DNA of 64,000 nucleotides, taken from NCBI GenBank assembly GCA_001643675.2, contig LSRY02000041.1, positions 496,001 to 560,000 on the forward strand, read 5' to 3'. A model generated the notes under the pieces. The model did not search any database, had not been told where the DNA came from, and was given only the letters and a program-made list of their open reading frames with translations. This document shows positions 1-64,000 of the stretch, piece after piece. Numbering within the stretch: the stretch's first letter is position 1; each line of letters opens with the position of its first letter. A program made the position numbers and the translations under genes. This DNA comes from Monocercomonoides exilis PA203. Its lineage: Eukaryota > Protista > Preaxostyla.

Positions 1-3000
1 ATGCCACTTCCATTATTCTGCTAACTGCATCAATTCCGGCTGTTGCTACTTCTTCCTTCCCAAATATCAGAATATTCAACAAAAACGCTGTCAAAACAGG
101 GCGAAGTGAAGAAGAAGAAGAAGAGGGAGAGGAAGAAGAAGACAAACGAGATGAGGAAATTGATGAAGAGGCAGTTGAAGGAATAAATTCTTGTTCCGTT
201 TTGAGTTGTTCTGAGTTTGTTACATCTTCTTTTTCAGCCAAGTTGATGATCGATGGATGGATAGGTGATATAGATTCCATTTCAGGCAAATCGCTCTTAT
301 CTTTCGACTCTTTCTCCTTTTCATCCTCTTCTCTTTTCTTCCTTCTTCTTTCTTTTCCTTCTTCCCTCGCAAAAGAACTGATAAAACAGCATAGAAGCTC
401 CACTGATGTCTGTGTAACAAGAACAAGCGATTCTTCCCATTGCTTTTGCGGTGTGTTGCGAGTATGGTGCATCAGAACACCAGAGGAAGAAGAAGAAGAT
501 GATGATAACGAAGAAGAAGAAGATGTTGATGAAGAAGAACGATAGAATTGAGAGGAAGAAGCAGAGGGAGGAGGAGGAAGAGAAAGCGTTGGAGGAATCA
601 AAGAAGCATAAGAAGAGCCAGGCGAAGGCGATGAATTTGCAGGTGAAGAATCGTTCTTCATCAAATGTGCACTTTCAACCTCCATCCACATTGCCTGTGC
701 AGTTGGCAACAGATACTCTGCCACAACAGAAGAAGCAAGAGAAGAAAGAGAAAAGAACCAGCGATGCGACGAGAGAAGAGAAGAAAGCGAATGAAGCGCC
801 GCTGTCCGCACTTCCACTCGCGTGTCCAGCGAAAGAGAAGTCAACTTTTCAATGATCAGAGAAAGGGATGGGCGGATAGAAGCTAACGTGGGGCAAACAA
901 AATGAGAAGATGAAGTGTCAAATGAAGGCTTCTTTGGCAATTCGTCTCTTTTCGTGTTCTTCTCGTTGTTTTCTATATCCATCATGTTCTTGTCTCTTCC
1001 TGATTTCTCAAATGTTATTGTTGGCTGCCTCACTTTCACTCTTCCCAAAAATGCTTTCTTCTCCTCCCAACATATCCTGCACAGACAAACAGGCTTTTCC
1101 CTCACAACTTCCCCTTCAAACACGACCAACTCGTCGTCTGCAATTGAGGCTGAAGAATACACAGAAACGGATGAGGATGAGGATGAATGTGAATGTGTTT
1201 GTGTGAGTGAGTAGAATCCTTCCACCATTGCTTTCTCTTCTTCGTCTCTCCAAAGATTTTGATATTCAAATTCTTCATCAAACACGTCATTGAATTCATT
1301 CACCCTCTCCTCTTCATCTGTCTCTTCTTTCTCTTTTCCATCTCCTTTTCTACTGAATCTTTTGTTCCTTTCTCTCCTCCTCCACTTCTTCTGCTTCATC
1401 TTCCATTCTTCATGCTTCTCCCCAACTTTCACCAGAATGTCTGCAATTTCCCAGATGTATTCGATCGACGAAAGCGACAAGTTCAAACTTGTTTTTTGCT
1501 TTGCAAACTGGAAAAGATGTTCAGAAAGAAGCAAAAGCGATGAAAGAGAAAGAGATGAAGAAGAAGTGATTGGAGAAGAAGGCAGAAAAGACAAAGTTGA
1601 ACGAGAAGAACGAAACTGCCTCGAACACAAAGAAATTGAATCAGATTGTCTTTTAACTGAAGCTAACTGAGAAGATGAAGAAGATTTTCCATTCAAAGTT
1701 TTCTTTAAATTAAACGGAGCAGGCAATGAACTGAGATACATCAGGGGAGTGGAGGAAACAAATGTCGAAGTGGATGAATTCTCCAAAATCGACTGAATAA
1801 TTCGAAACAGCAGCGGATAATGGCTTGTTCTGTTGGACGAAATCGCAGATGGAGATGCAGGCAAAGCAGAAAACGCAGAAGAAGAACAGAATTCAATCGG
1901 AGCAAGCGAGCGGATGATGATTGGCCAGTCGATTTCAGCCGTCAAGTAAAAAGACCACGACGACAGAAACGTGAAGAATGAGGAGCATATTCGCTTTTTC
2001 ACGTCTTCAAACGGAGAAGACAAAAACACATAGAACAATGAAGTCAGCAGGCTTGTAATACATCTGTGTGTGAAAAGAAATGGTGGCAAGAACGTTCGTT
2101 CGATCGCTTTTACAATCATTTTTTTGGTCTTTGTATATTTCTGTGAGCTTTCATTCTTTTCATTCGTTGAAAAAACGCTTCCTACTTTTTCATTTGAATC
2201 ACTCTTTCTTTCTTCCTCCTTTTCGACTTGACTTTTGTATCTCTCTTTGTCTTTATATTCGTTTTTGTCGTCTTTCCCAAAGAAACATATGCACACCTCA
2301 TCAAAATTCATGTACTTTCTCTTTTCTCCTTCGTCTCCCACTTCTTCCATTTCTTTCCTTCTTTCTTCAAAATCATACAACTCCGGTGGTATTGTTGGTA
2401 TTATCAGTCCTCCTGTTTCTTCATCTCCAATTATTTCATTCAACTTTTCCTCCTCCTCCTTCTCCGCTTCTGTTTCATCCTTTTTCTTCTTTTCCTTCTC
2501 CTTCTCCTTCGCCTCCTCCTTTTCCTTCCTCAGCTTCATTTCTCTTCTTTCAATCATTTCTTCTGTCCATCTCACCATCCCATCTCCTGCCTCGTAATAC
2601 AGAAACAAAGAAAGAAGATACAAAAACGCCTCCACTGCAATTGCCCTCACTTCCTCACACGCAGAAAATAACAGTCGAAACAGCAGCGGAAGAACAAGAA
2701 GCTGAAGGAATGACTCCGTTCTGTAGATGTTCAACCGAACCACATCCAACAACTGCAGAAATGGAAGGGCATATGGAAGAAGAGAGAGAGGAGTCAAGGA
2801 AAGCGGAATGTCAGGGAGGAGAAGAAGAGGAGAAAGAGAAAGAACAGATTGAGAGTTGTTGTTTTCATCTTCGCAAATAACATTTCGAAGCATTCCAATA
2901 GATGAACTTGATACAAAAGAAGAAGAAGATGATGATGAAGATAAAGAAGAAGAAGTTATCTTTGCAAATTTTGAGGGAGTTGTTATCTGATGCACAACAG

Positions 3001-6000
3001 AAGCAGGCGACGAAGGGAATGCCGAAGCAGATGAATGATACAAAAGAGAAACCGAAGGAGAAGACGAAAGACTATCTGCAAAAGCTGAAGAGATCGGCTC
3101 TGGCACAGAAAGAGGGAGGCACAGCTGATCGCAATTTGACGGTGAGCAAACAAATGCTGCTGTTGAAGACGAATTAAATGAGATTTTGCAGATTAGAACA
3201 GAAGGCGATGGCTTGACTGTTCCATCTCCTTCTTCCCCTTTGAATGGAAGGCCAAAATGATTTGTCTTCATTGTGCTCTGCTGCAGCTGATAGGATGAAT
3301 ATGGTGTCATTGAAATAGAAGCAGAAGCAGAAGAGGATGAAGACGATGTGGAAAGTGAAGAAGGTGTAGCTGAAGACGAAAGATTGTGTGGAGTGAACAT
3401 TTTCTTTGTGCTCTGGTTCAGAATTCCAATGTGCTTTTCAGATCGATCGATCGAAGGTGTAGACAATGCAGAAGAAGAAGAAGATGATGATGAAGCAACC
3501 ACAACTGGTGAATGAATGTTTGCCACAGCCAAATTTGACTGGACAAGCGAAGGAGTCGAAGGTGATTGGATCATCGAGGCAGACGAAAGAGCAGAAGGAA
3601 GAGGAGAGGAAAGAGCTGAAGCCGGAGAAGACAAAGAAGCAGGAGAGCCAGCTGCCACGTGTGGAGGCGGAGGAAACGATCTTTTGAAGGGTTTTGCATC
3701 TTTGCTTTTCTGCTGCTCATCCAAAGCAGTGCTCTTTCTTTCTTTCTCTTTCTCTTTCTCTTTCTCTTTCTCCTTCCTCTTCTCTCTGTCCAGCTTCCTC
3801 CTCATTTGAACGACCATTCTGTGAGCTTCCAGCGCAAACAGGAACAAGCGATAGTCAGAAGGAGGCACCAAAAACGAAGGAGATAGAATGTGTCGGAAAT
3901 CAGGTGACGACAAAGAGGAAGAGGAGGATGAGGAACATGAAGAAAGAGAGGAAGAAGAGGAAGAAGAAGGAGAATAAAGAAGTGACAAATACTCTTTCTC
4001 TTTCTCCTTTTCACTCTCTTTGTCTTTCTCCTTTTCTTTCTCTCTTTCCTTCTCTTTTTCTCTTTCTCTTTCTCTCTCCTTCTCTCTTTCCCTTTCTTTT
4101 TCCTTTTCTTTCTCCTTCTCTTTCTCTCGCACAATCCCAAATGCAGTCAGCGATCCTTCCGCTGCTTCTGCAAGTGCCGAAGCAAACATCACAACAGACG
4201 GAAGAGGCAACGCACGAGAATCAGCCAAAAGCCATGCAAAATGTGTCAGAAGCGACAAAACTTCGCAAGTTGGAGCAGAAAAGAGAGAGGCAGAAGAGTT
4301 GACGAGTGGCGAGCACATGCGAGAAGGAGAGGAAGTGAGCGGAAATGGATAGAAACCCGTCTGACAGAACACGTTTTTCTCAGTCTCTGAGAAGAGAAGC
4401 AAAATGATGTTCCAGCAAGACGCCGGAAGCGAAGAGCAATGCTTTCGGATGATGGTGAACAGACACTCGAAGGCAAGTGAATGAGACGTGTTGAACATGA
4501 ACGGAGGGAACAGTGAAGAAGAGTCTGTGTTCCACAGCTTCTGCTGCCTACCCAAAGCAATCAACGAGTTGGCTTCACATTTGGCTCGTTCTTCATCAAA
4601 AACTGTTATTGAATTGTCTTCTTCTGATGAATTTTGCTGCTCATCGACTTCTTCTATTTGTCTCAATTCTTCTTTTTCATCGTCTTTTCTGTTGTTTTCT
4701 TTTCTTTTCTCTTCCATCACGTTCTTCCTTCTCTGCAAAACAGACGAAGCAGAAGAAGGAGAAGAAGAGGCAGAAGAAGAGGCAGACGTTCCAAGCGGAG
4801 CAAACATCGACTGCATTGGCTCAGCCCCAGTTTTCGCCAAGTTCTCATTCTCTTCCTCGCTCACATCAGCCACAGCTGCTGCTGAAGACACAACCAAACC
4901 CCACCGCAGCTGAGGAGTGTTCCACACACGGAAAGAAGAAGGTAAGCAAACAGAGGCAATTGAATGGACACAGGCAGTGAGGAGCAAAGGGAGGTCGTAG
5001 TTGATGCAGCAGATGCACAGCGAATAGAGATGAGAGAGAGAAACAATGAGGAGATTGTCATTCACACCAGAAATGCTGCTCAGGTTCAGAGAGCTTTGGG
5101 AAGAGGAGTTGGAGGATATTCCCATCAAATTGCTGACATTCCCAGAAAGAGAAGAGGAAGAAGAAGAGGAAGAAGAGGATGAGGAAGAGGAAGAAGTCAA
5201 AGATGATGAAGATTGGGATGATTGAGAATTAGAAGCAGAGGATGAGGAAGAGAAAGAGGCAAAAGTGATGTTGTGCTGAGTGAGATAAAGCGAAAGATAA
5301 GAAATGCCATGAAGAAGAGTCGGAATGACACGAATGAGAAGACGGCGATCAAAAGAGAATGACAAAGAGGAAGAGTATGCATGAAATGAAGAGGAAGAGG
5401 AAGAGGAAGTTAAAGAGGAGGAAGAAGATGATGATGAGAAAGATGAAGGAATAATACTCTTCAATGGTTGTTCGTTATCATCTTCGTTTTCTTCGTTTAC
5501 TTCTTCTTCTTCTTCTTCAATTCGAGTTTTAATTTTCGCTTTTTTGCTTGAAGATGCAATGACACATACACTTTTCACTGCGCAAAACAAAGCATCAATT
5601 GCAGTCTTTAACAATAACTCGTCAACAGAAGATGAGGCAGAAGAAGAGGAAGAGGAAGAAGAGGAGGAGGAAGAGGAAGAAGAAGATGACTGAAATGAAG
5701 TTGAAGTCAAAGGATCATATTGTGAATCATAAGGACGATAAAACGAAGGCTTAAGAGAATTTGAAGGAAGTGAGCCGAAAGAAGAAGAAGAAAGCAAAGA
5801 AGAGCTTGAAGAAGAAGAAGAAGAAGATGATGATGATGATTGAGCAGATGATGATGAAAATGGAGTAAGCGATGGCAGATTCATAGAAGAAGGAGAAGAT
5901 GATGACGAAGAAGACGATGAGGAAGACGAAGATGAATTGGAAGAAGAAGAAGAAGAGGACGAAGAGGATGAAAGAGAAGTTGAGTTTATTCCGCTGTTGA

Positions 6001-7427
6001 CAAAGCCATCAGCTGGCAGATAATGCAGAAGTGTTCTGACAGGCGCAGCAAACAACTCGAGAAAGACAGAAGAAGGAAGAAGAGAAGGCTGCTTAGAATG
6101 AGAGCGAAGATGAGAATTGAGTGAATAGGAAGAAGGAGAAAAGGAAGGAGTGGATGAAAATGAAGAAGAAGAGGAAGAAGAGGAAGAAGAAGAAGAAGAA
6201 GAGGAGGAGGAGGAAGGAGAAGCGTGATGTGGATGATTTGCGTTGTATGAATGGAAAGTGAATGGCGGATGCAGAGAGAAAAAGGGAAGAAACGAAACAG
6301 CACGAAAGATCAACTGAGGTGAAATGATACTTTGAGGGGTTGATGATGATGAAGATGAAGATGAAGAAGGAGGAGGATGAGGAAGAGGAAGAGGAAGTGA
6401 TTGCAGTGTCTGGGAGGAAGAAGAAGAAGAAGAAGAGGTGTTTGATTGAGAAACAGTTGAGGTGAAAGGCGACGCATTCAAAGAAGCAGGTGAAGGAGTG
6501 ATGATTTGCATGATGTGCTTCACTTCTTTGTTTTCTGCCACTTTTGAGCTGACAAATGGATGAGGCAGAAAAGAAGAAGAAGGCGAATTGTCAACAGCTT
6601 CGTTTGAGAAGTCAACAACCATCCCTTCTTTGATGCTTTTGTCTTGTTCAATTTCCTTCTCTTTCTCTTTCTCTTTCTCTTTTTCTTTTTCCTTCTTCTC
6701 ATCCATCATTCGAATCATCTTTTCCCTCATTTTTATTTCTCTTGCCTCTATTTGCTTTGATATTTCTTCTTCTTTCCCATTTCCTTCTCTCTCTGTTCTT
6801 CCTTCTTCTGTTCCATTCACTTTACTCTCTTCAATTCCCAATGGTTCAGGAACTTGTTCTTCTTCATCAATTTTTGCTTCTCCTTCTTTGCTCTCAGATG
6901 ATTGTTGATTTGTTTCATCTTTCATTTTTGCTTCTTCGTCTATCTCCTCTTTCTCTTCCTTTCCACTTTTCAATTCCGCATCTTTAATCTCTCTTTCCCT
7001 CTTTCTTCTCTCCTCCTCCTTCTCTCTTTCTCTCTCTCTCCTCCTCCTCCTCTCCTTCCACCTCCTCCATTCCTCCACAAACACTCCTTCATCCTCCTCC
7101 ACTCCCTCGTCGTTCTGCTCAAACAGCACAAAAAAGCTCCTCAAAAGAAACGGGAACGACAGAATGCTCCGCAAACACCGCATCGCCACCATCTTCTCCG
7201 CCGTCTCGTTCGAATAGCACATCGAAGAGAGCACAGAAAGAAGCATGCAGCATTCAATGGGGAGCAAGTCTGCGAGATGGGCAGTGATGAGAAAAGTGAT
7301 GTTTGCAACGTGCTGAAGTGCCTCGCTTTCTTTGGCTGAAGCAGAAGGAAGAGAGGAGACACGGATGATGCGCTTGGTGGATGTGAAGGAAGGAACAGAA
7401 ATGGAAGAAGAGGAAGAGGATGAGGAA

Positions 7428-7459
<32 letters not shown>

Positions 7460-10450
7460 AGATAATGATGAAACTGAAGCAGAAAGAGGAGAAAGAGATG
7501 ATGAAGCGATTGCCTGCATGTTCAGTAAGTGAGAATCTTCCAATGAGAAATACGAAGGGAAGTGATAACATTGCTCCATTGAAGCAATATTTTCCTCGGA
7601 AAGCAGAGAAAAATGATGAGTTGAGGCAAAAGAAGTTCGAAATCCTTTTCTCAAGGCGAGTTCTTCTGTCTTGTTTGTTTTGTTTGTTTTGTTTGTCTTG
7701 TAAGCTTTGCTGTTAATATCTTTGCCTTTTGTTATTTTTTCTGTGTCCAGTTGCTCTCTTCTCTTCACAAAGATCTGCTCCAAATATTTGATTGGGGAAT
7801 ATGGAAAAGCCAGCTTGGAGGAAGAAGAGCGCAAAAGAGGCAGTTTCTCCGCGGAGATAAACGGAAACGGATGATGAATGTGGAGTGGATGGAGATGGAG
7901 CATCGAAGCAGAGGGAGAGGAAGACAATGCAGAGGAAGAAGAAGAAGAAGAGGAGGAGGAAGAAGAAGAAGAAGAACTGGAAGAAGAGTGAAGAAGCGGA
8001 GAAGCAGATAAGCCAGGCAATGATTGAGAAGACAGATTGGATGAGGAGGAATACGAGGAAGAGGTCAAATATGCGAGCGAGGAAGGCGGATGGATGTCGA
8101 TTCCAGCCAAAAACGAGTCTGAAACAGAAAGAGAAGCAAGCCGCCCCAAAAACAGCGAGGAGACAGACAAGTTTTGGATGAGCTGGTCTTCGGAAAAGGG
8201 GAGTTCTCTATTTGACGAAGAAGAAGAGGAAGAAAAGGAGGAAGAGGAGGAGAGGGAGGAGGATGAGAAGAAAGTTGACAAAAGAGAAGAACTTTTGACA
8301 CTCGACACATTCGAGCGAAGAGAAGATAATGTTTCATTTTTCTTGTTTTCTGATTGTTTTGATTCTTTCTTGTCTTCTTTAAGTTTCTCATTTTCCTTCT
8401 CTTTGTTATTATCATTCACTTCTTTTGTCTTCTTTTCCTCCTTCTGTCTTTCATCATCTTCTTCCTCTTCCATCTTCTGCATGTTCCTTTCCCACACTTC
8501 ATCAGAGGCATCCCAAATGTTTCTTTCTCTGATCTCTTTCTTTCCTCTCAGCATCTGCTCCAAAATGTTAATGTGCTTCTTTTCCTTCTTTTCGTCGACC
8601 GAAACAAACAAAGTGGATGAATTGGGCATAGTTTGCGAAGGCTGGCTTTGAATGGAAGAGGAAGTGGAATAAGACGAATACGATGAAGCAGATGATGATG
8701 ATGATGGATAAGACACAAAAGAAGAAGAAGAAGCAGACGTTGATTGCATTGCCTGGGAATAAGAAGTCGAAGGATAAGCCGATGCATTCAACGACTCCAA
8801 TGAGAAGCAAGAGAGTGAAGACAGCTGGCTTGCAATGAATCCACATCTCTTCTGTACCGCCCGCCAGTAATGTGGATGCACCGAGCAGCAGTCAAGAAGC
8901 ATGGGAATCAGCTTCTGCTGGAAAAGAGAGAGGAAATAAGAGCGGAGCGGAGAATTTCGCACGGCCAGGAAGAATGCTGGGGTCAAAAGAGACTCCAGCA
9001 GCTCCCAGCCCAAAGTGCCTTTGAAAGGCTCGGCTTTGAAATAGAAGGATGTGAATGAAGAATTGGAAGAAGAAGATGATGATAAGGAAGAAGAAGAAGA
9101 GGACGATGATGATGATGATGATGATGTGGAGGAAAATGAGGAGAAAGAAGAAGATGGCAAAGAAGCGAATGATGAGAAGGAAGATAAAGATGCAGGTGAT
9201 GAAGAAGAAGACGATGAAGAAAGAGGATCGCCTCCGATGATGCTTTGCAAATGGAGTGGATAATTGCCTCCAGAAAGCATATCCACAACCTCAGAAAGCA
9301 CAACAAAGCAGCTCCAACTATTTTCTGCCATGGCAGAAGGAGAAGAGGAGGAAGAAGAAGAGGAAGAGGAAGATGATGTGGATGATGACGACGACGATGA
9401 TGAAGTTGGCATACCCTTGAGTGCAGGAGGAGGTGGAGGTGGTTTGGGGAACTTGCTTGATGCTGGCGAAGAGGAAGACGCTGAAGAAGACGGCTGTTTT
9501 GCTGGAGTACTGACACTATGCTGTGTCGACGTTGACAGAGGAGGCAAAGAAGTCTGAGAAGAAGATGTTGATTGAGAAGAGTTTGGAGAAGCCAAAACAG
9601 AAGATGTAAATTGCTCGCAAATAGACAATGTAATATGTCTTACAGAAGCAACAGCAAAATGACTGATCTTTTGAGACTTACTGTTCACATATCGAAACGG
9701 ATAGCATAAAATCTTGCTAAGATCTTTTCCAGACACTTTGTTTGGTGGAGTAATGCATCCTTGACAAATTTGAAGAATATGTTGCACGATCGTCTCATCT
9801 GCAGAATGCTCTCTAATTGCAGTGTGCGAAATAAATTGCAATTATGTTTTAACAATAATTTTGTACAAAATTTTTAATTTCTGCAAAAAAAAATAATAAA
9901 AAAATACTTTAAAATTTCATCGAACACTGATGGAATTGAAAGTGACATTGATGACTATATTCAAGTCCAGAAACATTAGCTGATATAAAATGAAACAATG
10001 CAAACTATTGAAACAACACCAATTGACACCAGATATTTCAAGAGTTCAAGAGCAGGAATTAACGTTTTCTGTTTGTTAATCTTCATAGCCTCGACCAAAA
10101 TTGGCAAAATTAATGTATCGCTGCTAAGTTCTATTCAAATAAACCAACATCATGATATATTATAGAAAATAATAAAAAATCGATTAGGTTTTGAAAAGGC
10201 AATAATCTTTAATGAAAAACATACCACTCAGAACTTTTGAGTCATTTTTTTGGTTCAGCAATTTGACAAACTCCATTGCCAATCTTATTCGCTTTTGAAG
10301 GTTAAAAAATAAAAATTGCAATAAATATGACTTTAAACGTGAAAAAATGAAAGATAATCCAACCGCCTTCAATGATTCTTCCTTTCTCCCAATGCTTTGA
10401 GACAATTTATCGAAATGAGACAAAATTTGTGTTGCAATGGAAGATGTCAT
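1..10450 (-). CDS. MON2: MON2-like (Sec7/BIG-related ARM scaffold, DCB + HUS/Sec7_N regions), hugely expanded by low-complexity inserts; 3' end lies outside the window. Predicted exons 10450-10364, 10291-10225, 10130-10006, 9954-9908, 9812-<1
   Basis: Four phase-consistent GT..AG introns (10363-10292, 10224-10131, 10005-9955, 9907-9813) give MTSSIATQILSHFDKLSQSIGRKEESLKA-RIRLAMEF...LIPALELLKYLVS...EHSADETIVQHILQICQ...KDLSKILCYPFRY...SHFAVASVRHITLSI, which resembles the Mon2 DCB domain. Later TLGWELLESLL...LFQQKLIPMLL resembles HUS. The last exon is in the same frame at 9811, 2053 and the window edge; I sampled it rather than checking every codon. It is absent from the ORF track, consistent with no stop inside the window. 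Confidence 0.72.
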
Positions 10451-11007
10451 TGAAAAACTCTTGAAAAATCACAAAAATAGGCTGATGGTATTTTTGATCT
10501 CTGACAACAAAATGGAACCACAAATAAATAGGTTCAAAAGACATATTGAATGTAAAATATGCATTTTTCAAGCATTGATGTCATTTTGGAAAAAGTATCC
10601 TTCGATATTACAATTTCTCCGTTGTTTTTTTATGTTTCGTTTTATTTTATTTAAAAAAAAACTCTATTAACAAAATAAAAATTTGTAGAAAGATAACTTT
10701 TATAAACTTAAAAATTCTTTTTTTAAAATCAATCCAAAATTATGACATGAACGTTTTATTTTTTGAACTCATGTTTGAAGTTGATTGTTTTAAAAAAAAT
10801 TATAACCAAATTGATATTTTTAATTAATTGTAAATCCTTTTTAGTCAATCAAGCTAATCCATAAATTCTTTTGGAAAATGATTTTGAAAATCAGTTTTTC
10901 TAACAATTTGAAAAAATAATTTACTCATTTCGTTTAAAAAAGCAACAAATTTATAAAGAATTGATTTTTTGCACTTCAATGAAAAATATTAGAAATAAAT
11001 GACTTTG

Positions 11008-11027
11008 AATGTGTTAATAAACACATT
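11008..11027 (-). promoter_or_regulatory. Candidate histone 3' stem-loop (H2A)
   Basis: mRNA sense AAUGUGUU-UAUU-AACACAUU, 8-bp stem with a 4-nt loop, about 27 nt after the stop; the same core occurs after H2B. Confidence 0.5.
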
Positions 11028-11054
11028 TGAAAACATTTAACTTAAATTTATGAT

Positions 11055-11504
11055 TTACTCCTCATCTTCGTTTCCAGTCTTGGATTTCTTTGGAATAAGA
11101 GCACTGTGGATGTTGGGCATCACACCTCCTGATGGAACGGTGATGTGTGACAGAAGTTTGTTCAACTCTTCGTCGTTGCGGATGGCCAACTGGATGTGTC
11201 TCGGAACAATTCTCTGCTTCTTGTGGTCGCGCGATGCGTTTCCTGCAAGCTCCAACACTTCCGCTGTTAAGTATTCCAAAACTGCTGCCAAGTACACTGG
11301 CGCTCCTGCTCCAATTCTCTCGGCATAGCTTCCTTGGTGCAGCAGACGGTGGATACGCCCAACTGGGAACTGCAATCCTGCACGCTCTGAGCGAGACTTC
11401 GATTTCTTGTCTCCGTCGGCTTTCTTCACACGCACTGGTGCTTTCTTTGCAACCTCAACACGCTTCTTGTCTGTGGCTGGTGAATCGACTTTCTTTGCTG
11501 GCAT
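11055..11504 (-). CDS. H2A: Histone H2A, intronless
   Basis: [19 protein letters not shown]...[25 protein letters not shown]...[18 protein letters not shown]; ends TAA; no C-terminal SQ(E/D) motif. Confidence 0.98.
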
Positions 11505-11702
11505 GATTATTTATTTTCAAAGATATTCTTTCTTTGCTTGGGTTTTGCCATTTTCTCTCCTCCCTTTTGTATCAACACCTTTCGATTTCTTCCTTTTTTG
11601 CGCACAATTATCTCTTATAAATCATGGGCCAGATCTTCATTTTTAATTTAGAATCAAATTACGTGATATTGACCCAGAAAATTTGTGCGTGCTGTGTTGC
11701 AT
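11505..11702. promoter_or_regulatory. Probable bidirectional promoter between H2A and the RRM gene
   Basis: The two divergent ATGs (11504 on -, 11703 on +) are only about 200 bp apart. Confidence 0.5.
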
Positions 11703-14700
11703 ATGACAAATTATATTAAAAATGTTTCAGATGAAGAGATTTCCAATTTTTCTGATTGTTCATCGATTGTGAGGATTGATATTAACGATTATAAAATTTC
11801 ATTAGACGCAATTACAGAAACTTTTAAACCATTTGGAAACATTTTAGAAATATCTCTTCATCGTGAATTTCATAAAGATGAAACCAAACAATTTGCAGAA
11901 GTAATTTTTGAAAATTCTTGTGACGCAAAGAATTCCTTCGCAAAGCTTAATAATACCAAAATATTTGGAGAAAGCACTCCAGTAATCATGCAATTTGTGA
12001 ATTTTCCTTTAAACTCTCGCTTTGCAAAAATTCAAAACGAGAGCGTATCTACAAAGGAGTTATCTTTAACTGCAAACGAGAAGAGCCAAAAAATTCTTCC
12101 ACCTTCAATTCAGAATTTAAGTGCTTCTTCAGTTAATATTAAATCTTCATCGAAAACTTTAAAATTAGAGGCAAATGAACATTTTGAATCGAACTCAAAA
12201 AAAGGAAATCGAAAACAAAACGATAGGCATTTCCAGAAAAAAGAAGTCAGCGATTCAACAGAAGAACCAAACGGTGAACAAAATTCATGTTCAAAGCTCA
12301 CTTCAGATCCAACATTGGAATTAGCAATCAAAGTTTCTTCACCTTCTTCCTCTTCCACTTCCTCTGCTCGCACTGATGAAATTAAAACTTCAGGGTTGAA
12401 TCTATCGCTTCCACCGCCTCCTCCTCCTTTATCATCTTCTCTTTCTCCTTCCTCAAATACCCCCATTTCATCCGCTAACACACAGAAACACGCAAAACCT
12501 TCAAGAAATTTCCTTGTAACTTCTCCAATAACACCACATTCTTCTGCTTATGCTCCATTATCAGCAACTGGAGCCAGCCATTTCTACTCGTTCCACTCTT
12601 ATTCCCTTCCTTCTTCTCCAACATCGCTTCTTTCTCGCTCTTCTTTTCCTTCTTCTTCACCTTCTTCTTTTCAGCAGCAGCAGCAGTCTGAGCAAAAGAA
12701 GGCAAGTGACACTTCAAAAGTTGATAAAGATAACCAAAATTTATCTTCGTCATCATCATCTTCTCATTCTGATAATTCTGACAATTCCATTTCAAATCCC
12801 ACTTCAACCACTTCTTCGTCACCTTCACAAAGCAACAACATGTCTAAGACTCTCGTCTCACCCATCATGTCAGCTCACAATTCTCCTTCTTCTTCTGCTT
12901 CTTCTTCTGTTTCATCTTCTTCTTCTTCTACGCGTTCATCTTCAATTTCCCTTCTTCCTTCTTCCTCTTTTCCACTTCATTCTTCTTCTCCTTCTTCTTC
13001 TTCCTCTTCCTCTTCCTCCTCTCACAATTTAGCAGGCAGAGATCCCTCTGCTTCTCTCCCTTCATTTCACCAGCATTCCATCGCTGATCTTCCAAAAGCA
13101 CCTTCTCTTCAGAATGTTTCATCTCAAATTTCTTCGTCGTCTTCTTCTTCTTCTTCTTCTTCTTCCTCTTCCTCTTCCTCTTCAAATTCCTCATTCCTCC
13201 AAACACTTTCAATCAAATGCCCTTCCTCCTCCTCTTCTTCTTCTTCCTCCTCCTCCTCCTCTTCCACTTCTTCCTCTTCCTCTTCCTCTTCCTCTCTTCT
13301 TCCCACTTTTCATTCCTATTCTGATTCCTCTTCTCCAAGAGAACCCAACATCACTGCCTTCGAATCACTTCCTCATTTGCAAAAAACAAAGAATAAACAA
13401 AGAATCAGCAAAGATAAAGAATTAAACAAAGAAGAGAACAATTGCAAAGATGGAAGATTCAATAAAGAGATAAGAAATGCTGAATTCAATGGAAATAAAA
13501 TGGATGAAAATGAAGATAAAGATAAAGATAAAGATGAAGATGAAGACAAAGAAAATGATGATCCAAAATTGAAATTTGAGAAGAAGGCGAATGTGCCAAT
13601 TGGAAGAAGAGCATCGCTTACATCATCATTTGTGCTGAAGTCGATGATACAGACACTGCAGAAAGAGAGAAAACCAGAAGAAAATGGAGGTAAAGATAAA
13701 GATGAAGATGGAGAAGAAGAAGGAGGAGAAGAGGAGGAAGAGAAAGAGAGGAAGATGAGAAAGAGAAGGAGGAAGATGAGGAGGAAGATGAAGCAGATGA
13801 AGCAGATGAGGAGGAAGAAGGAAAAAAAGGAGGATGATAAAAAGGATAATGATAAAGAAGAGGAAGGGGAAGAGGAGGAAAACTTTGAAGAGGAAGAGGA
13901 AGGAGAATTTGATGAAGAAGATAATGAGTTCGAAGAAGAAGAAGAAGAAGAAGAAAAGAAAAGTGATGAAGATTTCAACAAAGCGAAAAAAGATGTTTTG
14001 ACACAAGAAAACAAAACCAAAAATGAAAGTGATGAAGAATCCGATGTTCTTCAAACACCTGAAGCTGAAGCTGAAGAAGAAGAAGATGATGATGATGAAA
14101 CAGACACTGAAATTGAAATCGAACCCGAAAAAATCAGCAAAAAACGCCAAAAAATTCCATTTGGAACATCCAAATTTCGAAGCGAGCAAACGTGCAAACT
14201 GTCTCCTTCCTCATCCTCTTCGTTCATGATTGCCTCAAAAGTCTGCTCTTCTCGTTCTCCTTCAGCTGTGTCACAAGCCTCTTCTCCTTACTCTTGCTTC
14301 TCCTCCCCTGCCACAAGCAGCACCCCGCTTTCTTCTTCTCTGATGAAGGATTCATATGCTCCGACTCCTTCTTCGTCCTCTTCTTCTTCCTCTTCATCTT
14401 CCTCCTCCTCCTCTTCTTCTTCTTCTTCTGTTTCAACTCCTTCTTCTTCTTCTCTTTCCAGCCCATCCTCCCAAAGCCATTCCCAATCAATTGCTCATTC
14501 ATTATCTCATTCCAATTCACAATCCAGATCTAATTCTCAAATGAATTCACACAATACACCAGGAACTGAGTCACATTCTTCTTCTCATTCTGCTGTTTCT
14601 TCTTCTTCTTCTTCTTCTTCTTCTTCTCATTCTGCTTCTCATTCAATTACTCACTCTGTTGCTCACTCAACAACAGATTCTCTTTCTCATTCTGTTTCTC

Positions 14701-17700
14701 ATTCAGTTTCTCATTCAGTTTCTCACTCACATTCGCATTCCCATTCTCGTTCTCGTTCTCATTCCATTTGTCATTGCCATTGCCATTCACGTCCTCATTC
14801 CTCTTCTCATTCCTCTTCTCCTTCAGATTTCCATTCAGAAGCACTCGCAAAGGGAAGCTCATCAGCCTCTGCTGTGTTGGGAGAGTCAAATCATTCGCCA
14901 TTTGGAGGAAATGTCTGTCAGACAGGGGTGAAATCTGATGATTGTTTGGATGAAGGAAGAGAAGAGGAGAGGGAAGAAGAAAGAGAAGAGAAGAAAATAA
15001 AAGAAAGAAAACAAGAATTAGATTCGGATTCGAATTCGGATGTGGAGACGGAAATGGAAGTAGAAGGAGAGAGAAAGAAAAGAAAAAGCAGAAGAGGAAG
15101 AGGAAGAGGGAGAAAAGAAAAGAGTGTGAAATTCGATAGGAAAAGATCAAAAAATGGCAAAGGTTCGAGAACAAATGATGCATCTCAATCAAAAAGAAAC
15201 AAAAGCCATAGAACAAAACATCATAACAAAAGAAAAGAAGATGAAAAAGATGAGAAGGAAATGAGAGATGATGAAGAAGAAGAAAATAATGAAGATGATG
15301 ATTTTGAAAAGAAAGAGAAGGAAGAGAAAGAAGAAGAGGAAGAAGAAGATGATGATGATGAATTTAAAGAGGAAAGTGACTCTCTTTTCAGTGAAGACGG
15401 GGCAGAAGATTTGATTGACTTCATTCCAACTTCGTCTCTGATGGAAAAACAAGCAATTTCAATGCAGATGGAAGAGGGGAAGGCAATTGGAATGGGGATT
15501 GGAACGGGAATAGGAGAAGGGAAGAGAGAAAGAAAGGATCTTCAGATTGAAGGAGCATGGGAAGGAAGAGGAGGAAATGGAAGATTCGATGAGTGTGTGA
15601 ATGAGAAAGGCAATAATAACAGCATTAACACAAATGCATCCCAATCAGTTTTGTCCAATCAAATGCTTTCTTCTTCCCAAACCCCTTCCAACCTCCAAAA
15701 CCTTGTTTCTTCTTCTTCTCTCCCTCTTTCTCTCCCTCCTCCTCCACCCCCTCCTCAAATTCAGCTTCCTTCCCTTTCCTCTTCCCTTCCGAATTATCCT
15801 CTTTCGATCATTTCCTTTCCCTCTGTTCTTCCTTTCCAAACAGCAATGGCAAATCCTTCTTTGTTCTCTTCTCAATCTGTTGCTAACACACCTCTCCAAA
15901 CAGCTGTTGGATTCCCATCTTCTTCTGCATCTTCTGTTTCTTCTTCTTTTCCTTCTTCCTCTTCTTCCTCTTCCTCTTCTCTTTCTTCCACATTTTCTTC
16001 TCTTTCTTCATTTCCAACATCATCTCCATCATCATCATCATCATCTTCTTCTTCTTCTTCTTCCATTTCTTCTTCTATTTCTTCTTCTCTTCCATCCAAT
16101 CCACTCGAACAGAACCCTCCCCTCGCCCAGTTCACTCCATCTCTTCTTGTCAATTCTGCTCTGTTGCAATACGCCTCTCTTCTCTCTGCTTCCACCTCGC
16201 CTTCCACTTCCTCCATTTCTCCTGGTCCTATCTCGTTTCCTCCTTCTTTTGCTTCTTCTTCCTCTTCCTCCTCTTCTTCTTCTTCTTCCAATTCTTCATT
16301 AAATTCTTCTTCTTCTTCTTCTTTCCCTTCCTCTGCTTTTTCCACCTCTCCTGCCCTCAACACATTTTCTCCTGCTGGTTCTGCCCCTCTTCTTCAATCT
16401 TCTTCTTCTCCCACTTTGTCTTCTTCCCCTTTCCCTTTCTTCTTCCCTCTTGCCATTCCTTCTGCTGCTTCTTCTTTCTTCTCATCTCAACCTGCTTCTT
16501 CTCCATCTTCTTCTTCCTCTTCTTCTTCCATTTCTTCTTCTTCTTCTTTGAATTCAACAAATTCACTAAGTTCCTTGTCTTCTTTGTCTTCTTCTGGTTT
16601 GCCTTTCATTCCCTCTGCTCCAAATGCATCTTCTGCTCTTCCTTTGACTTCTTCTTCCATTCCTTCTTCATTTGCTTCATCTACACCATTTATACCTTCT
16701 TCTTCTTCTTCTTCACAAAATTCTTCCTCCTCTTCTTCCTCCTCTTCTCCACTTGACCGACAAAATATCTCTTTCTCTTCCACTCCTGATTTTCATCCAT
16801 CTTCATTGGTTTCCTCTCCTCTTCCTTTCTCCTTCCCCATCAACCCTTCCATTCCTTTGCCTTCCTCCTCCTCTTCTTCTTCATCTGCTTCTTCTTCTGT
16901 TTCTTCTACTTCTTCTTCTCTTTCTTCTTTTCCTCGAAGTGTTTCATCTGCTTCTTCCTCTCCTCTCCTTGCTCGTCTGCCTTCTCTTCCTTCTCCTGCC
17001 ATTTCTCCTTCGGTTCCTATTTTTTCTTCTGCTTCCTCTTCCTCCTCTTCTACTTCATCTGCTTCATCTGCTTCATCTGCTTCATCTGCTTCATCTGCTT
17101 CATCTGCTTCTTCCTCTTCTTCTTCCGTTCCTTCCATCCCTCCTCCTTCTTTCAGTTCCTCTTCAAATGTTCCATCATTATCATCAACTTCTTCGTCTTC
17201 TTCGTCTTCTTCGTCTTCTTCTTCGGTTTCTCCTTCTTCTTCCTCTTCTTCCTCCTCCTCCTCCTCCACAAATACTGCCTTAACTCCTTCCATCAACCCA
17301 TTCACCCCTTCTTCTGCTTCTCTCGCTTCTTTGTCTGTCAATCTTTCCCCTGAGCCTTCAAATCTATTCTCCACTCCTTCTTCAGTGATGGCTGCAAACA
17401 ATGTTGTTCCTCCTCCTCCTCCTCCTCCTCCTCCTCCTTCAACATCTTCTTCTTCTTCTTCTGTTTATCATTCTTCTCCCAACAACATTACAAATATGCC
17501 TTCCTTTCTTCCTATTGTCGCTTCTTCTTCTTCAACTCCTTCTTCTTATCCTTATTCATACTCCACTTTGCCTTCACATCCTCAGCCACTTTCTTTTCAC
17601 CAAACACAAACAATCCCTTCTTCTTCCACATCTCCCTTATCTTCTCAGTCATTGTCTCTCTCTTCTGCTTCCTGCACTCCCAATTCTCTCTCCCCTCATT

Positions 17701-19181
17701 CATCCTCTTCCTCCTCCTCTTCTTCTTCAGCTATTTCTTCTTCTTCCTCTATCTCTTCCTCTTCCTCTTCCTCTGCTGTTATGCATCCTCCTCATCCTTC
17801 TGCTCTTCCTGTTCCTCTTCCTCCTCCTGCCAATCTGAATATCAACCAAAACACTCAATTGTCAGTCTCTAACACTCCTTCATCTTCTCCTTCTTTTTCT
17901 TCTTCTGCTGCTGCTGCTGCTTCTGTCAATCAAAACACACAGGCACATTCAAATCAGCACCATCGGAGAAGAAAAGGTGGAGAGTATTCTTTCAATCCTT
18001 CATCATCTTCTTCTTCTTCTTCTTCAAATTCATCCTCCTCCTCTTCTTCCTCTTCTTCCTCTTCTTCCTCTTCTTCTTCCTCTTCCTCTTCTCAACTCCC
18101 CTGGCTCCCAGTCACCACCGCCCCTCTCCTCCCTTCACCTCCCATCGTCTATCCACACACCGACCCATCCGACCCTCTTTCCTTCGCCCCTGTCATCGTC
18201 CCTTTCGACCCAATCACCCACAAACTGACTGAAATGATCGCCCACCGCATCGTCCGCAAGAAAGACGGCACTCTCGCCCCGTTTGTGCCCACTCCGCAGA
18301 GCTCTTTGCCACTCTTATTGCCACTCGCACAGGACATCGCAGCGAGGGGAAGTGAGCTGCTGGCTGGGCAGTTTGGGGCTGTGGATGGAGGAGGAAGTGG
18401 AGGAGGAGTGAATGGAATGAATGGAATGGGAGGAATGGGAGGAATGGGAGGAATGGGAGGAGGAGGAGTGGGAGGATTGATTGGATCGGGAGTGAGTGGA
18501 GGAAATGGAATAGGAAGTGGAATAGGAAGTGGAGGTGGTGGTAGTGGTGGTGGTGCAAATGAAAGGCGGGGAAAGAACAGAAGCAAAATGACAGGAAAAA
18601 ATAGCGGATCTGCCTCCAACAGTTCTTCCAGTTCTGTTAACACTGCTTGGGGTGAAGTTGGGCAGAAGCATCACTTTGGAGAATCCTCTTCCGTGTCTGC
18701 TTCTCCACATAATGCCCTTCCCTTGCCTTTTCCTGCGCAGGGATCCTTCTTGACTCAGAGTGCAACACAAGCGAATGGTGTTTCTACTCAAGCACGAAGC
18801 GCTTATTCATTAGCAAATGCAACCTCTTCTTCTACTTCCTCCTCATCTTCTTCTTCTTCTTTATTGTTATCAACATTGCCTGTCGCTTCTCCATCTTCTT
18901 TTGATGCGCATCAGTCTCTTTCTCAGCCTTCGTCTTTGCTTTCTTCTCACACTTCGCCACAGCCTCATAACACCCCGCTCATAAATGCTTCTTCCAACAA
19001 GCCCTCTTTTGATTATTCTTCACAAATCTCAAGTTATCTTCCGCAAAATATTTCTTCAGCAGCTTCTGCTTCCGGTGTGCCTTCAATCCACGTAGGTGCT
19101 CCTATTGAAAATGAACGCAATTCATTCGCTTCTTCAACAACTTTTCTTCAAACTCCAAATAGTTTTGTGAGGAAATTGTAA
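11703..19181 (+). CDS. About 2,490-aa protein: one N-terminal RRM followed by Ser/Pro/Glu/Lys/His low-complexity disordered sequence
   Basis: Uninterrupted ORF; first ATG at 11703. RRM pattern at about 11763-12005 (ITETFKPFGNILEISL...QFAEVIFENSCDAKNSFAKLNNTKI). (TCATCTGCT)n, SHSV and GMG repeats. Confidence 0.8.
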   Translation: MTNYIKNVSDEEISNFSDCSSIVRIDINDYKISLDAITETFKPFGNILEISLHREFHKDETKQFAEVIFENSCDAKNSFAKLNNTKIFGESTPVIMQFVNFPLNSRFAKIQNESVSTKELSLTANEKSQKILPPSIQNLSASSVNIKSSSKTLKLEANEHFESNSKKGNRKQNDRHFQKKEVSDSTEEPNGEQNSCSKLTSDPTLELAIKVSSPSSSSTSSARTDEIKTSGLNLSLPPPPPPLSSSLSPSSNTPISSANTQKHAKPSRNFLVTSPITPHSSAYAPLSATGASHFYSFHSYSLPSSPTSLLSRSSFPSSSPSSFQQQQQSEQKKASDTSKVDKDNQNLSSSSSSSHSDNSDNSISNPTSTTSSSPSQSNNMSKTLVSPIMSAHNSPSSSASSSVSSSSSSTRSSSISLLPSSSFPLHSSSPSSSSSSSSSSHNLAGRDPSASLPSFHQHSIADLPKAPSLQNVSSQISSSSSSSSSSSSSSSSSSNSSFLQTLSIKCPSSSSSSSSSSSSSSTSSSSSSSSSLLPTFHSYSDSSSPREPNITAFESLPHLQKTKNKQRISKDKELNKEENNCKDGRFNKEIRNAEFNGNKMDENEDKDKDKDEDEDKENDDPKLKFEKKANVPIGRRASLTSSFVLKSMIQTLQKERKPEENGGKDKDEDGEEEGGEEEEEKERKMRKRRRKMRRKMKQMKQMRRKKEKKEDDKKDNDKEEEGEEEENFEEEEEGEFDEEDNEFEEEEEEEEKKSDEDFNKAKKDVLTQENKTKNESDEESDVLQTPEAEAEEEEDDDDETDTEIEIEPEKISKKRQKIPFGTSKFRSEQTCKLSPSSSSSFMIASKVCSSRSPSAVSQASSPYSCFSSPATSSTPLSSSLMKDSYAPTPSSSSSSSSSSSSSSSSSSSSVSTPSSSSLSSPSSQSHSQSIAHSLSHSNSQSRSNSQMNSHNTPGTESHSSSHSAVSSSSSSSSSSHSASHSITHSVAHSTTDSLSHSVSHSVSHSVSHSHSHSHSRSRSHSICHCHCHSRPHSSSHSSSPSDFHSEALAKGSSSASAVLGESNHSPFGGNVCQTGVKSDDCLDEGREEEREEEREEKKIKERKQELDSDSNSDVETEMEVEGERKKRKSRRGRGRGRKEKSVKFDRKRSKNGKGSRTNDASQSKRNKSHRTKHHNKRKEDEKDEKEMRDDEEEENNEDDDFEKKEKEEKEEEEEEDDDDEFKEESDSLFSEDGAEDLIDFIPTSSLMEKQAISMQMEEGKAIGMGIGTGIGEGKRERKDLQIEGAWEGRGGNGRFDECVNEKGNNNSINTNASQSVLSNQMLSSSQTPSNLQNLVSSSSLPLSLPPPPPPPQIQLPSLSSSLPNYPLSIISFPSVLPFQTAMANPSLFSSQSVANTPLQTAVGFPSSSASSVSSSFPSSSSSSSSSLSSTFSSLSSFPTSSPSSSSSSSSSSSSISSSISSSLPSNPLEQNPPLAQFTPSLLVNSALLQYASLLSASTSPSTSSISPGPISFPPSFASSSSSSSSSSSSNSSLNSSSSSSFPSSAFSTSPALNTFSPAGSAPLLQSSSSPTLSSSPFPFFFPLAIPSAASSFFSSQPASSPSSSSSSSSISSSSSLNSTNSLSSLSSLSSSGLPFIPSAPNASSALPLTSSSIPSSFASSTPFIPSSSSSSQNSSSSSSSSSPLDRQNISFSSTPDFHPSSLVSSPLPFSFPINPSIPLPSSSSSSSSASSSVSSTSSSLSSFPRSVSSASSSPLLARLPSLPSPAISPSVPIFSSASSSSSSTSSASSASSASSASSASSASSSSSSVPSIPPPSFSSSSNVPSLSSTSSSSSSSSSSSSVSPSSSSSSSSSSSTNTALTPSINPFTPSSASLASLSVNLSPEPSNLFSTPSSVMAANNVVPPPPPPPPPPSTSSSSSSVYHSSPNNITNMPSFLPIVASSSSTPSSYPYSYSTLPSHPQPLSFHQTQTIPSSSTSPLSSQSLSLSSASCTPNSLSPHSSSSSSSSSSAISSSSSISSSSSSSAVMHPPHPSALPVPLPPPANLNINQNTQLSVSNTPSSSPSFSSSAAAAASVNQNTQAHSNQHHRRRKGGEYSFNPSSSSSSSSSNSSSSSSSSSSSSSSSSSSSSSQLPWLPVTTAPLLPSPPIVYPHTDPSDPLSFAPVIVPFDPITHKLTEMIAHRIVRKKDGTLAPFVPTPQSSLPLLLPLAQDIAARGSELLAGQFGAVDGGGSGGGVNGMNGMGGMGGMGGMGGGGVGGLIGSGVSGGNGIGSGIGSGGGGSGGGANERRGKNRSKMTGKNSGSASNSSSSSVNTAWGEVGQKHHFGESSSVSASPHNALPLPFPAQGSFLTQSATQANGVSTQARSAYSLANATSSSTSSSSSSSSLLLSTLPVASPSSFDAHQSLSQPSSLLSSHTSPQPHNTPLINASSNKPSFDYSSQISSYLPQNISSAASASGVPSIHVGAPIENERNSFASSTTFLQTPNSFVRKL

Positions 19182-19470
19182 AAAATAACTTTTTTTGCTA
19201 TCTTTCAATTTAAACTTTTATATCTATGTTTAACTTTTTTTTTTATGAATTTTTCTTTTAGAGAAAATAAAAACATACCAAAAAAATTGTGAAATTATAC
19301 AGTTCAACAATGAACATTTCAGACATTTTTTTGATTATATGATTTTTGTTTTCATTTTTGTTGTATTTTTATGTACATGTAGTTTTCACTTTCTTTCAAA
19401 TTTTTCTTCAATTATTACCAATTCATCTTACAAATATTCATATCATAATAATTAATTTGGTTATTTTTGC

Positions 19471-19484
19471 GTGTTTAAAAACAC
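19471..19484 (-). promoter_or_regulatory. Candidate histone 3' stem-loop (H2B)
   Basis: mRNA sense GUGUU-UUUA-AACAC, 48 nt after the stop; the stem is identical to the H2A core. Confidence 0.5.
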
Positions 19485-19532
19485 TTGCTTTTAAAAACAA
19501 GAAAAACAGAAAAAACTTAAATACAACAAAAA

Positions 19533-19904
19533 TTATGCGTTTGACATGTATTTTGTCACAGATTTTGTTCCTTCAGAAACTGCATGCTTAGCAAGTTCAC
19601 CAGGAAGAAGAAGACGAACAGCTGTTTGGATCTCCCGAGATGTGAGAGTGTGACGGTTGTTATAACGAGCAAGACGAGATGCTTCAGTTGCGATTCTTTC
19701 GAAGATATCATTGATGAAAGAATTCATGATTGCCATGGCGCGATTTGAGATTCCAGTTTCTGGATGAACAGACTTCAACACACGGTAAATGTAGCTGGAA
19801 TAGGTCTCATGACGCTTCTTCTTTCTCTCTTTCTTATCTCCAACAACTTTTGTGGCTTTGTCAACTTTTGGAACTGGTTTTGTTTCTGTGTTAACTTGAG
19901 ACAT
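19533..19904 (-). CDS. H2B: Histone H2B, intronless
   Basis: [50 protein letters not shown]...[32 protein letters not shown]. Confidence 0.98.
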
Positions 19905-20039
19905 TAATAGTAATTAAATATTTATAATAATATAAAAATTTTTGAACCTATTTATGATAATTGCTTTTAGAATCTTTGAAATTAGTGCACAAGGACAAAA
20001 GAAAACTTATGGTATTGATCTATTTTTTTTTTTAAATGG

Positions 20040-20241
20040 CTGATCCTTTTTGAAATCTCTCTTTCGTTCGAGTTTTAATCAAAATAAATATCTCAATATG
20101 ATTATAAAAAAATGAACTCAAATTGTTTAAACATGTTGTTCATGATGTTGTTATTGTAGAAACAATTTTTTTTCAAAAATCCCATTGAGATAAAAAATTT
20201 GATCAAAACAAGAACGAAAGTGTGATTTCAAAAAGGATCAG
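20040..20241. mobile_element. MITE/foldback-like element of about 200 bp
   Basis: Perfect 18-bp terminal inverted repeat CTGATCCTTTTTGAAATC / GATTTCAAAAAGGATCAG, extending imperfectly inward for about 70 bp; no ORF; no clear TSD. Confidence 0.6.
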
Positions 20242-20263
20242 TTATATATTATAAGTTGTTAAA

Positions 20264-20336
20264 TTTTTTTTTATTTTTATTTTTATTTTTTTTATTTTTT
20301 TATTTTTTTTTATTTTTTTATTTTTTTTTATTTTTT

Positions 20337-20394
<58 letters not shown>

Positions 20395-20451
20395 TTTTTT
20401 TTTTTTTTATTTTTTTATTTTTTTTTATTTTTTTATTTTTTTTATTTTTTT
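20264..20451. repeat. Poly-T/(T)nA simple repeat
   Basis: About 190 bp of T runs punctuated by single A. Confidence 0.95.
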
Positions 20452-22605
20452 GAAAGTCAATAAATTATTTCTAAACAATTTTCAAGTCGAGTACAAAAAT
20501 GAGTTTTATCAAAAGAATTTAACTTCAACAAAATTCATGAGAAAGACACGTTGTGGTAACAATTTATTCGCCTTAAGTTTGCTTTGAGATAATGATTTGA
20601 TCTCTTTGAATTGTTTCTCAAATGGATAACTGATTGATAGAAATTAACCATCATCGTAAAAAGAAACGAAACGAAGAAAATGAAACATTATTTGAAATGG
20701 AGCGAGAGATAAAGAACAAACTTCAGGGAAGAGTGAAACAATTAAAAGCCAAGTCAAGAGGAATGTGTTGGCAAGGAGCAGGTACAGATGCTGAGAAACT
20801 GGATGATTGTGTTGTTTTTTATGCTTAAGGAGATGTTTGAGAGCTTGATTGAGGAAGACAAAACAGAATTGATCAGAAAAAAGAAAAGTTAGGAATGTGA
20901 GGAGCGTGAGGAGTGTGAAGACTATGGGGAGCTGGCTGAGGCCTTTGAAGAGCTGGTTTTCTCGTATATGGTGAACCGAACAGATCTGGTGAAGAAAATG
21001 CTGCTGAGCACGCTGTGCCGGCTGCGGCTGTTTGTAATTCTTTCGGTGGCGATGACTGAAAGGGGGCTTCGGATGGCAGGGGTGGAAGACAGCACGGCAA
21101 TGGAGGAAGCACCAGAGTGAGCATGATGGGATTGTTGAGTGTGTGACTGTGTGCGAAGGAGAAGGATTCGAAGTTGTTCATGTGAAAATGGATTGCTGGT
21201 TTTGCTGATTTGTTTTATGTGTGTGTATCTTTAAATGTGTTTTCATATTTTTCATTTTTTTGTTGAATCAACTCATTTGTTATTTTCATATCAACACAAA
21301 AAAAAGCAGATGAAAACTGTCTTTTTTCTCATTGTCTCTCAGTTGAAAAGTGATTTCACATTGCAGAATATGAGAAGCGAACTTTCGTGAGTTTCTGTCT
21401 GCTTGAAAATGTTTTTCGATAACGTTATTGCAGTTGAAATAAACAGAATCGAAAAAACAGAGATTCTATTTGCTTATCAAAAACCATTAAAATATGAAAG
21501 TGCTTTCGTATGTGAATTGGTTTTCTTTATGTGACTCTCCGTTTTTGAGGGAAGTGATGGAAATGCAAATCAAAAGAGAGCTTCAGAGAAAAGCCAGCAC
21601 AATTATATATAAATGTTAGAATATCGTTTTTCTCCATTTTTAATCTCTTTGTTTTTTGAACAGTTGAAAATAAGTTTGGTTTTTTCAATTGAAGAAATTC
21701 AATGGTTTGTTTTTTTACAAAAGTTCTTTCATTCCTTTCATTCCTTTTGAAGTTCACAAAAATGGATGCATTATTTTCTGATGGAAAAAAAGAAAGAGTT
21801 ATTTTCTTAAAACACACATATACACTGTATCATGCATCTGCTCCATCAATCTTTACTCCGCCACTCCATTCATCCTCAAATGGATAATTGTGTGGAGGTG
21901 ATTTTGTTAATCTCTTGCTCATCACAGAAACATTAGAAGAAGAAGAAACACTCAATAATTCGACGAAAGAAAACCAAAATACATTTCTATGAAAATAACC
22001 ATGTGATTTGAGAATTATGCAATGATTCAACACGTTACAACATCTATTGAAAAAGTTTAATCTTGTAATATGTTTTACAGATCATGAAATATTCAAAATA
22101 ATTTCAATAATAAGATGCATCCAAACTGTTTGTTCTTTGACTTAAAACAGTGAACCAAGTCTTTTGTTGTAAAAGTCATTATTATTAAATTTACTAATCG
22201 TCACTTGAAATATTTTAATCTTGAAGAAAACTTTCATTTTTGAAATAAATAAGTTTTTGTTTTGAACGTCATGAATCTTCTCGTATTTTGAAATGTTATT
22301 TCAGTCCAATTTCAATTATTTTCCCATATCACTCATTTCAACTTTTTTATTTTTATCAAATCTTTTCAAAACAATGATGCAAAACAGTGGCTATAAATAA
22401 TTTTCTATGGGCGTTAACAATTTTTGTTTTCAAAATCAGTTGATCTTCTTTAATGAGCGTTTCATTCGGAATGGAAACTGTCCAATGATAAACTCACTTT
22501 TCAAACACTCGCCAATTGGATCCAAACCATTTATTGCATCCAGTTTGTGTTTGAATTAAGGATGTGTTGATCTATAGAATTATTGATCAAGAAACATTAA
22601 AACTC

Positions 22606-25032
22606 ATGCTATTTGTTTTTCTGGCTTTCACATTTGCAACATCACAAGAATTTGATGAAGGAAAGTCTTATTCAGTTTATGTGAAGCAAAGCGGAAGTGA
22701 CACTAACACTGGCACAGAAATCGGTAAGGAAAGGAAATCATTGAAAAGTGCATATAGTCAGCTGGGAGATGATGAAGCATGTAAGATCTATATTGTGAAT
22801 GACGCAACTGCACTAACTGCACAGCAAACATCATTCTACAAAAATCAAGGAATCACCATTGAAGGAGTTGACAGCAAAGGAACAAAAAATGAAGTTGTAT
22901 CAATTAATTGTGATGTGCATCCAGATGGAGATCTATTTTCTTGTGGTGGAGATACAGAATTCAAATATTTGTCATTCCATTTTCCAACAGTATTATGCAG
23001 AGATAGAGGTTATGCATTAATCAGAGGAACTTCTGGAGAACTGACTATTAAAAATTGTCAATTTATTCGACCACCATCAAATGTGGGAACTGTGGGTTAT
23101 AGCCTTGTGTATATGGAAAGAGGGAATTTAAATATGGATTCAGTGGAGTGCAGTGATGAGAGTCGCACAGTTGTATTTGAAGGTGGAATTTTTTCTTTAG
23201 GCGCTAGAAATACGGTTTCATTAACGAATTTGACTTTGAAAAAAATATCAAGTGACTCTTCAATTGTTTCCATTTTTGGTGAAAATGAAAACAAATTGGA
23301 TGTCTCTTTGAACAACTGCACATTCACTGAATGTCAAACAAATGGTTCTCATTTGTTGTACATTTTGGACAGTAATAGTGAAAGTACATTTACCGTTGGT
23401 GATGCGGGAGTAACGTCTTTTTCTTCATGCAGCAGCAGTGGTCCAAATGGCAAAACAAGTGGAATTTTTTTGGGAATGGGAAGTATTTCATCAGCGTCCC
23501 AATTCAAATGGCCAATAGATGGAAAGAATTTGGTTTTTCAGAATTGCACAGCTTATGATAGTGGCAAAAAGAGAAACACAGGATTGTACATTCATATGAG
23601 AAATGATTCTTTGTTCAAAGATATGGCAGATGCAATGAAGGCAAGTTTTGCAGCAAATTACACAAGGAGAGACAATTCGTGGTTTATTGTAGGGGTTGAT
23701 CAAAATTATAAAGTCTATGATTTTACAAGTTTGTATTTTGATCCACCTCCTCCAAAGCCAGATAATATGACAAGAGCATTTGCGAAGAATGGAGGGAGGG
23801 GAAATGGAATTGATGTTAATTCTGCAATAAACAGCTTGAAGGAAGCTTATGATTTCTTGGAAAAGAGCGGGAAATGTTTTATCGATATTATCAAAACGGA
23901 TGATCCAATCAAAGCACAAGGCATAAGTTTCAGCATCAACAGTGGAATAACAATTGAAGGAGTGAATGACAATGGAGAGGGAAACACAGAAGTTGCAATT
24001 GATTGTGATGTTTCTGTTTCATCAATTCTCTTTTCTTGCCAGAAAACTGTGGAATTCCAGTATCTAGCATTCCAATTCTCTTCAACAGAAAAGAATTGGG
24101 ACTCATTGATCAGTGCTGGATCAGGTTCAATATCACTGAAAATATCAACATGTCGATTTGCCAGAATTGGATCACAATCACAAGAAGGAATGGAATCAAA
24201 TGCGGATGGAGACAGCCCCTTGGAAAGCAGTCTTGTGAGTGTAACATTTGGAAGTGTGGAAATGGACACGGTGAAATGCACAGATGAAACCTCATTTGTG
24301 ACATTCTCATCATCACCATTTTCATTTTCTGGAGCCAGCGAGGTGTCATTGAGTGGAATGGACATCAGCAAAGTGAATGTGGAAAGTGGAGCAGCAATCA
24401 GCATCGATGATGGGATCAATTCATCTTCGAAGGTTTCAATCGAAGGATTGAATGTTCGAGAAGTGAAATCGGAGAAAGGAGCAGCAGCAGGGTTGGATAT
24501 CACCCTCAGTTCAGAAGAATCAAGAGTGGCTATTGGAAGGACAAGCAAATGCTCATTCAAGTCTTGTTCAGCACCAGAAGGGAAATCAGGAGCAATATTC
24601 ATTGACATGCCCAAGGCAACATCGAATCTGCAACTCCCATCAGAACACAACCTGGAGATCGACAGCTCAAACACAGCTGGCTCAAAAACAACTTCTCTGT
24701 TCATCATTGCCCCAGACTTCGAAGAGTTCTGCAAACAAGAAGATGCCTTTGCGTTTGCGAATGACTACGATGAGTCAACATCTGGGTGGATCGAGGGAGC
24801 AATTGATGAAGAATCAGAGCCTGAGGATGTGTATGAGAAGTGTGTGAAAGTGAGACAAGAGAAACTGAAAGATCAAAATAAAAAGAGGAAGGAGGGGACC
24901 ATTGTTGCCATTGTTGTGCCAATTGTTGTTGTGGTTGCAGTTGTGGTGATTGTGATTGTCATTGTTGTTGTGAGGAAAAGGAAATCAAGAAATGAAGAGA
25001 ATAACGGAAAGGAACAAGAAATGAATGATTGA
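22606..25032 (+). CDS. Type I membrane/surface protein with two tandem ~365-aa units (probable beta-helix/pectin-lyase-like fold)
   Basis: Signal peptide MLFVFLAFTFATS from ATG 22606; repeated blocks ITIEGV..INCDV..LFSC..EFKYLSFHF and ITIEGV..IDCDV..LFSC..EFQYLAFQF; DPPPPKP linker; C-terminal TM IVAIVVPIVVVVAVVVIVIVIVVV followed by RKRK. The fold call is inference. Confidence 0.8.
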   Translation: MLFVFLAFTFATSQEFDEGKSYSVYVKQSGSDTNTGTEIGKERKSLKSAYSQLGDDEACKIYIVNDATALTAQQTSFYKNQGITIEGVDSKGTKNEVVSINCDVHPDGDLFSCGGDTEFKYLSFHFPTVLCRDRGYALIRGTSGELTIKNCQFIRPPSNVGTVGYSLVYMERGNLNMDSVECSDESRTVVFEGGIFSLGARNTVSLTNLTLKKISSDSSIVSIFGENENKLDVSLNNCTFTECQTNGSHLLYILDSNSESTFTVGDAGVTSFSSCSSSGPNGKTSGIFLGMGSISSASQFKWPIDGKNLVFQNCTAYDSGKKRNTGLYIHMRNDSLFKDMADAMKASFAANYTRRDNSWFIVGVDQNYKVYDFTSLYFDPPPPKPDNMTRAFAKNGGRGNGIDVNSAINSLKEAYDFLEKSGKCFIDIIKTDDPIKAQGISFSINSGITIEGVNDNGEGNTEVAIDCDVSVSSILFSCQKTVEFQYLAFQFSSTEKNWDSLISAGSGSISLKISTCRFARIGSQSQEGMESNADGDSPLESSLVSVTFGSVEMDTVKCTDETSFVTFSSSPFSFSGASEVSLSGMDISKVNVESGAAISIDDGINSSSKVSIEGLNVREVKSEKGAAAGLDITLSSEESRVAIGRTSKCSFKSCSAPEGKSGAIFIDMPKATSNLQLPSEHNLEIDSSNTAGSKTTSLFIIAPDFEEFCKQEDAFAFANDYDESTSGWIEGAIDEESEPEDVYEKCVKVRQEKLKDQNKKRKEGTIVAIVVPIVVVVAVVVIVIVIVVVRKRKSRNEENNGKEQEMND

Positions 25033-25740
25033 TTAAAAAAAGACCTATCATTTATTTTCAAAATCAACATTTGTTCTTGTATTTCTATGTGTATTCATTT
25101 GTATATTGTTATCATGCTTTATTTTTTCTTTTTCAATTTGTTTAACTGTTTTTTTCAAATATATTCTAACCTTGTTTGAAACATATCACCAGATATATTT
25201 CATTATGAATACGAAAAAATACCTAATCCATCTTTTATGTGATTATTGCAGATACAATTATGTATGTTTTTATTAATATGAAGAATTTTCTGTTTCTTTT
25301 GAGAAATCAAGAAAATAACATTTCAAAAAAAATAAATCATATCGATAACAAAAATAGTAATTCTTTTGTTATTGTTTTTAGTTGACAATAATTGTTGAAA
25401 GAAAAAGCACAATAAAAGAATGGATATTTCTTAACAATTGATTATTAAACATAATTTTTTCAACAATTCTTTAAATTTAATCAAAGAAATTAATTAACAG
25501 TCAAAACGAAAAAAATTGAAGATTCTTGTTTTCAAACAGCATCCACATAACTTGAAATTGTTTGTCCAAATAAGCAATCAGGAAAAGAAGAACACAATCT
25601 ATATTAGAATTTCAATCTTTTCTATCAAAGCAAACAATAAAGGAAACAATGACTTTTTTTAAAGAAAAATTGAACGGAGATCTGCAAATGATTCAATTGA
25701 CAGAAATAAACAGTCATCTGATTATTTTGTTTAATCCCTT

Positions 25741-25811
25741 TTTTCAGAGTTACTAGCAATGCTTGAAAACTGTACTGAAAATGAACAAAACGCACGATCT
25801 GAGAAGTGGAT
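25741..25811 (+). pseudogene. 5' fragment of the same helical family as 38125 and 41564, truncated by the DIRS element
   Basis: Acceptor ttttcag then (E)LLAMLENCTENEQ, in the same phase as ttttcag-(E)LFNELEDCDEDNQ at 38225; with a 1-nt correction it continues KRTI*EVD versus KQKIEEMN. Confidence 0.5.
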
Positions 25812-25949
25812 ATTCGCAATAAAGCGAATCTATGAACGCAAGGAGCAGGTTTACTCCTCAATAATGAGTTTGATCTTTAATTATGGGTGGTTTAAGATCA
25901 TACTTCGCTATCGAATTAACTTCTTTTCATACCATTATCCGCAGTTGAA

Positions 25950-27188
25950 ATGAAGCTAAATCCTGTTAGTATGGCAGACGGTGACAGCGAAGTGAAGACC
26001 GTTGATCTTGTTCATATGCTAAAGAGAGTTGAAAATTGGATTGATGAAGTGTCGAGGAGCGGAGGAGGACTAAGTCACTCTGGAGCAAAAGGAATAATAC
26101 CAACGAGAAAAATGAAGAGGGAACGGCAAGGATGAAGATCTCTGTCGAGACCTAGCGAATCTGAATGGGAAACTAATATTTCAGATATCATTACAAAGAA
26201 GAGACACAGACAACCATTGAGGGGTAGTCGCGTTCGTAATCAGATGAAGAGATGGGACTAAGAGGAAAGCAGCGTGAGCGATTCCTGAATCGCAAAAAAG
26301 CGGGAAGAAGAGCAGGAAAGATCGGAAGACTTTTTGGGAATTTTCCCAGACGAATGGCTGACGCCCAGGATGCAAGCGGGCGAACTGAAGAGATTTATGG
26401 AGTTTTTCAAGGCCAGATCGATCAGAATAAACAATGATATCTTAAACACGTTTATTCCAGAGACGGAAAAGAATTTCTTCACCAGACACACTGATGCGAG
26501 TTGGAACGCCTTAGCGGTGACGGGGGTCACTGCGGAGGGAAGAAAAGATTCCCCAGAAGCCGCTCGGGTTATCGAGCTGCTTCAGCTCGCCCTGGAATCG
26601 GGGTTCGAAGCCGCCAAGGCGATTGCAGCCATTACTACAAGAGAATAATGGAAGATGCACATAGAGGAAGAAGAGAAAGAGCGACTGAGGGGGCTCTTTT
26701 GCGCGTACGCCCTAATAGCAGACTGTATCAGCCGCATAAACTTGCTGAAAGTTATCCCTCAATCAAGCTGGGAGAATGTGAAGTGTTTTCTGGACGGGGG
26801 AATGTCCAAGGACATCCCAGAGAGTTTTAGGAGGCTAGTGGATAGCACCAGCTTTTTTCGTCCAGGGGGGGATGCTCCAGGGTACGGAGCATCCCCCGTT
26901 TCTTCCACAACCTTCGGACTCGCCCCAGTCAGGGGCGTGCGCCCAGGGAAGTACAGCACAGGCAGAAACGCCCAGGGCTTCGCCTATTGACAGTTTCAAA
27001 AACGTGGCTTCGATGGGAGCTTTACAAATTTCAAACAAAGAAGGAGGTCAACACAAACTCGACCGCAACAGGCCCCAGCAACAGCTGGGAGAGCTCCCTC
27101 GTTCACAGTCCCCCTTCCTCCAGCTCCCCCGAGGATACAGGGAGGAACAACAACAAGAACATCTATTGGAACAAACCAATGGACCTAG
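25950..27188 (+). pseudogene. DIRS ORF1 (gag-like) with several in-frame stops
   Basis: ORF-track pieces 25950, 26334 and 26655 are all in one frame and lie upstream of pol; Arg/Gly/Pro-rich C-terminus. Confidence 0.65.
26852..26897 (+). promoter_or_regulatory. Candidate programmed ribosomal frameshift signal
   Basis: C TTT TTT C(GT) in the gag frame, 7-8 nt spacer, then a perfect 12-bp stem GGGGGATGCTCC / GGAGCATCCCCC with a 7-nt loop (26867-26897). Confidence 0.6.
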
Positions 27189-27679
27189 AAGAGAGATACG
27201 CGCTTCGCCGCGAGACAGAGTGAGAAGAGAGAGCCGCGCTTTGTCGCGAGACAGAGATGGACAGAATGCTATCGAATTTCGAAGGAACGACAATGCTAAA
27301 TGGAATCCAATTCAATCGGCACATTGTAACAAGAAGGGAGCCTTTGGGAGATTACGAGAATATCGAAGAGACACTGAGCTCATTCTATCGAGAGAAGAGT
27401 TAAAATCAAGATATCTCGAAAGATCACGAGATGGGAACATTGAGAGAGAACACAGAAGTAAACTTAGTATATCCCCGCAGGACAAGACACAAGAACGATC
27501 GGAGATCCGGGAAGGAGGAAGAGAAGGGAGCCTTGAGAGCTTCTGGGATTGTTATCAAGTTCCAAATTGGGAGTACATTGGAGGTGAGCTCGAAGACAGC
27601 TATTGCAGACATTTTCGAAGGAGAAGGGAATACACAGATGCAGCATGGCCACAAGACGCCAGAATTGAGGAGGAGTGAA

Positions 27680-29640
27680 GCGATTGAACCACTGAGGAAA
27701 CCACTTCCTGGAAGGCTAGTGAACAGGCTGAGTTAGTGGAAGAAGATTGGAGGAGACAAACTAGTGAGCCGTGGTATAAGAGCTCGATGGAAAAGTCCCC
27801 AATCCCCAATCTCATTGGAGGAGAGAAAACACAGACAAGAGTTTCGGTGTACGACGGAGATGATGAACAATTATTTATCCCTCTTGGAGGAGGAATTGAA
27901 GGATGGAGTGGTGAAGCCCATACAGGAGTCGGAGGTGAAGTGGTTCAATCCGACATTCATGGTGATAAAGAAGAACGGAAAGTGGAGAAAGATCCTGGAT
28001 TGCAGAGCTCTAAACGAAAAAGTGCAGGGAAAACACTTCAAGATGGATTCCCAGGAGACAGTGGTGGAACTCCTGGAGGAGAACGACTGGATGACAACTC
28101 TGGACATATCGAGTGCATACCAACATGTCAAAGTGGACGAACAATTCAGTCCCTATCTGTGCTAGAGCTTTCAAAGCCAATGTTTTGCTTTCGTAGGGAT
28201 TCCATTTGGAGCAAAGGAAGCGCGCAGAGTTTTCACGAAGATAATGAGAAGGGCGGAGTCATATATCAGAGAACAGTGGAGAGTGAAGCTAGTGATATAC
28301 CTGGACGACATTCTCCTCATGCATCCAGACAGGGAAGTTTTGAGATCGATCTCACAGGAGATAGCCCAGTTCCTGAGAAATCTGGGCTGGATACTGTCCG
28401 AGGAGAAGCTGAAGTTGGAACCCGCAAGGAGCGTGGAGTTTCTGGGATGGTTGTGGAACTCAGAGAAGATGGAAGTTACGCTCCAGGAGAGGAAGAGAGT
28501 GCTGCTCCTGGAGGATGTGAGAACGTGGATTGTACATGCAAAGAAGAGGAGGAGACAAAAGACGAGGGATTTAGCAGCACTCCTCGGGAGGCTGAATTTT
28601 GTGAGACTGCAACACCCACCTGCGAGCTTGTGGATGAAGCTCATGCAATACGTGCTGAGGTAGGCAATAGCCCGCGGGGGCTGGAAGGGAATCGTGATAG
28701 TCAACCAAATGATTCTGGGAGAATTAACACATCGGAGAAAGACCCTGCGAGAGAACAGACTAAGGAGTCTGAGGAGAAGGAATAGACCAGCAGAGTTAAT
28801 AACGGACGCGTCAGAGCTGGGATGGGGTGCAGCGTTAACAGTACCGAAAGAGAACAAAGAGGAGAAGATATATGTCCATGGAAGTTGGACACCCCGGGAG
28901 AGCACGCTTGCAATCAACAAGAAGGAGTCCAGAGCAGTGTCGAGAACACAAGAGAGAAAGGATGCATGGCTGCAACAGCAGGAGAGAGGCCATATTCGTC
29001 TGAAGACAGACAACATGTCCACGAGTTGGACGATTCAGAAGAAGAGGTGAGCGCTATCGCTCATTCCAACACTGAGAGCATTGGAGAAGAAACTGAACAG
29101 CCTGGACATTACGATACAAACGGAACATCTCCCGGGAGAGCAGAACACGGAAGCAGATGCACTCAGCCGGATGGCGAAAAAGCCGGACTATGCACTGAGG
29201 GGGAAGAAAGTCGCAGAGATAGTACAAACAATCGCACCGAGAACACTAGATACAATTTTGGAACAGATTGCGCCGGTGCCCTGTGGAAGAACTTGGAGAC
29301 TATCCTCTGTGAGAAGGAAGAGAGAGAGTGAGAAACGCAAAAAAACGAGAAAGTACTAGTCCACCAGTTCCTGAGAAATATTGGACGGGTGCTGAAAGAG
29401 AAAATGAAGGAAGCGCAGAGGGATCTGACGATTCTGATTCTTCCAGCCTGGCGGGGGCAGACCTGGACCCCGCTGCTGCAGCCTGGGCATTTGATAAAGA
29501 CCCTGGGGACCTTTCAGGAGTGAATGATAACGGGAGCGAATATGAGGAGGGAAGGCTGGAAACTACCCCCAGGAGAGGAAATAAGCGTTATACTGGAGAG
29601 GAAAATATCCAAGGAAGGGACCTCTTTTTTTCAAAAGGAG
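27680..29640 (+). pseudogene. DIRS pol: reverse transcriptase - RNase H - N6-adenine-methyltransferase-like domain, with stops and a frameshift near 29340
   Basis: PGRL..W, WRKILDCRALN, TTLDISSAYQHV, GIPFG, YLDD (28298-28309), LITDASELGWGA (about 28800), TDN, EHLPGEQNTEADALSR, then VLVH..LRNIGRVL...LILPAWRGQTWTPLL. Stops at 28163, 28661, 29048 and 29521. The same frame is traceable upstream to 26831. Confidence 0.9.
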
Positions 29641-30968
29641 AATATGTTGAAGCGAAGGATTTATCAGCAGCAATATTAAGAAACCAAAAGAGTGAAAGAG
29701 ACACGTGGAGAGCGCTGCGAAGATTCATGCAATTCCTTGATAGAGAAAGTGTGGATGACACAGTTTTCCTCACATCCAGAGATGCCAGATGGATTATGGC
29801 AGAATTTTCAGAAACTCTATCCAATGCAAATATTTCAAGGGGAGAGATTAACAAAGCTGAACGAAAAGAATTATTGTTTATTAACCTTTTCAGAAGAAAT
29901 TAAGACGAATGGAGAGAAGGCGAGAAAGGTCAAGAGATTAAAATCAATGTGGGATCTCACAATTATCACAAGATGGGAAGAAGCCACAAAGAATTCCATC
30001 AACCCGCATATTCTCCAGAGGAGAGCCCTCGTCCTCACAATGGTTTTTGGGGCTTTAAGGCCATCAGAGCCGGAGAGAATGAGAAGTGATACAACGATAT
30101 TTAAAGATAATTTGGTCCAGACACAAGAACAAACAAAAACATCCAGGGGAGAGACAGTTAAGGTGATTATAAATTGACATCCAAACCCACGTATCGATGC
30201 AGTGTGGGTGCTCCAACGTTGGATGGACTATTCCAAGACGACTTTTAAAGACGAACATGTGTGGTTTGACATTGAAGGGAGAAGGCCTGCAAATTTGCAG
30301 AGAATAAAGGAAGAGTAAACAGATATTCCGAGAGAGAGCGGAAAACAGGAAACATTCACCGTGTACTCGATAAGACATTCAGTGATAACACACTAAGCAA
30401 ATCAAGAAGGTGCAGATTGGAAGGCAATTAATGCGAACGCGAGATGGGCACCAGGTTTGAGAGTGTCACAGGAATACAATACCGTTTTCTGGTTCAAGAT
30501 ACAAAATTAATCCTGGAGACAATCGGAGGACCAGCACCTCAGAGGAGAGAAGATTACAAGCCAGATAAGAGTGGAGATTCGAAGGAGGGGACGCTGGAGA
30601 TTGCAGAGGCAGATATGAAAGATCGTACCGAGGAATCACCAAAATCTGGTATTGAACAAGGGAGGAAACCTACGAGAAAGCGATCGAAACGAAGAAAGAT
30701 ACAACTGAGTGAAGAAGGAAAAAAAAGTGAAACGGCTCAGTCACGAAGCTCTTCACCCAGACAACCGAGTCGTCAGAGGACACCCCCCATAATCCCCAGT
30801 AACATCAGTGAGCTGGCTGGAGTGTGGGACATAACTCCACGGAAGAAGAGAGGCAAAGATCGGAAGAAACGTAGCGAAAGAAGTATCGGACAAACAGGGA
30901 ATGACACTGAAGAAGAAAGGGCCAAGCCGATGTCGCCTCAAAGATATCCCAAGAGAGGGAGGGAGTAG
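29600..30968 (+). pseudogene. DIRS tyrosine recombinase (helical N-terminal part + catalytic domain) with a basic C-terminal tail; disrupted
   Basis: MWDL, RALVLTMVFGALRPSE (catalytic R, about 30058), TKT, YSIRHS (HxxR box variant, 30364-30381), ARWAPG...EY; internal stops and frameshifts. Confidence 0.85.
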
Positions 30969-31132
30969 AGACAGGTGCCGCACCTTCATCCGCAGTCCCT
31001 CTATTCATCCGCCGCACTTGATCGTGCTAGGAAGGTGGTTTAAGATCACGTGTACAAAGATAGAAGGGATTTCAGACTTCATTATTGAGGAGCAAACCTG
31101 CTCCTTGGATTCCTTTGTTCGCTCTATTGCGA

Positions 31133-31830
31133 ATTGATAGAACACAGAGAGACAGGATTTGCTCCGAAATAATACGAACGCGGATGGAGAGACGAAACGC
31201 GGATGGGTGTGAAAGAGAGAAACATATTAGGAGGAATATGACGAGAAAAAGGGCGAGATATCCAAGAGAAGAGAGGAGAACCAACCGCCCGAAAGCACAA
31301 GGTTGCACCCACAATGTGGATAGAGATTCATGAAATGAATAAAGAGTTTTAAGTGGGATCCCACTTCCTGAATTGGTGATGAACAAGTGCAAAGAGAACA
31401 GTCAGATCTGTCCATGCAGAGCGCTATGATAGGGTTTGCTCTGTTGGATCAACATAAGAACGGGAGGCAGTGTGTATCACACGCAGTTTTCTTTTCCACG
31501 CCTCGCGAAAGCGAGAGTAGTTTTTCTTTCTGCTCCAAGAATACTCGCCTCACCGGATCCCTGCACGGCCTGCAGGAGAGAGCTCCGAGTGGCAATGTCC
31601 CCTGCCCTCTGTTCTTCGTGATCAAGGCGAAAAGGCGAAGTAGGTGGTGAAGTGAAGCGGACAATTCATAATATTCTTTTTTATAGTTTGAATGTTTTTG
31701 TTTATATTTTCATCTCGCCCATTTTTCCACGTCATTTGGGATATGCCGAAGTTTTTCACTTAAACAACACATAAATCGTAATCAATACTCATTATCTCGG
31801 AGCAAACCTGTCTCACTGCGTTCTGTCAAT
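31133..31830 (-). mobile_element. Non-autonomous 698-bp DIRS-related element with its own ITRs, opposite orientation
   Basis: ITRs 31133-31173 / 31791-31830 (36/41 identical) share the core CAGG(A)TTTGCTCC..ATAAT with the large element; the reverse complement of 31745-31823 aligns to 25834-25907. Confidence 0.75.
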
Positions 31831-32106
31831 CCTTTTCAATCACCTCATTGTTGAATTATTCCATTTTTGAAAATTCTTCAGATAGTGAAAAAAAGAAGAA
31901 ATTCATTCACAAGCAATAGTGAATGAAAAAAAAAATATATCATCTTGTAGCACTTTCACAAAATGAGAGATTGGTTTAAGAAATATTTCTTATTCAAATG
32001 ATGATTGATAAAAAAAAGGAATAAAGAATACTTTATGTTTGATTTAAAAATTGCTTGACATTTCGTTTTAATACACAATTTTATAAAAAAGAAAGTCCAT
32101 TCCAAT

Positions 32107-32108
<2 letters not shown>

Positions 32109-32151
<43 letters not shown>
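32109..32151. repeat. Poly-T (43 nt)
   Basis: Homopolymer run. Confidence 0.95.
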
Positions 32152-32152
<1 letters not shown>

Positions 32153-32824
32153 AAAATTGATAACCATAAATTATTATTTCAGTTTTTCATGGAAATGAGA
32201 GAAAGCTATTCCAAGAGTGCTGTAGATGCATGTTTAGGTGTGGAATTGTTTTATTTGCAATATTTTATGTTTTGAAATCGTTTTCTTCAGGCAGCCTTCC
32301 CGACGATATTTTGAGGATGTTTGAGTTTTTATTTTCAATATCTTTTGATGAAACAAACGTATTCCTTTTGGCATATGATTGTTTAAAATAGAATCTTTGG
32401 AAAATGCAACTTTTCAACGATTCTTTCGTTGTCACAGGTGAATCGCAGATTCAATCTCCTCTCAAAAACGGAAGAGTTCGTCTTTTTTGTTTTTTCATAT
32501 TTTTCAAAGAAAGAATCAACATTTGACGCTTTGTATTGCCTCTTCCCACTGGTTGTACAGATGTGCGAAAATCAAGTGCCAAGTGATGATTCCATTTATG
32601 CACAAGATTTGCCTTCTGCCAGATTGTGCATTTCAATATATTTATTTTTTTAACCCTCGTTCGGAAGAAGACTGGAAAGAGAGCTACAAATACGGGGTGA
32701 GTGCAAAGGGATGGAGGGAGACATTGCAGTTGTGTTCTGAAGCATTTGAGCAATTTTTTATTCTTTGACTGGTTATTTATCTTTAATTTATGTGTTTTGT
32801 GCAAATATTATCTGTTGCATTTAG

Positions 32825-34234
32825 AATTTACAATGAGCTGGCACACATACGAGATTTTCCACGGATCTCAGGGGAGAATAGGAAAAGGCTGAAACAATCG
32901 AAGCTTAAAACATCGATTTGTTCTGTTTTGCGATTAATATCAGAAATTCTGATAGTACTTGGATTACTCAGTTTCTTGAGGAACAGTGAAATTGCTTTTC
33001 GAGCGAGAGCGAACGGGGAAGCTGCAAAAAAGTCGTTCGCAGACACTTTGACATTTTCAACGCTTCTGATTGGATCGTATTGCTTAGTGTATTATATCAA
33101 TTTATTTCTGTTAAAAAAAACTGAAACGATTGATCCAATTTATATTTTAAATGGAGTGATTCAATTGACTGTGGTGTATTTCGACTATTTTTGGAAGAAC
33201 GTTTCAATGTTTGCGTTCGTATGGCCATATTTTGTGCTTGCTATTCTGCTGCTTGCAGTTCTGATTGTGTGTGAATTTAAGCAAGCAGCTTCAGTTTCGA
33301 AGTACATGTTTTTGCTGTTGGATGTCATTTCGGCTGTTCTTTTGCTGTTCTTTTTGGTGATTGCTTCGCTGAAAGCAGACGGTTTGATTTGACTGTTAAA
33401 TTAAAAAATTTTTAATTTTTTCCTTTTTCTTTTTTTACATTCTTCCGTTCTTTCTTTGTTGTCAAATTCATCACATGATGTTAAACAGCACACATTTATC
33501 GAGTTTTAGTGAACCTGACATCGCTCAAGTGGAGAACTATATTTTCTCTAACAATTTGGAGCGCATTGATTCTCTTTGCCCGTTTCTTTGCAATGGGATG
33601 TACTGGAAGAAGGTTTAATGAAAAATTGAATGCTCTTGACGAAGAACTTATATTACTTGGAGTGGCAGTCTTCAGCGTGGTTTTGCTTCCGTTTCTGATT
33701 CTGGTCCCGCTGAAGCTGGATGGCTCAATAAAGCTGCATTTTGGCTTTTGCATTGCTTCTTTGATCGTTCCTTTTGTGGTTCTGGAATTGTTATGTATTC
33801 CTGATGACTCAAAATGCATGCGTGAAGAATTGGAAGTGGAATGGAGGAACGAAGAGATTGATAGTAGATATTATTTTGCCATTCAGAAATTTGAATGGCT
33901 GAGGATGAAACTTGGATTGCGCAAGCTTTCAAAGGGGGAGGCTATTGTTGGATTTGACGAGCACTACGAAAAAAAAGCATGGAAGCCAGTGGGAAAAGCA
34001 GTGAACATGAGAAAAACAGCATCACAATTTTGGATGGATAGATTTGAAACTGAAAAAGCATTGAAAATTCGAAGGGATTATTATGCAAGGCTTAAAGGCT
34101 CGGATCCCAATTGGTGGGAAAGCTTTGCTAACAAAACAGAGACTTTTGCAGTCAAGCTCTTCAAGCACATGAACACTTCGTTTTTCAAGTGTTCACTTGT
34201 GTTGGTTATTGTTGTAGTTTATTTGATTCTGTAA
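32825..34234 (+). CDS. Multi-pass membrane protein, TMEM185/TMEM60-like; 5' exons unresolved
   Basis: Intron 33382-33509 (GTTTG..TTTTAG) joins the 200-aa and 241-aa ORFs in frame; motifs FFLVIASLKAD..LKWRTIFSLTIW and FLILVPLKLDGSI; probable further intron 32697-32824. Confidence 0.55.
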
Positions 34235-34345
34235 AATTTCCTTGTTCAGATATTAAGAGTTTTTCCATTCATTTTGTTATTTCATAGAGACAAAGAGTTT
34301 TTCTTTTCATTTGAAGCAAATTTTGTTTTCAGTTTTCAACGTCAG

Positions 34346-34411
34346 TTTTTATTTTATTTTATTTTATTTTATTTTATTTTATTTTATTTTATTTTATTTT
34401 ATTTTATTTTT
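34346..34411. repeat. (TTTTA)n microsatellite
   Basis: Direct reading. Confidence 0.9.
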
Positions 34412-35039
34412 CAGTTCAACTTTGCTTGTTTTGAGATTGCATTTTTTTCTTTTTTGAGCACTGTAACTCCGAAAATCGCAAAATAATCTTACGAAAGAAA
34501 GCTCAATTTGAGAGTTGAATTATTATTTTTTTCACATTTTCATTGATTCCTATCAAAAATGCCAGTTCAAAAGTGTCCTTTTGATATGCAAAATTTCAAT
34601 TATTTATTATACAGTTTTGTGACAAATATTTATCAATATTGCAAGAGATGTCCAGAGCATAAAACAAACGATTGATATTTCAACTGAATGAAAAAAGTGT
34701 ATTTTGAAAAGCACACAATGAAATCGATAAAACTGATAATAAAATTGCTCATCTTTGGATAAAATCATTATTCATATTCATTGAAGCTTTCGTATCATGA
34801 AATATCGTTCGCTTTTCTTTTTCTTCTTATTTCTGTGCAACTTCTGAATACATTCTGCTTCATCCTTTCTTGCTGCACGATAACAGCGAGCTTTTACGGA
34901 TGACCCACATTTTTTTCTTTGAATGAAGACATGGTGTTTGTATCTCCGATAATGCTGTCAGCAGACATGATGGGGAATCCAAAAAAGCTTCTTTTGGCAA
35001 GGGCAGCTCAGTAGTTGTATCTTCGCTCAGCGTCTTTAG

Positions 35040-36100
35040 AAATCTTTGTCTGCTTCGCCATTCAGGAGGCGGAGAAGCAAAGAGAAGAAGACATCAGGAG
35101 AAGAGGGGTCATCATCAGCGCCTGCGATTGAACCTTCGGATGCCTCCGCGGTGGCAGCATCATTCACTTCGACAGGAGCGATGTGCGACATCGAGAGGCG
35201 GCTGGGGAGTATGTTAATCAAAAGAAGTCGTTTCTGAGGGAGCAACAGACGCTGCGGGGATATGTCGTGGTGTGACGCAGCTGGCTCTGCTGTGTAGGAG
35301 TGTTGTGTGTGCGTACGATGTGGCGCTTTTGGCGATGCTTTCGGTTCCGCTGGTGGCGCCGCTACCGTCTCTTGCAACATCGGTGGGCATGAAGGAGGAG
35401 AATAATTGGCTCTTTTCTGAAGCGGATGTGAATGTGTTCTCATCGATCTACGATCAGTTTGGCCCTTCAATGCAAATATGGCGATCGTCTCAGCTGAAAT
35501 ATTTGGTGGTGAAGTTGGATGATGAAGTAATTTGGCGAGTGGTTGCAGTGTGTGAAGTGGGGAAGATTGCGGAGAAGGGGCTATCGGCTGCGGGGCTGAG
35601 GATGGAAGATGTGGTTCAGTCGCCAGCAGCGATTGAGCTGGCTGTGCTGAAGGAGCGAGAAGAGGCAGAGGAAGGAGAAAGGGGATGCAAAGAGGGAGAC
35701 AAAGAGGGAGAAGAAAAGGGAGAAGAAGATGGAGGCAAAGATGGAGGGAGAGAGGGAGGTGATGGGAATGAGGAGAAAGGCGGGTATCCGACAGCTCACA
35801 GAGAGTTTGTGGAGAGAATCAAAGAGAACCAGGGGAAGCTGGAAGAAGCGATGACGCCGTAGATTGTAGAGGCGCTTGAGATGAGTGGGCTGAGGTTTGT
35901 GAAGGCGGAGACACATACAGAGGCAGACAAGCAGCATTCAGTGGAATCTTAAGTGTGCAGTTCTTCTCCATCTGATGGCATTCAGCAGGAGAACAGGAAA
36001 GCAGAAGAAGAAACAGAAGATGGGTCTTTGGGTATAACTTCAGATGGAAGCGCAGAGGGTGTTGAAAAAGATAAGGAACATCTTAAAAGGTTTGGCAATG
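35040..36100 (+). pseudogene. Degenerate copy of an unidentified multicopy coding family (paralogous to 45010-46470)
   Basis: KEKKTSGEEGSSSAPAIEPSD and MEDVVQSPAAIEL here versus KEKKTAGDDKSS..SAPAVDPSD and MEDVVLSPAAIVL at 45030/45624; broken frames. Confidence 0.55.
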
Positions 36101-36749
36101 AATGAAGAACAAGGCGGCCTATCGTTGAAGCTGAAGGTTATAGATGATTTTTAATCGCAGAAGAAGAAGTTTGATTTGAATGCACGTCTTCACATCTTTT
36201 CTGTTTTCTTTTCACATTATTTATATTATTTCCATGTTCTTTATCGAATTCTTCCTTTTCCTTCATCTGCACATCATCCTCATCAGAGACCACATTCCTT
36301 TATTTCTCTATATTTCTCTGAAATATCTTCCTCTTCCTCTTCCTCTTCCTCTCCTTTTTCTTTCGTTGTCATTCGTCACCTTCCTTCATAGTTCTGCTGT
36401 TGCAACATATATCTCCCTTGTCCTCCATCTGATCGAAGCATTCTTTTGCTTTTTACCACCGCCGCTGCTGTCTCCCGCCAACAAACAATTGAATTCCCCG
36501 TCTCACTGCATTTGTAACTTAACGCTATGGAAGCACCCTCACATTAAAAAAATGCCACTGCTTCAATAATTACTGCAACATGAAAAGAAGACAAATGTGT
36601 GACTCTTCATTCTTCTTGTTGGAGCACGAGCAGCAGAGTGAACTCAAACAGCGCCAGAAAATATGTTCGATTGAAAGCAACATCTGATGAAATTCTCCAT
36701 TTTTTTTATAAAAAGCCATTTCTTATTTGAAAGCCACAACACAAGATAA

Positions 36750-37920
36750 ACACAGGCCAACGTCATAACAACCAGAAATAAATACATTAAATATTCTTTA
36801 GAGAAATTGTTCACTCTCGATGTTCGTCTGAGAAAACATGGCTGTCTTGTCTAATTTCTGCAAAAACCTCAGAGCGCCCAATACGAAGCAACAAAGTTCC
36901 CACAAATCAACTCCGCATCGATGCCACGCAAATGGAGCATAACAATAAAATCTCTGGGTGGCTGCGCTTGAAGAGGTTGACACAAATATTCTGTATTTTT
37001 CTGTAGTTGCCTGTGGTATCGAAGAAAGCTAACTTCGAATGATAATCGCATTGCTTGTTCAAAATGGCAGTCCCTTCGAAGAATGAAATCCAGATGTGGC
37101 TGGCCTGAATGTTGTTCGACTGCCAACTAATATTCGACAATTGGATGTCTCGTAGTTGGCGTTTCTCCACTCTTTTGAAGCAAAAGCGGAATCAGAATTA
37201 GAAATTCGTCGCTTTCCATGTCTGCCTGGTGCAGTCCGAGAAACAGGAAAACCTTATAAATAAAACCGATATTTTGGGGTTCTCCTTTTTTCGTTGAATT
37301 CTTGCCTTTAATGTGATTAATATCCTTCCCTCCATATTGTCAGTTGCTTTCCTTGCCAAAAAATACTCCAAACTGCTCCCCCTGCCTTACGTTCCCAAAT
37401 GATATATAATTTTGTGCAGATTTTGTCCTTTACAGAATTCCACCTAAAATCTTCATTCAATAAAACATCAGTTGAATTTTCTTTCACCTCTTGTTCCAAA
37501 TAAAAATAATGAAAAGTGTGAAAGTTGCACATATTCCTTTATTTCCCAATGTCTATATAATAATCAGCTCCGTTCTCATCGTATTGCTCTACAAAGCGGA
37601 GATTGGCCATTTCAACAATAACTCATATTCCTGCACTTTGGAGAGGGTACAGATGGAAATATCTTGACGACCAATTGAACAATAAAATTTACATACATTA
37701 TGTCTTTTTGTGAAATTGATGAAATTGTTGCATTCCCCTTGGCCATCCAATTGACAAAAATCATCAGATTGAATTTCAAAAACATTGCATCTCCACAATT
37801 ATCTGTTGTCATCAGAGGAAATAATATTTCTAGTTCTACATGCAATGTTCACTCTGGAATTCTCAATTGGTGCATGAATAATTTCGGTTCAAACAAATCT
37901 AATCGATCAACACATCCATA
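36750..37920 (-). pseudogene. Heavily decayed coding remnant, possibly a DDE (hAT/MULE-type) transposase
   Basis: Fragmented frames; FFDTTGN followed about 30 codons later, in another frame, by YAPFAWH, loosely like the D..N and PCxxH motifs. Confidence 0.2.
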
Positions 37921-38124
37921 ACATCAAACAAAGGAAGAAAAAGTTAATTTTTTTTTCTTAAAATATTGCAAAATACACTTGTGTGTAGAAATATGGTGTG
38001 AATTCATAGATTTTTATGGTATTTTTGAGATTTTGTTATTCGTTGATGTCATCAATCCAAACAAATGCTTGTTCAATGTGAATGATAAAAATTGCGTTTT
38101 TTCCGACTGCAATAGATTTCAAAA

Positions 38125-39527
38125 ATGCAGGAGACAGGAGTCATTGAAAAGTTTACTGGTACGTTCATATTACTACACTTGAATTATTCGCGATCTCATT
38201 TCTTTTCTTTATTTGGCGTTTTCAGAATTATTTAATGAACTGGAGGATTGCGATGAGGATAATCAGAAACAGAAAATCGAAGAAATGAATACATTAACGG
38301 AAAAGATGGATAGAGAAGAATTAAAATCTATTTTCACATTGGAATTGTTCAATGAAATTCACCAAATGATTGAGGAAAAGAAACTACAATTGGGAAATGC
38401 AATTTTGCTGCTGAAGCATGTTGGATATTGGAAAGTGCTGATAAATACATATTTTCTATGCTTTAAAAAGTCTTTGTTAAACGAAAGATTTGAGAGAATG
38501 ATTCTTGAAGAAGAAAAGAAAAGAAATGAAAAGAACGAAATACTTTTAGATGATCTTTGCGAATGCTGTTTTTTGCTAAAGGATAGATTTTCAACGGAAT
38601 TACTTTCAATTTGTGTGCCTTGCCTTCTGAAAGCTGCCTCGAAGAAAGATGAAAACGAGGAAACTCAAAAAGAAGTGGAAATGGCTTTGCTGGCTTTAAG
38701 TAACTTAAGATTTATTGTTTGAACACTTCTTTTTCCTTTTTGACATTTTTGATATTTTCCGATTTTTATAGAAAATTGAACAAGAACTGTTTCTGAATGA
38801 GATCAAAGAGATAATCAAATATCATCAAGAACATCACAACCTGACCCATCTTGCCTATCAGTATGCTTGGATGTTTTTAATACACAGATTTGTCACAAAC
38901 AGAAGTTTGGAAGATGCCATTGTGGATGAGCTACGTTTTCCGAGAGCGGCAACAAGAGAACTGGAAGCACTTTCAAAATGTGTGGATTGGAAGAAAAAAG
39001 AGGAAGTGACGAAAAGGGTGAAAGAAGTTCAGATAACAAAGAGATGGGTTTGCACAATCGAAGTTTTGTTCAGCAATTTCCTATCATGGAAAGATGAATT
39101 TATGGAGCTGATCTGTTGTATTGTCGGACTGTGCAGAGTAACAAGAGAGAATGAAGAAATCCAGGGATGCTTTCGTTATCAATTGCTTGACTTGACTCAA
39201 AATGAAACTATATGTATTGAAGACATGGTGAAAAGTGGATATATTTCTCTTGTTTTGGAGGATTTTTTACAGTCAACGCTGAACGATGAAATCATGTTTT
39301 TTTCTTTTGATATCTATTTGTCTATTTTCGGAAGATTGAACAAAAAGATGGATGATGATTCAAAAGAAGAGGAAAGATTGAAAAACAAAATAGCGATTTT
39401 CGAAAAGATGGAAGAAGAAGGATACGAAGATATCATCATCAGCTTTCATGAAACGTTGAATTTCCTGAACAGAAAATATGGTTCTGGATTTTCATTGGAT
39501 ATTGCAGATTATTTTGTAAATGTTTAA
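38125..39527 (+). CDS. Lineage-specific helical (ARM-like) multigene-family protein, copy 1; introns 38159-38225 and 38717-38771; possible upstream micro-exon ATG at 38016
   Basis: Phase-consistent GT..AG introns join the 169-aa and 218-aa ORFs; motifs QKEVEMALLALS, YHQEHHNLT.LAYQ.AW and EEEGYED shared with copy 2. Confidence 0.8.
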
Positions 39528-40449
39528 CTAAATTCATTTCATTTGGCTTTGTAACTCAAAAATTATCTTTCTCTTTTTTCTATCACATCACAAAATGGAA
39601 AAATAAACAGTTATTTTATGTTTTATTTTTTAATTTTCATTTTCTTTAATAAAACTTCGAAATGCAACAAAGCAATTGTGTGAAAAACGAATGTGTCGAT
39701 CTATTTTCATTTCTTTTCAGTTAAGTTCTTCCAAACTGTGAAGATACAATTTCCTGTGAACAAAACGATTCCTTCTTCATTCTGTATTCATTCTCTCTGA
39801 CAACATCTTCAACAGATCCTCCTCTCCTTTGATCATTCACATCTTTTCATCTTCTTTCACTCCAACAAGAATATCTGTTTACGTTTAACTTCGGAATCCA
39901 TTCAAAAAAATCTTTTTCTTTTGGTTCACCAAGATAAAATGGAAGATGATATGAAATGAATCAATAATATGGATAATATTTGTTGGGATAATCAATAAAA
40001 AAATCTTCATTTGACATTTTTTATTCATCATTCTTCAAAATTTTTGTTTTCATTGAAGAATAAAGTTCTTTGAAAGCATTTTGAAAGAATTTGGCTGCTT
40101 CATCAAAATGGAGAAGAAATCACAATATTAATTTTTGTGCTTTCTTTGACTTCAATTTTGATGATGATTGAACTGAAAAGGAAGAAATCAAAGAAAAAGA
40201 AAACTTATAAAAAGAATTTGCAGAAAAAAAAGACGAGGAGGAGGAAAGGAAGAGTTAGAGAATAAAAAATTAATTTTTTGATGATAACAACATTAGCAAT
40301 GAAGGTGATGACTACAAAGGGTCAATCGACAAAGATGAATGATGAATTATTCGAAAAGTCAGATATCTTTTGAATGCAAATCCTCAGAAAGCTCATCAAC
40401 TCCAACAAAAGAGTCGCTTCTACCAAATACCCTCAACAAATGAGCCAAA

Positions 40450-41410
40450 AAAACTGCTTTTTCTCTCTTTCAAGCTCATGTCAAGCATTGTAGGGTTATG
40501 CATCATTCAAAACAGATGGCAGAAGTCACGAATGTAATCGTTGAATGCGATGCAAATAAGAATAATCTCAAAACTTCTGAATCTTTTGAAAAAGGATAAA
40601 AAGGTTTCTTTCGATGGCATTCCTGTTCATGATCAATCTTCATTCATTCAAAGAATACCTTTAAATAAAAATGGATCAAATGAAAAAAAAAGTCAAACCA
40701 TTTTTTTGGTCTTGAAATTTTTTCCCATCTCCAATGGATTGGTTATTATCAGCCCAGCTGGTTTTCCTGTTCTCCAAAATTGCCTCTTGTCACATAAAAA
40801 AGCAGATAACTGGACAACAAATGGCTTGCAAAGAACATCATCGAACGTAAAGAATCCATTGTGAAGTTGGCTGTGATATTAGATGAAAACACATATTCTC
40901 CAAATTAACTCCTTTTCAAAACTCAATTCAACGCCAAGTTTTTGCTGATAGCATACCAGTAGGATTCGTGTTAAATGCAAATGCGATTGTTGTTGAGGCC
41001 TATTGAGCGTCTCGCTCTGTTCGCTTCCTCCACTGTCCAACCCCTCAATTTCCTTTCCTTTTCCACAAAGCCAACCTTCCACAAAAAATCACGCAAAGCA
41101 AGTGCTGCGCAATAGTTATGCCAAGTGAACCGCATTTCCCTCGAAATGAACAAGCGGTCCAATTCAATCTTTCGGATATTCTGTTAGCTTTTTCTGCATC
41201 TTGCTTGAATTATTTTTCATTCAAAATGTCGCAGCCGATGTTACACCATATGTTTTGTGATATATGATTAAGTTCACATTTCATGCTGGTTTTCTCCACC
41301 AATTCACTTTTTGCAAGCAATAGATGCAAACAGCCATTCGCTCCTCCATCTGTAAACAAAACCCCTGTTCTTCTGTAATGCTATAACTCGCATGGTTGCA
41401 TTTGTAGCCT
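40450..41410 (-). pseudogene. Decayed hAT-like transposase remnant (tentative)
   Basis: MAVCIYCLQK...NLIIYHKTY (BED-finger-like), GMLSAKTW (like LS.D.W) and LSAFLCD in the expected order, across many stops and frameshifts. Confidence 0.3.
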
Positions 41411-41563
41411 TACGTACAAACGCTCAAATTTGCTCAAACCGCATCATATCATCAATCAAAAATCTTCACTTTATAAAATTATGGTTTGTTAACCCTTATT
41501 TTCTTGTTTTATTTGAAGATCTGTTTTTCTTCTTTTTAATTTGCTTGTTTTGAAGCAAAAATC

Positions 41564-43114
41564 ATGATGGCAAAAGTGGTTTGGAATCCTGTTTTATTAG
41601 ATATTTGACGGTGCTTTTAATTCTTTTGATTCAACTGCACCACAAATATTTCGAAAATGAATTTATTAATTGTTTTGGATTCATTTTGCAATTTTGTAGT
41701 TTCTTTTGAACAAACAAATATTTCTTGGTATATATATATATATTGAGAAAACGATTATCCGGTTGATTAATTGTTTTATTTCCAATTTTTTAGAAAAACT
41801 GCTGCAATTGGAACAATTCACTGAATCCGAACAGAAGCATAAAATCGAAGAATTGAGCAATGTTTTGGAAGAAATTGGCAAAGAAGAATTCAAATCCGTT
41901 TTCACAACAGAGTTGTTCAATGAAATTCACACAATGATTGAAGAAAAGATTCTTTCGATGGAAAATACAATTTTGCTGCTGAAGCACATTAGCTATTATT
42001 CTAATCTTAAAAGGATTTGGATTGAAGGCTTTGAAGGAACTTCATTGTGCAAAAGATTTGAAGAGATGATTATTGAAGAAGATGAGAAAAAAGAGGAAAA
42101 GAATGAAAAGCTTTTAGCTGATCTTTGCGAATGTTATATTTCTTTGAGCGATGATTACCAACCAAAATTATTATGTATTTGCGTTTCGTGCATTTTAAAA
42201 GCTACTTTAAAGAAAGAAGGAAATGAAGAAGCACAAAAGGAAGTGGAAATGGCTTTATTATCACTTAGCAACCTTGACGTACTTTGTGTTTGAACATTTT
42301 TCTTTGCTTTTTAGCGCATATGATTTTTTTCCACATATATTTTTATTAGTTTGTCGAACAAAAACAGCACTTGAATGAAATAAAAGAAATCTTCAAATAT
42401 CATCAAGAGCATCACAACCTGACAAGGCTTGCTTATCAGTCTGCTTGGGAGTTTTTGATCTACAGATTGTTCTTTGAAAATAGTTTGGAAGAAGATTTTG
42501 TGAATGAATTGCATTTTGGAAGAGAAGCAGCGAGAGAACTGGATGAGCTTTCAAAGTGTGTGGAATGGAAGAACAAAAAAGAGGGGAAAGGAAGCAAAGA
42601 AACGAAAGAAGAGTTAGTTTTATTGAGATGGCTCCAAACTTGTGAGTCTTGTTTTCTTCGTTGCAATTTGTGGAATGAAGAATTTGTTGGGCTCATCAAC
42701 AGCATTGTTCAGGTATTTCGATCAGCAAAGGGTAATTACAAAGAAATCAGCTATCAAACCATTTTTTTGCTTAAAGAGACATCGATCAGAACAGGTGTTG
42801 AGATAAAAGACTTGATGAAAAGCGGAGTAGCTGATGCTGTTTTGGAGGGTATTCAGCAGCAGACATTAGAAGACGAAATGATAAATCAATTTTTGGAATT
42901 TTTTATGAATCTCTCAAAAAAATTGAAAAGAGAGATGGACGAAGCAATGGACGAAGCGAAAAGAAAGATAATTAGAAGGAGAGTGTTTGATAAGCTGGAA
43001 GAAGAAGGATATGAAGATACTATCACAAGCCTTTATGAAGTATTGAATTTTCTGAAAAGAAAGCGTTATCGTAAATTATCATTGGACATTTATGATTATC
43101 TTGTGAATGATTGA
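41564..43114 (+). CDS. Same helical family, copy 2; introns 41579-41699, 41728-41793 and 42288-42349
   Basis: In-phase splicing; the last intron is at the same position and has the same GTTTGAACA donor as copy 1; extensive protein similarity. Confidence 0.8.
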
Positions 43115-44108
43115 GAAAATGAAATGCCATTCTATTTGTTTCTCAAATTTTTTCTTTATTTTTATTTATTTATTTATTTATTTTTTTTTTTATTTTTATT
43201 TTTATTTTTATTTTTATTTTTATTTTTATTTTTTTCTTTTTCTTTTTTTTTTTTTCGTCGATTTATTATTCGACAGAACTTTGTAAATGTTTTCTTTAAC
43301 AAACAAAAAATTGTTTTAATGAATTATTTGATGTTTATCAAATTAGTGTAAATGTTAGAGGAAATGAGATTTATTGAATTTCGTTTCTTAAATATAATAT
43401 TTTTCTTTTTGTTTATTTCACAAAATGAGAGGAAAAAAATATGTTATAACACAGTTATCCTGACCTGGCACTTTTTCTGAAACTTGGGAATATTTGACTT
43501 GGATTATTAACACAAAATTTCATAAAGTTTAAAGTTAGAATGATCATCATTTTCCAATGAAAAAAAAGCATAAATCCTGATAAATGACGATCTTTTGATT
43601 TGTTCCCATATAGTCAAAACATGCACACTTTTTCAAGAAGAGAATTGAATTGGTATTTTAAAACGAGAGTTTGGATGACACTGAAAAACTTCATTATATT
43701 ATCATTATCATCTTTTGTTTATCATTGACTTTTTTCTTGACTTTTCAGAATCTTAATTCAAACTTGTTTTCAATATTCTTTTCATTCAAACTCTTCTCAT
43801 TTATCTTGTTTTTGCATCAAAACAAAATATTGTATATATTTGGAACAAAATATTTGACTTCAGGAATTTTCATTGAAAAATTATGCATCTTCCATGAACA
43901 TTGTGTGATCAAAAAATATGAACGAAATGTGTTCATTTTTCGGAATATTTGTTATATCACAAATTACTGTGTTGTGATATCAATGGGTCCAGTTTATGGA
44001 TTTGAGAATCTTATTCATTATGAAATCTGGTTGAGCGAGAAAATGATATAAGTGAAACAATTTTTTCAAGCTTTGTTCATTAAAAGCTTAAAAGTCAGAA
44101 TTTACCAC

Positions 44109-44204
44109 CATATGGGTCATTCTTTTTGAAAAGTCGCAAACGTTTAATTGATCTGAAAATCAGATCGAAAATGATCAAAAATGTTGATCATTCCGTTTCC
44201 ATCA
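44109..44204 (+). repeat. Dispersed repeat / possible left TIR; inverted partner at 49574-49657
   Basis: CATATGGGTCATTCTTTTTGAAAAGTCGC matches the reverse complement of 49629-49657 at 26/29; gapped similarity continues inward. Confidence 0.6.
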
Positions 44205-45009
44205 TATATTGCTAAGTATTATTTTTTTCAGTTTTGTCATTCTATCACCGAATATTACGTTTCAATAAAACAGATTTCATATATCATATTCACTGTTAAA
44301 TCATATTAATGGAATTTAATATTATTTTTCTTGTTTTTTGAAGCAACTGAATTATTTGTTCCTATTTCAATATTTTCATTTCAACCGTTCATATCTTCGT
44401 TTAGATTTTTCGAGTGGAAACTTCTTTTTCAATATTATCTTATATTGAAAGACAAATAGATTTTAACTTGTTTAAATTTGAGTATTTTTTGTTAGAAATT
44501 AATAAATAGGAAATTTTCATCAATACTGTCCTCATTGAAATTAAAAGAAACTCAAAAAGTTGTTAATATTGAGCAGTTATTAATGTTATAAGAAATAAAT
44601 GAAGAATAACATGTGATTTCTCATAATTAAATGCTCTTTTATAAAAAATTCAAAAGAGAAATGGTCTCTCATATTTTGAATCAAATCATGAATCATATCT
44701 AAAATAGCTTTCAACTTTTCATTTTTTTTTTTTTTTTTGCTCATCTTTTTCTTCTCATTTCAATTCCCTTCCAAAAGAAATTCTGTTCCTTCTTTTCCAT
44801 CAAATCAAAAAAGATGTAATTTCTGTGATGATTGGCGTTTATAATTTGAACATGGACTTTGTGTTTGTGAGGCGAAAGGCGCTGCAATTTTGTGTGATGA
44901 GTTGTATCAAAAAGCTTCTTGAAGCTGAGCACTGTAGCATTCGTCTTTTTTCTCAGCGTCATTCAAATTCTTTATCTTTTATAATTGGAGCAGCACTTCA
45001 GTTAGTTTC

Positions 45010-47400
45010 TCCATTTTGGAGAAGGAGTAACAAGGAGAAGAAAACTGCAGGAGATGATAAGTCATCTTCATCTTTGTCTTCGTCATCAGCGCCTGCAGTC
45101 GACCCTTCAGATGAATCGTCTATGGCTGCATCTCACATTAAAGACATAAAACTGCACCACAATGTAAGGTGGCTGAGGATTGACGTGCCTAAGGCAGTTG
45201 GGTTGTTGTCGCTTCCATTGTTGCAATCACTTCAATCACTTCAATCACTACTGCTTGCACTCCTACGTTTCAATGATGGCTTGTTGTGCTCTGATGAACA
45301 GAACGTGCTGTGTCCGTTCAATGTGAAAAGTTTTTCATTCAACTTGTGGCTTTGCTCCCATTTCTTGATGATTTGCTAAGAAAGAAGTCGTTGAAAAAGC
45401 CGATATTATCAGCTGTAGATGTGGATGCGTTCCTGCCAATCTGCAATCCGCCTGATCCATCACTGGCTCCATTGTCCATTGAATAGCTGGCGAACAGAAA
45501 GAAGCAGTCGAGACATTCGGAGTGATGAAGCTGGACAACAAAACGAGGAGGCGAATGGTTGCAGTGAATGAAGTGGGAGAGTTTGCGGAGAAGGCGCTGA
45601 GGCTGTGGAGCTGAAGATGGAGAATGGAGGATGTTGTTCTGTCGCCCGCAGCGATTGTGCTGCATCTGCAGGAAGAAAGAAAAGAAGAAGAAGAAGTTGG
45701 AAAAGGAAAAGGAGTCGAAGCGGATGAGCGGGCTGACAGAGCAGATGAAGGAGAAGGCCAATATCATCTGGATGAATCAGAGGAAAATTCCGGAGCTGAG
45801 CGAGAAGCACAACTCAGAGGTGATGCAGGTGAATGAGGTGAAGGAACAGCTGGTGACGATGAAGAAGAAGGCGGAACTGATTTATATGAGGATTGAGAAG
45901 TGAATAATCGATGCGCGCAGCATGACGAAGTTGTGAATGTTGACAGCGCTGGTAAGCTGCTGAGGTCGGGATTGAAGCTTGCCACGTCTTCTTTGTCGGT
46001 TTCTGTGTGTGGCGGGATGGCTCCGCCTTCAGATTAGTTGATCTTGCCTTCGAGGCTACGTGAAAAGCACCACGAGAAGTTTTCCTCGAGTATCGGAGAT
46101 GGCAGCGCTGTGATGTTTTACCCAAATCCAAGCTTGAAGGAGCTTTCTGCGAAAGTGGAGGGCCTGGTGAGTGTAGCGAGAAAGGTTAATAGAGCTGATG
46201 GAGGATGAGACGGATGGGAAGGAACAAAGTCAGAGACAATCAAGAGGTTGGAGAAAAACGGTGCCGAGGCCAGCGATGGCGGTGATTGTGGAGGAGGAGT
46301 TGATGAAACTGTGAGATAGAAGAATTGCAAAACGGAGAAGGAATTAAAGATGATGATTGTTTTGTCGAAATTGAAAAGGCAGACGATAAGCGAGCAGAAG
46401 GCGCTGTTCAAGGAGGTGATTGAGAAGCAGCAGACGGCGCTTGCGAAAAAGAAGCAGGAGTAGATGAATATTTATGTTTCATATGAAGAGATTGCTTAAT
46501 GAATGCCTGGTTAAGTGAAGAAGCTGGAAGAGAATGTGGTGCAAGAACACTTTGGATGGAGCAGGGAGGAAGGGAATAGGAGAAAGGGGCAAGAGAAATG
46601 GATGAAGGAAGGAGGAGGAAGAGGAACAGAAGTTAATGCGGAGAATACGAGGAAGCAAAGGAGTGTGAAAAGGCAGTAGAAAGTGAAGCAACCGAGCTGT
46701 ATGGAATTTCGCAGTTTCAGCACAACAATCCGAAGAGAGAGCAGGATGATTGGATGCATACTGTTGTTCCAACAGTGGCAAAGAAAGGTGAAGGGAAGGC
46801 GACTGTTATGCAGCGGATGTTCATGCTTCTTGAGCAGACGACAGACAGCCGAGACCGTGAAGAGTTGGAGTGGCCTGTGATTTCACGTGGTGGAACGGGG
46901 GCAGGGCAGCCTGGGGCAGGTTGGGTGCCTTTGCAGGCGGGGTCGACAGCGAGGGAGTGGCTGATGAGCGCAGTGTCTGGTTCGCTGGTACAAGAAACGT
47001 GAAAGTCAGTACATGTGCTTCGGGTTCCACACTCGCGGCGATGGTCTATGAAGATGAAGCGTTTGTTGAAGTTGCAAAAGATAGGTCTGGAGTCGTAGCA
47101 AATATGGAAGCTGACGTAGATTCTGTAGATATTCGGATACAAGATCGCAACAGACTAGGGCGTGTGCAGTCTCTGGTGGGCAGGGGCGGGTGCAGGGAGG
47201 CAGGGGTTTGGGGACTTTGTTGACATGTGGCTGGGGGAGAAGCAAGCGGTGCAGAAGAAGAGCGATGCGGTGCTGTGAGCAAGGATGCATGGGGAAGAAC
47301 TGTTCCGGAAGGACTTTTCAGAGATGGAACTGTTTAAGGAATTTGCGATGAAAAAGTTAACTTGAGGTGAATTGGAGTTTTCCTGATAATTGAATGGTGT
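45010..47400 (+). pseudogene. Second, longer degenerate copy of the 35-kb family plus downstream purine-rich coding debris
   Basis: Shared motifs with 35040-36100; many stops; no recognisable domain. Confidence 0.45.
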
Positions 47401-47499
47401 TAGAAGGGGTGTAGGAGAAGAGATTCAAATGTCTGTTGGTTGTTTGAGGGAATATAGTCGGAGAAGACGTATGCAGATGCCTTTATGTTTATGTGTTAA

Positions 47500-49150
47500 T
47501 ACAGAATAACTTCAGGGAAGAAGCAGCTTCCTGATGTTTGCGATGAAGCTGATAAGTTATAGCCTTTTCAGCAGTATTTGAATTATGTGATTGTGAAGGC
47601 GGTAAGACGGCGTTGGTCAACTTGGAGTAGGATTTTCATGCAGTATCGAAGGTGACATGGGAATGGTTTGGGCTGAAACTGCATGTGTAGATAGTTCAGT
47701 TGGTGAAGGAGAAGAAAGAAGTGCGGTAGACGTTGTTCCACATTGTGCGGCTGCTGGAACGGATGGTGAGGATGCAGCTGAGGAGGATGTGCAGTCGATG
47801 GTGGAGACAAAAGAAGGACAGATTGTGCTTGTGCAATTTTGTTAGAGATGGAGTTACACAAAAAAATGGCATTGTAGATGGAGTTAGAGTCATATTTAAC
47901 AATAATTCATCAACATCTGTTTCTTCATCGCTGTTGAAAACAAATACTGAATGGAAAGTGATGAGGATAAACAATGCACTCCAATCATCTGTTGGATATT
48001 AGATGTGATCAACCATCAAATTATCAAAACAATATTTTTATCTGCGTTTTCACTCGTCGTAACCTTCTTCTTTTTCCCTCTTTTCCTTCTTTTTGCAATG
48101 AAACTTGATCATTTTTAAATAATTTGAGGGAAGAAGAAGGAGAAGAAGAAGAAGAGGAGGAGGAGAGGAAGGGGATGAAGAAGAAGAAGAAGAAGAAGAA
48201 GAAGAAGAAGAAGAAGAAGAAGAGGAAGAGGAAGAGGAAGAGGAAGAGGAAGAGGAAGAAGAGGAAGAGACGCCAAAAGAACAGAAGCAATTTGTGAATT
48301 CCTTGAGCAATTCTTGAATGAGAAGCTTCAAATGGAAATTGATCCTAAAGTTGAATCATTTATTGAATAAATACAGCCATCATGCAATTTCACTCCATCT
48401 GCATCAATTCCATTGAACACAACTTTTTTTCTCCAATCGATCTCAAATACAGTTGCCATTGCTTCGATGTTTTCCAGTTTCACATTTGTAATATTTATCT
48501 CTCACCATTTAGCAGAAATGAAGGCTTCTTAAATGATAGGAATGACATAGAGCAGTTGCCAATATGAAGAATTCCATTTCCAATTGTCAACAATATTGAA
48601 TTAAGGAAAACAATAGGTTGATTGCTGCTTAACCCTCCAACAGAAGAGAAATCAACAAATGAAAGAGAAAGCTGCCCACCTGCTTCATGAATGATTGAAT
48701 TGCCTGAATACGAAAATAACTGACCAAAGTTGAATTTCAATCTCTCAATCCGAACATTCTCTGATGTTGTAATAAGACTTCCCTCGTTGTTTATTGTTGA
48801 GTAAAGATGCACCAAAGCAGTTGAAGGAGATTGAAGAAAGTGGATGATCACATCATGAGCATCACATTTCCCAATTATTTCTGTTTCCTCTGATATCAAT
48901 AGTTGCGAGTCAGAGATGGAATAATGTGCGTCACTCCCTCACTCAATGATCGACAAGGCATACTGAACTCTCCACGTTGCTTGCAATCTTTGTGATTTTC
49001 AGAAACTGAAGATACAAATATTGTCTCGCTCTGGTATCTCATAACCCTCAGCAGAAGTTTTTCTTCCCCAACAAACAATTCTGTTGTGACTCCCCACATC
49101 GCAATTTCTATCATGTTAGGCTCTCCGTTATTAGTTACGAATTTGATAAG
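47500..49150 (-). pseudogene. Fragment of a large surface-protein-like (beta-helix-type) gene, frameshifted and interrupted by a microsatellite
   Basis: MWGVTTE...RYQSETIFVSS...PCRSLSEGVTHIIPSL shifts frame at about 48897 into LISEETEIIGKC...SENVRIERLKFNF. Confidence 0.55.
48127..48270. repeat. (GAA)n/(GAGGAA)n microsatellite
   Basis: Direct reading. Confidence 0.9.
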
Positions 49151-49573
49151 CTTAAAAAAATGAATAATTTAATAAGAATTATAAAATAAAAACATTCATA
49201 TAAAAACTTGAATGAAAACCTTTTGATATGTATGTTTTTCATCTTTATCAAACTTGTGGGAATAATCATCGCATAATTTTAAATTCCTGGCACATTCTGT
49301 GCAATGAAAATTTAAAATCAGATAAGAATTTGATTAATCTACGAATCTCAAATTTTTGATGAAAGAAAATCGAAACACACCTTGTTCATTTCATTAATAA
49401 ACAATTATAAAGCGGTTTAATCAAGTGAAACTCTTTTTCATAGAAAAACTAAAATTCAAATTTTGATCAAAAAATTTGATACATAATTTTTTGAAAAAAA
49501 ATATATCTTTTTATAAAGAAGTTTGAAATGAGCCAACAAACATCGCTGTGAAAGTTTGATATTTTCATTTGAG

Positions 49574-49657
49574 TTATGGTAACGGAGTGTTTTTTATTAA
49601 CTGCGATGGGACAAAATTTTGATCTTCAGCGACTTTTCAAAAATTACGACCCATATG
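49574..49657 (-). repeat. Inverted partner of the 44109 repeat
   Basis: See 44109. Confidence 0.6.
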
Positions 49658-49783
49658 AGAAAGTTTAATATCATAAATGTTCAAAATAGAATCTTTTGTT
49701 TAATGATTTATTGAATTCATTTATTTGTTTGAATACATTCTGCATGAGAAATAAGTATATCACCAATACAAAAATTATAATAT

Positions 49784-50012
49784 AATTTTTTTGAAAAGTT
49801 CCTTTTGTTTAATTTTCAAATAAAATTAAAATTTCATTTTTCAATCAAATTTCTGTTCTCTCCCATGAAACTTCACAAAAATAAAAATAATACCAATGTC
49901 AAGGTTTTTTTTCTTTACAGGAAAATTTGGTGAGTGGGAACAAAAATTTGATTGAAATTTGAAATCTTTATTCCTATTGAAAATTTAACAAAAGGAACTT
50001 TTCAAAAAAATT
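49784..50012. mobile_element. Foldback/MITE-like palindrome of about 230 bp
   Basis: The outer 36 bp of the arms match at 35/36 (AATTTTTTTGAAAAGTTCCTTTTGTT.AATTTTCAA); imperfect pairing continues for about 90 bp. Confidence 0.6.
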
Positions 50013-50617
50013 TTGACATATCAAATTTTTCAAAATTTTTCATTATTAATTAGAATACAACAATTATTTCTGATATTTGCTTTTTCACAACAACTGGGTG
50101 TTTCTTTGCTTAACATATTTGAAATGGAATGACATTATTTTTGAATATGTTAGAAAAATTTTAGAAACATGTTTGATTGATTATCGAATATGAACAAATT
50201 GAGGAAAGCAAATAAAATAAAAATTAAGCATGTCTCTTTGTGGGAATAGATTTGAAATTATCATCAGCTTCTTTTTGCTGAATATTGTAAGAATAAATAG
50301 GAGAGCAAAACTTTATTAAAAGGTGGATCAATGAGTTAAAGTTCATTTTTGTTTCGTTTTTGTATAGAGATGAAGAATTTTTATTCAATCGATTAACTCC
50401 ATTGCACTGAAATCAACTCATTGAACAACTGTTGCTTTGCTCAAATAGACTCTTTTACATTTATTTATTAAATTTAACGATTCAACATTTTTCGATTAAG
50501 TTTCAGAAAAAAAGTATTTCAAAGACAAGAAGAGTCTAAAGCAAATAATATAACTCAAATATATCCAAAGAAAGTTCATTTGAACCAAAAAGCCAAAAAG
50601 ATAACAATTAAATTTAT

Positions 50618-53600
50618 TTATTCGTTATAGAAAGGAGATCCATCAATAAATTCATCAACTTCATGATTTGAGGGAAGTGAAATACAATATTTTGTGCAAT
50701 AGGAATCTTCATGATAACTCGTTCTCTTTGAATCTTTCTCTTCAATAGCTTGTTCATGCTCAGCACCATCAATCTTCTTATCGCCGTGCTCTTTTTCGTC
50801 TATATATTTCCATCGGATAACATTCGCATTACACAAAAAGCATCTTTGAGAATGCTGAAGTTGCCTAATTATACATCGATGACAAGCTTCGTGACCGCAA
50901 GGAACAAAACAAGCATCCCGTTTTTCAGTGAAGCAAATTTCACACAAGTCTTCGTCATCGTCTTCTTCAATGCTTTCCTGCTCAAGAAGAGTGCTGCCAT
51001 CCTCTCTCTTTCGATCTGAATCGGCAGTCGTCTTTGAGCTTGAACTTTCATCCTGTTCTTTCTTCTTTTTGATCTCCTCCTCCAATTTATGCAGCTTTCT
51101 CTTAAAGTCAGCCTGCTCCATGTCAAATCGAACGGACTCATCCCTCAATCTGTATAGAACAGACAATAATTGGTATACTAATGGTGGTCTGGAATTTATC
51201 AATCTTGTTAATCCATTCATGTTCACTGAATCGTTCGCAATTAAATCTTTCACAACATCATTCTTTAAATTCTTTCCCTTCGATTCAAACGCACTCTTGA
51301 AGCGATTCGACCTTTCCACCCACCAATCGCTTATTTCTTCTTTCAGCTTGTTATTATGCAAATTAACAGCTCGTTCCCCAACTTCAACTAACTTTTCCAA
51401 ATTGGAGCGAATCTTCCACTGCATTCTCTGTTGTCTTTCTGTCATTGACATTGCAATCTCTTCTTCTCCTTCTATTTTTTCTCCACATTTATCAAAGAAT
51501 GTATACTCCTCATCTCCAACCAGAGCTTCGCTGACTAAAAGACTTGGATTTTGCGCATATTCAATAAGCACAGATAGTTCTGCCACCGAAAGAGGAGAAG
51601 ATTGCAACCCCCGGAGGATTAAAGGATGAAGAGGTGGAAATCGAATTTCTTTGGGAATGGAAGGAATGTCTTCTATTTCGCATTTTTGTTCATTTGAAGA
51701 AGATGAAGGAATTATTGATGGAAAATCTTGAACAAGCGTCCATCTATTGAAATTCTGTTTCCAGCAGAAGACGTTCTCTTTTGCTTTTGCATCTTTGCCT
51801 GAAGCAGAACCAGCATGATTCTTGTTTGAAGATACCGCACCCGCATTCGTTTTTGTTGAGCTTCTCACACTTTCTACATGCCTATTCAATGTTGCATTCA
51901 TGAAACCAGTCCACGTTTCGTCTTCGTCGGTGCAAACTTTACTCAAAATTGCATCTAATTGTTGTAATTTTTCATCCACAAGCATAATAACTTTACCAGC
52001 AACATCTTGTCCTTTCAAACTTGTTTCTTTTTCCGGATTTGTTTTTGATGTCCGATGAGAAATTTCCTGTCTAATAAATCTCATAATTGCAGAACTTAAC
52101 ATACTCTTGATCACTGCTTCGCCATTTGATTCGGTTTGAACCAGTGCAATCAGTCCTAAAGCAATTTCTTTCAGCAAACAGATAAATGAGAAGTTGCATT
52201 GAATTAAATGCGGGACAGAAAGCGGAATGTACAGTGATAACTGCTTGTTATAACAGAGATTCAGAATGGACAGAGTTGTTGAGAAAACCTCAAAGAAACG
52301 TGAGATGTTCACATCAGCAGAAAGAACAAGAGGTGCTAATTTCAAAGGATAAGCATATGAAAACGAGCACCTGCTGCGTGACAGCAATGAATGATGAGAA
52401 ACTTTTTCAAACTCAGTTGGTAATCTAAATCCGCATTGAAGCTCTATTGAATTGGCAATAAGAGATGGGAAGAGTGGGGCAAGTCTGAAGCGAGAAAGTA
52501 CCTTTTTCAAAGAGCTGCGAATTGAGCTGATCAATTCAATAATTCCATTTGGATTGAAAACCCCTTCTTTTCCACATTTATCGTCTCCAGAAACAAACCG
52601 CAGAACGCATTCAACCCCTTTCAACCATTCATCCATTCTCTCCTCCTTCTCAGATTCTCTTCTCGGATCTTCTGCAACCCCAACAAATATCTCAGGTGTA
52701 GATTCGCAAAGACCATTGAGACAGATAAGCTTTCTGAGAAGATACAACGACTCAGTTGCCTTCTTTTCATCGTTTGCTTCATTCCGTTTGCTCTTCTTTT
52801 CCTGTTTCTCTGATTGTCTTCCGCCTCCACTGGGAGATCCGTAAGTCTTTAAGTCAATTCTCATGCAGTTCATCAGCTCAGCAAGATGAATGTGGATCGT
52901 GTCGAATAGATTTGTGACAAACAGAGAGCCAACAGTTTGCGGAGACGAATGAACAGAAAGCGAGCAATGCTCCTTTGATGAATGCAGCCGCTGCGATGAA
53001 TCCAAAGACTGTGAAGAAGCGTTGTTCAATGCAGAAAGCAGCATCTCCTCTTCTTCTGCAGAAGGAGATATATAGCTGTTGCTTTTGGACAACCATGAAA
53101 AACAATCTGGTATAAGACTTGGTCGAGTTAACTTCGATTCCTTTGTTTCTTCATCCATTGTTTTTGAGGCGCTTTCATTATCTCCACCACTGACGCAATT
53201 ATTGCCCAAAGCATTCTTTCTCGCCTTGAAATGCTCCTCCAATGATATTCCCACCGGAACAGGAGCAGCAATCAAAAAGAGGCGAACTGCAGCTGATATT
53301 GGAGAAAGACGCAAATTGTGCTCATGCTTAATAGTTTGAGGAGAGAATAACGAGGACGCAAACATTGAGCCCAAATGACTGATGCCACTTTTCTTCTGAT
53401 AATATGCATTGATGGAAGAATAGAAGCCTGAATGAGCTGTATTCGAAGATTCACATTGAGCAGTGCTTGATGAGAACGAGGAAGAGCGAATGAATTGATT
53501 ATAATTATACGTAGACTCATCAACGCTGAAAGGAGGCGAGAACAAAAAGTATGACAGACACTGAACATAATCCTTTGTGCAGGAGACGAGAATGTGCTGC

Positions 53601-56600
53601 ACAAATCGCAGAAAGTTAGGAGGACAGCCGAGAAGTGGAGGAGGGATTTGACTGCCCGCACAGCTTGTATCACCATAAGAAGCAAAAAGTGGTTGCTTTT
53701 CATTCATGTTTGCAGTTAATGAAGAAGAAGAAGAAGAAGAAGAGGAGGAGGAGGAGGAAGTTGAAGTACAAGTTAAAGATGATGACGATGAATCTGAAGA
53801 GGATTCTTCTGTTTGAGTTGTTCCTTTATCTGCTGCTCTCTTTGCTGTTGCTGCCAAAGACATGATAAACTGCTCAATAGGATCCTGTTGTAGAACCCAG
53901 CGCCACTCTCCTTCGTTTTCTTCTTCGTTTATTTCCCATTTATTCCTGTGACTTTCAATAATTCCTTGCCTTTCCATATTTTTCTCTTCAGTAATTCCAT
54001 CATTCCACTTTGAAGTAGCATCATTACAATCTTTATGAATATATCTCTTAACTTTGTTCCTGTAGTATTTCAGAGAGTGCAATGGAAGAACAGAAGGAAG
54101 AGGTAATGCAGCAGCATGTTGGATCATCAAAGAGGAAGAAATTGCAAACGAAGGACGTAAAGAAGGCAAAACGAATGGATTGTGCAACAACTCTTTCTCT
54201 TCTTCTAGCTCATCTTCGAATTGTCCACAATTCTTTTTGCAGTCTTTGCTTGCATTTGATTCAGAAGATGAAACAAATGAAGCATCTGCATGACTCACTC
54301 CTCCATTCTGTTTTGTATCAGTGTAATCAATGCAATATGAATTATTCGCTCTTTTCATCTTTTCAGTCTTTTGCATGCCTCGACTGCAGATAACAGGAGA
54401 ATATCCGTATACAGGGCGGGACATCAGCACTTCCTCCAGAAGCCGCATGAAGTTACTGCATCCAGGTGAATGAACTGGAGTTAACCAACAAGGATGCATC
54501 ATATTGATCGTGTTTGAGCAAGTCGGTGATGTATCAGAAGATTTGTTATTCACTTCTGATTCTCTTTCATTTGATAGTTCCTTGTTTGTTATGCCTCTAT
54601 CAATTGAATCAAACTCTCTATTGCGAATAATCATTCTCTCCAACCTTTCCCTCTCTTTGTCATAAACTGGCATTTGAGGAACACTCTTTTCCGTCATCAG
54701 CATCACCCACTTCCACATCTCCTCCCTCAAATCTGGATTAACAAAGCGAGAATCTTCCACCAGATGCGACAGAAGAAACATGACCATCCTTTCCAAAGAA
54801 AGAGAAGAAATCAGGCAATTTGCAAAAGATGCTGATGGAATGGCAGAAAGAGGCGGGGTTGTGCGAGAAGCAAAAGAAGATGATGGAATAATAAGTGTTG
54901 TTGAGGACTCTTCTTGGAAGTAGTTGGTAAATGAAGCAGTAAATTGAGCATTTTTCGCATTTGTATTGAAATCTGAATTAAATGGAAGTATTACAGGAGT
55001 ACTGGGGTATGAAATAGAAGAAGAAGAAGATGATGACAAAGATAATGACAGAGATGATGAAGACAACTCATGTTTTTGTTTATCTTCCTTCTCATCTCTG
55101 ATATCAGTATCAATTTTGCTTGATGCATTAACAATTTGGAGAGGAACAAGAGAAGAGAACATGGAGCGCGCAGGAAGCGCTTCAACAGCACCAAAAGCCG
55201 GCGAACTTGAGTGCAAATAGCCAGAAGATGGATGGGATGGCATCTTCTGCACGCCAACAGGATCGTTTGCATATGGATAAAGAAACGTTGGGTTGTACTG
55301 ATAGATTGAGCGTGGGTTTGTCATGCAGCTAAAGGAAGGAGGGAAAAGCAGAGTCAGGTTCAAAAATGCCTCCACATAGAAATGGGGCACGAAGCGATAG
55401 AGCGAAGATTGTCCGCGCAGAGGAAGAGAGAAAGAAGGGGAAGCCAATGAAGAGAGAATAAGACGATTAGCAGATGAACTATGTCGTGAACGGGAATTGA
55501 ATGAAGGAGGAGAAGAAGAAGAAGCATCAGAAGCAACAGTGTTTTTATTAGTTGTTGAAGTGTTCAATAAATTCTGTTGAGAACATCGAAGTGAAGCAAT
55601 ATCTGCATCAAGTGCTTGGAATGCCAGTTGTTTTAGAGGAGCCAGAAGCAAATGGGGATTTGACTGTTTGCTTTTCTTGTTGATGAAGAAAGCAGGAGAA
55701 GGAGAGGATAAACTGGAAGACGAATAAGAAGAAGAGAATGAAGAAGAATAATCAGTCAAGCAAAACTGACTGAGATTCTTGTCTTTATGGAAAGGAGAGT
55801 TTTCGTGTTTGTGGTGTGATTGTGGAGTAGAAACAGCATCATAACTGCCTTCACCTCCTTCCTTCATTCTCAGCATGATCTTAAACACTTTCTCGTCTTC
55901 ATCTTCATCGGCATTCATCTTTTCGCTTTCGAGGTCAAATTCTTCGCATTTGCGGTTGACCGCATTCGCAAAGGCTCCATAAAACGCATCGCAATGCTGC
56001 TTGTCCTTGTCAGTGACTTGATCAGCTGAATGGAGTGATAAATCATGTGGGTCATTTTCAATGGATGGCTCTTTCTGTAATGTTGTTTCCTCCGAATCAA
56101 TCTGCATTTCAATTCCTCTCTCATATCCTTCTTCCTCTTCCTCTTCCTCCTCATTTCCTTCTTCTTCTTCTTCTTCTTCTTCTCTCTGTGCCACCAGTGG
56201 TACAAGCACCCCTCTACTCGCCCTCTCCAGCAGATACGACAGAAACAGCTGATGATCCAGCATCCCTTCCTCCACATTGATTCCATTGAACGGCAGAGCA
56301 GACAAAGATATCGTCTGTGACGCCTTCGACGTGTTGTTCAGCAGCGGTGTTCCAATCACAACATCAGCCAAGTTGTGGTTGAGAGCAGACAGCCACGAAA
56401 TCACAGTACGCCGCATCTGCGGCTCAGACAAACAGGACAGATTCACTTTCTCCACCTGCTGCACACAATTTTGGGAACTTTCAGAAGAATCGCTTTGGAT
56501 GTGTTGGTCATTTTCTTTCTCGTTCTTTCCTGTGCTTGCTTTCTTTTCTGTTGTTTTTGTTGCTGTTGATGTTGTTTGCCCTGAAACAGAAGAAACTCCA

Positions 56601-59600
56601 GTTTTGCTTGTTGAATCTTCGCCTTGTGCTTTCATTCTCTTCTCTTCCTCCATCAGCTTTCTCTTCATTCTCCACTGATACAGCTCCTTCTTCATTTTAA
56701 TCACATTTGAGTTGAAGTAGTCTTTGTCCTGATGAAGATTGTCAATCAGAGTTGGCGACAGAAGGAAGAACAGAAGAGTTGCTATTTCAAGCAATTCTGC
56801 TTCAAACAGGTTCAGATAAGGCGAAAGCACATGATGAACATGGAAGTCGATGTTTGGAAGTGAATTAGCCACAGACGAAGGAGAATGTTGGTCTGCATTT
56901 GAACATGTGGAAGATTCTGAGTTATTCTTCATTGATGATAAAGTTGATGAAGATGAAGGCGAAACATTATCATCATCATAATTGCTATTATTACAAATAT
57001 TATCTTCATCAGCATCATTTGTCTTCATCCCTCTCATTGGCCATGCAACATCCACCACAACTCCTCCTTCTGTTGGCAGCTGCAGCCGATTTCTGCGATA
57101 TTCTGTGCTTAACTGTGTCATCACATCATGCGCATATCTGTGAATTGCTGGTGAATGCAAAGCAGGTCTTGATTTTTCTTCCTCTTCTCCCTTTTGTTGT
57201 GCATTTGATGCCTTCAGTGCAATTCCTTCTGTTTCCTTTTCCCTCACAATCTTTTCTACCTCGTTCTTTTTCCGCTTCCACCTTTCCTCTTCTCTCTCCA
57301 GTCTGTTCTTTACATCCTTCACAATCGCTCCCAAATCGCCTCCAACTCTGGATAGATTCTGACTGGTGATGAAAGTGAGAGAGTGGGCAGGGATTGGCTG
57401 GTGGAAAGGGAGAGGATTGAGAGTGTATCGGGAGGAGTCTGCAAAGCGGCGGTGCTCCAGAATCACTTGATCAGTTTCGGAGGAAGAGGAAGAAAGAGAA
57501 GAAGAAGAAGAAGAAGATGATGATGAATGAGGGCTGTTTCTGGAGTGAGGAGAGGAGGAAAGAGAGGAGGAAACAGAAGACGAGGCATCAGAGAAAGAGG
57601 AAGAAGAAGAGGATGAAGATGATGAAGAAGGTGATGATGAAATAGAATAACCAGAGGAAGAAGAGGAAGATGAGCCAGAATGAGATAAAGAAGGAGGAGA
57701 AGGTGTAGGGTTCACACAGAAGAAATGTTCTGCTGGGAATCTGGCAGCCAGCATTCGAGTGCCATTCATATGAAGAAATGTGGAGAAAAGAACAGGATTG
57801 GAAGAAGAGGAAGAAGAGGAAGAAGAAGAAGGTGAAAGAGAAGAAAGAGAAGAAAGATTTGACAAAACAGAAGAAGAAAAGCTATTGGCATCCAACTTTG
57901 CGATTTCAGCTTTGTGTTGCTTGCTTCCATAGAACAAAGCATCAGAGGAAGGCACATAAAAGAAAGGATGAAGAGGAAACGGAACATTGTCAGACATAAA
58001 TGACACTTCAGAATGAGGAAACGAAGTGGTGATGAGAGACGGAGGAAGAAGAGAAGAAGAAGAAGAAGCAGAAGAAGTAGAAAATGAATGATTTGATGTG
58101 GAAATGGTGAATAAATCAGAAGCTTTCTGAGAAGGAAACAATGACAGATTTGAGCACAATTCTTCACTCACCACACTCAAAACAGCATTCTTTCCTATTC
58201 TCCTCCTCGCCTCTTGCACAATCCTCAATTTCTTCGCTCTTTTCAGACTTTCGCTCCACGGAAACGCAGCTTCCATTGAATTATCCTCCCCTTCACCTGC
58301 TTTGACTGTCTGCAGAAACAAAGGCTTCATCATCAGAATCAAAGCGAGATAGAGATTGGCCACGCTTTGCGGCTGGTCTCCTTCGCTTTCGGGGGAAACA
58401 TGAGCATACAGCGAAAAATACGAAGAAAGAGACTGCTGAAGAGAATCACTGGAAGAACGGAAGTGCTTCGGGTGCATGTTTTTGTTGTTTTTGAGGAAAG
58501 AGCGGAGCCAAGAGAGATAGACAGGAGAAGGGACACGCAAAGAACCAGAGACAAGGAGCTGGCGGCGGATGATGGAGAGAACATGATCAGCCGAAGAAGA
58601 AGAAGAAGAGGAAGAGGAAGATGATGTTGATGAATGTGATTGATATGTTTGAGGAGTCTGAGTGTGAGAGTGGGAGGGAGAAGGAGTGGGGGAGACAGAA
58701 GGAGAGCGGGGAAGAAGATGAGAGAAAACTGGAGACAAATTCTGGAGTGCCTGTTCAGCAGCTGAAGGAGAAGAAAGACCAGAAGTTAAGCGGCGGGGAC
58801 GAATAGGAGTGGATGTGGAAGAAGGAGAATGGGAAGAAGAAGAAGAAGAAGTAGTAGTAGTAGAAGAAGAACGAGTGTTTTGTGAGTTTTGTTGTTGAGA
58901 AATGTAAGGTGGGCAGATAATTCCAACAGATTCAAGTTCTTCATCTGTGGGACAATAATGTTGCAATGAAAGATGTTGAGAAGGAAAAGTCTGACTTGAA
59001 TTTTGGGACGTTTCGTTTATTTTTCCATTTTCATTTTTATTTCTCTGTTTAGAATCACCCAAATATGCATAAAAAGGTGTTGAAGAAACATCAACTTCAT
59101 CTTTGTTCTCTTTTCCCTTTCCTTCTTCCTCTCTTCTCCTCTTCTCCTCTTCTTCCTCTTCTTCCTCCTCCTCTCTTTCCCTCATGTATTCCATATTCAT
59201 CTCTCCATCTCTCCACCCATACTGGAAAACATGCTTGTTCTGCTCCATAAACATTCTCTGTTCATAAGAAGGCCAAAGCAAAACACACAAGAAACGTGCT
59301 TGAGCAATCAGTTGGATGTTGATGGAGGACAAAAAGGAGGCAAAAGCAGAGGAAGTGGAGGGAGTGCCTATGGGGGCAGTGCTGGAGAATGGGTGGAGAG
59401 GAAGAGGAAGAGAAGAAGAAGAAGAAGAAGATGATGATGATGAACCCATTTTCTTATCCATCTGATTAATCTTCTCAAAAGCACAAACCTGTCTCACATA
59501 GTCTGCAAAATGCGGTGGGATATGATTCATCCTCAGCCAAATAAAGAACCTCCTCTCTTCTTCATTCAACCCTTCTTCCACATCCAACAGAGAAGGCGAA

Positions 59601-62600
59601 AGTTCTGTTGCCTCTTTCTCTCTCAAATAAGAATTTTGAGAGGGAAGATTCGTCTGGGCGTATTGCAATGTGTATTTTGAGTGTTTTTTGGTGAAAGAAG
59701 AGAAGTTGATGCCGTGGGAGGGAGGGATAAGGACATGCTGAGGGAGATGGAGTGAGTAGAGACGAAGAGAAGTGGAAGAAGAAGAAGAGGAAGAAAGAGA
59801 AGAGGAAGAATTTGGATGTGAAGAAGGAGCAAATAAGCTCAAAGGATTGGATTTGTTTCGAAGGCGATAAGAAAACGATGGAGAAGAATGAAAAGAAGAA
59901 GAAGAAGAAGAAGAAATTTCATATTCAGTTGCCAAAAGGAAAGGAAATGCAACCGATACGACAGAAGGAGAAGAAATGAAGTGAATGACTGGAAGATCAT
60001 CAGAAAATGATGATGAAATTGATGAAAATTCTCCTTTTCCTCTGTTGTTCTTGTTCAACTTTGAGTTTTCTTTGCAAAAATCAACATCTTCTTCCTCTTC
60101 TTCTTGTTTTTTATTGAAATCGTCATAATATCCTTCATCATATGAATCATATGAATTGTCATCATCATCTTCTTCTTCATCTTCCTCTTCCTCTTCATCT
60201 TCATCTTCTTCCAAACACTTTTTCAAAATCTCTTCTTCTTCATTTTCTCCATCAAAGTGATCTTCCTCTTCCATTTCCTCTTCTCTTCTTCTTCGTTCTT
60301 CCTCAAATTGAGTTGAAGAAGAAGAAGAAGGTTCAGTCAGAAGAAACGGCTTGGCCACAACACAAGGGATAAGCCTACAAAAAGTGCTTTCAAACACATT
60401 TTCCTTCAAATTTCTGTCTTTTTCTTCGAATTTCAATGAAAAATCGTTTGAAAAAGAAGATTTTTTGTTAGAATCGCTGGACAAATAAGGAAATTCTGTA
60501 GAATTCCTCCTCTTCTTTCCTTCTCCTTCTCTTCCTTCTTCTTCCTTCTCATCATCATCATCATCAAAGTCAAAATCTTCATCATTAATTTCATAGTACT
60601 TATTTTTGATATGATCTGCTTCAGAATCATTATCAACTGCCACATCATCATAGCCATCTCCATCTGGAAGCCAAACTTGTGTGGTTTGTTGATTTTTGTT
60701 CTCATTTTTCGATTTTTCTTCTTCTTCTTCTTTTGTTACATTTGGTTCATCTGATATGCTTGGCTGTTCCAGAAGGATTGAATTCATTCGATTTCTGCTT
60801 CTTCTCATTCTTCTTTCGTTTGAAAGGGAAGAAGAAGAATGAGAATGAGTCAAATGAGAAGAAGAAGAAGGAGAAGGAGAAGGAGAAGAAGAAGAAGCAT
60901 TAAAAGAAGAATTATTCCTTTCATCCTTCTTTTCCTTCAGATGTTTAGTTGAGAACGTTCTGTTAGCAACGCCAAAACAGCTTGCAATTGAATCGTCTGC
61001 GAATATCTCAGCCATTTTGGAAGGAGGAAGAGAGTTGAGAGAAAGATTATACTCAGAAAAGGAGAAAGGCTTGTGTCTTTGAAGAGAATTTGATAGATTT
61101 GAAGAAGAAGTTGAAGAAAGTTTTGAAGATGAATAAGATTTTGAATGAAAAGAGAAAGAAGAAGAAGAAGAAGAATGAGAAGAAGAATGAGAAGAAGAAG
61201 AAGAAGCAAAAGCAGTTAGCAATACTTCAGAAGCAGCAAATGACTCGATAAAGTTGGATTCTATTTGACTTGCTGCAATTCTTCTGGTTGGAATTAAGTT
61301 GCTCAATTGAAGACTTAATTCTCCATTGTTCTTCTTCTTCTTCCTCTTCTTCTTCTCTAAGTTCTTCTCTAATTTCTTCTTCTTTCCTTCTTTCTCTTCT
61401 TCTTCCTTCTCTTCTTTCTCTTTCATCTTTAATATTTTCTCCAACATTTCCTTCTCTTTCAATTGACATATTCTGTTCCATTCATTGTCCATCCATAATT
61501 CTTCTAATGTTGTCTTATATGTTAATCTTTCTTCTTTTTGCTTTTTTCTTCTTTCTCCCTTTCCTTTTCCTTCTTCCTCTTTCTCTTCCTCCTCCTCCTC
61601 CTCATCATCATCATCAATTTCTTCTTCTTCTTCTTCTTCTTTTCTTATTGCCCAAAACAAAGGCAGAGGAAATGTACGAGTAGCTGCAATGTTCTGTTCT
61701 CTCATCTCGAGATGAGACAAAGCAGATGGATATTTTGTGATTGAAGGCAAATTCGAAAATGGAGAAGAAGAAGAAGAAGAATTAATATTTTTTGATGCAC
61801 TTGAAGAAGTTCTAGTTGGACTTACCGGAGGCCATGGAGCAGAAGAGACAGAAGAAAAAGAAGAGGAGGAGGAGGAAGAAGAGGAAGAGGAAGAAGATGA
61901 ATTTTTGTTAGAATTTGAACTAGAACTTGAGTCAAAGATGGAGCGAATGAAATTGCCAGCTCGTTTCATAGCGGTTTCTTTTGGTTTGTTTGTTTGTGAT
62001 GATAAAGTTGAAGGAGAAGAAGAAGAAGAAGAAGAAGAAATTGAAGAATATGTCGGATTCTCATTCATTCTTTCTTCTTCTCTTCCTTCTCCTTCTTCTC
62101 CTTCTCCTTCTCTTTCTCTTTCTCTCTTCCTCACAATCAACGAGCTCATTGGTGTCTTCAAGCTAAACTCCTTTGGCCTCTGTTTGTTATCTGCTTCAGA
62201 CTGCATCTTCAAATACTGATCAAACGTCTGAAACTCATCCATCGACAGAGAAAAAGAGATGTTTTGCTTGAATTTGTATGACAGTATCGATGCTTCTGTC
62301 ATTTTGCAACTGCTCTTGTTCTTGTCTTTGTTGTTTCTATTTCTTTTGCTTTTTCTTTTGCTTTTTCCTTTTGCTTTGATATCTTCTTCTCTTTGGCTGT
62401 CAGGCTCTTCTTCTCTTTGGCTTTCTGGCTCTTCCTCTTCTTCCTCTTCTTCCTCTTCTTCATTTCCTGTTTCCTTCACATTCATCTTCCTCTTCACTCC
62501 AACCTTCACGTTCATCTTCATCTCCATCTCCACATCCACATCCACCTCCTCCACTGCCTCCATCCTCAGCAACCTCTTCTCCTCTTCTGTAAGCTCCAGC

Positions 62601-64000
62601 CCCAACGAATGCACTCCACTCATTGACAAAGACGGCAAAACTGTCTGCATGTCCTTCTGACTCCACGCCGTGCGAGAGAAAAACATCATCGGCAGCAGCT
62701 TCTTGCTGAACCACTCACGATCATAACTCAGTGCTCTATTTCCTCCTCCTCCTCTTCCTCCTCTTCCTCTTCCTCCCTCTCTTCCTCCTCCCCCTCCTCC
62801 ACTGCTTTGTACTCGTTCTCCTGCTCTTCTTGATCGGCTTCCATGTGCCCCACCTACAATCATGTTGAAAATTTTTTCTGATTCATTTAAACCAGAAGAA
62901 GAAGAAGAAGAAAGAGAGGAAGAAGAATTCGAAGGAGAAGAAGAAGAAGAAGAATTTGATATTCTTCCATTTCCCGAGCACATAAACCCTTCTTCTTCCT
63001 GAAACACCCGTTTATCTGGATAGAAAGAGCCGAGGAGAAGAGGAGAATCTCTTATGAAAGGGATGCATTCAATGACACCCGTGGCAAAGAGCAGAGAAGA
63101 AGAAGGGTGGAAAAGGGAAGGGGAGACAGTGGTGCTGGTGAGGGTGTAGACTTGAGGGAAAGGGAAGAGGGAAGATTGGAGAGAGAGGGAAGAAGAGGAA
63201 GAAGCAGAAGAAGCAGAAGAAGCAGAAGAAATAACAGAATCTGCCTTTCTGTTCAGATTCTCATTCGCGAGAGGAGAAGAAGGAAAGCTCCATTTGATTG
63301 GGAGAGGGGGATAATGGTGTCTGATGTTGCGAGAAAGAGAGACGAAAAGAAAGCGAATGATTTGAGCGAAGCAGCTGCTGGGTGAGAAAGAAGAGAGGGA
63401 AAGAAGCATTCCGCGGAAGAAGCGGAGAACAAGGGCAGAACGATGAGAAGTAACGAGATGGAGATAAGAGAGGAGTTTGGAGTAGGAAGAGGGGGGGAGG
63501 GAGAGATTGGAAGGAAGGAAGAAAGAGGAAGAAGAGGAAGAGGAAATGGAAGAGGAAGAAGAAGAAGATGATGATGAAATTGATGATGAAATTGAAGAAG
63601 ATGAAGATGAAGAAGAATTTGAAGAAGAACCAACAAATTCGTCTTTCATTTCGTGTTCAACAAAGAATCGGATGGTTCTCTTCATCCAATTCCAACTTTT
63701 GTCCATCTCTTTCTTGTCTCTCTTCTCCATTTTCTCAATCGAACTTATCATTTTCTGCAAATCTTCAATCTTCAATGATTTTTCCCAAAATTGAATATCT
63801 TCCTTTTTTTCCCCTTCTCCTTTGAAATCTTCTTCTTCTTCTTCTTCTTCTTCCATTTTCCCTTCTTTCTCCTTCATTTTTTTCATTCCCTCGTATTTCT
63901 TCATCAGCTTCTTCTTCATTTCTCTTCTCTTCTTCCTTCTTTTCAATGTCTCTCTCATTTTCTCTCTCTCCAATTTTGTTTGAGTCGCCTCTAAAAAGCT
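50618..64000 (-). CDS. RNF123: RNF123/KPC1(RKP)-like RING E3 ubiquitin ligase, more than 4,460 aa in the window; 5' end outside the window
   Basis: C-terminal RING CEICF...FVPCGHEACHRCI...CFLC; RNF123-type motifs SRVGGDL, LYRFVPHFYVEAFL and FLLSHLVEDSRFVNPDLRE. The frame is open to position 64000; the ORF-track start is a TTG. Confidence 0.75.
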   Translation of the reverse strand, partial: SFLEATQTKLEREKMRETLKRRKKRREMKKKLMKKYEGMKKMKEKEGKMEEEEEEEEDFKGEGEKKEDIQFWEKSLKIEDLQKMISSIEKMEKRDKKEMDKSWNWMKRTIRFFVEHEMKDEFVGSSSNSSSSSSSSISSSISSSSSSSSSSISSSSSSSFFLPSNLSLPPSSYSKLLSYLHLVTSHRSALVLRFFRGMLLSLSSFSPSSCFAQIIRFLFVSLSRNIRHHYPPLPIKWSFPSSPLANENLNRKADSVISSASSASSASSSSSLSLQSSLFPFPQVYTLTSTTVSPSLFHPSSSLLFATGVIECIPFIRDSPLLLGSFYPDKRVFQEEEGFMCSGNGRISNSSSSSSPSNSSSSLSSSSSSGLNESEKIFNMIVGGAHGSRSRRAGERVQSSGGGGGGREGGRGRGGRGGGGNRALSYDREWFSKKLLPMMFFSRTAWSQKDMQTVLPSLSMSGVHSLGLELTEEEKRLLRMEAVEEVDVDVEMEMKMNVKVGVKRKMNVKETGNEEEEEEEEEEEPESQREEEPDSQREEDIKAKGKSKRKSKRNRNNKDKNKSSCKMTEASILSYKFKQNISFSLSMDEFQTFDQYLKMQSEADNKQRPKEFSLKTPMSSLIVRKREREREGEGEEGEGREEERMNENPTYSSISSSSSSSSPSTLSSQTNKPKETAMKRAGNFIRSIFDSSSSSNSNKNSSSSSSSSSSSSSSFSSVSSAPWPPVSPTRTSSSASKNINSSSSSSPFSNLPSITKYPSALSHLEMREQNIAATRTFPLPLFWAIRKEEEEEEEIDDDDEEEEEEEKEEEGKGKGERRKKQKEERLTYKTTLEELWMDNEWNRICQLKEKEMLEKILKMKEKEEKEEEEKEGKKKKLEKNLEKKKRKKKKNNGELSLQLSNLIPTRRIAASQIESNFIESFAASEVLLTAFASSSSSHSSSHSSSSSSFSFHSKSYSSSKLSSTSSSNLSNSLQRHKPFSFSEYNLSLNSLPPSKMAEIFADDSIASCFGVANRTFSTKHLKEKKDERNNSSFNASSSSPSPSPSSSSHLTHSHSSSSLSNERRMRRSRNRMNSILLEQPSISDEPNVTKEEEEEKSKNENKNQQTTQVWLPDGDGYDDVAVDNDSEADHIKNKYYEINDEDFDFDDDDDEKEEEGREGEGKKRRNSTEFPYLSSDSNKKSSFSNDFSLKFEEKDRNLKENVFESTFCRLIPCVVAKPFLLTEPSSSSSTQFEEERRRREEEMEEEDHFDGENEEEEILKKCLEEDEDEEEEEDEEEDDDDNSYDSYDEGYYDDFNKKQEEEEEDVDFCKENSKLNKNNRGKGEFSSISSSFSDDLPVIHFISSPSVVSVAFPFLLATEYEISSSSSSSFHSSPSFSYRLRNKSNPLSLFAPSSHPNSSSSLSSSSSSSTSLRLYSLHLPQHVLIPPSHGINFSSFTKKHSKYTLQYAQTNLPSQNSYLREKEATELSPSLLDVEEGLNEEERRFFIWLRMNHIPPHFADYVRQVCAFEKINQMDKKMGSSSSSSSSSSSLPLPLHPFSSTAPIGTPSTSSAFASFLSSINIQLIAQARFLCVLLWPSYEQRMFMEQNKHVFQYGWRDGEMNMEYMREREEEEEEEEEEKRRREEEGKGKENKDEVDVSSTPFYAYLGDSKQRNKNENGKINETSQNSSQTFPSQHLSLQHYCPTDEELESVGIICPPYISQQQNSQNTRSSSTTTTSSSSSSHSPSSTSTPIRPRRLTSGLSSPSAAEQALQNLSPVFSHLLPRSPSVSPTPSPSHSHTQTPQTYQSHSSTSSSSSSSSSSSADHVLSIIRRQLLVSGSLRVPSPVYLSWLRSFLKNNKNMHPKHFRSSSDSLQQSLSSYFSLYAHVSPESEGDQPQSVANLYLALILMMKPLFLQTVKAGEGEDNSMEAAFPWSESLKRAKKLRIVQEARRRIGKNAVLSVVSEELCSNLSLFPSQKASDLFTISTSNHSFSTSSASSSSSLLPPSLITTSFPHSEVSFMSDNVPFPLHPFFYVPSSDALFYGSKQHKAEIAKLDANSFSSSVLSNLSSLSSLSPSSSSSSSSSSNPVLFSTFLHMNGTRMLAARFPAEHFFCVNPTPSPPSLSHSGSSSSSSSGYSISSSPSSSSSSSSSSSFSDASSSVSSSLSSSPHSRNSPHSSSSSSSSSSLSSSSSETDQVILEHRRFADSSRYTLNPLPFHQPIPAHSLTFITSQNLSRVGGDLGAIVKDVKNRLEREEERWKRKKNEVEKIVREKETEGIALKASNAQQKGEEEEKSRPALHSPAIHRYAHDVMTQLSTEYRRNRLQLPTEGGVVVDVAWPMRGMKTNDADEDNICNNSNYDDDNVSPSSSSTLSSMKNNSESSTCSNADQHSPSSVANSLPNIDFHVHHVLSPYLNLFEAELLEIATLLFFLLSPTLIDNLHQDKDYFNSNVIKMKKELYQWRMKRKLMEEEKRMKAQGEDSTSKTGVSSVSGQTTSTATKTTEKKASTGKNEKENDQHIQSDSSESSQNCVQQVEKVNLSCLSEPQMRRTVISWLSALNHNLADVVIGTPLLNNTSKASQTISLSALPFNGINVEEGMLDHQLFLSYLLERASRGVLVPLVAQREEEEEEEEGNEEEEEEEEGYERGIEMQIDSEETTLQKEPSIENDPHDLSLHSADQVTDKDKQHCDAFYGAFANAVNRKCEEFDLESEKMNADEDEDEKVFKIMLRMKEGGEGSYDAVSTPQSHHKHENSPFHKDKNLSQFCLTDYSSSFSSSYSSSSLSSPSPAFFINKKSKQSNPHLLLAPLKQLAFQALDADIASLRCSQQNLLNTSTTNKNTVASDASSSSPPSFNSRSRHSSSANRLILSSLASPSFSLPLRGQSSLYRFVPHFYVEAFLNLTLLFPPSFSCMTNPRSIYQYNPTFLYPYANDPVGVQKMPSHPSSGYLHSSSPAFGAVEALPARSMFSSLVPLQIVNASSKIDTDIRDEKEDKQKHELSSSSLSLSLSSSSSSSISYPSTPVILPFNSDFNTNAKNAQFTASFTNYFQEESSTTLIIPSSSFASRTTPPLSAIPSASFANCLISSLSLERMVMFLLSHLVEDSRFVNPDLREEMWKWVMLMTEKSVPQMPVYDKERERLERMIIRNREFDSIDRGITNKELSNERESEVNNKSSDTSPTCSNTINMMHPCWLTPVHSPGCSNFMRLLEEVLMSRPVYGYSPVICSRGMQKTEKMKRANNSYCIDYTDTKQNGGVSHADASFVSSSESNASKDCKKNCGQFEDELEEEKELLHNPFVLPSLRPSFAISSSLMIQHAAALPLPSVLPLHSLKYYRNKVKRYIHKDCNDATSKWNDGITEEKNMERQGIIESHRNKWEINEEENEGEWRWVLQQDPIEQFIMSLAATAKRAADKGTTQTEESSSDSSSSSLTCTSTSSSSSSSSSSSSSLTANMNEKQPLFASYGDTSCAGSQIPPPLLGCPPNFLRFVQHILVSCTKDYVQCLSYFLFSPPFSVDESTYNYNQFIRSSSFSSSTAQCESSNTAHSGFYSSINAYYQKKSGISHLGSMFASSLFSPQTIKHEHNLRLSPISAAVRLFLIAAPVPVGISLEEHFKARKNALGNNCVSGGDNESASKTMDEETKESKLTRPSLIPDCFSWLSKSNSYISPSAEEEEMLLSALNNASSQSLDSSQRLHSSKEHCSLSVHSSPQTVGSLFVTNLFDTIHIHLAELMNCMRIDLKTYGSPSGGGRQSEKQEKKSKRNEANDEKKATESLYLLRKLICLNGLCESTPEIFVGVAEDPRRESEKEERMDEWLKGVECVLRFVSGDDKCGKEGVFNPNGIIELISSIRSSLKKVLSRFRLAPLFPSLIANSIELQCGFRLPTEFEKVSHHSLLSRSRCSFSYAYPLKLAPLVLSADVNISRFFEVFSTTLSILNLCYNKQLSLYIPLSVPHLIQCNFSFICLLKEIALGLIALVQTESNGEAVIKSMLSSAIMRFIRQEISHRTSKTNPEKETSLKGQDVAGKVIMLVDEKLQQLDAILSKVCTDEDETWTGFMNATLNRHVESVRSSTKTNAGAVSSNKNHAGSASGKDAKAKENVFCWKQNFNRWTLVQDFPSIIPSSSSNEQKCEIEDIPSIPKEIRFPPLHPLILRGLQSSPLSVAELSVLIEYAQNPSLLVSEALVGDEEYTFFDKCGEKIEGEEEIAMSMTERQQRMQWKIRSNLEKLVEVGERAVNLHNNKLKEEISDWWVERSNRFKSAFESKGKNLKNDVVKDLIANDSVNMNGLTRLINSRPPLVYQLLSVLYRLRDESVRFDMEQADFKRKLHKLEEEIKKKKEQDESSSSKTTADSDRKREDGSTLLEQESIEEDDDEDLCEICFTEKRDACFVPCGHEACHRCIIRQLQHSQRCFLCNANVIRWKYIDEKEHGDKKIDGAEHEQAIEEKDSKRTSYHEDSYCTKYCISLPSNHEVDEFIDGSPFYNE

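Follow-up and report, generated by a model that had tools for sequence, protein, structure and literature searches.

A conserved candidate site for two-way translational recoding in the gag-like ORF of a DIRS1-like retrotransposon family of Monocercomonoides exilis

How would a retrotransposon express its reverse transcriptase (RT) and its recombinase when both reading frames open inside the gag gene, one in each alternative frame? The question is raised by an element of about 6 kb located in the window, the whole 64-kb stretch of M. exilis DNA analysed here, for which a single recoding site feeding both downstream ORFs had been proposed. The DIRS literature covered, including the covered part of PMC3266345, describes ORF overlaps and does not address the mechanism by which the second and third ORFs are translated. 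No description of frameshifting in DIRS elements was found in the literature searched, no DIRS recoding is proposed in the covered parts of PMC8547959 and PMC1965478, the word 'DIRS' is absent from the covered part of the Atkins review, and no literature combining Monocercomonoides and DIRS was found; an earlier suggestion of -1 frameshifting is possible in the papers of Goodwin and Poulter or in supplements, which lie outside this scope. Statements drawn from papers cited by PMC number refer to the covered parts of those papers.

The element is a decayed DIRS1-like tyrosine-recombinase retrotransposon, an assignment based on inverted terminal repeats (ITRs), an internal region complementary to both ends, RT/RNase H, and a tyrosine recombinase. 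Its main features are as follows.

25812..31830, + strand: DIRS1-like retrotransposon, decayed; this copy has numerous in-frame stops as well as several frameshifts
25812..25896, + strand: left ITR, starting with ATT, with inverse matches to the internal complementary region and the right ITR
25950..27188, + strand: ORF1, gag-like by position, 412 codons, interrupted in this copy by five internal stops, TGA 26988 among them
26839..30968, + strand: long overlapping ORF in the +1 frame, ending in a tyrosine recombinase domain, interrupted here and colinear in the models of other copies
26846..29650 (end approximate), + strand: pol ORF in the -1 frame, with RT, RNase H, and a shortened methyltransferase-like part (Pfam, profile)
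27187..27256, + strand: 36-bp tandem repeat just past the gag stop, in frame for both downstream ORFs
31079..31173, + strand: internal complementary region (ICR), with the junction near 31132-31135
31759..31830, + strand: right ITR, with an inverse match to the left ITR

Positions 25812-25867 are inverse to ICR positions 31079-31134 (86%), and positions 25834-25896 to the right end at 31759-31823 (77%). The ICR comprises two pieces, 31079-31134 and 31133-31173; the left end carries ATT and the circular junction AAT, and the right end matches the trinucleotide imperfectly. An exact 15-nt direct repeat occurs near the left ITR (25886-25900) and just ahead of the ICR (31034-31048), and the copy number of the 36-bp repeat varies, with many copies in other family members and both downstream frames kept. 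The window contains no second copy of the element, and Rfam returned no meaningful match. Directly upstream of the element lies an 825-codon host ORF (22555-25032, + strand) with internal repeats and a C-terminal transmembrane-like segment; elsewhere in the window, AT-rich arms of 107 nt at 49784-50012, 78% complementary and 15 nt apart, may represent a foldback or MITE-like element.

The gag-like label of ORF1 is based on position and size; it has no Pfam match, a profile search returned 22 matches, apparently all of the same family, and the 24 gag homologues found are all named M. exilis gene models. Pfam matches to PF00078 and PF17917 at 27698-29233 confirmed that the -1 frame encodes RT/RNase H, as had been predicted. 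The methyltransferase-like part at 29341-29613, frame-shifted in this copy, aligns with the relatives' pol profile at positions 552-641 (E 1e-16); profile positions 513-551 are missing, and there is no Pfam methylase match. In the +1 frame, the tyrosine recombinase domain was located at 29926-30477 with our own profile (E 4e-39); PF00589 matches the family models P0008 and P0011, and the window's own recombinase fragments have no Pfam match. Since the +1 frame is covered colinearly by models of other copies (26812 to 28764 in P0095, 27820 to the recombinase end in P0011), the frame assignment is right, and the frame predicted to lead to the recombinase is the +1 frame. None of the three ORFs is free of stops in this genomic copy, which is dead, and the mechanism proposed below concerns the family rather than this copy.

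The candidate site itself comprises three adjoining features.

26852..26861, + strand: candidate shift site C_UUU_UUU_CGU, a near-canonical -1 heptamer overlapping a UUU_CGN +1 motif
26859..26866, + strand: 8-nt spacer, which includes the CAG|G (26863-26866) of a rival splice acceptor
26867..26897, + strand: 12-bp GC-rich stem-loop, candidate stimulator

The gag frame indeed reads AGC TTT TTT CGT at 26850-26861, with the T6 run at 26853-58, and the stem is perfect as described, pairing 26867-78 with 26886-97 around a 7-nt loop, 8 nt past the U-run. This places it 5-9 nt downstream, where a stimulatory structure is expected, and within the usual frameshift-site spacing of 5-8 nt (PMC3458567). 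The stem folds at -27.6 kcal/mol (z -4.15), with none of 200 shuffles equally stable, and it is the sole perfect stem of at least 12 bp in the window and the sole one of at least 9 bp in the element. A second GC hairpin of 6 bp lies at 26922-26938, about 25 nt past the main stem. UUU_CGN stands in the zero frame where the open +1 ORF begins, and CGN codons are scarce (11/40 Arg codons in gag, 4/25 in one host gene). Stops in the two alternative frames number 24 and 15 in the 300 gag codons upstream of the site, and 0 and 0 in the 113 codons downstream. Taken by itself, TTTTTTCG is not rare in the window (9 observed vs 11.2 expected); the signal resides in the motif together with its frame, the stem, and the overlap.

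Other copies were examined through gene-model proteins and through variant tables for the contigs of four DNA runs, all on a single sample, in which summed contig depth was not taken as copy number. The set of 25 models omits the M. exilis models P0022-24, in which the site in the gag frame is not covered. Of 32 other gag models, 30 retain Phe-Phe (24/25 and 6/7), the exception among the 25 skipping the region, and the contigs of the four runs contain no variant of at least 4% at 26850-58. Within 26800-26874, 11 of 25 gag third positions vary; taken by themselves, three invariant ones are weak evidence. The other two Phe-Phe pairs of this gag are encoded with TTC. Ala-Phe-Phe is the reading of four models in the +1 frame, and C at 26852 and both Phe codons as TTT are thereby fixed in them. 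As C occupies 26852 in every readable copy, the earlier idea that the site may be a decayed U_UUU_UUU is unsupported in this family. The T-run is broken in two single copies, and one model reads Leu-Phe. Deletions in the T-run seen in run X1 were rejected as real variants, being confined to X1 and equally frequent at G- and C-runs.

The residue that follows Phe-Phe is Arg in 15, Gln in 8, and His in 1 of 24 models, and Gln in 6 of 7 further models; Gln or His stands in place of Arg in about 40% of gag models. CGN, which the Gln subfamily lacks, is therefore not a family-wide feature; a C-initial codon (UUU_C) is compatible throughout. Residues encoded by the 3' arm of the stem are mostly kept in the gag models. 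The variant 26873 T>C, which breaks one stem pair, accounts for 9% of the depth in run X2 and 42% in run X4, and together with a linked change at 26885 the fold still reaches -25.3. The variant table covers 26800-26874 and appears to list only sites at least about 30 nt from the ends, so the absence of variants past 26874 is unusable as evidence of stem conservation.

The stops around the site fared differently from the U-run. The original prediction named TAG 26828-30 as the last -1-frame stop, missing a TAG at 26843-45, which is itself lost in about 55% of run X2 depth. Most of the contig depth lacks the stops at 26828 (T>C/G) and 26836 (26837 A>G), and the opening of both frames within 25 nt is for this reason a trait of this copy only. 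The predicted end of the three-frame opening near 26990 also proved particular to this copy: TGA 26988 is a lesion that reads Arg in other copies, and gag therefore extends to TAG 27186. One contig suggests a -1-frame stop at 26987. Conservation among copies, named at the outset as the check, thus holds for the U-run at the 4% threshold in contigs and not for the upstream stop positions; the idea of one site feeding both RT and recombinase is supported by conservation in other copies and in the distant DIRS families described below, whereas the argument from stop positions fails.

We propose that the U6 run and the hairpin form a programmed recoding site acting in two directions, -1 to RT and +1 to the recombinase, a reading to which the sequence data lend an even chance. 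The stem would pause the ribosome with Phe-tRNAs on UUU_UUU. Tandem -1 slippage would then yield Gag(303 aa)-Pol with RT/RNase H, and, at low efficiency, re-pairing of the P-site tRNA-Phe from UUU to UUC, as at influenza PA-X, would yield Gag(303 aa)-recombinase. One mRNA would thus give Gag, Gag-RT, and Gag-recombinase, with the +1 event less frequent than the -1. The products predicted from the coordinates of this copy are Gag of 412 aa, Gag(303) with about 930 further residues, and Gag(303) with about 1370. The junction peptides expected are STSFFSSRGG for the -1 slip and STSFFVQGG for the +1 slip, against STSFFFVQGG for a slip of -2. Taken by itself, -1 slippage giving Gag-Pol appears likely, and a PA-X-like +1 slip giving Gag-recombinase is, by itself, slightly favoured. 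Published mutagenesis showed that C at heptamer position 1 reduced -1 slippage most (PMC3458567); low-efficiency -1 slippage at C_UUU_UUU could be enough for the element. In PA-X, slippage of the P-site tRNA on UUU_C has a frequency of about 1% and is lost when the site is mutated to UUC_AGA (PMC3498833).

The recombinase frame can also be reached by a -2 slip on U6 at the same site, and the original prediction had left +1 and -2 side by side. Both subfamilies appear to share U6 followed by C rather than CGN, a U6A run with a stem gives both -1 and -2 products (PMC3458567), and the nsp2 site of PRRSV directs -2 and -1 (PMC4937337). However, the P-site tRNA would face GCU with two mismatches, and any change at heptamer position 1 abolished -2 (PMC3458567), which makes -2 unlikely on GC_UUU_UUU. 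Moreover, -2 prefers a spacer 1-2 nt shorter, and UUU_CG occurs without U6 in L008 and the L004 group of the distant families. We regard the -2 route as highly improbable, and since it is disfavoured, the route to the recombinase is more likely +1.

To place the site in a wider context, DIRS families outside M. exilis were surveyed. A pol-relative profile fetched 80 metagenomic loci, whose RTs were clustered at 50% identity and sorted by frame layout; 63 of the 80 were mapped, and 22 family representatives were scored. Loci short of upstream DNA and duplicates within the 50%-identity clusters were omitted, as were L022, L027, L030, L035, L062, L065, and L068 (decayed or with unassignable gag); L016 and L038 were retained despite doubtful gag assignment. 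The tree is a quick version with SH-aLRT support only. The window RT, used directly to scan metagenomes, yielded nothing, and viral and prokaryote collections contained no relatives.

Nine families share the triple-overlap layout, in which RT lies in -1, a second long ORF in +1, and both open inside gag. Nearest by RT is L001 (35% identity, same clade at SH-aLRT 100), whose gag is not alignable (E 0.41); it carries CGA TTT TTT CGG (A_UUU_UUU_CGG) with a G-rich stem 9 nt downstream. L018, from another clade, carries AAT TTT TTT CGG (U_UUU_UUU_CGG) with a stem 8 nt downstream; the two stems are not significant individually (z -1.45 and -1.69). The heptamer is canonical (X_XXY_YYZ) in L018, and departs from this form in the window (C_UUU_UUU) and L001 (A_UUU_UUU). 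The compound motif N_UUU_UUU_CG with a stem thus occurs in 2/9 triple-overlap families against 0.011 expected from codon shuffles (P 4.5e-5), and gag-frame UUU_CG in 4/9 against 0.85 (P 0.005), five lacking it, and in 3/13 remaining families against 0.72 (P 0.028); these P values, like the one given below for -1 heptamers, overstate independence, because the motifs were already known at the time of grouping and the families are related to one another. Within the overlaps of the triple-overlap families, TTTCG stands in the gag frame in 5/5 cases, and upstream in 1/9. In L004, L007, and L010, two signals lie apart, an invariant CAGCCCTTTCG block followed by an invariant A_AAU_UUU, and folding found no local hairpin in this group (z about -0.3 to 0.1). 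The +1 ORFs of L001, L004, and L008 were confirmed to contain a recombinase domain; the L018 contig ends before any such domain.

Initiation at internal ATGs offers two other routes to the downstream ORFs, for which the following features are relevant.

26872..26874, + strand: +1-frame ATG inside the stem; three young copies carry ACG here and an ATG in frame at 26884
27179..27181, + strand: RT-frame ATG, 7 nt ahead of the gag stop, Val in two subfamily-B models

The ATG at 26872 had been pointed out originally and is present. In one alternative, frameshifting of -1 would serve RT only, and translation of the recombinase would begin at ATG 26872 or 26884, the template being a spliced or a shorter RNA. 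All five copies readable in the +1 frame (window, P0095-97, and P0104) have an ATG of that frame no more than 30 nt from the site: P0104 keeps 26872, and the three young copies have lost it, yet offer 26884. The first ATG past the site is in the +1 frame in 4/7 loci, and the Gln subfamily has no CGN, which also fits such a start. The exchange of 26872 for 26884 may, however, be structural, as the 26885 change also adds a stem pair. Six ATGs precede this start at the 5' end alone, L007 and L018 have no +1-frame ATG near the site (the first in the recombinase frame of L007 lies about 780 nt past it), and UUU_CG recurs in the gag frame only. We consider this alternative unlikely.

The second alternative dispenses with recoding: RT would be made by reinitiation at ATG 27179 after termination of gag, and both the U-run and the stem would be by-products of the Gag sequence. 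The chance-level frequency of TTTTTTCG in the window agrees with this, and ATG 27179 encodes Met in P0002, P0012, and P0031, but Val in P0011 and P0110. A gag stop overlapping an RT-frame ATG (TGATG) occurs at L004:1067-1071 and is not kept in L007 or L010. As a point for recoding, conserved pol sequence begins more than 100 nt ahead of the first RT-frame ATG in 7 of 12 loci. Reinitiation would leave unexplained why both alternative frames have 113 codons free of stops, why the stem is unique, and why the motif recurs in L001 and L018, and we judge it very unlikely.

A further alternative reads the U-run as the polypyrimidine tract of a splice acceptor (TTTTTTCGTCCAG|G at 26865/26866), with the downstream ORFs translated from spliced RNA. 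The acceptor looks good, positions 26864-65 are invariant, and the codon ahead of the acceptor is, without exception in either subfamily, NCN (P/A/S/T), with G after it; the host is, in addition, intron-rich with GT-AG introns (PMC6759080). However, the corresponding contexts of L001 and L018 are purine-rich AAG, L010 has no AG within 30 nt, and the gag-frame register kept by 5/5 motifs would be needless for a splice site. The stem would begin 1 nt into the exon, the lone donor-like site by the gag ATG is present in 2/16 models, and none of the retrieved gene models, inspected by eye, joins at 26866. A crude intron survey of the 64-kb window found nothing. We judge splicing at this site quite unlikely. 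In models P0002, P0008, P0011, and P0095-P0097, gag is joined to other frames by predicted introns that differ among copies, which is consistent with a gene finder bridging a frameshift.

Recoding signals of the conventional kind were found in DIRS families with other layouts. Where RT lies in -1 and the recombinase ORF is separate, a canonical -1 heptamer, U_UUA_AAC or A_AAA_AAC, is present in 6/6 families against 0.68 expected (P 9e-7), with a stem 5-8 nt downstream in 5/6; these six families form one clade. The corresponding figure for families with RT in +1 is 0/5. The -1 signals are located at L006:918, L029:1672, L013:1769, L033:1739, L039:741, and L024:1252.

Several additional arrangements were observed. 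In L037 (2864-2869), one of the three remaining families with UUU_CG, GCC TTT CGT lies in gag within the +1 overlap into RT; here, UUU_CGN may be real and direct a +1 shift whose product would be pol and not the recombinase. A different DIRS layout places the recombinase ORF after gag and in frame with it, with a single stop between them, often TGA-C (TGA CAC, TGA CTA), at L009:985-990, L017:2240-2245, L020:1172-1177, L026:1876-1881, and L040:1003-1008; other families have TGA-A/G or TAA/TAG. TGA-C is a leaky stop context, and the arrangement suggests readthrough to a Gag-recombinase. In L023 (1764-1769) and L031 (1924-1929), gag and RT share a frame with one stop between them, and readthrough to pol is possible.

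Overall, the element is of a known type and carries a real, conserved signal, of which two-way recoding is the best-supported reading judging from sequence. A broader hypothesis, which we hold tentatively and at slightly less than even confidence, is that U6-C(G) with a stem is a natural bidirectional site through which three frames would yield essential Gag-fused proteins, and that DIRS elements at large may use a modular code (-1 heptamer, UUU_CG for +1, and possibly stop readthrough) that would explain their ORF overlaps. If so, the long open stretch ahead of the recombinase domain would serve as the linker that joins Gag to the recombinase in a fusion protein, and one RNA-stimulated site with an essential enzyme as its product in both -1 and +1 would represent a new type of recoding architecture. 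The -1 signals in all six non-overlap families would extend gag-pol frameshifting to the DIRS retrotransposon order. As exact sites and junction peptides are named, these proposals are directly testable.

Among known systems, the closest in organization are DIRS1-like elements with long ORF overlaps, such as Dictyostelium DIRS-1, which share with the window element the ITRs, the ICR, and gag-like, RT-RNase H-methyltransferase-like, and recombinase genes, as well as the long overlap of pol and recombinase ORFs with the catalytic domain in the non-overlapping 3' end (PMC3266345). In contrast to DIRS-1, both downstream ORFs of the window element open inside gag, in -1 and +1, and the methyltransferase-like part is shortened. 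With the -1 gag-pol frameshift sites of retroviruses and LTR elements, exemplified by HIV-1 U_UUU_UUA and its stem-loop, the site has in common a U-rich heptamer, an 8-nt spacer, a stable stem-loop, and a Gag-Pol fusion, here predicted (PMC3458567); it differs from HIV-1 in that the first base of its heptamer is C and that a second long ORF opens at the same place in +1. Influenza A PA-X and the amalgaviruses share the zero-frame UUU_CGN, the open +1 frame, and the scarce CGN codon (PMC3498833, PMC5052127), whereas, in comparison with PA-X, the E-site codon in the window is UUU and not UCC, the motif is superimposed on a -1 signal, and one subfamily has Gln in place of CGN. The PRRSV nsp2 -2/-1 site likewise couples one site to two alternative-frame outputs, which are predicted here (PMC4937337). 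Frameshifting is stimulated by a protein in PRRSV and would be stimulated by an RNA stem in the window element. The PRRSV frameshift outputs are shorter; here, both outputs would be long essential enzymes.
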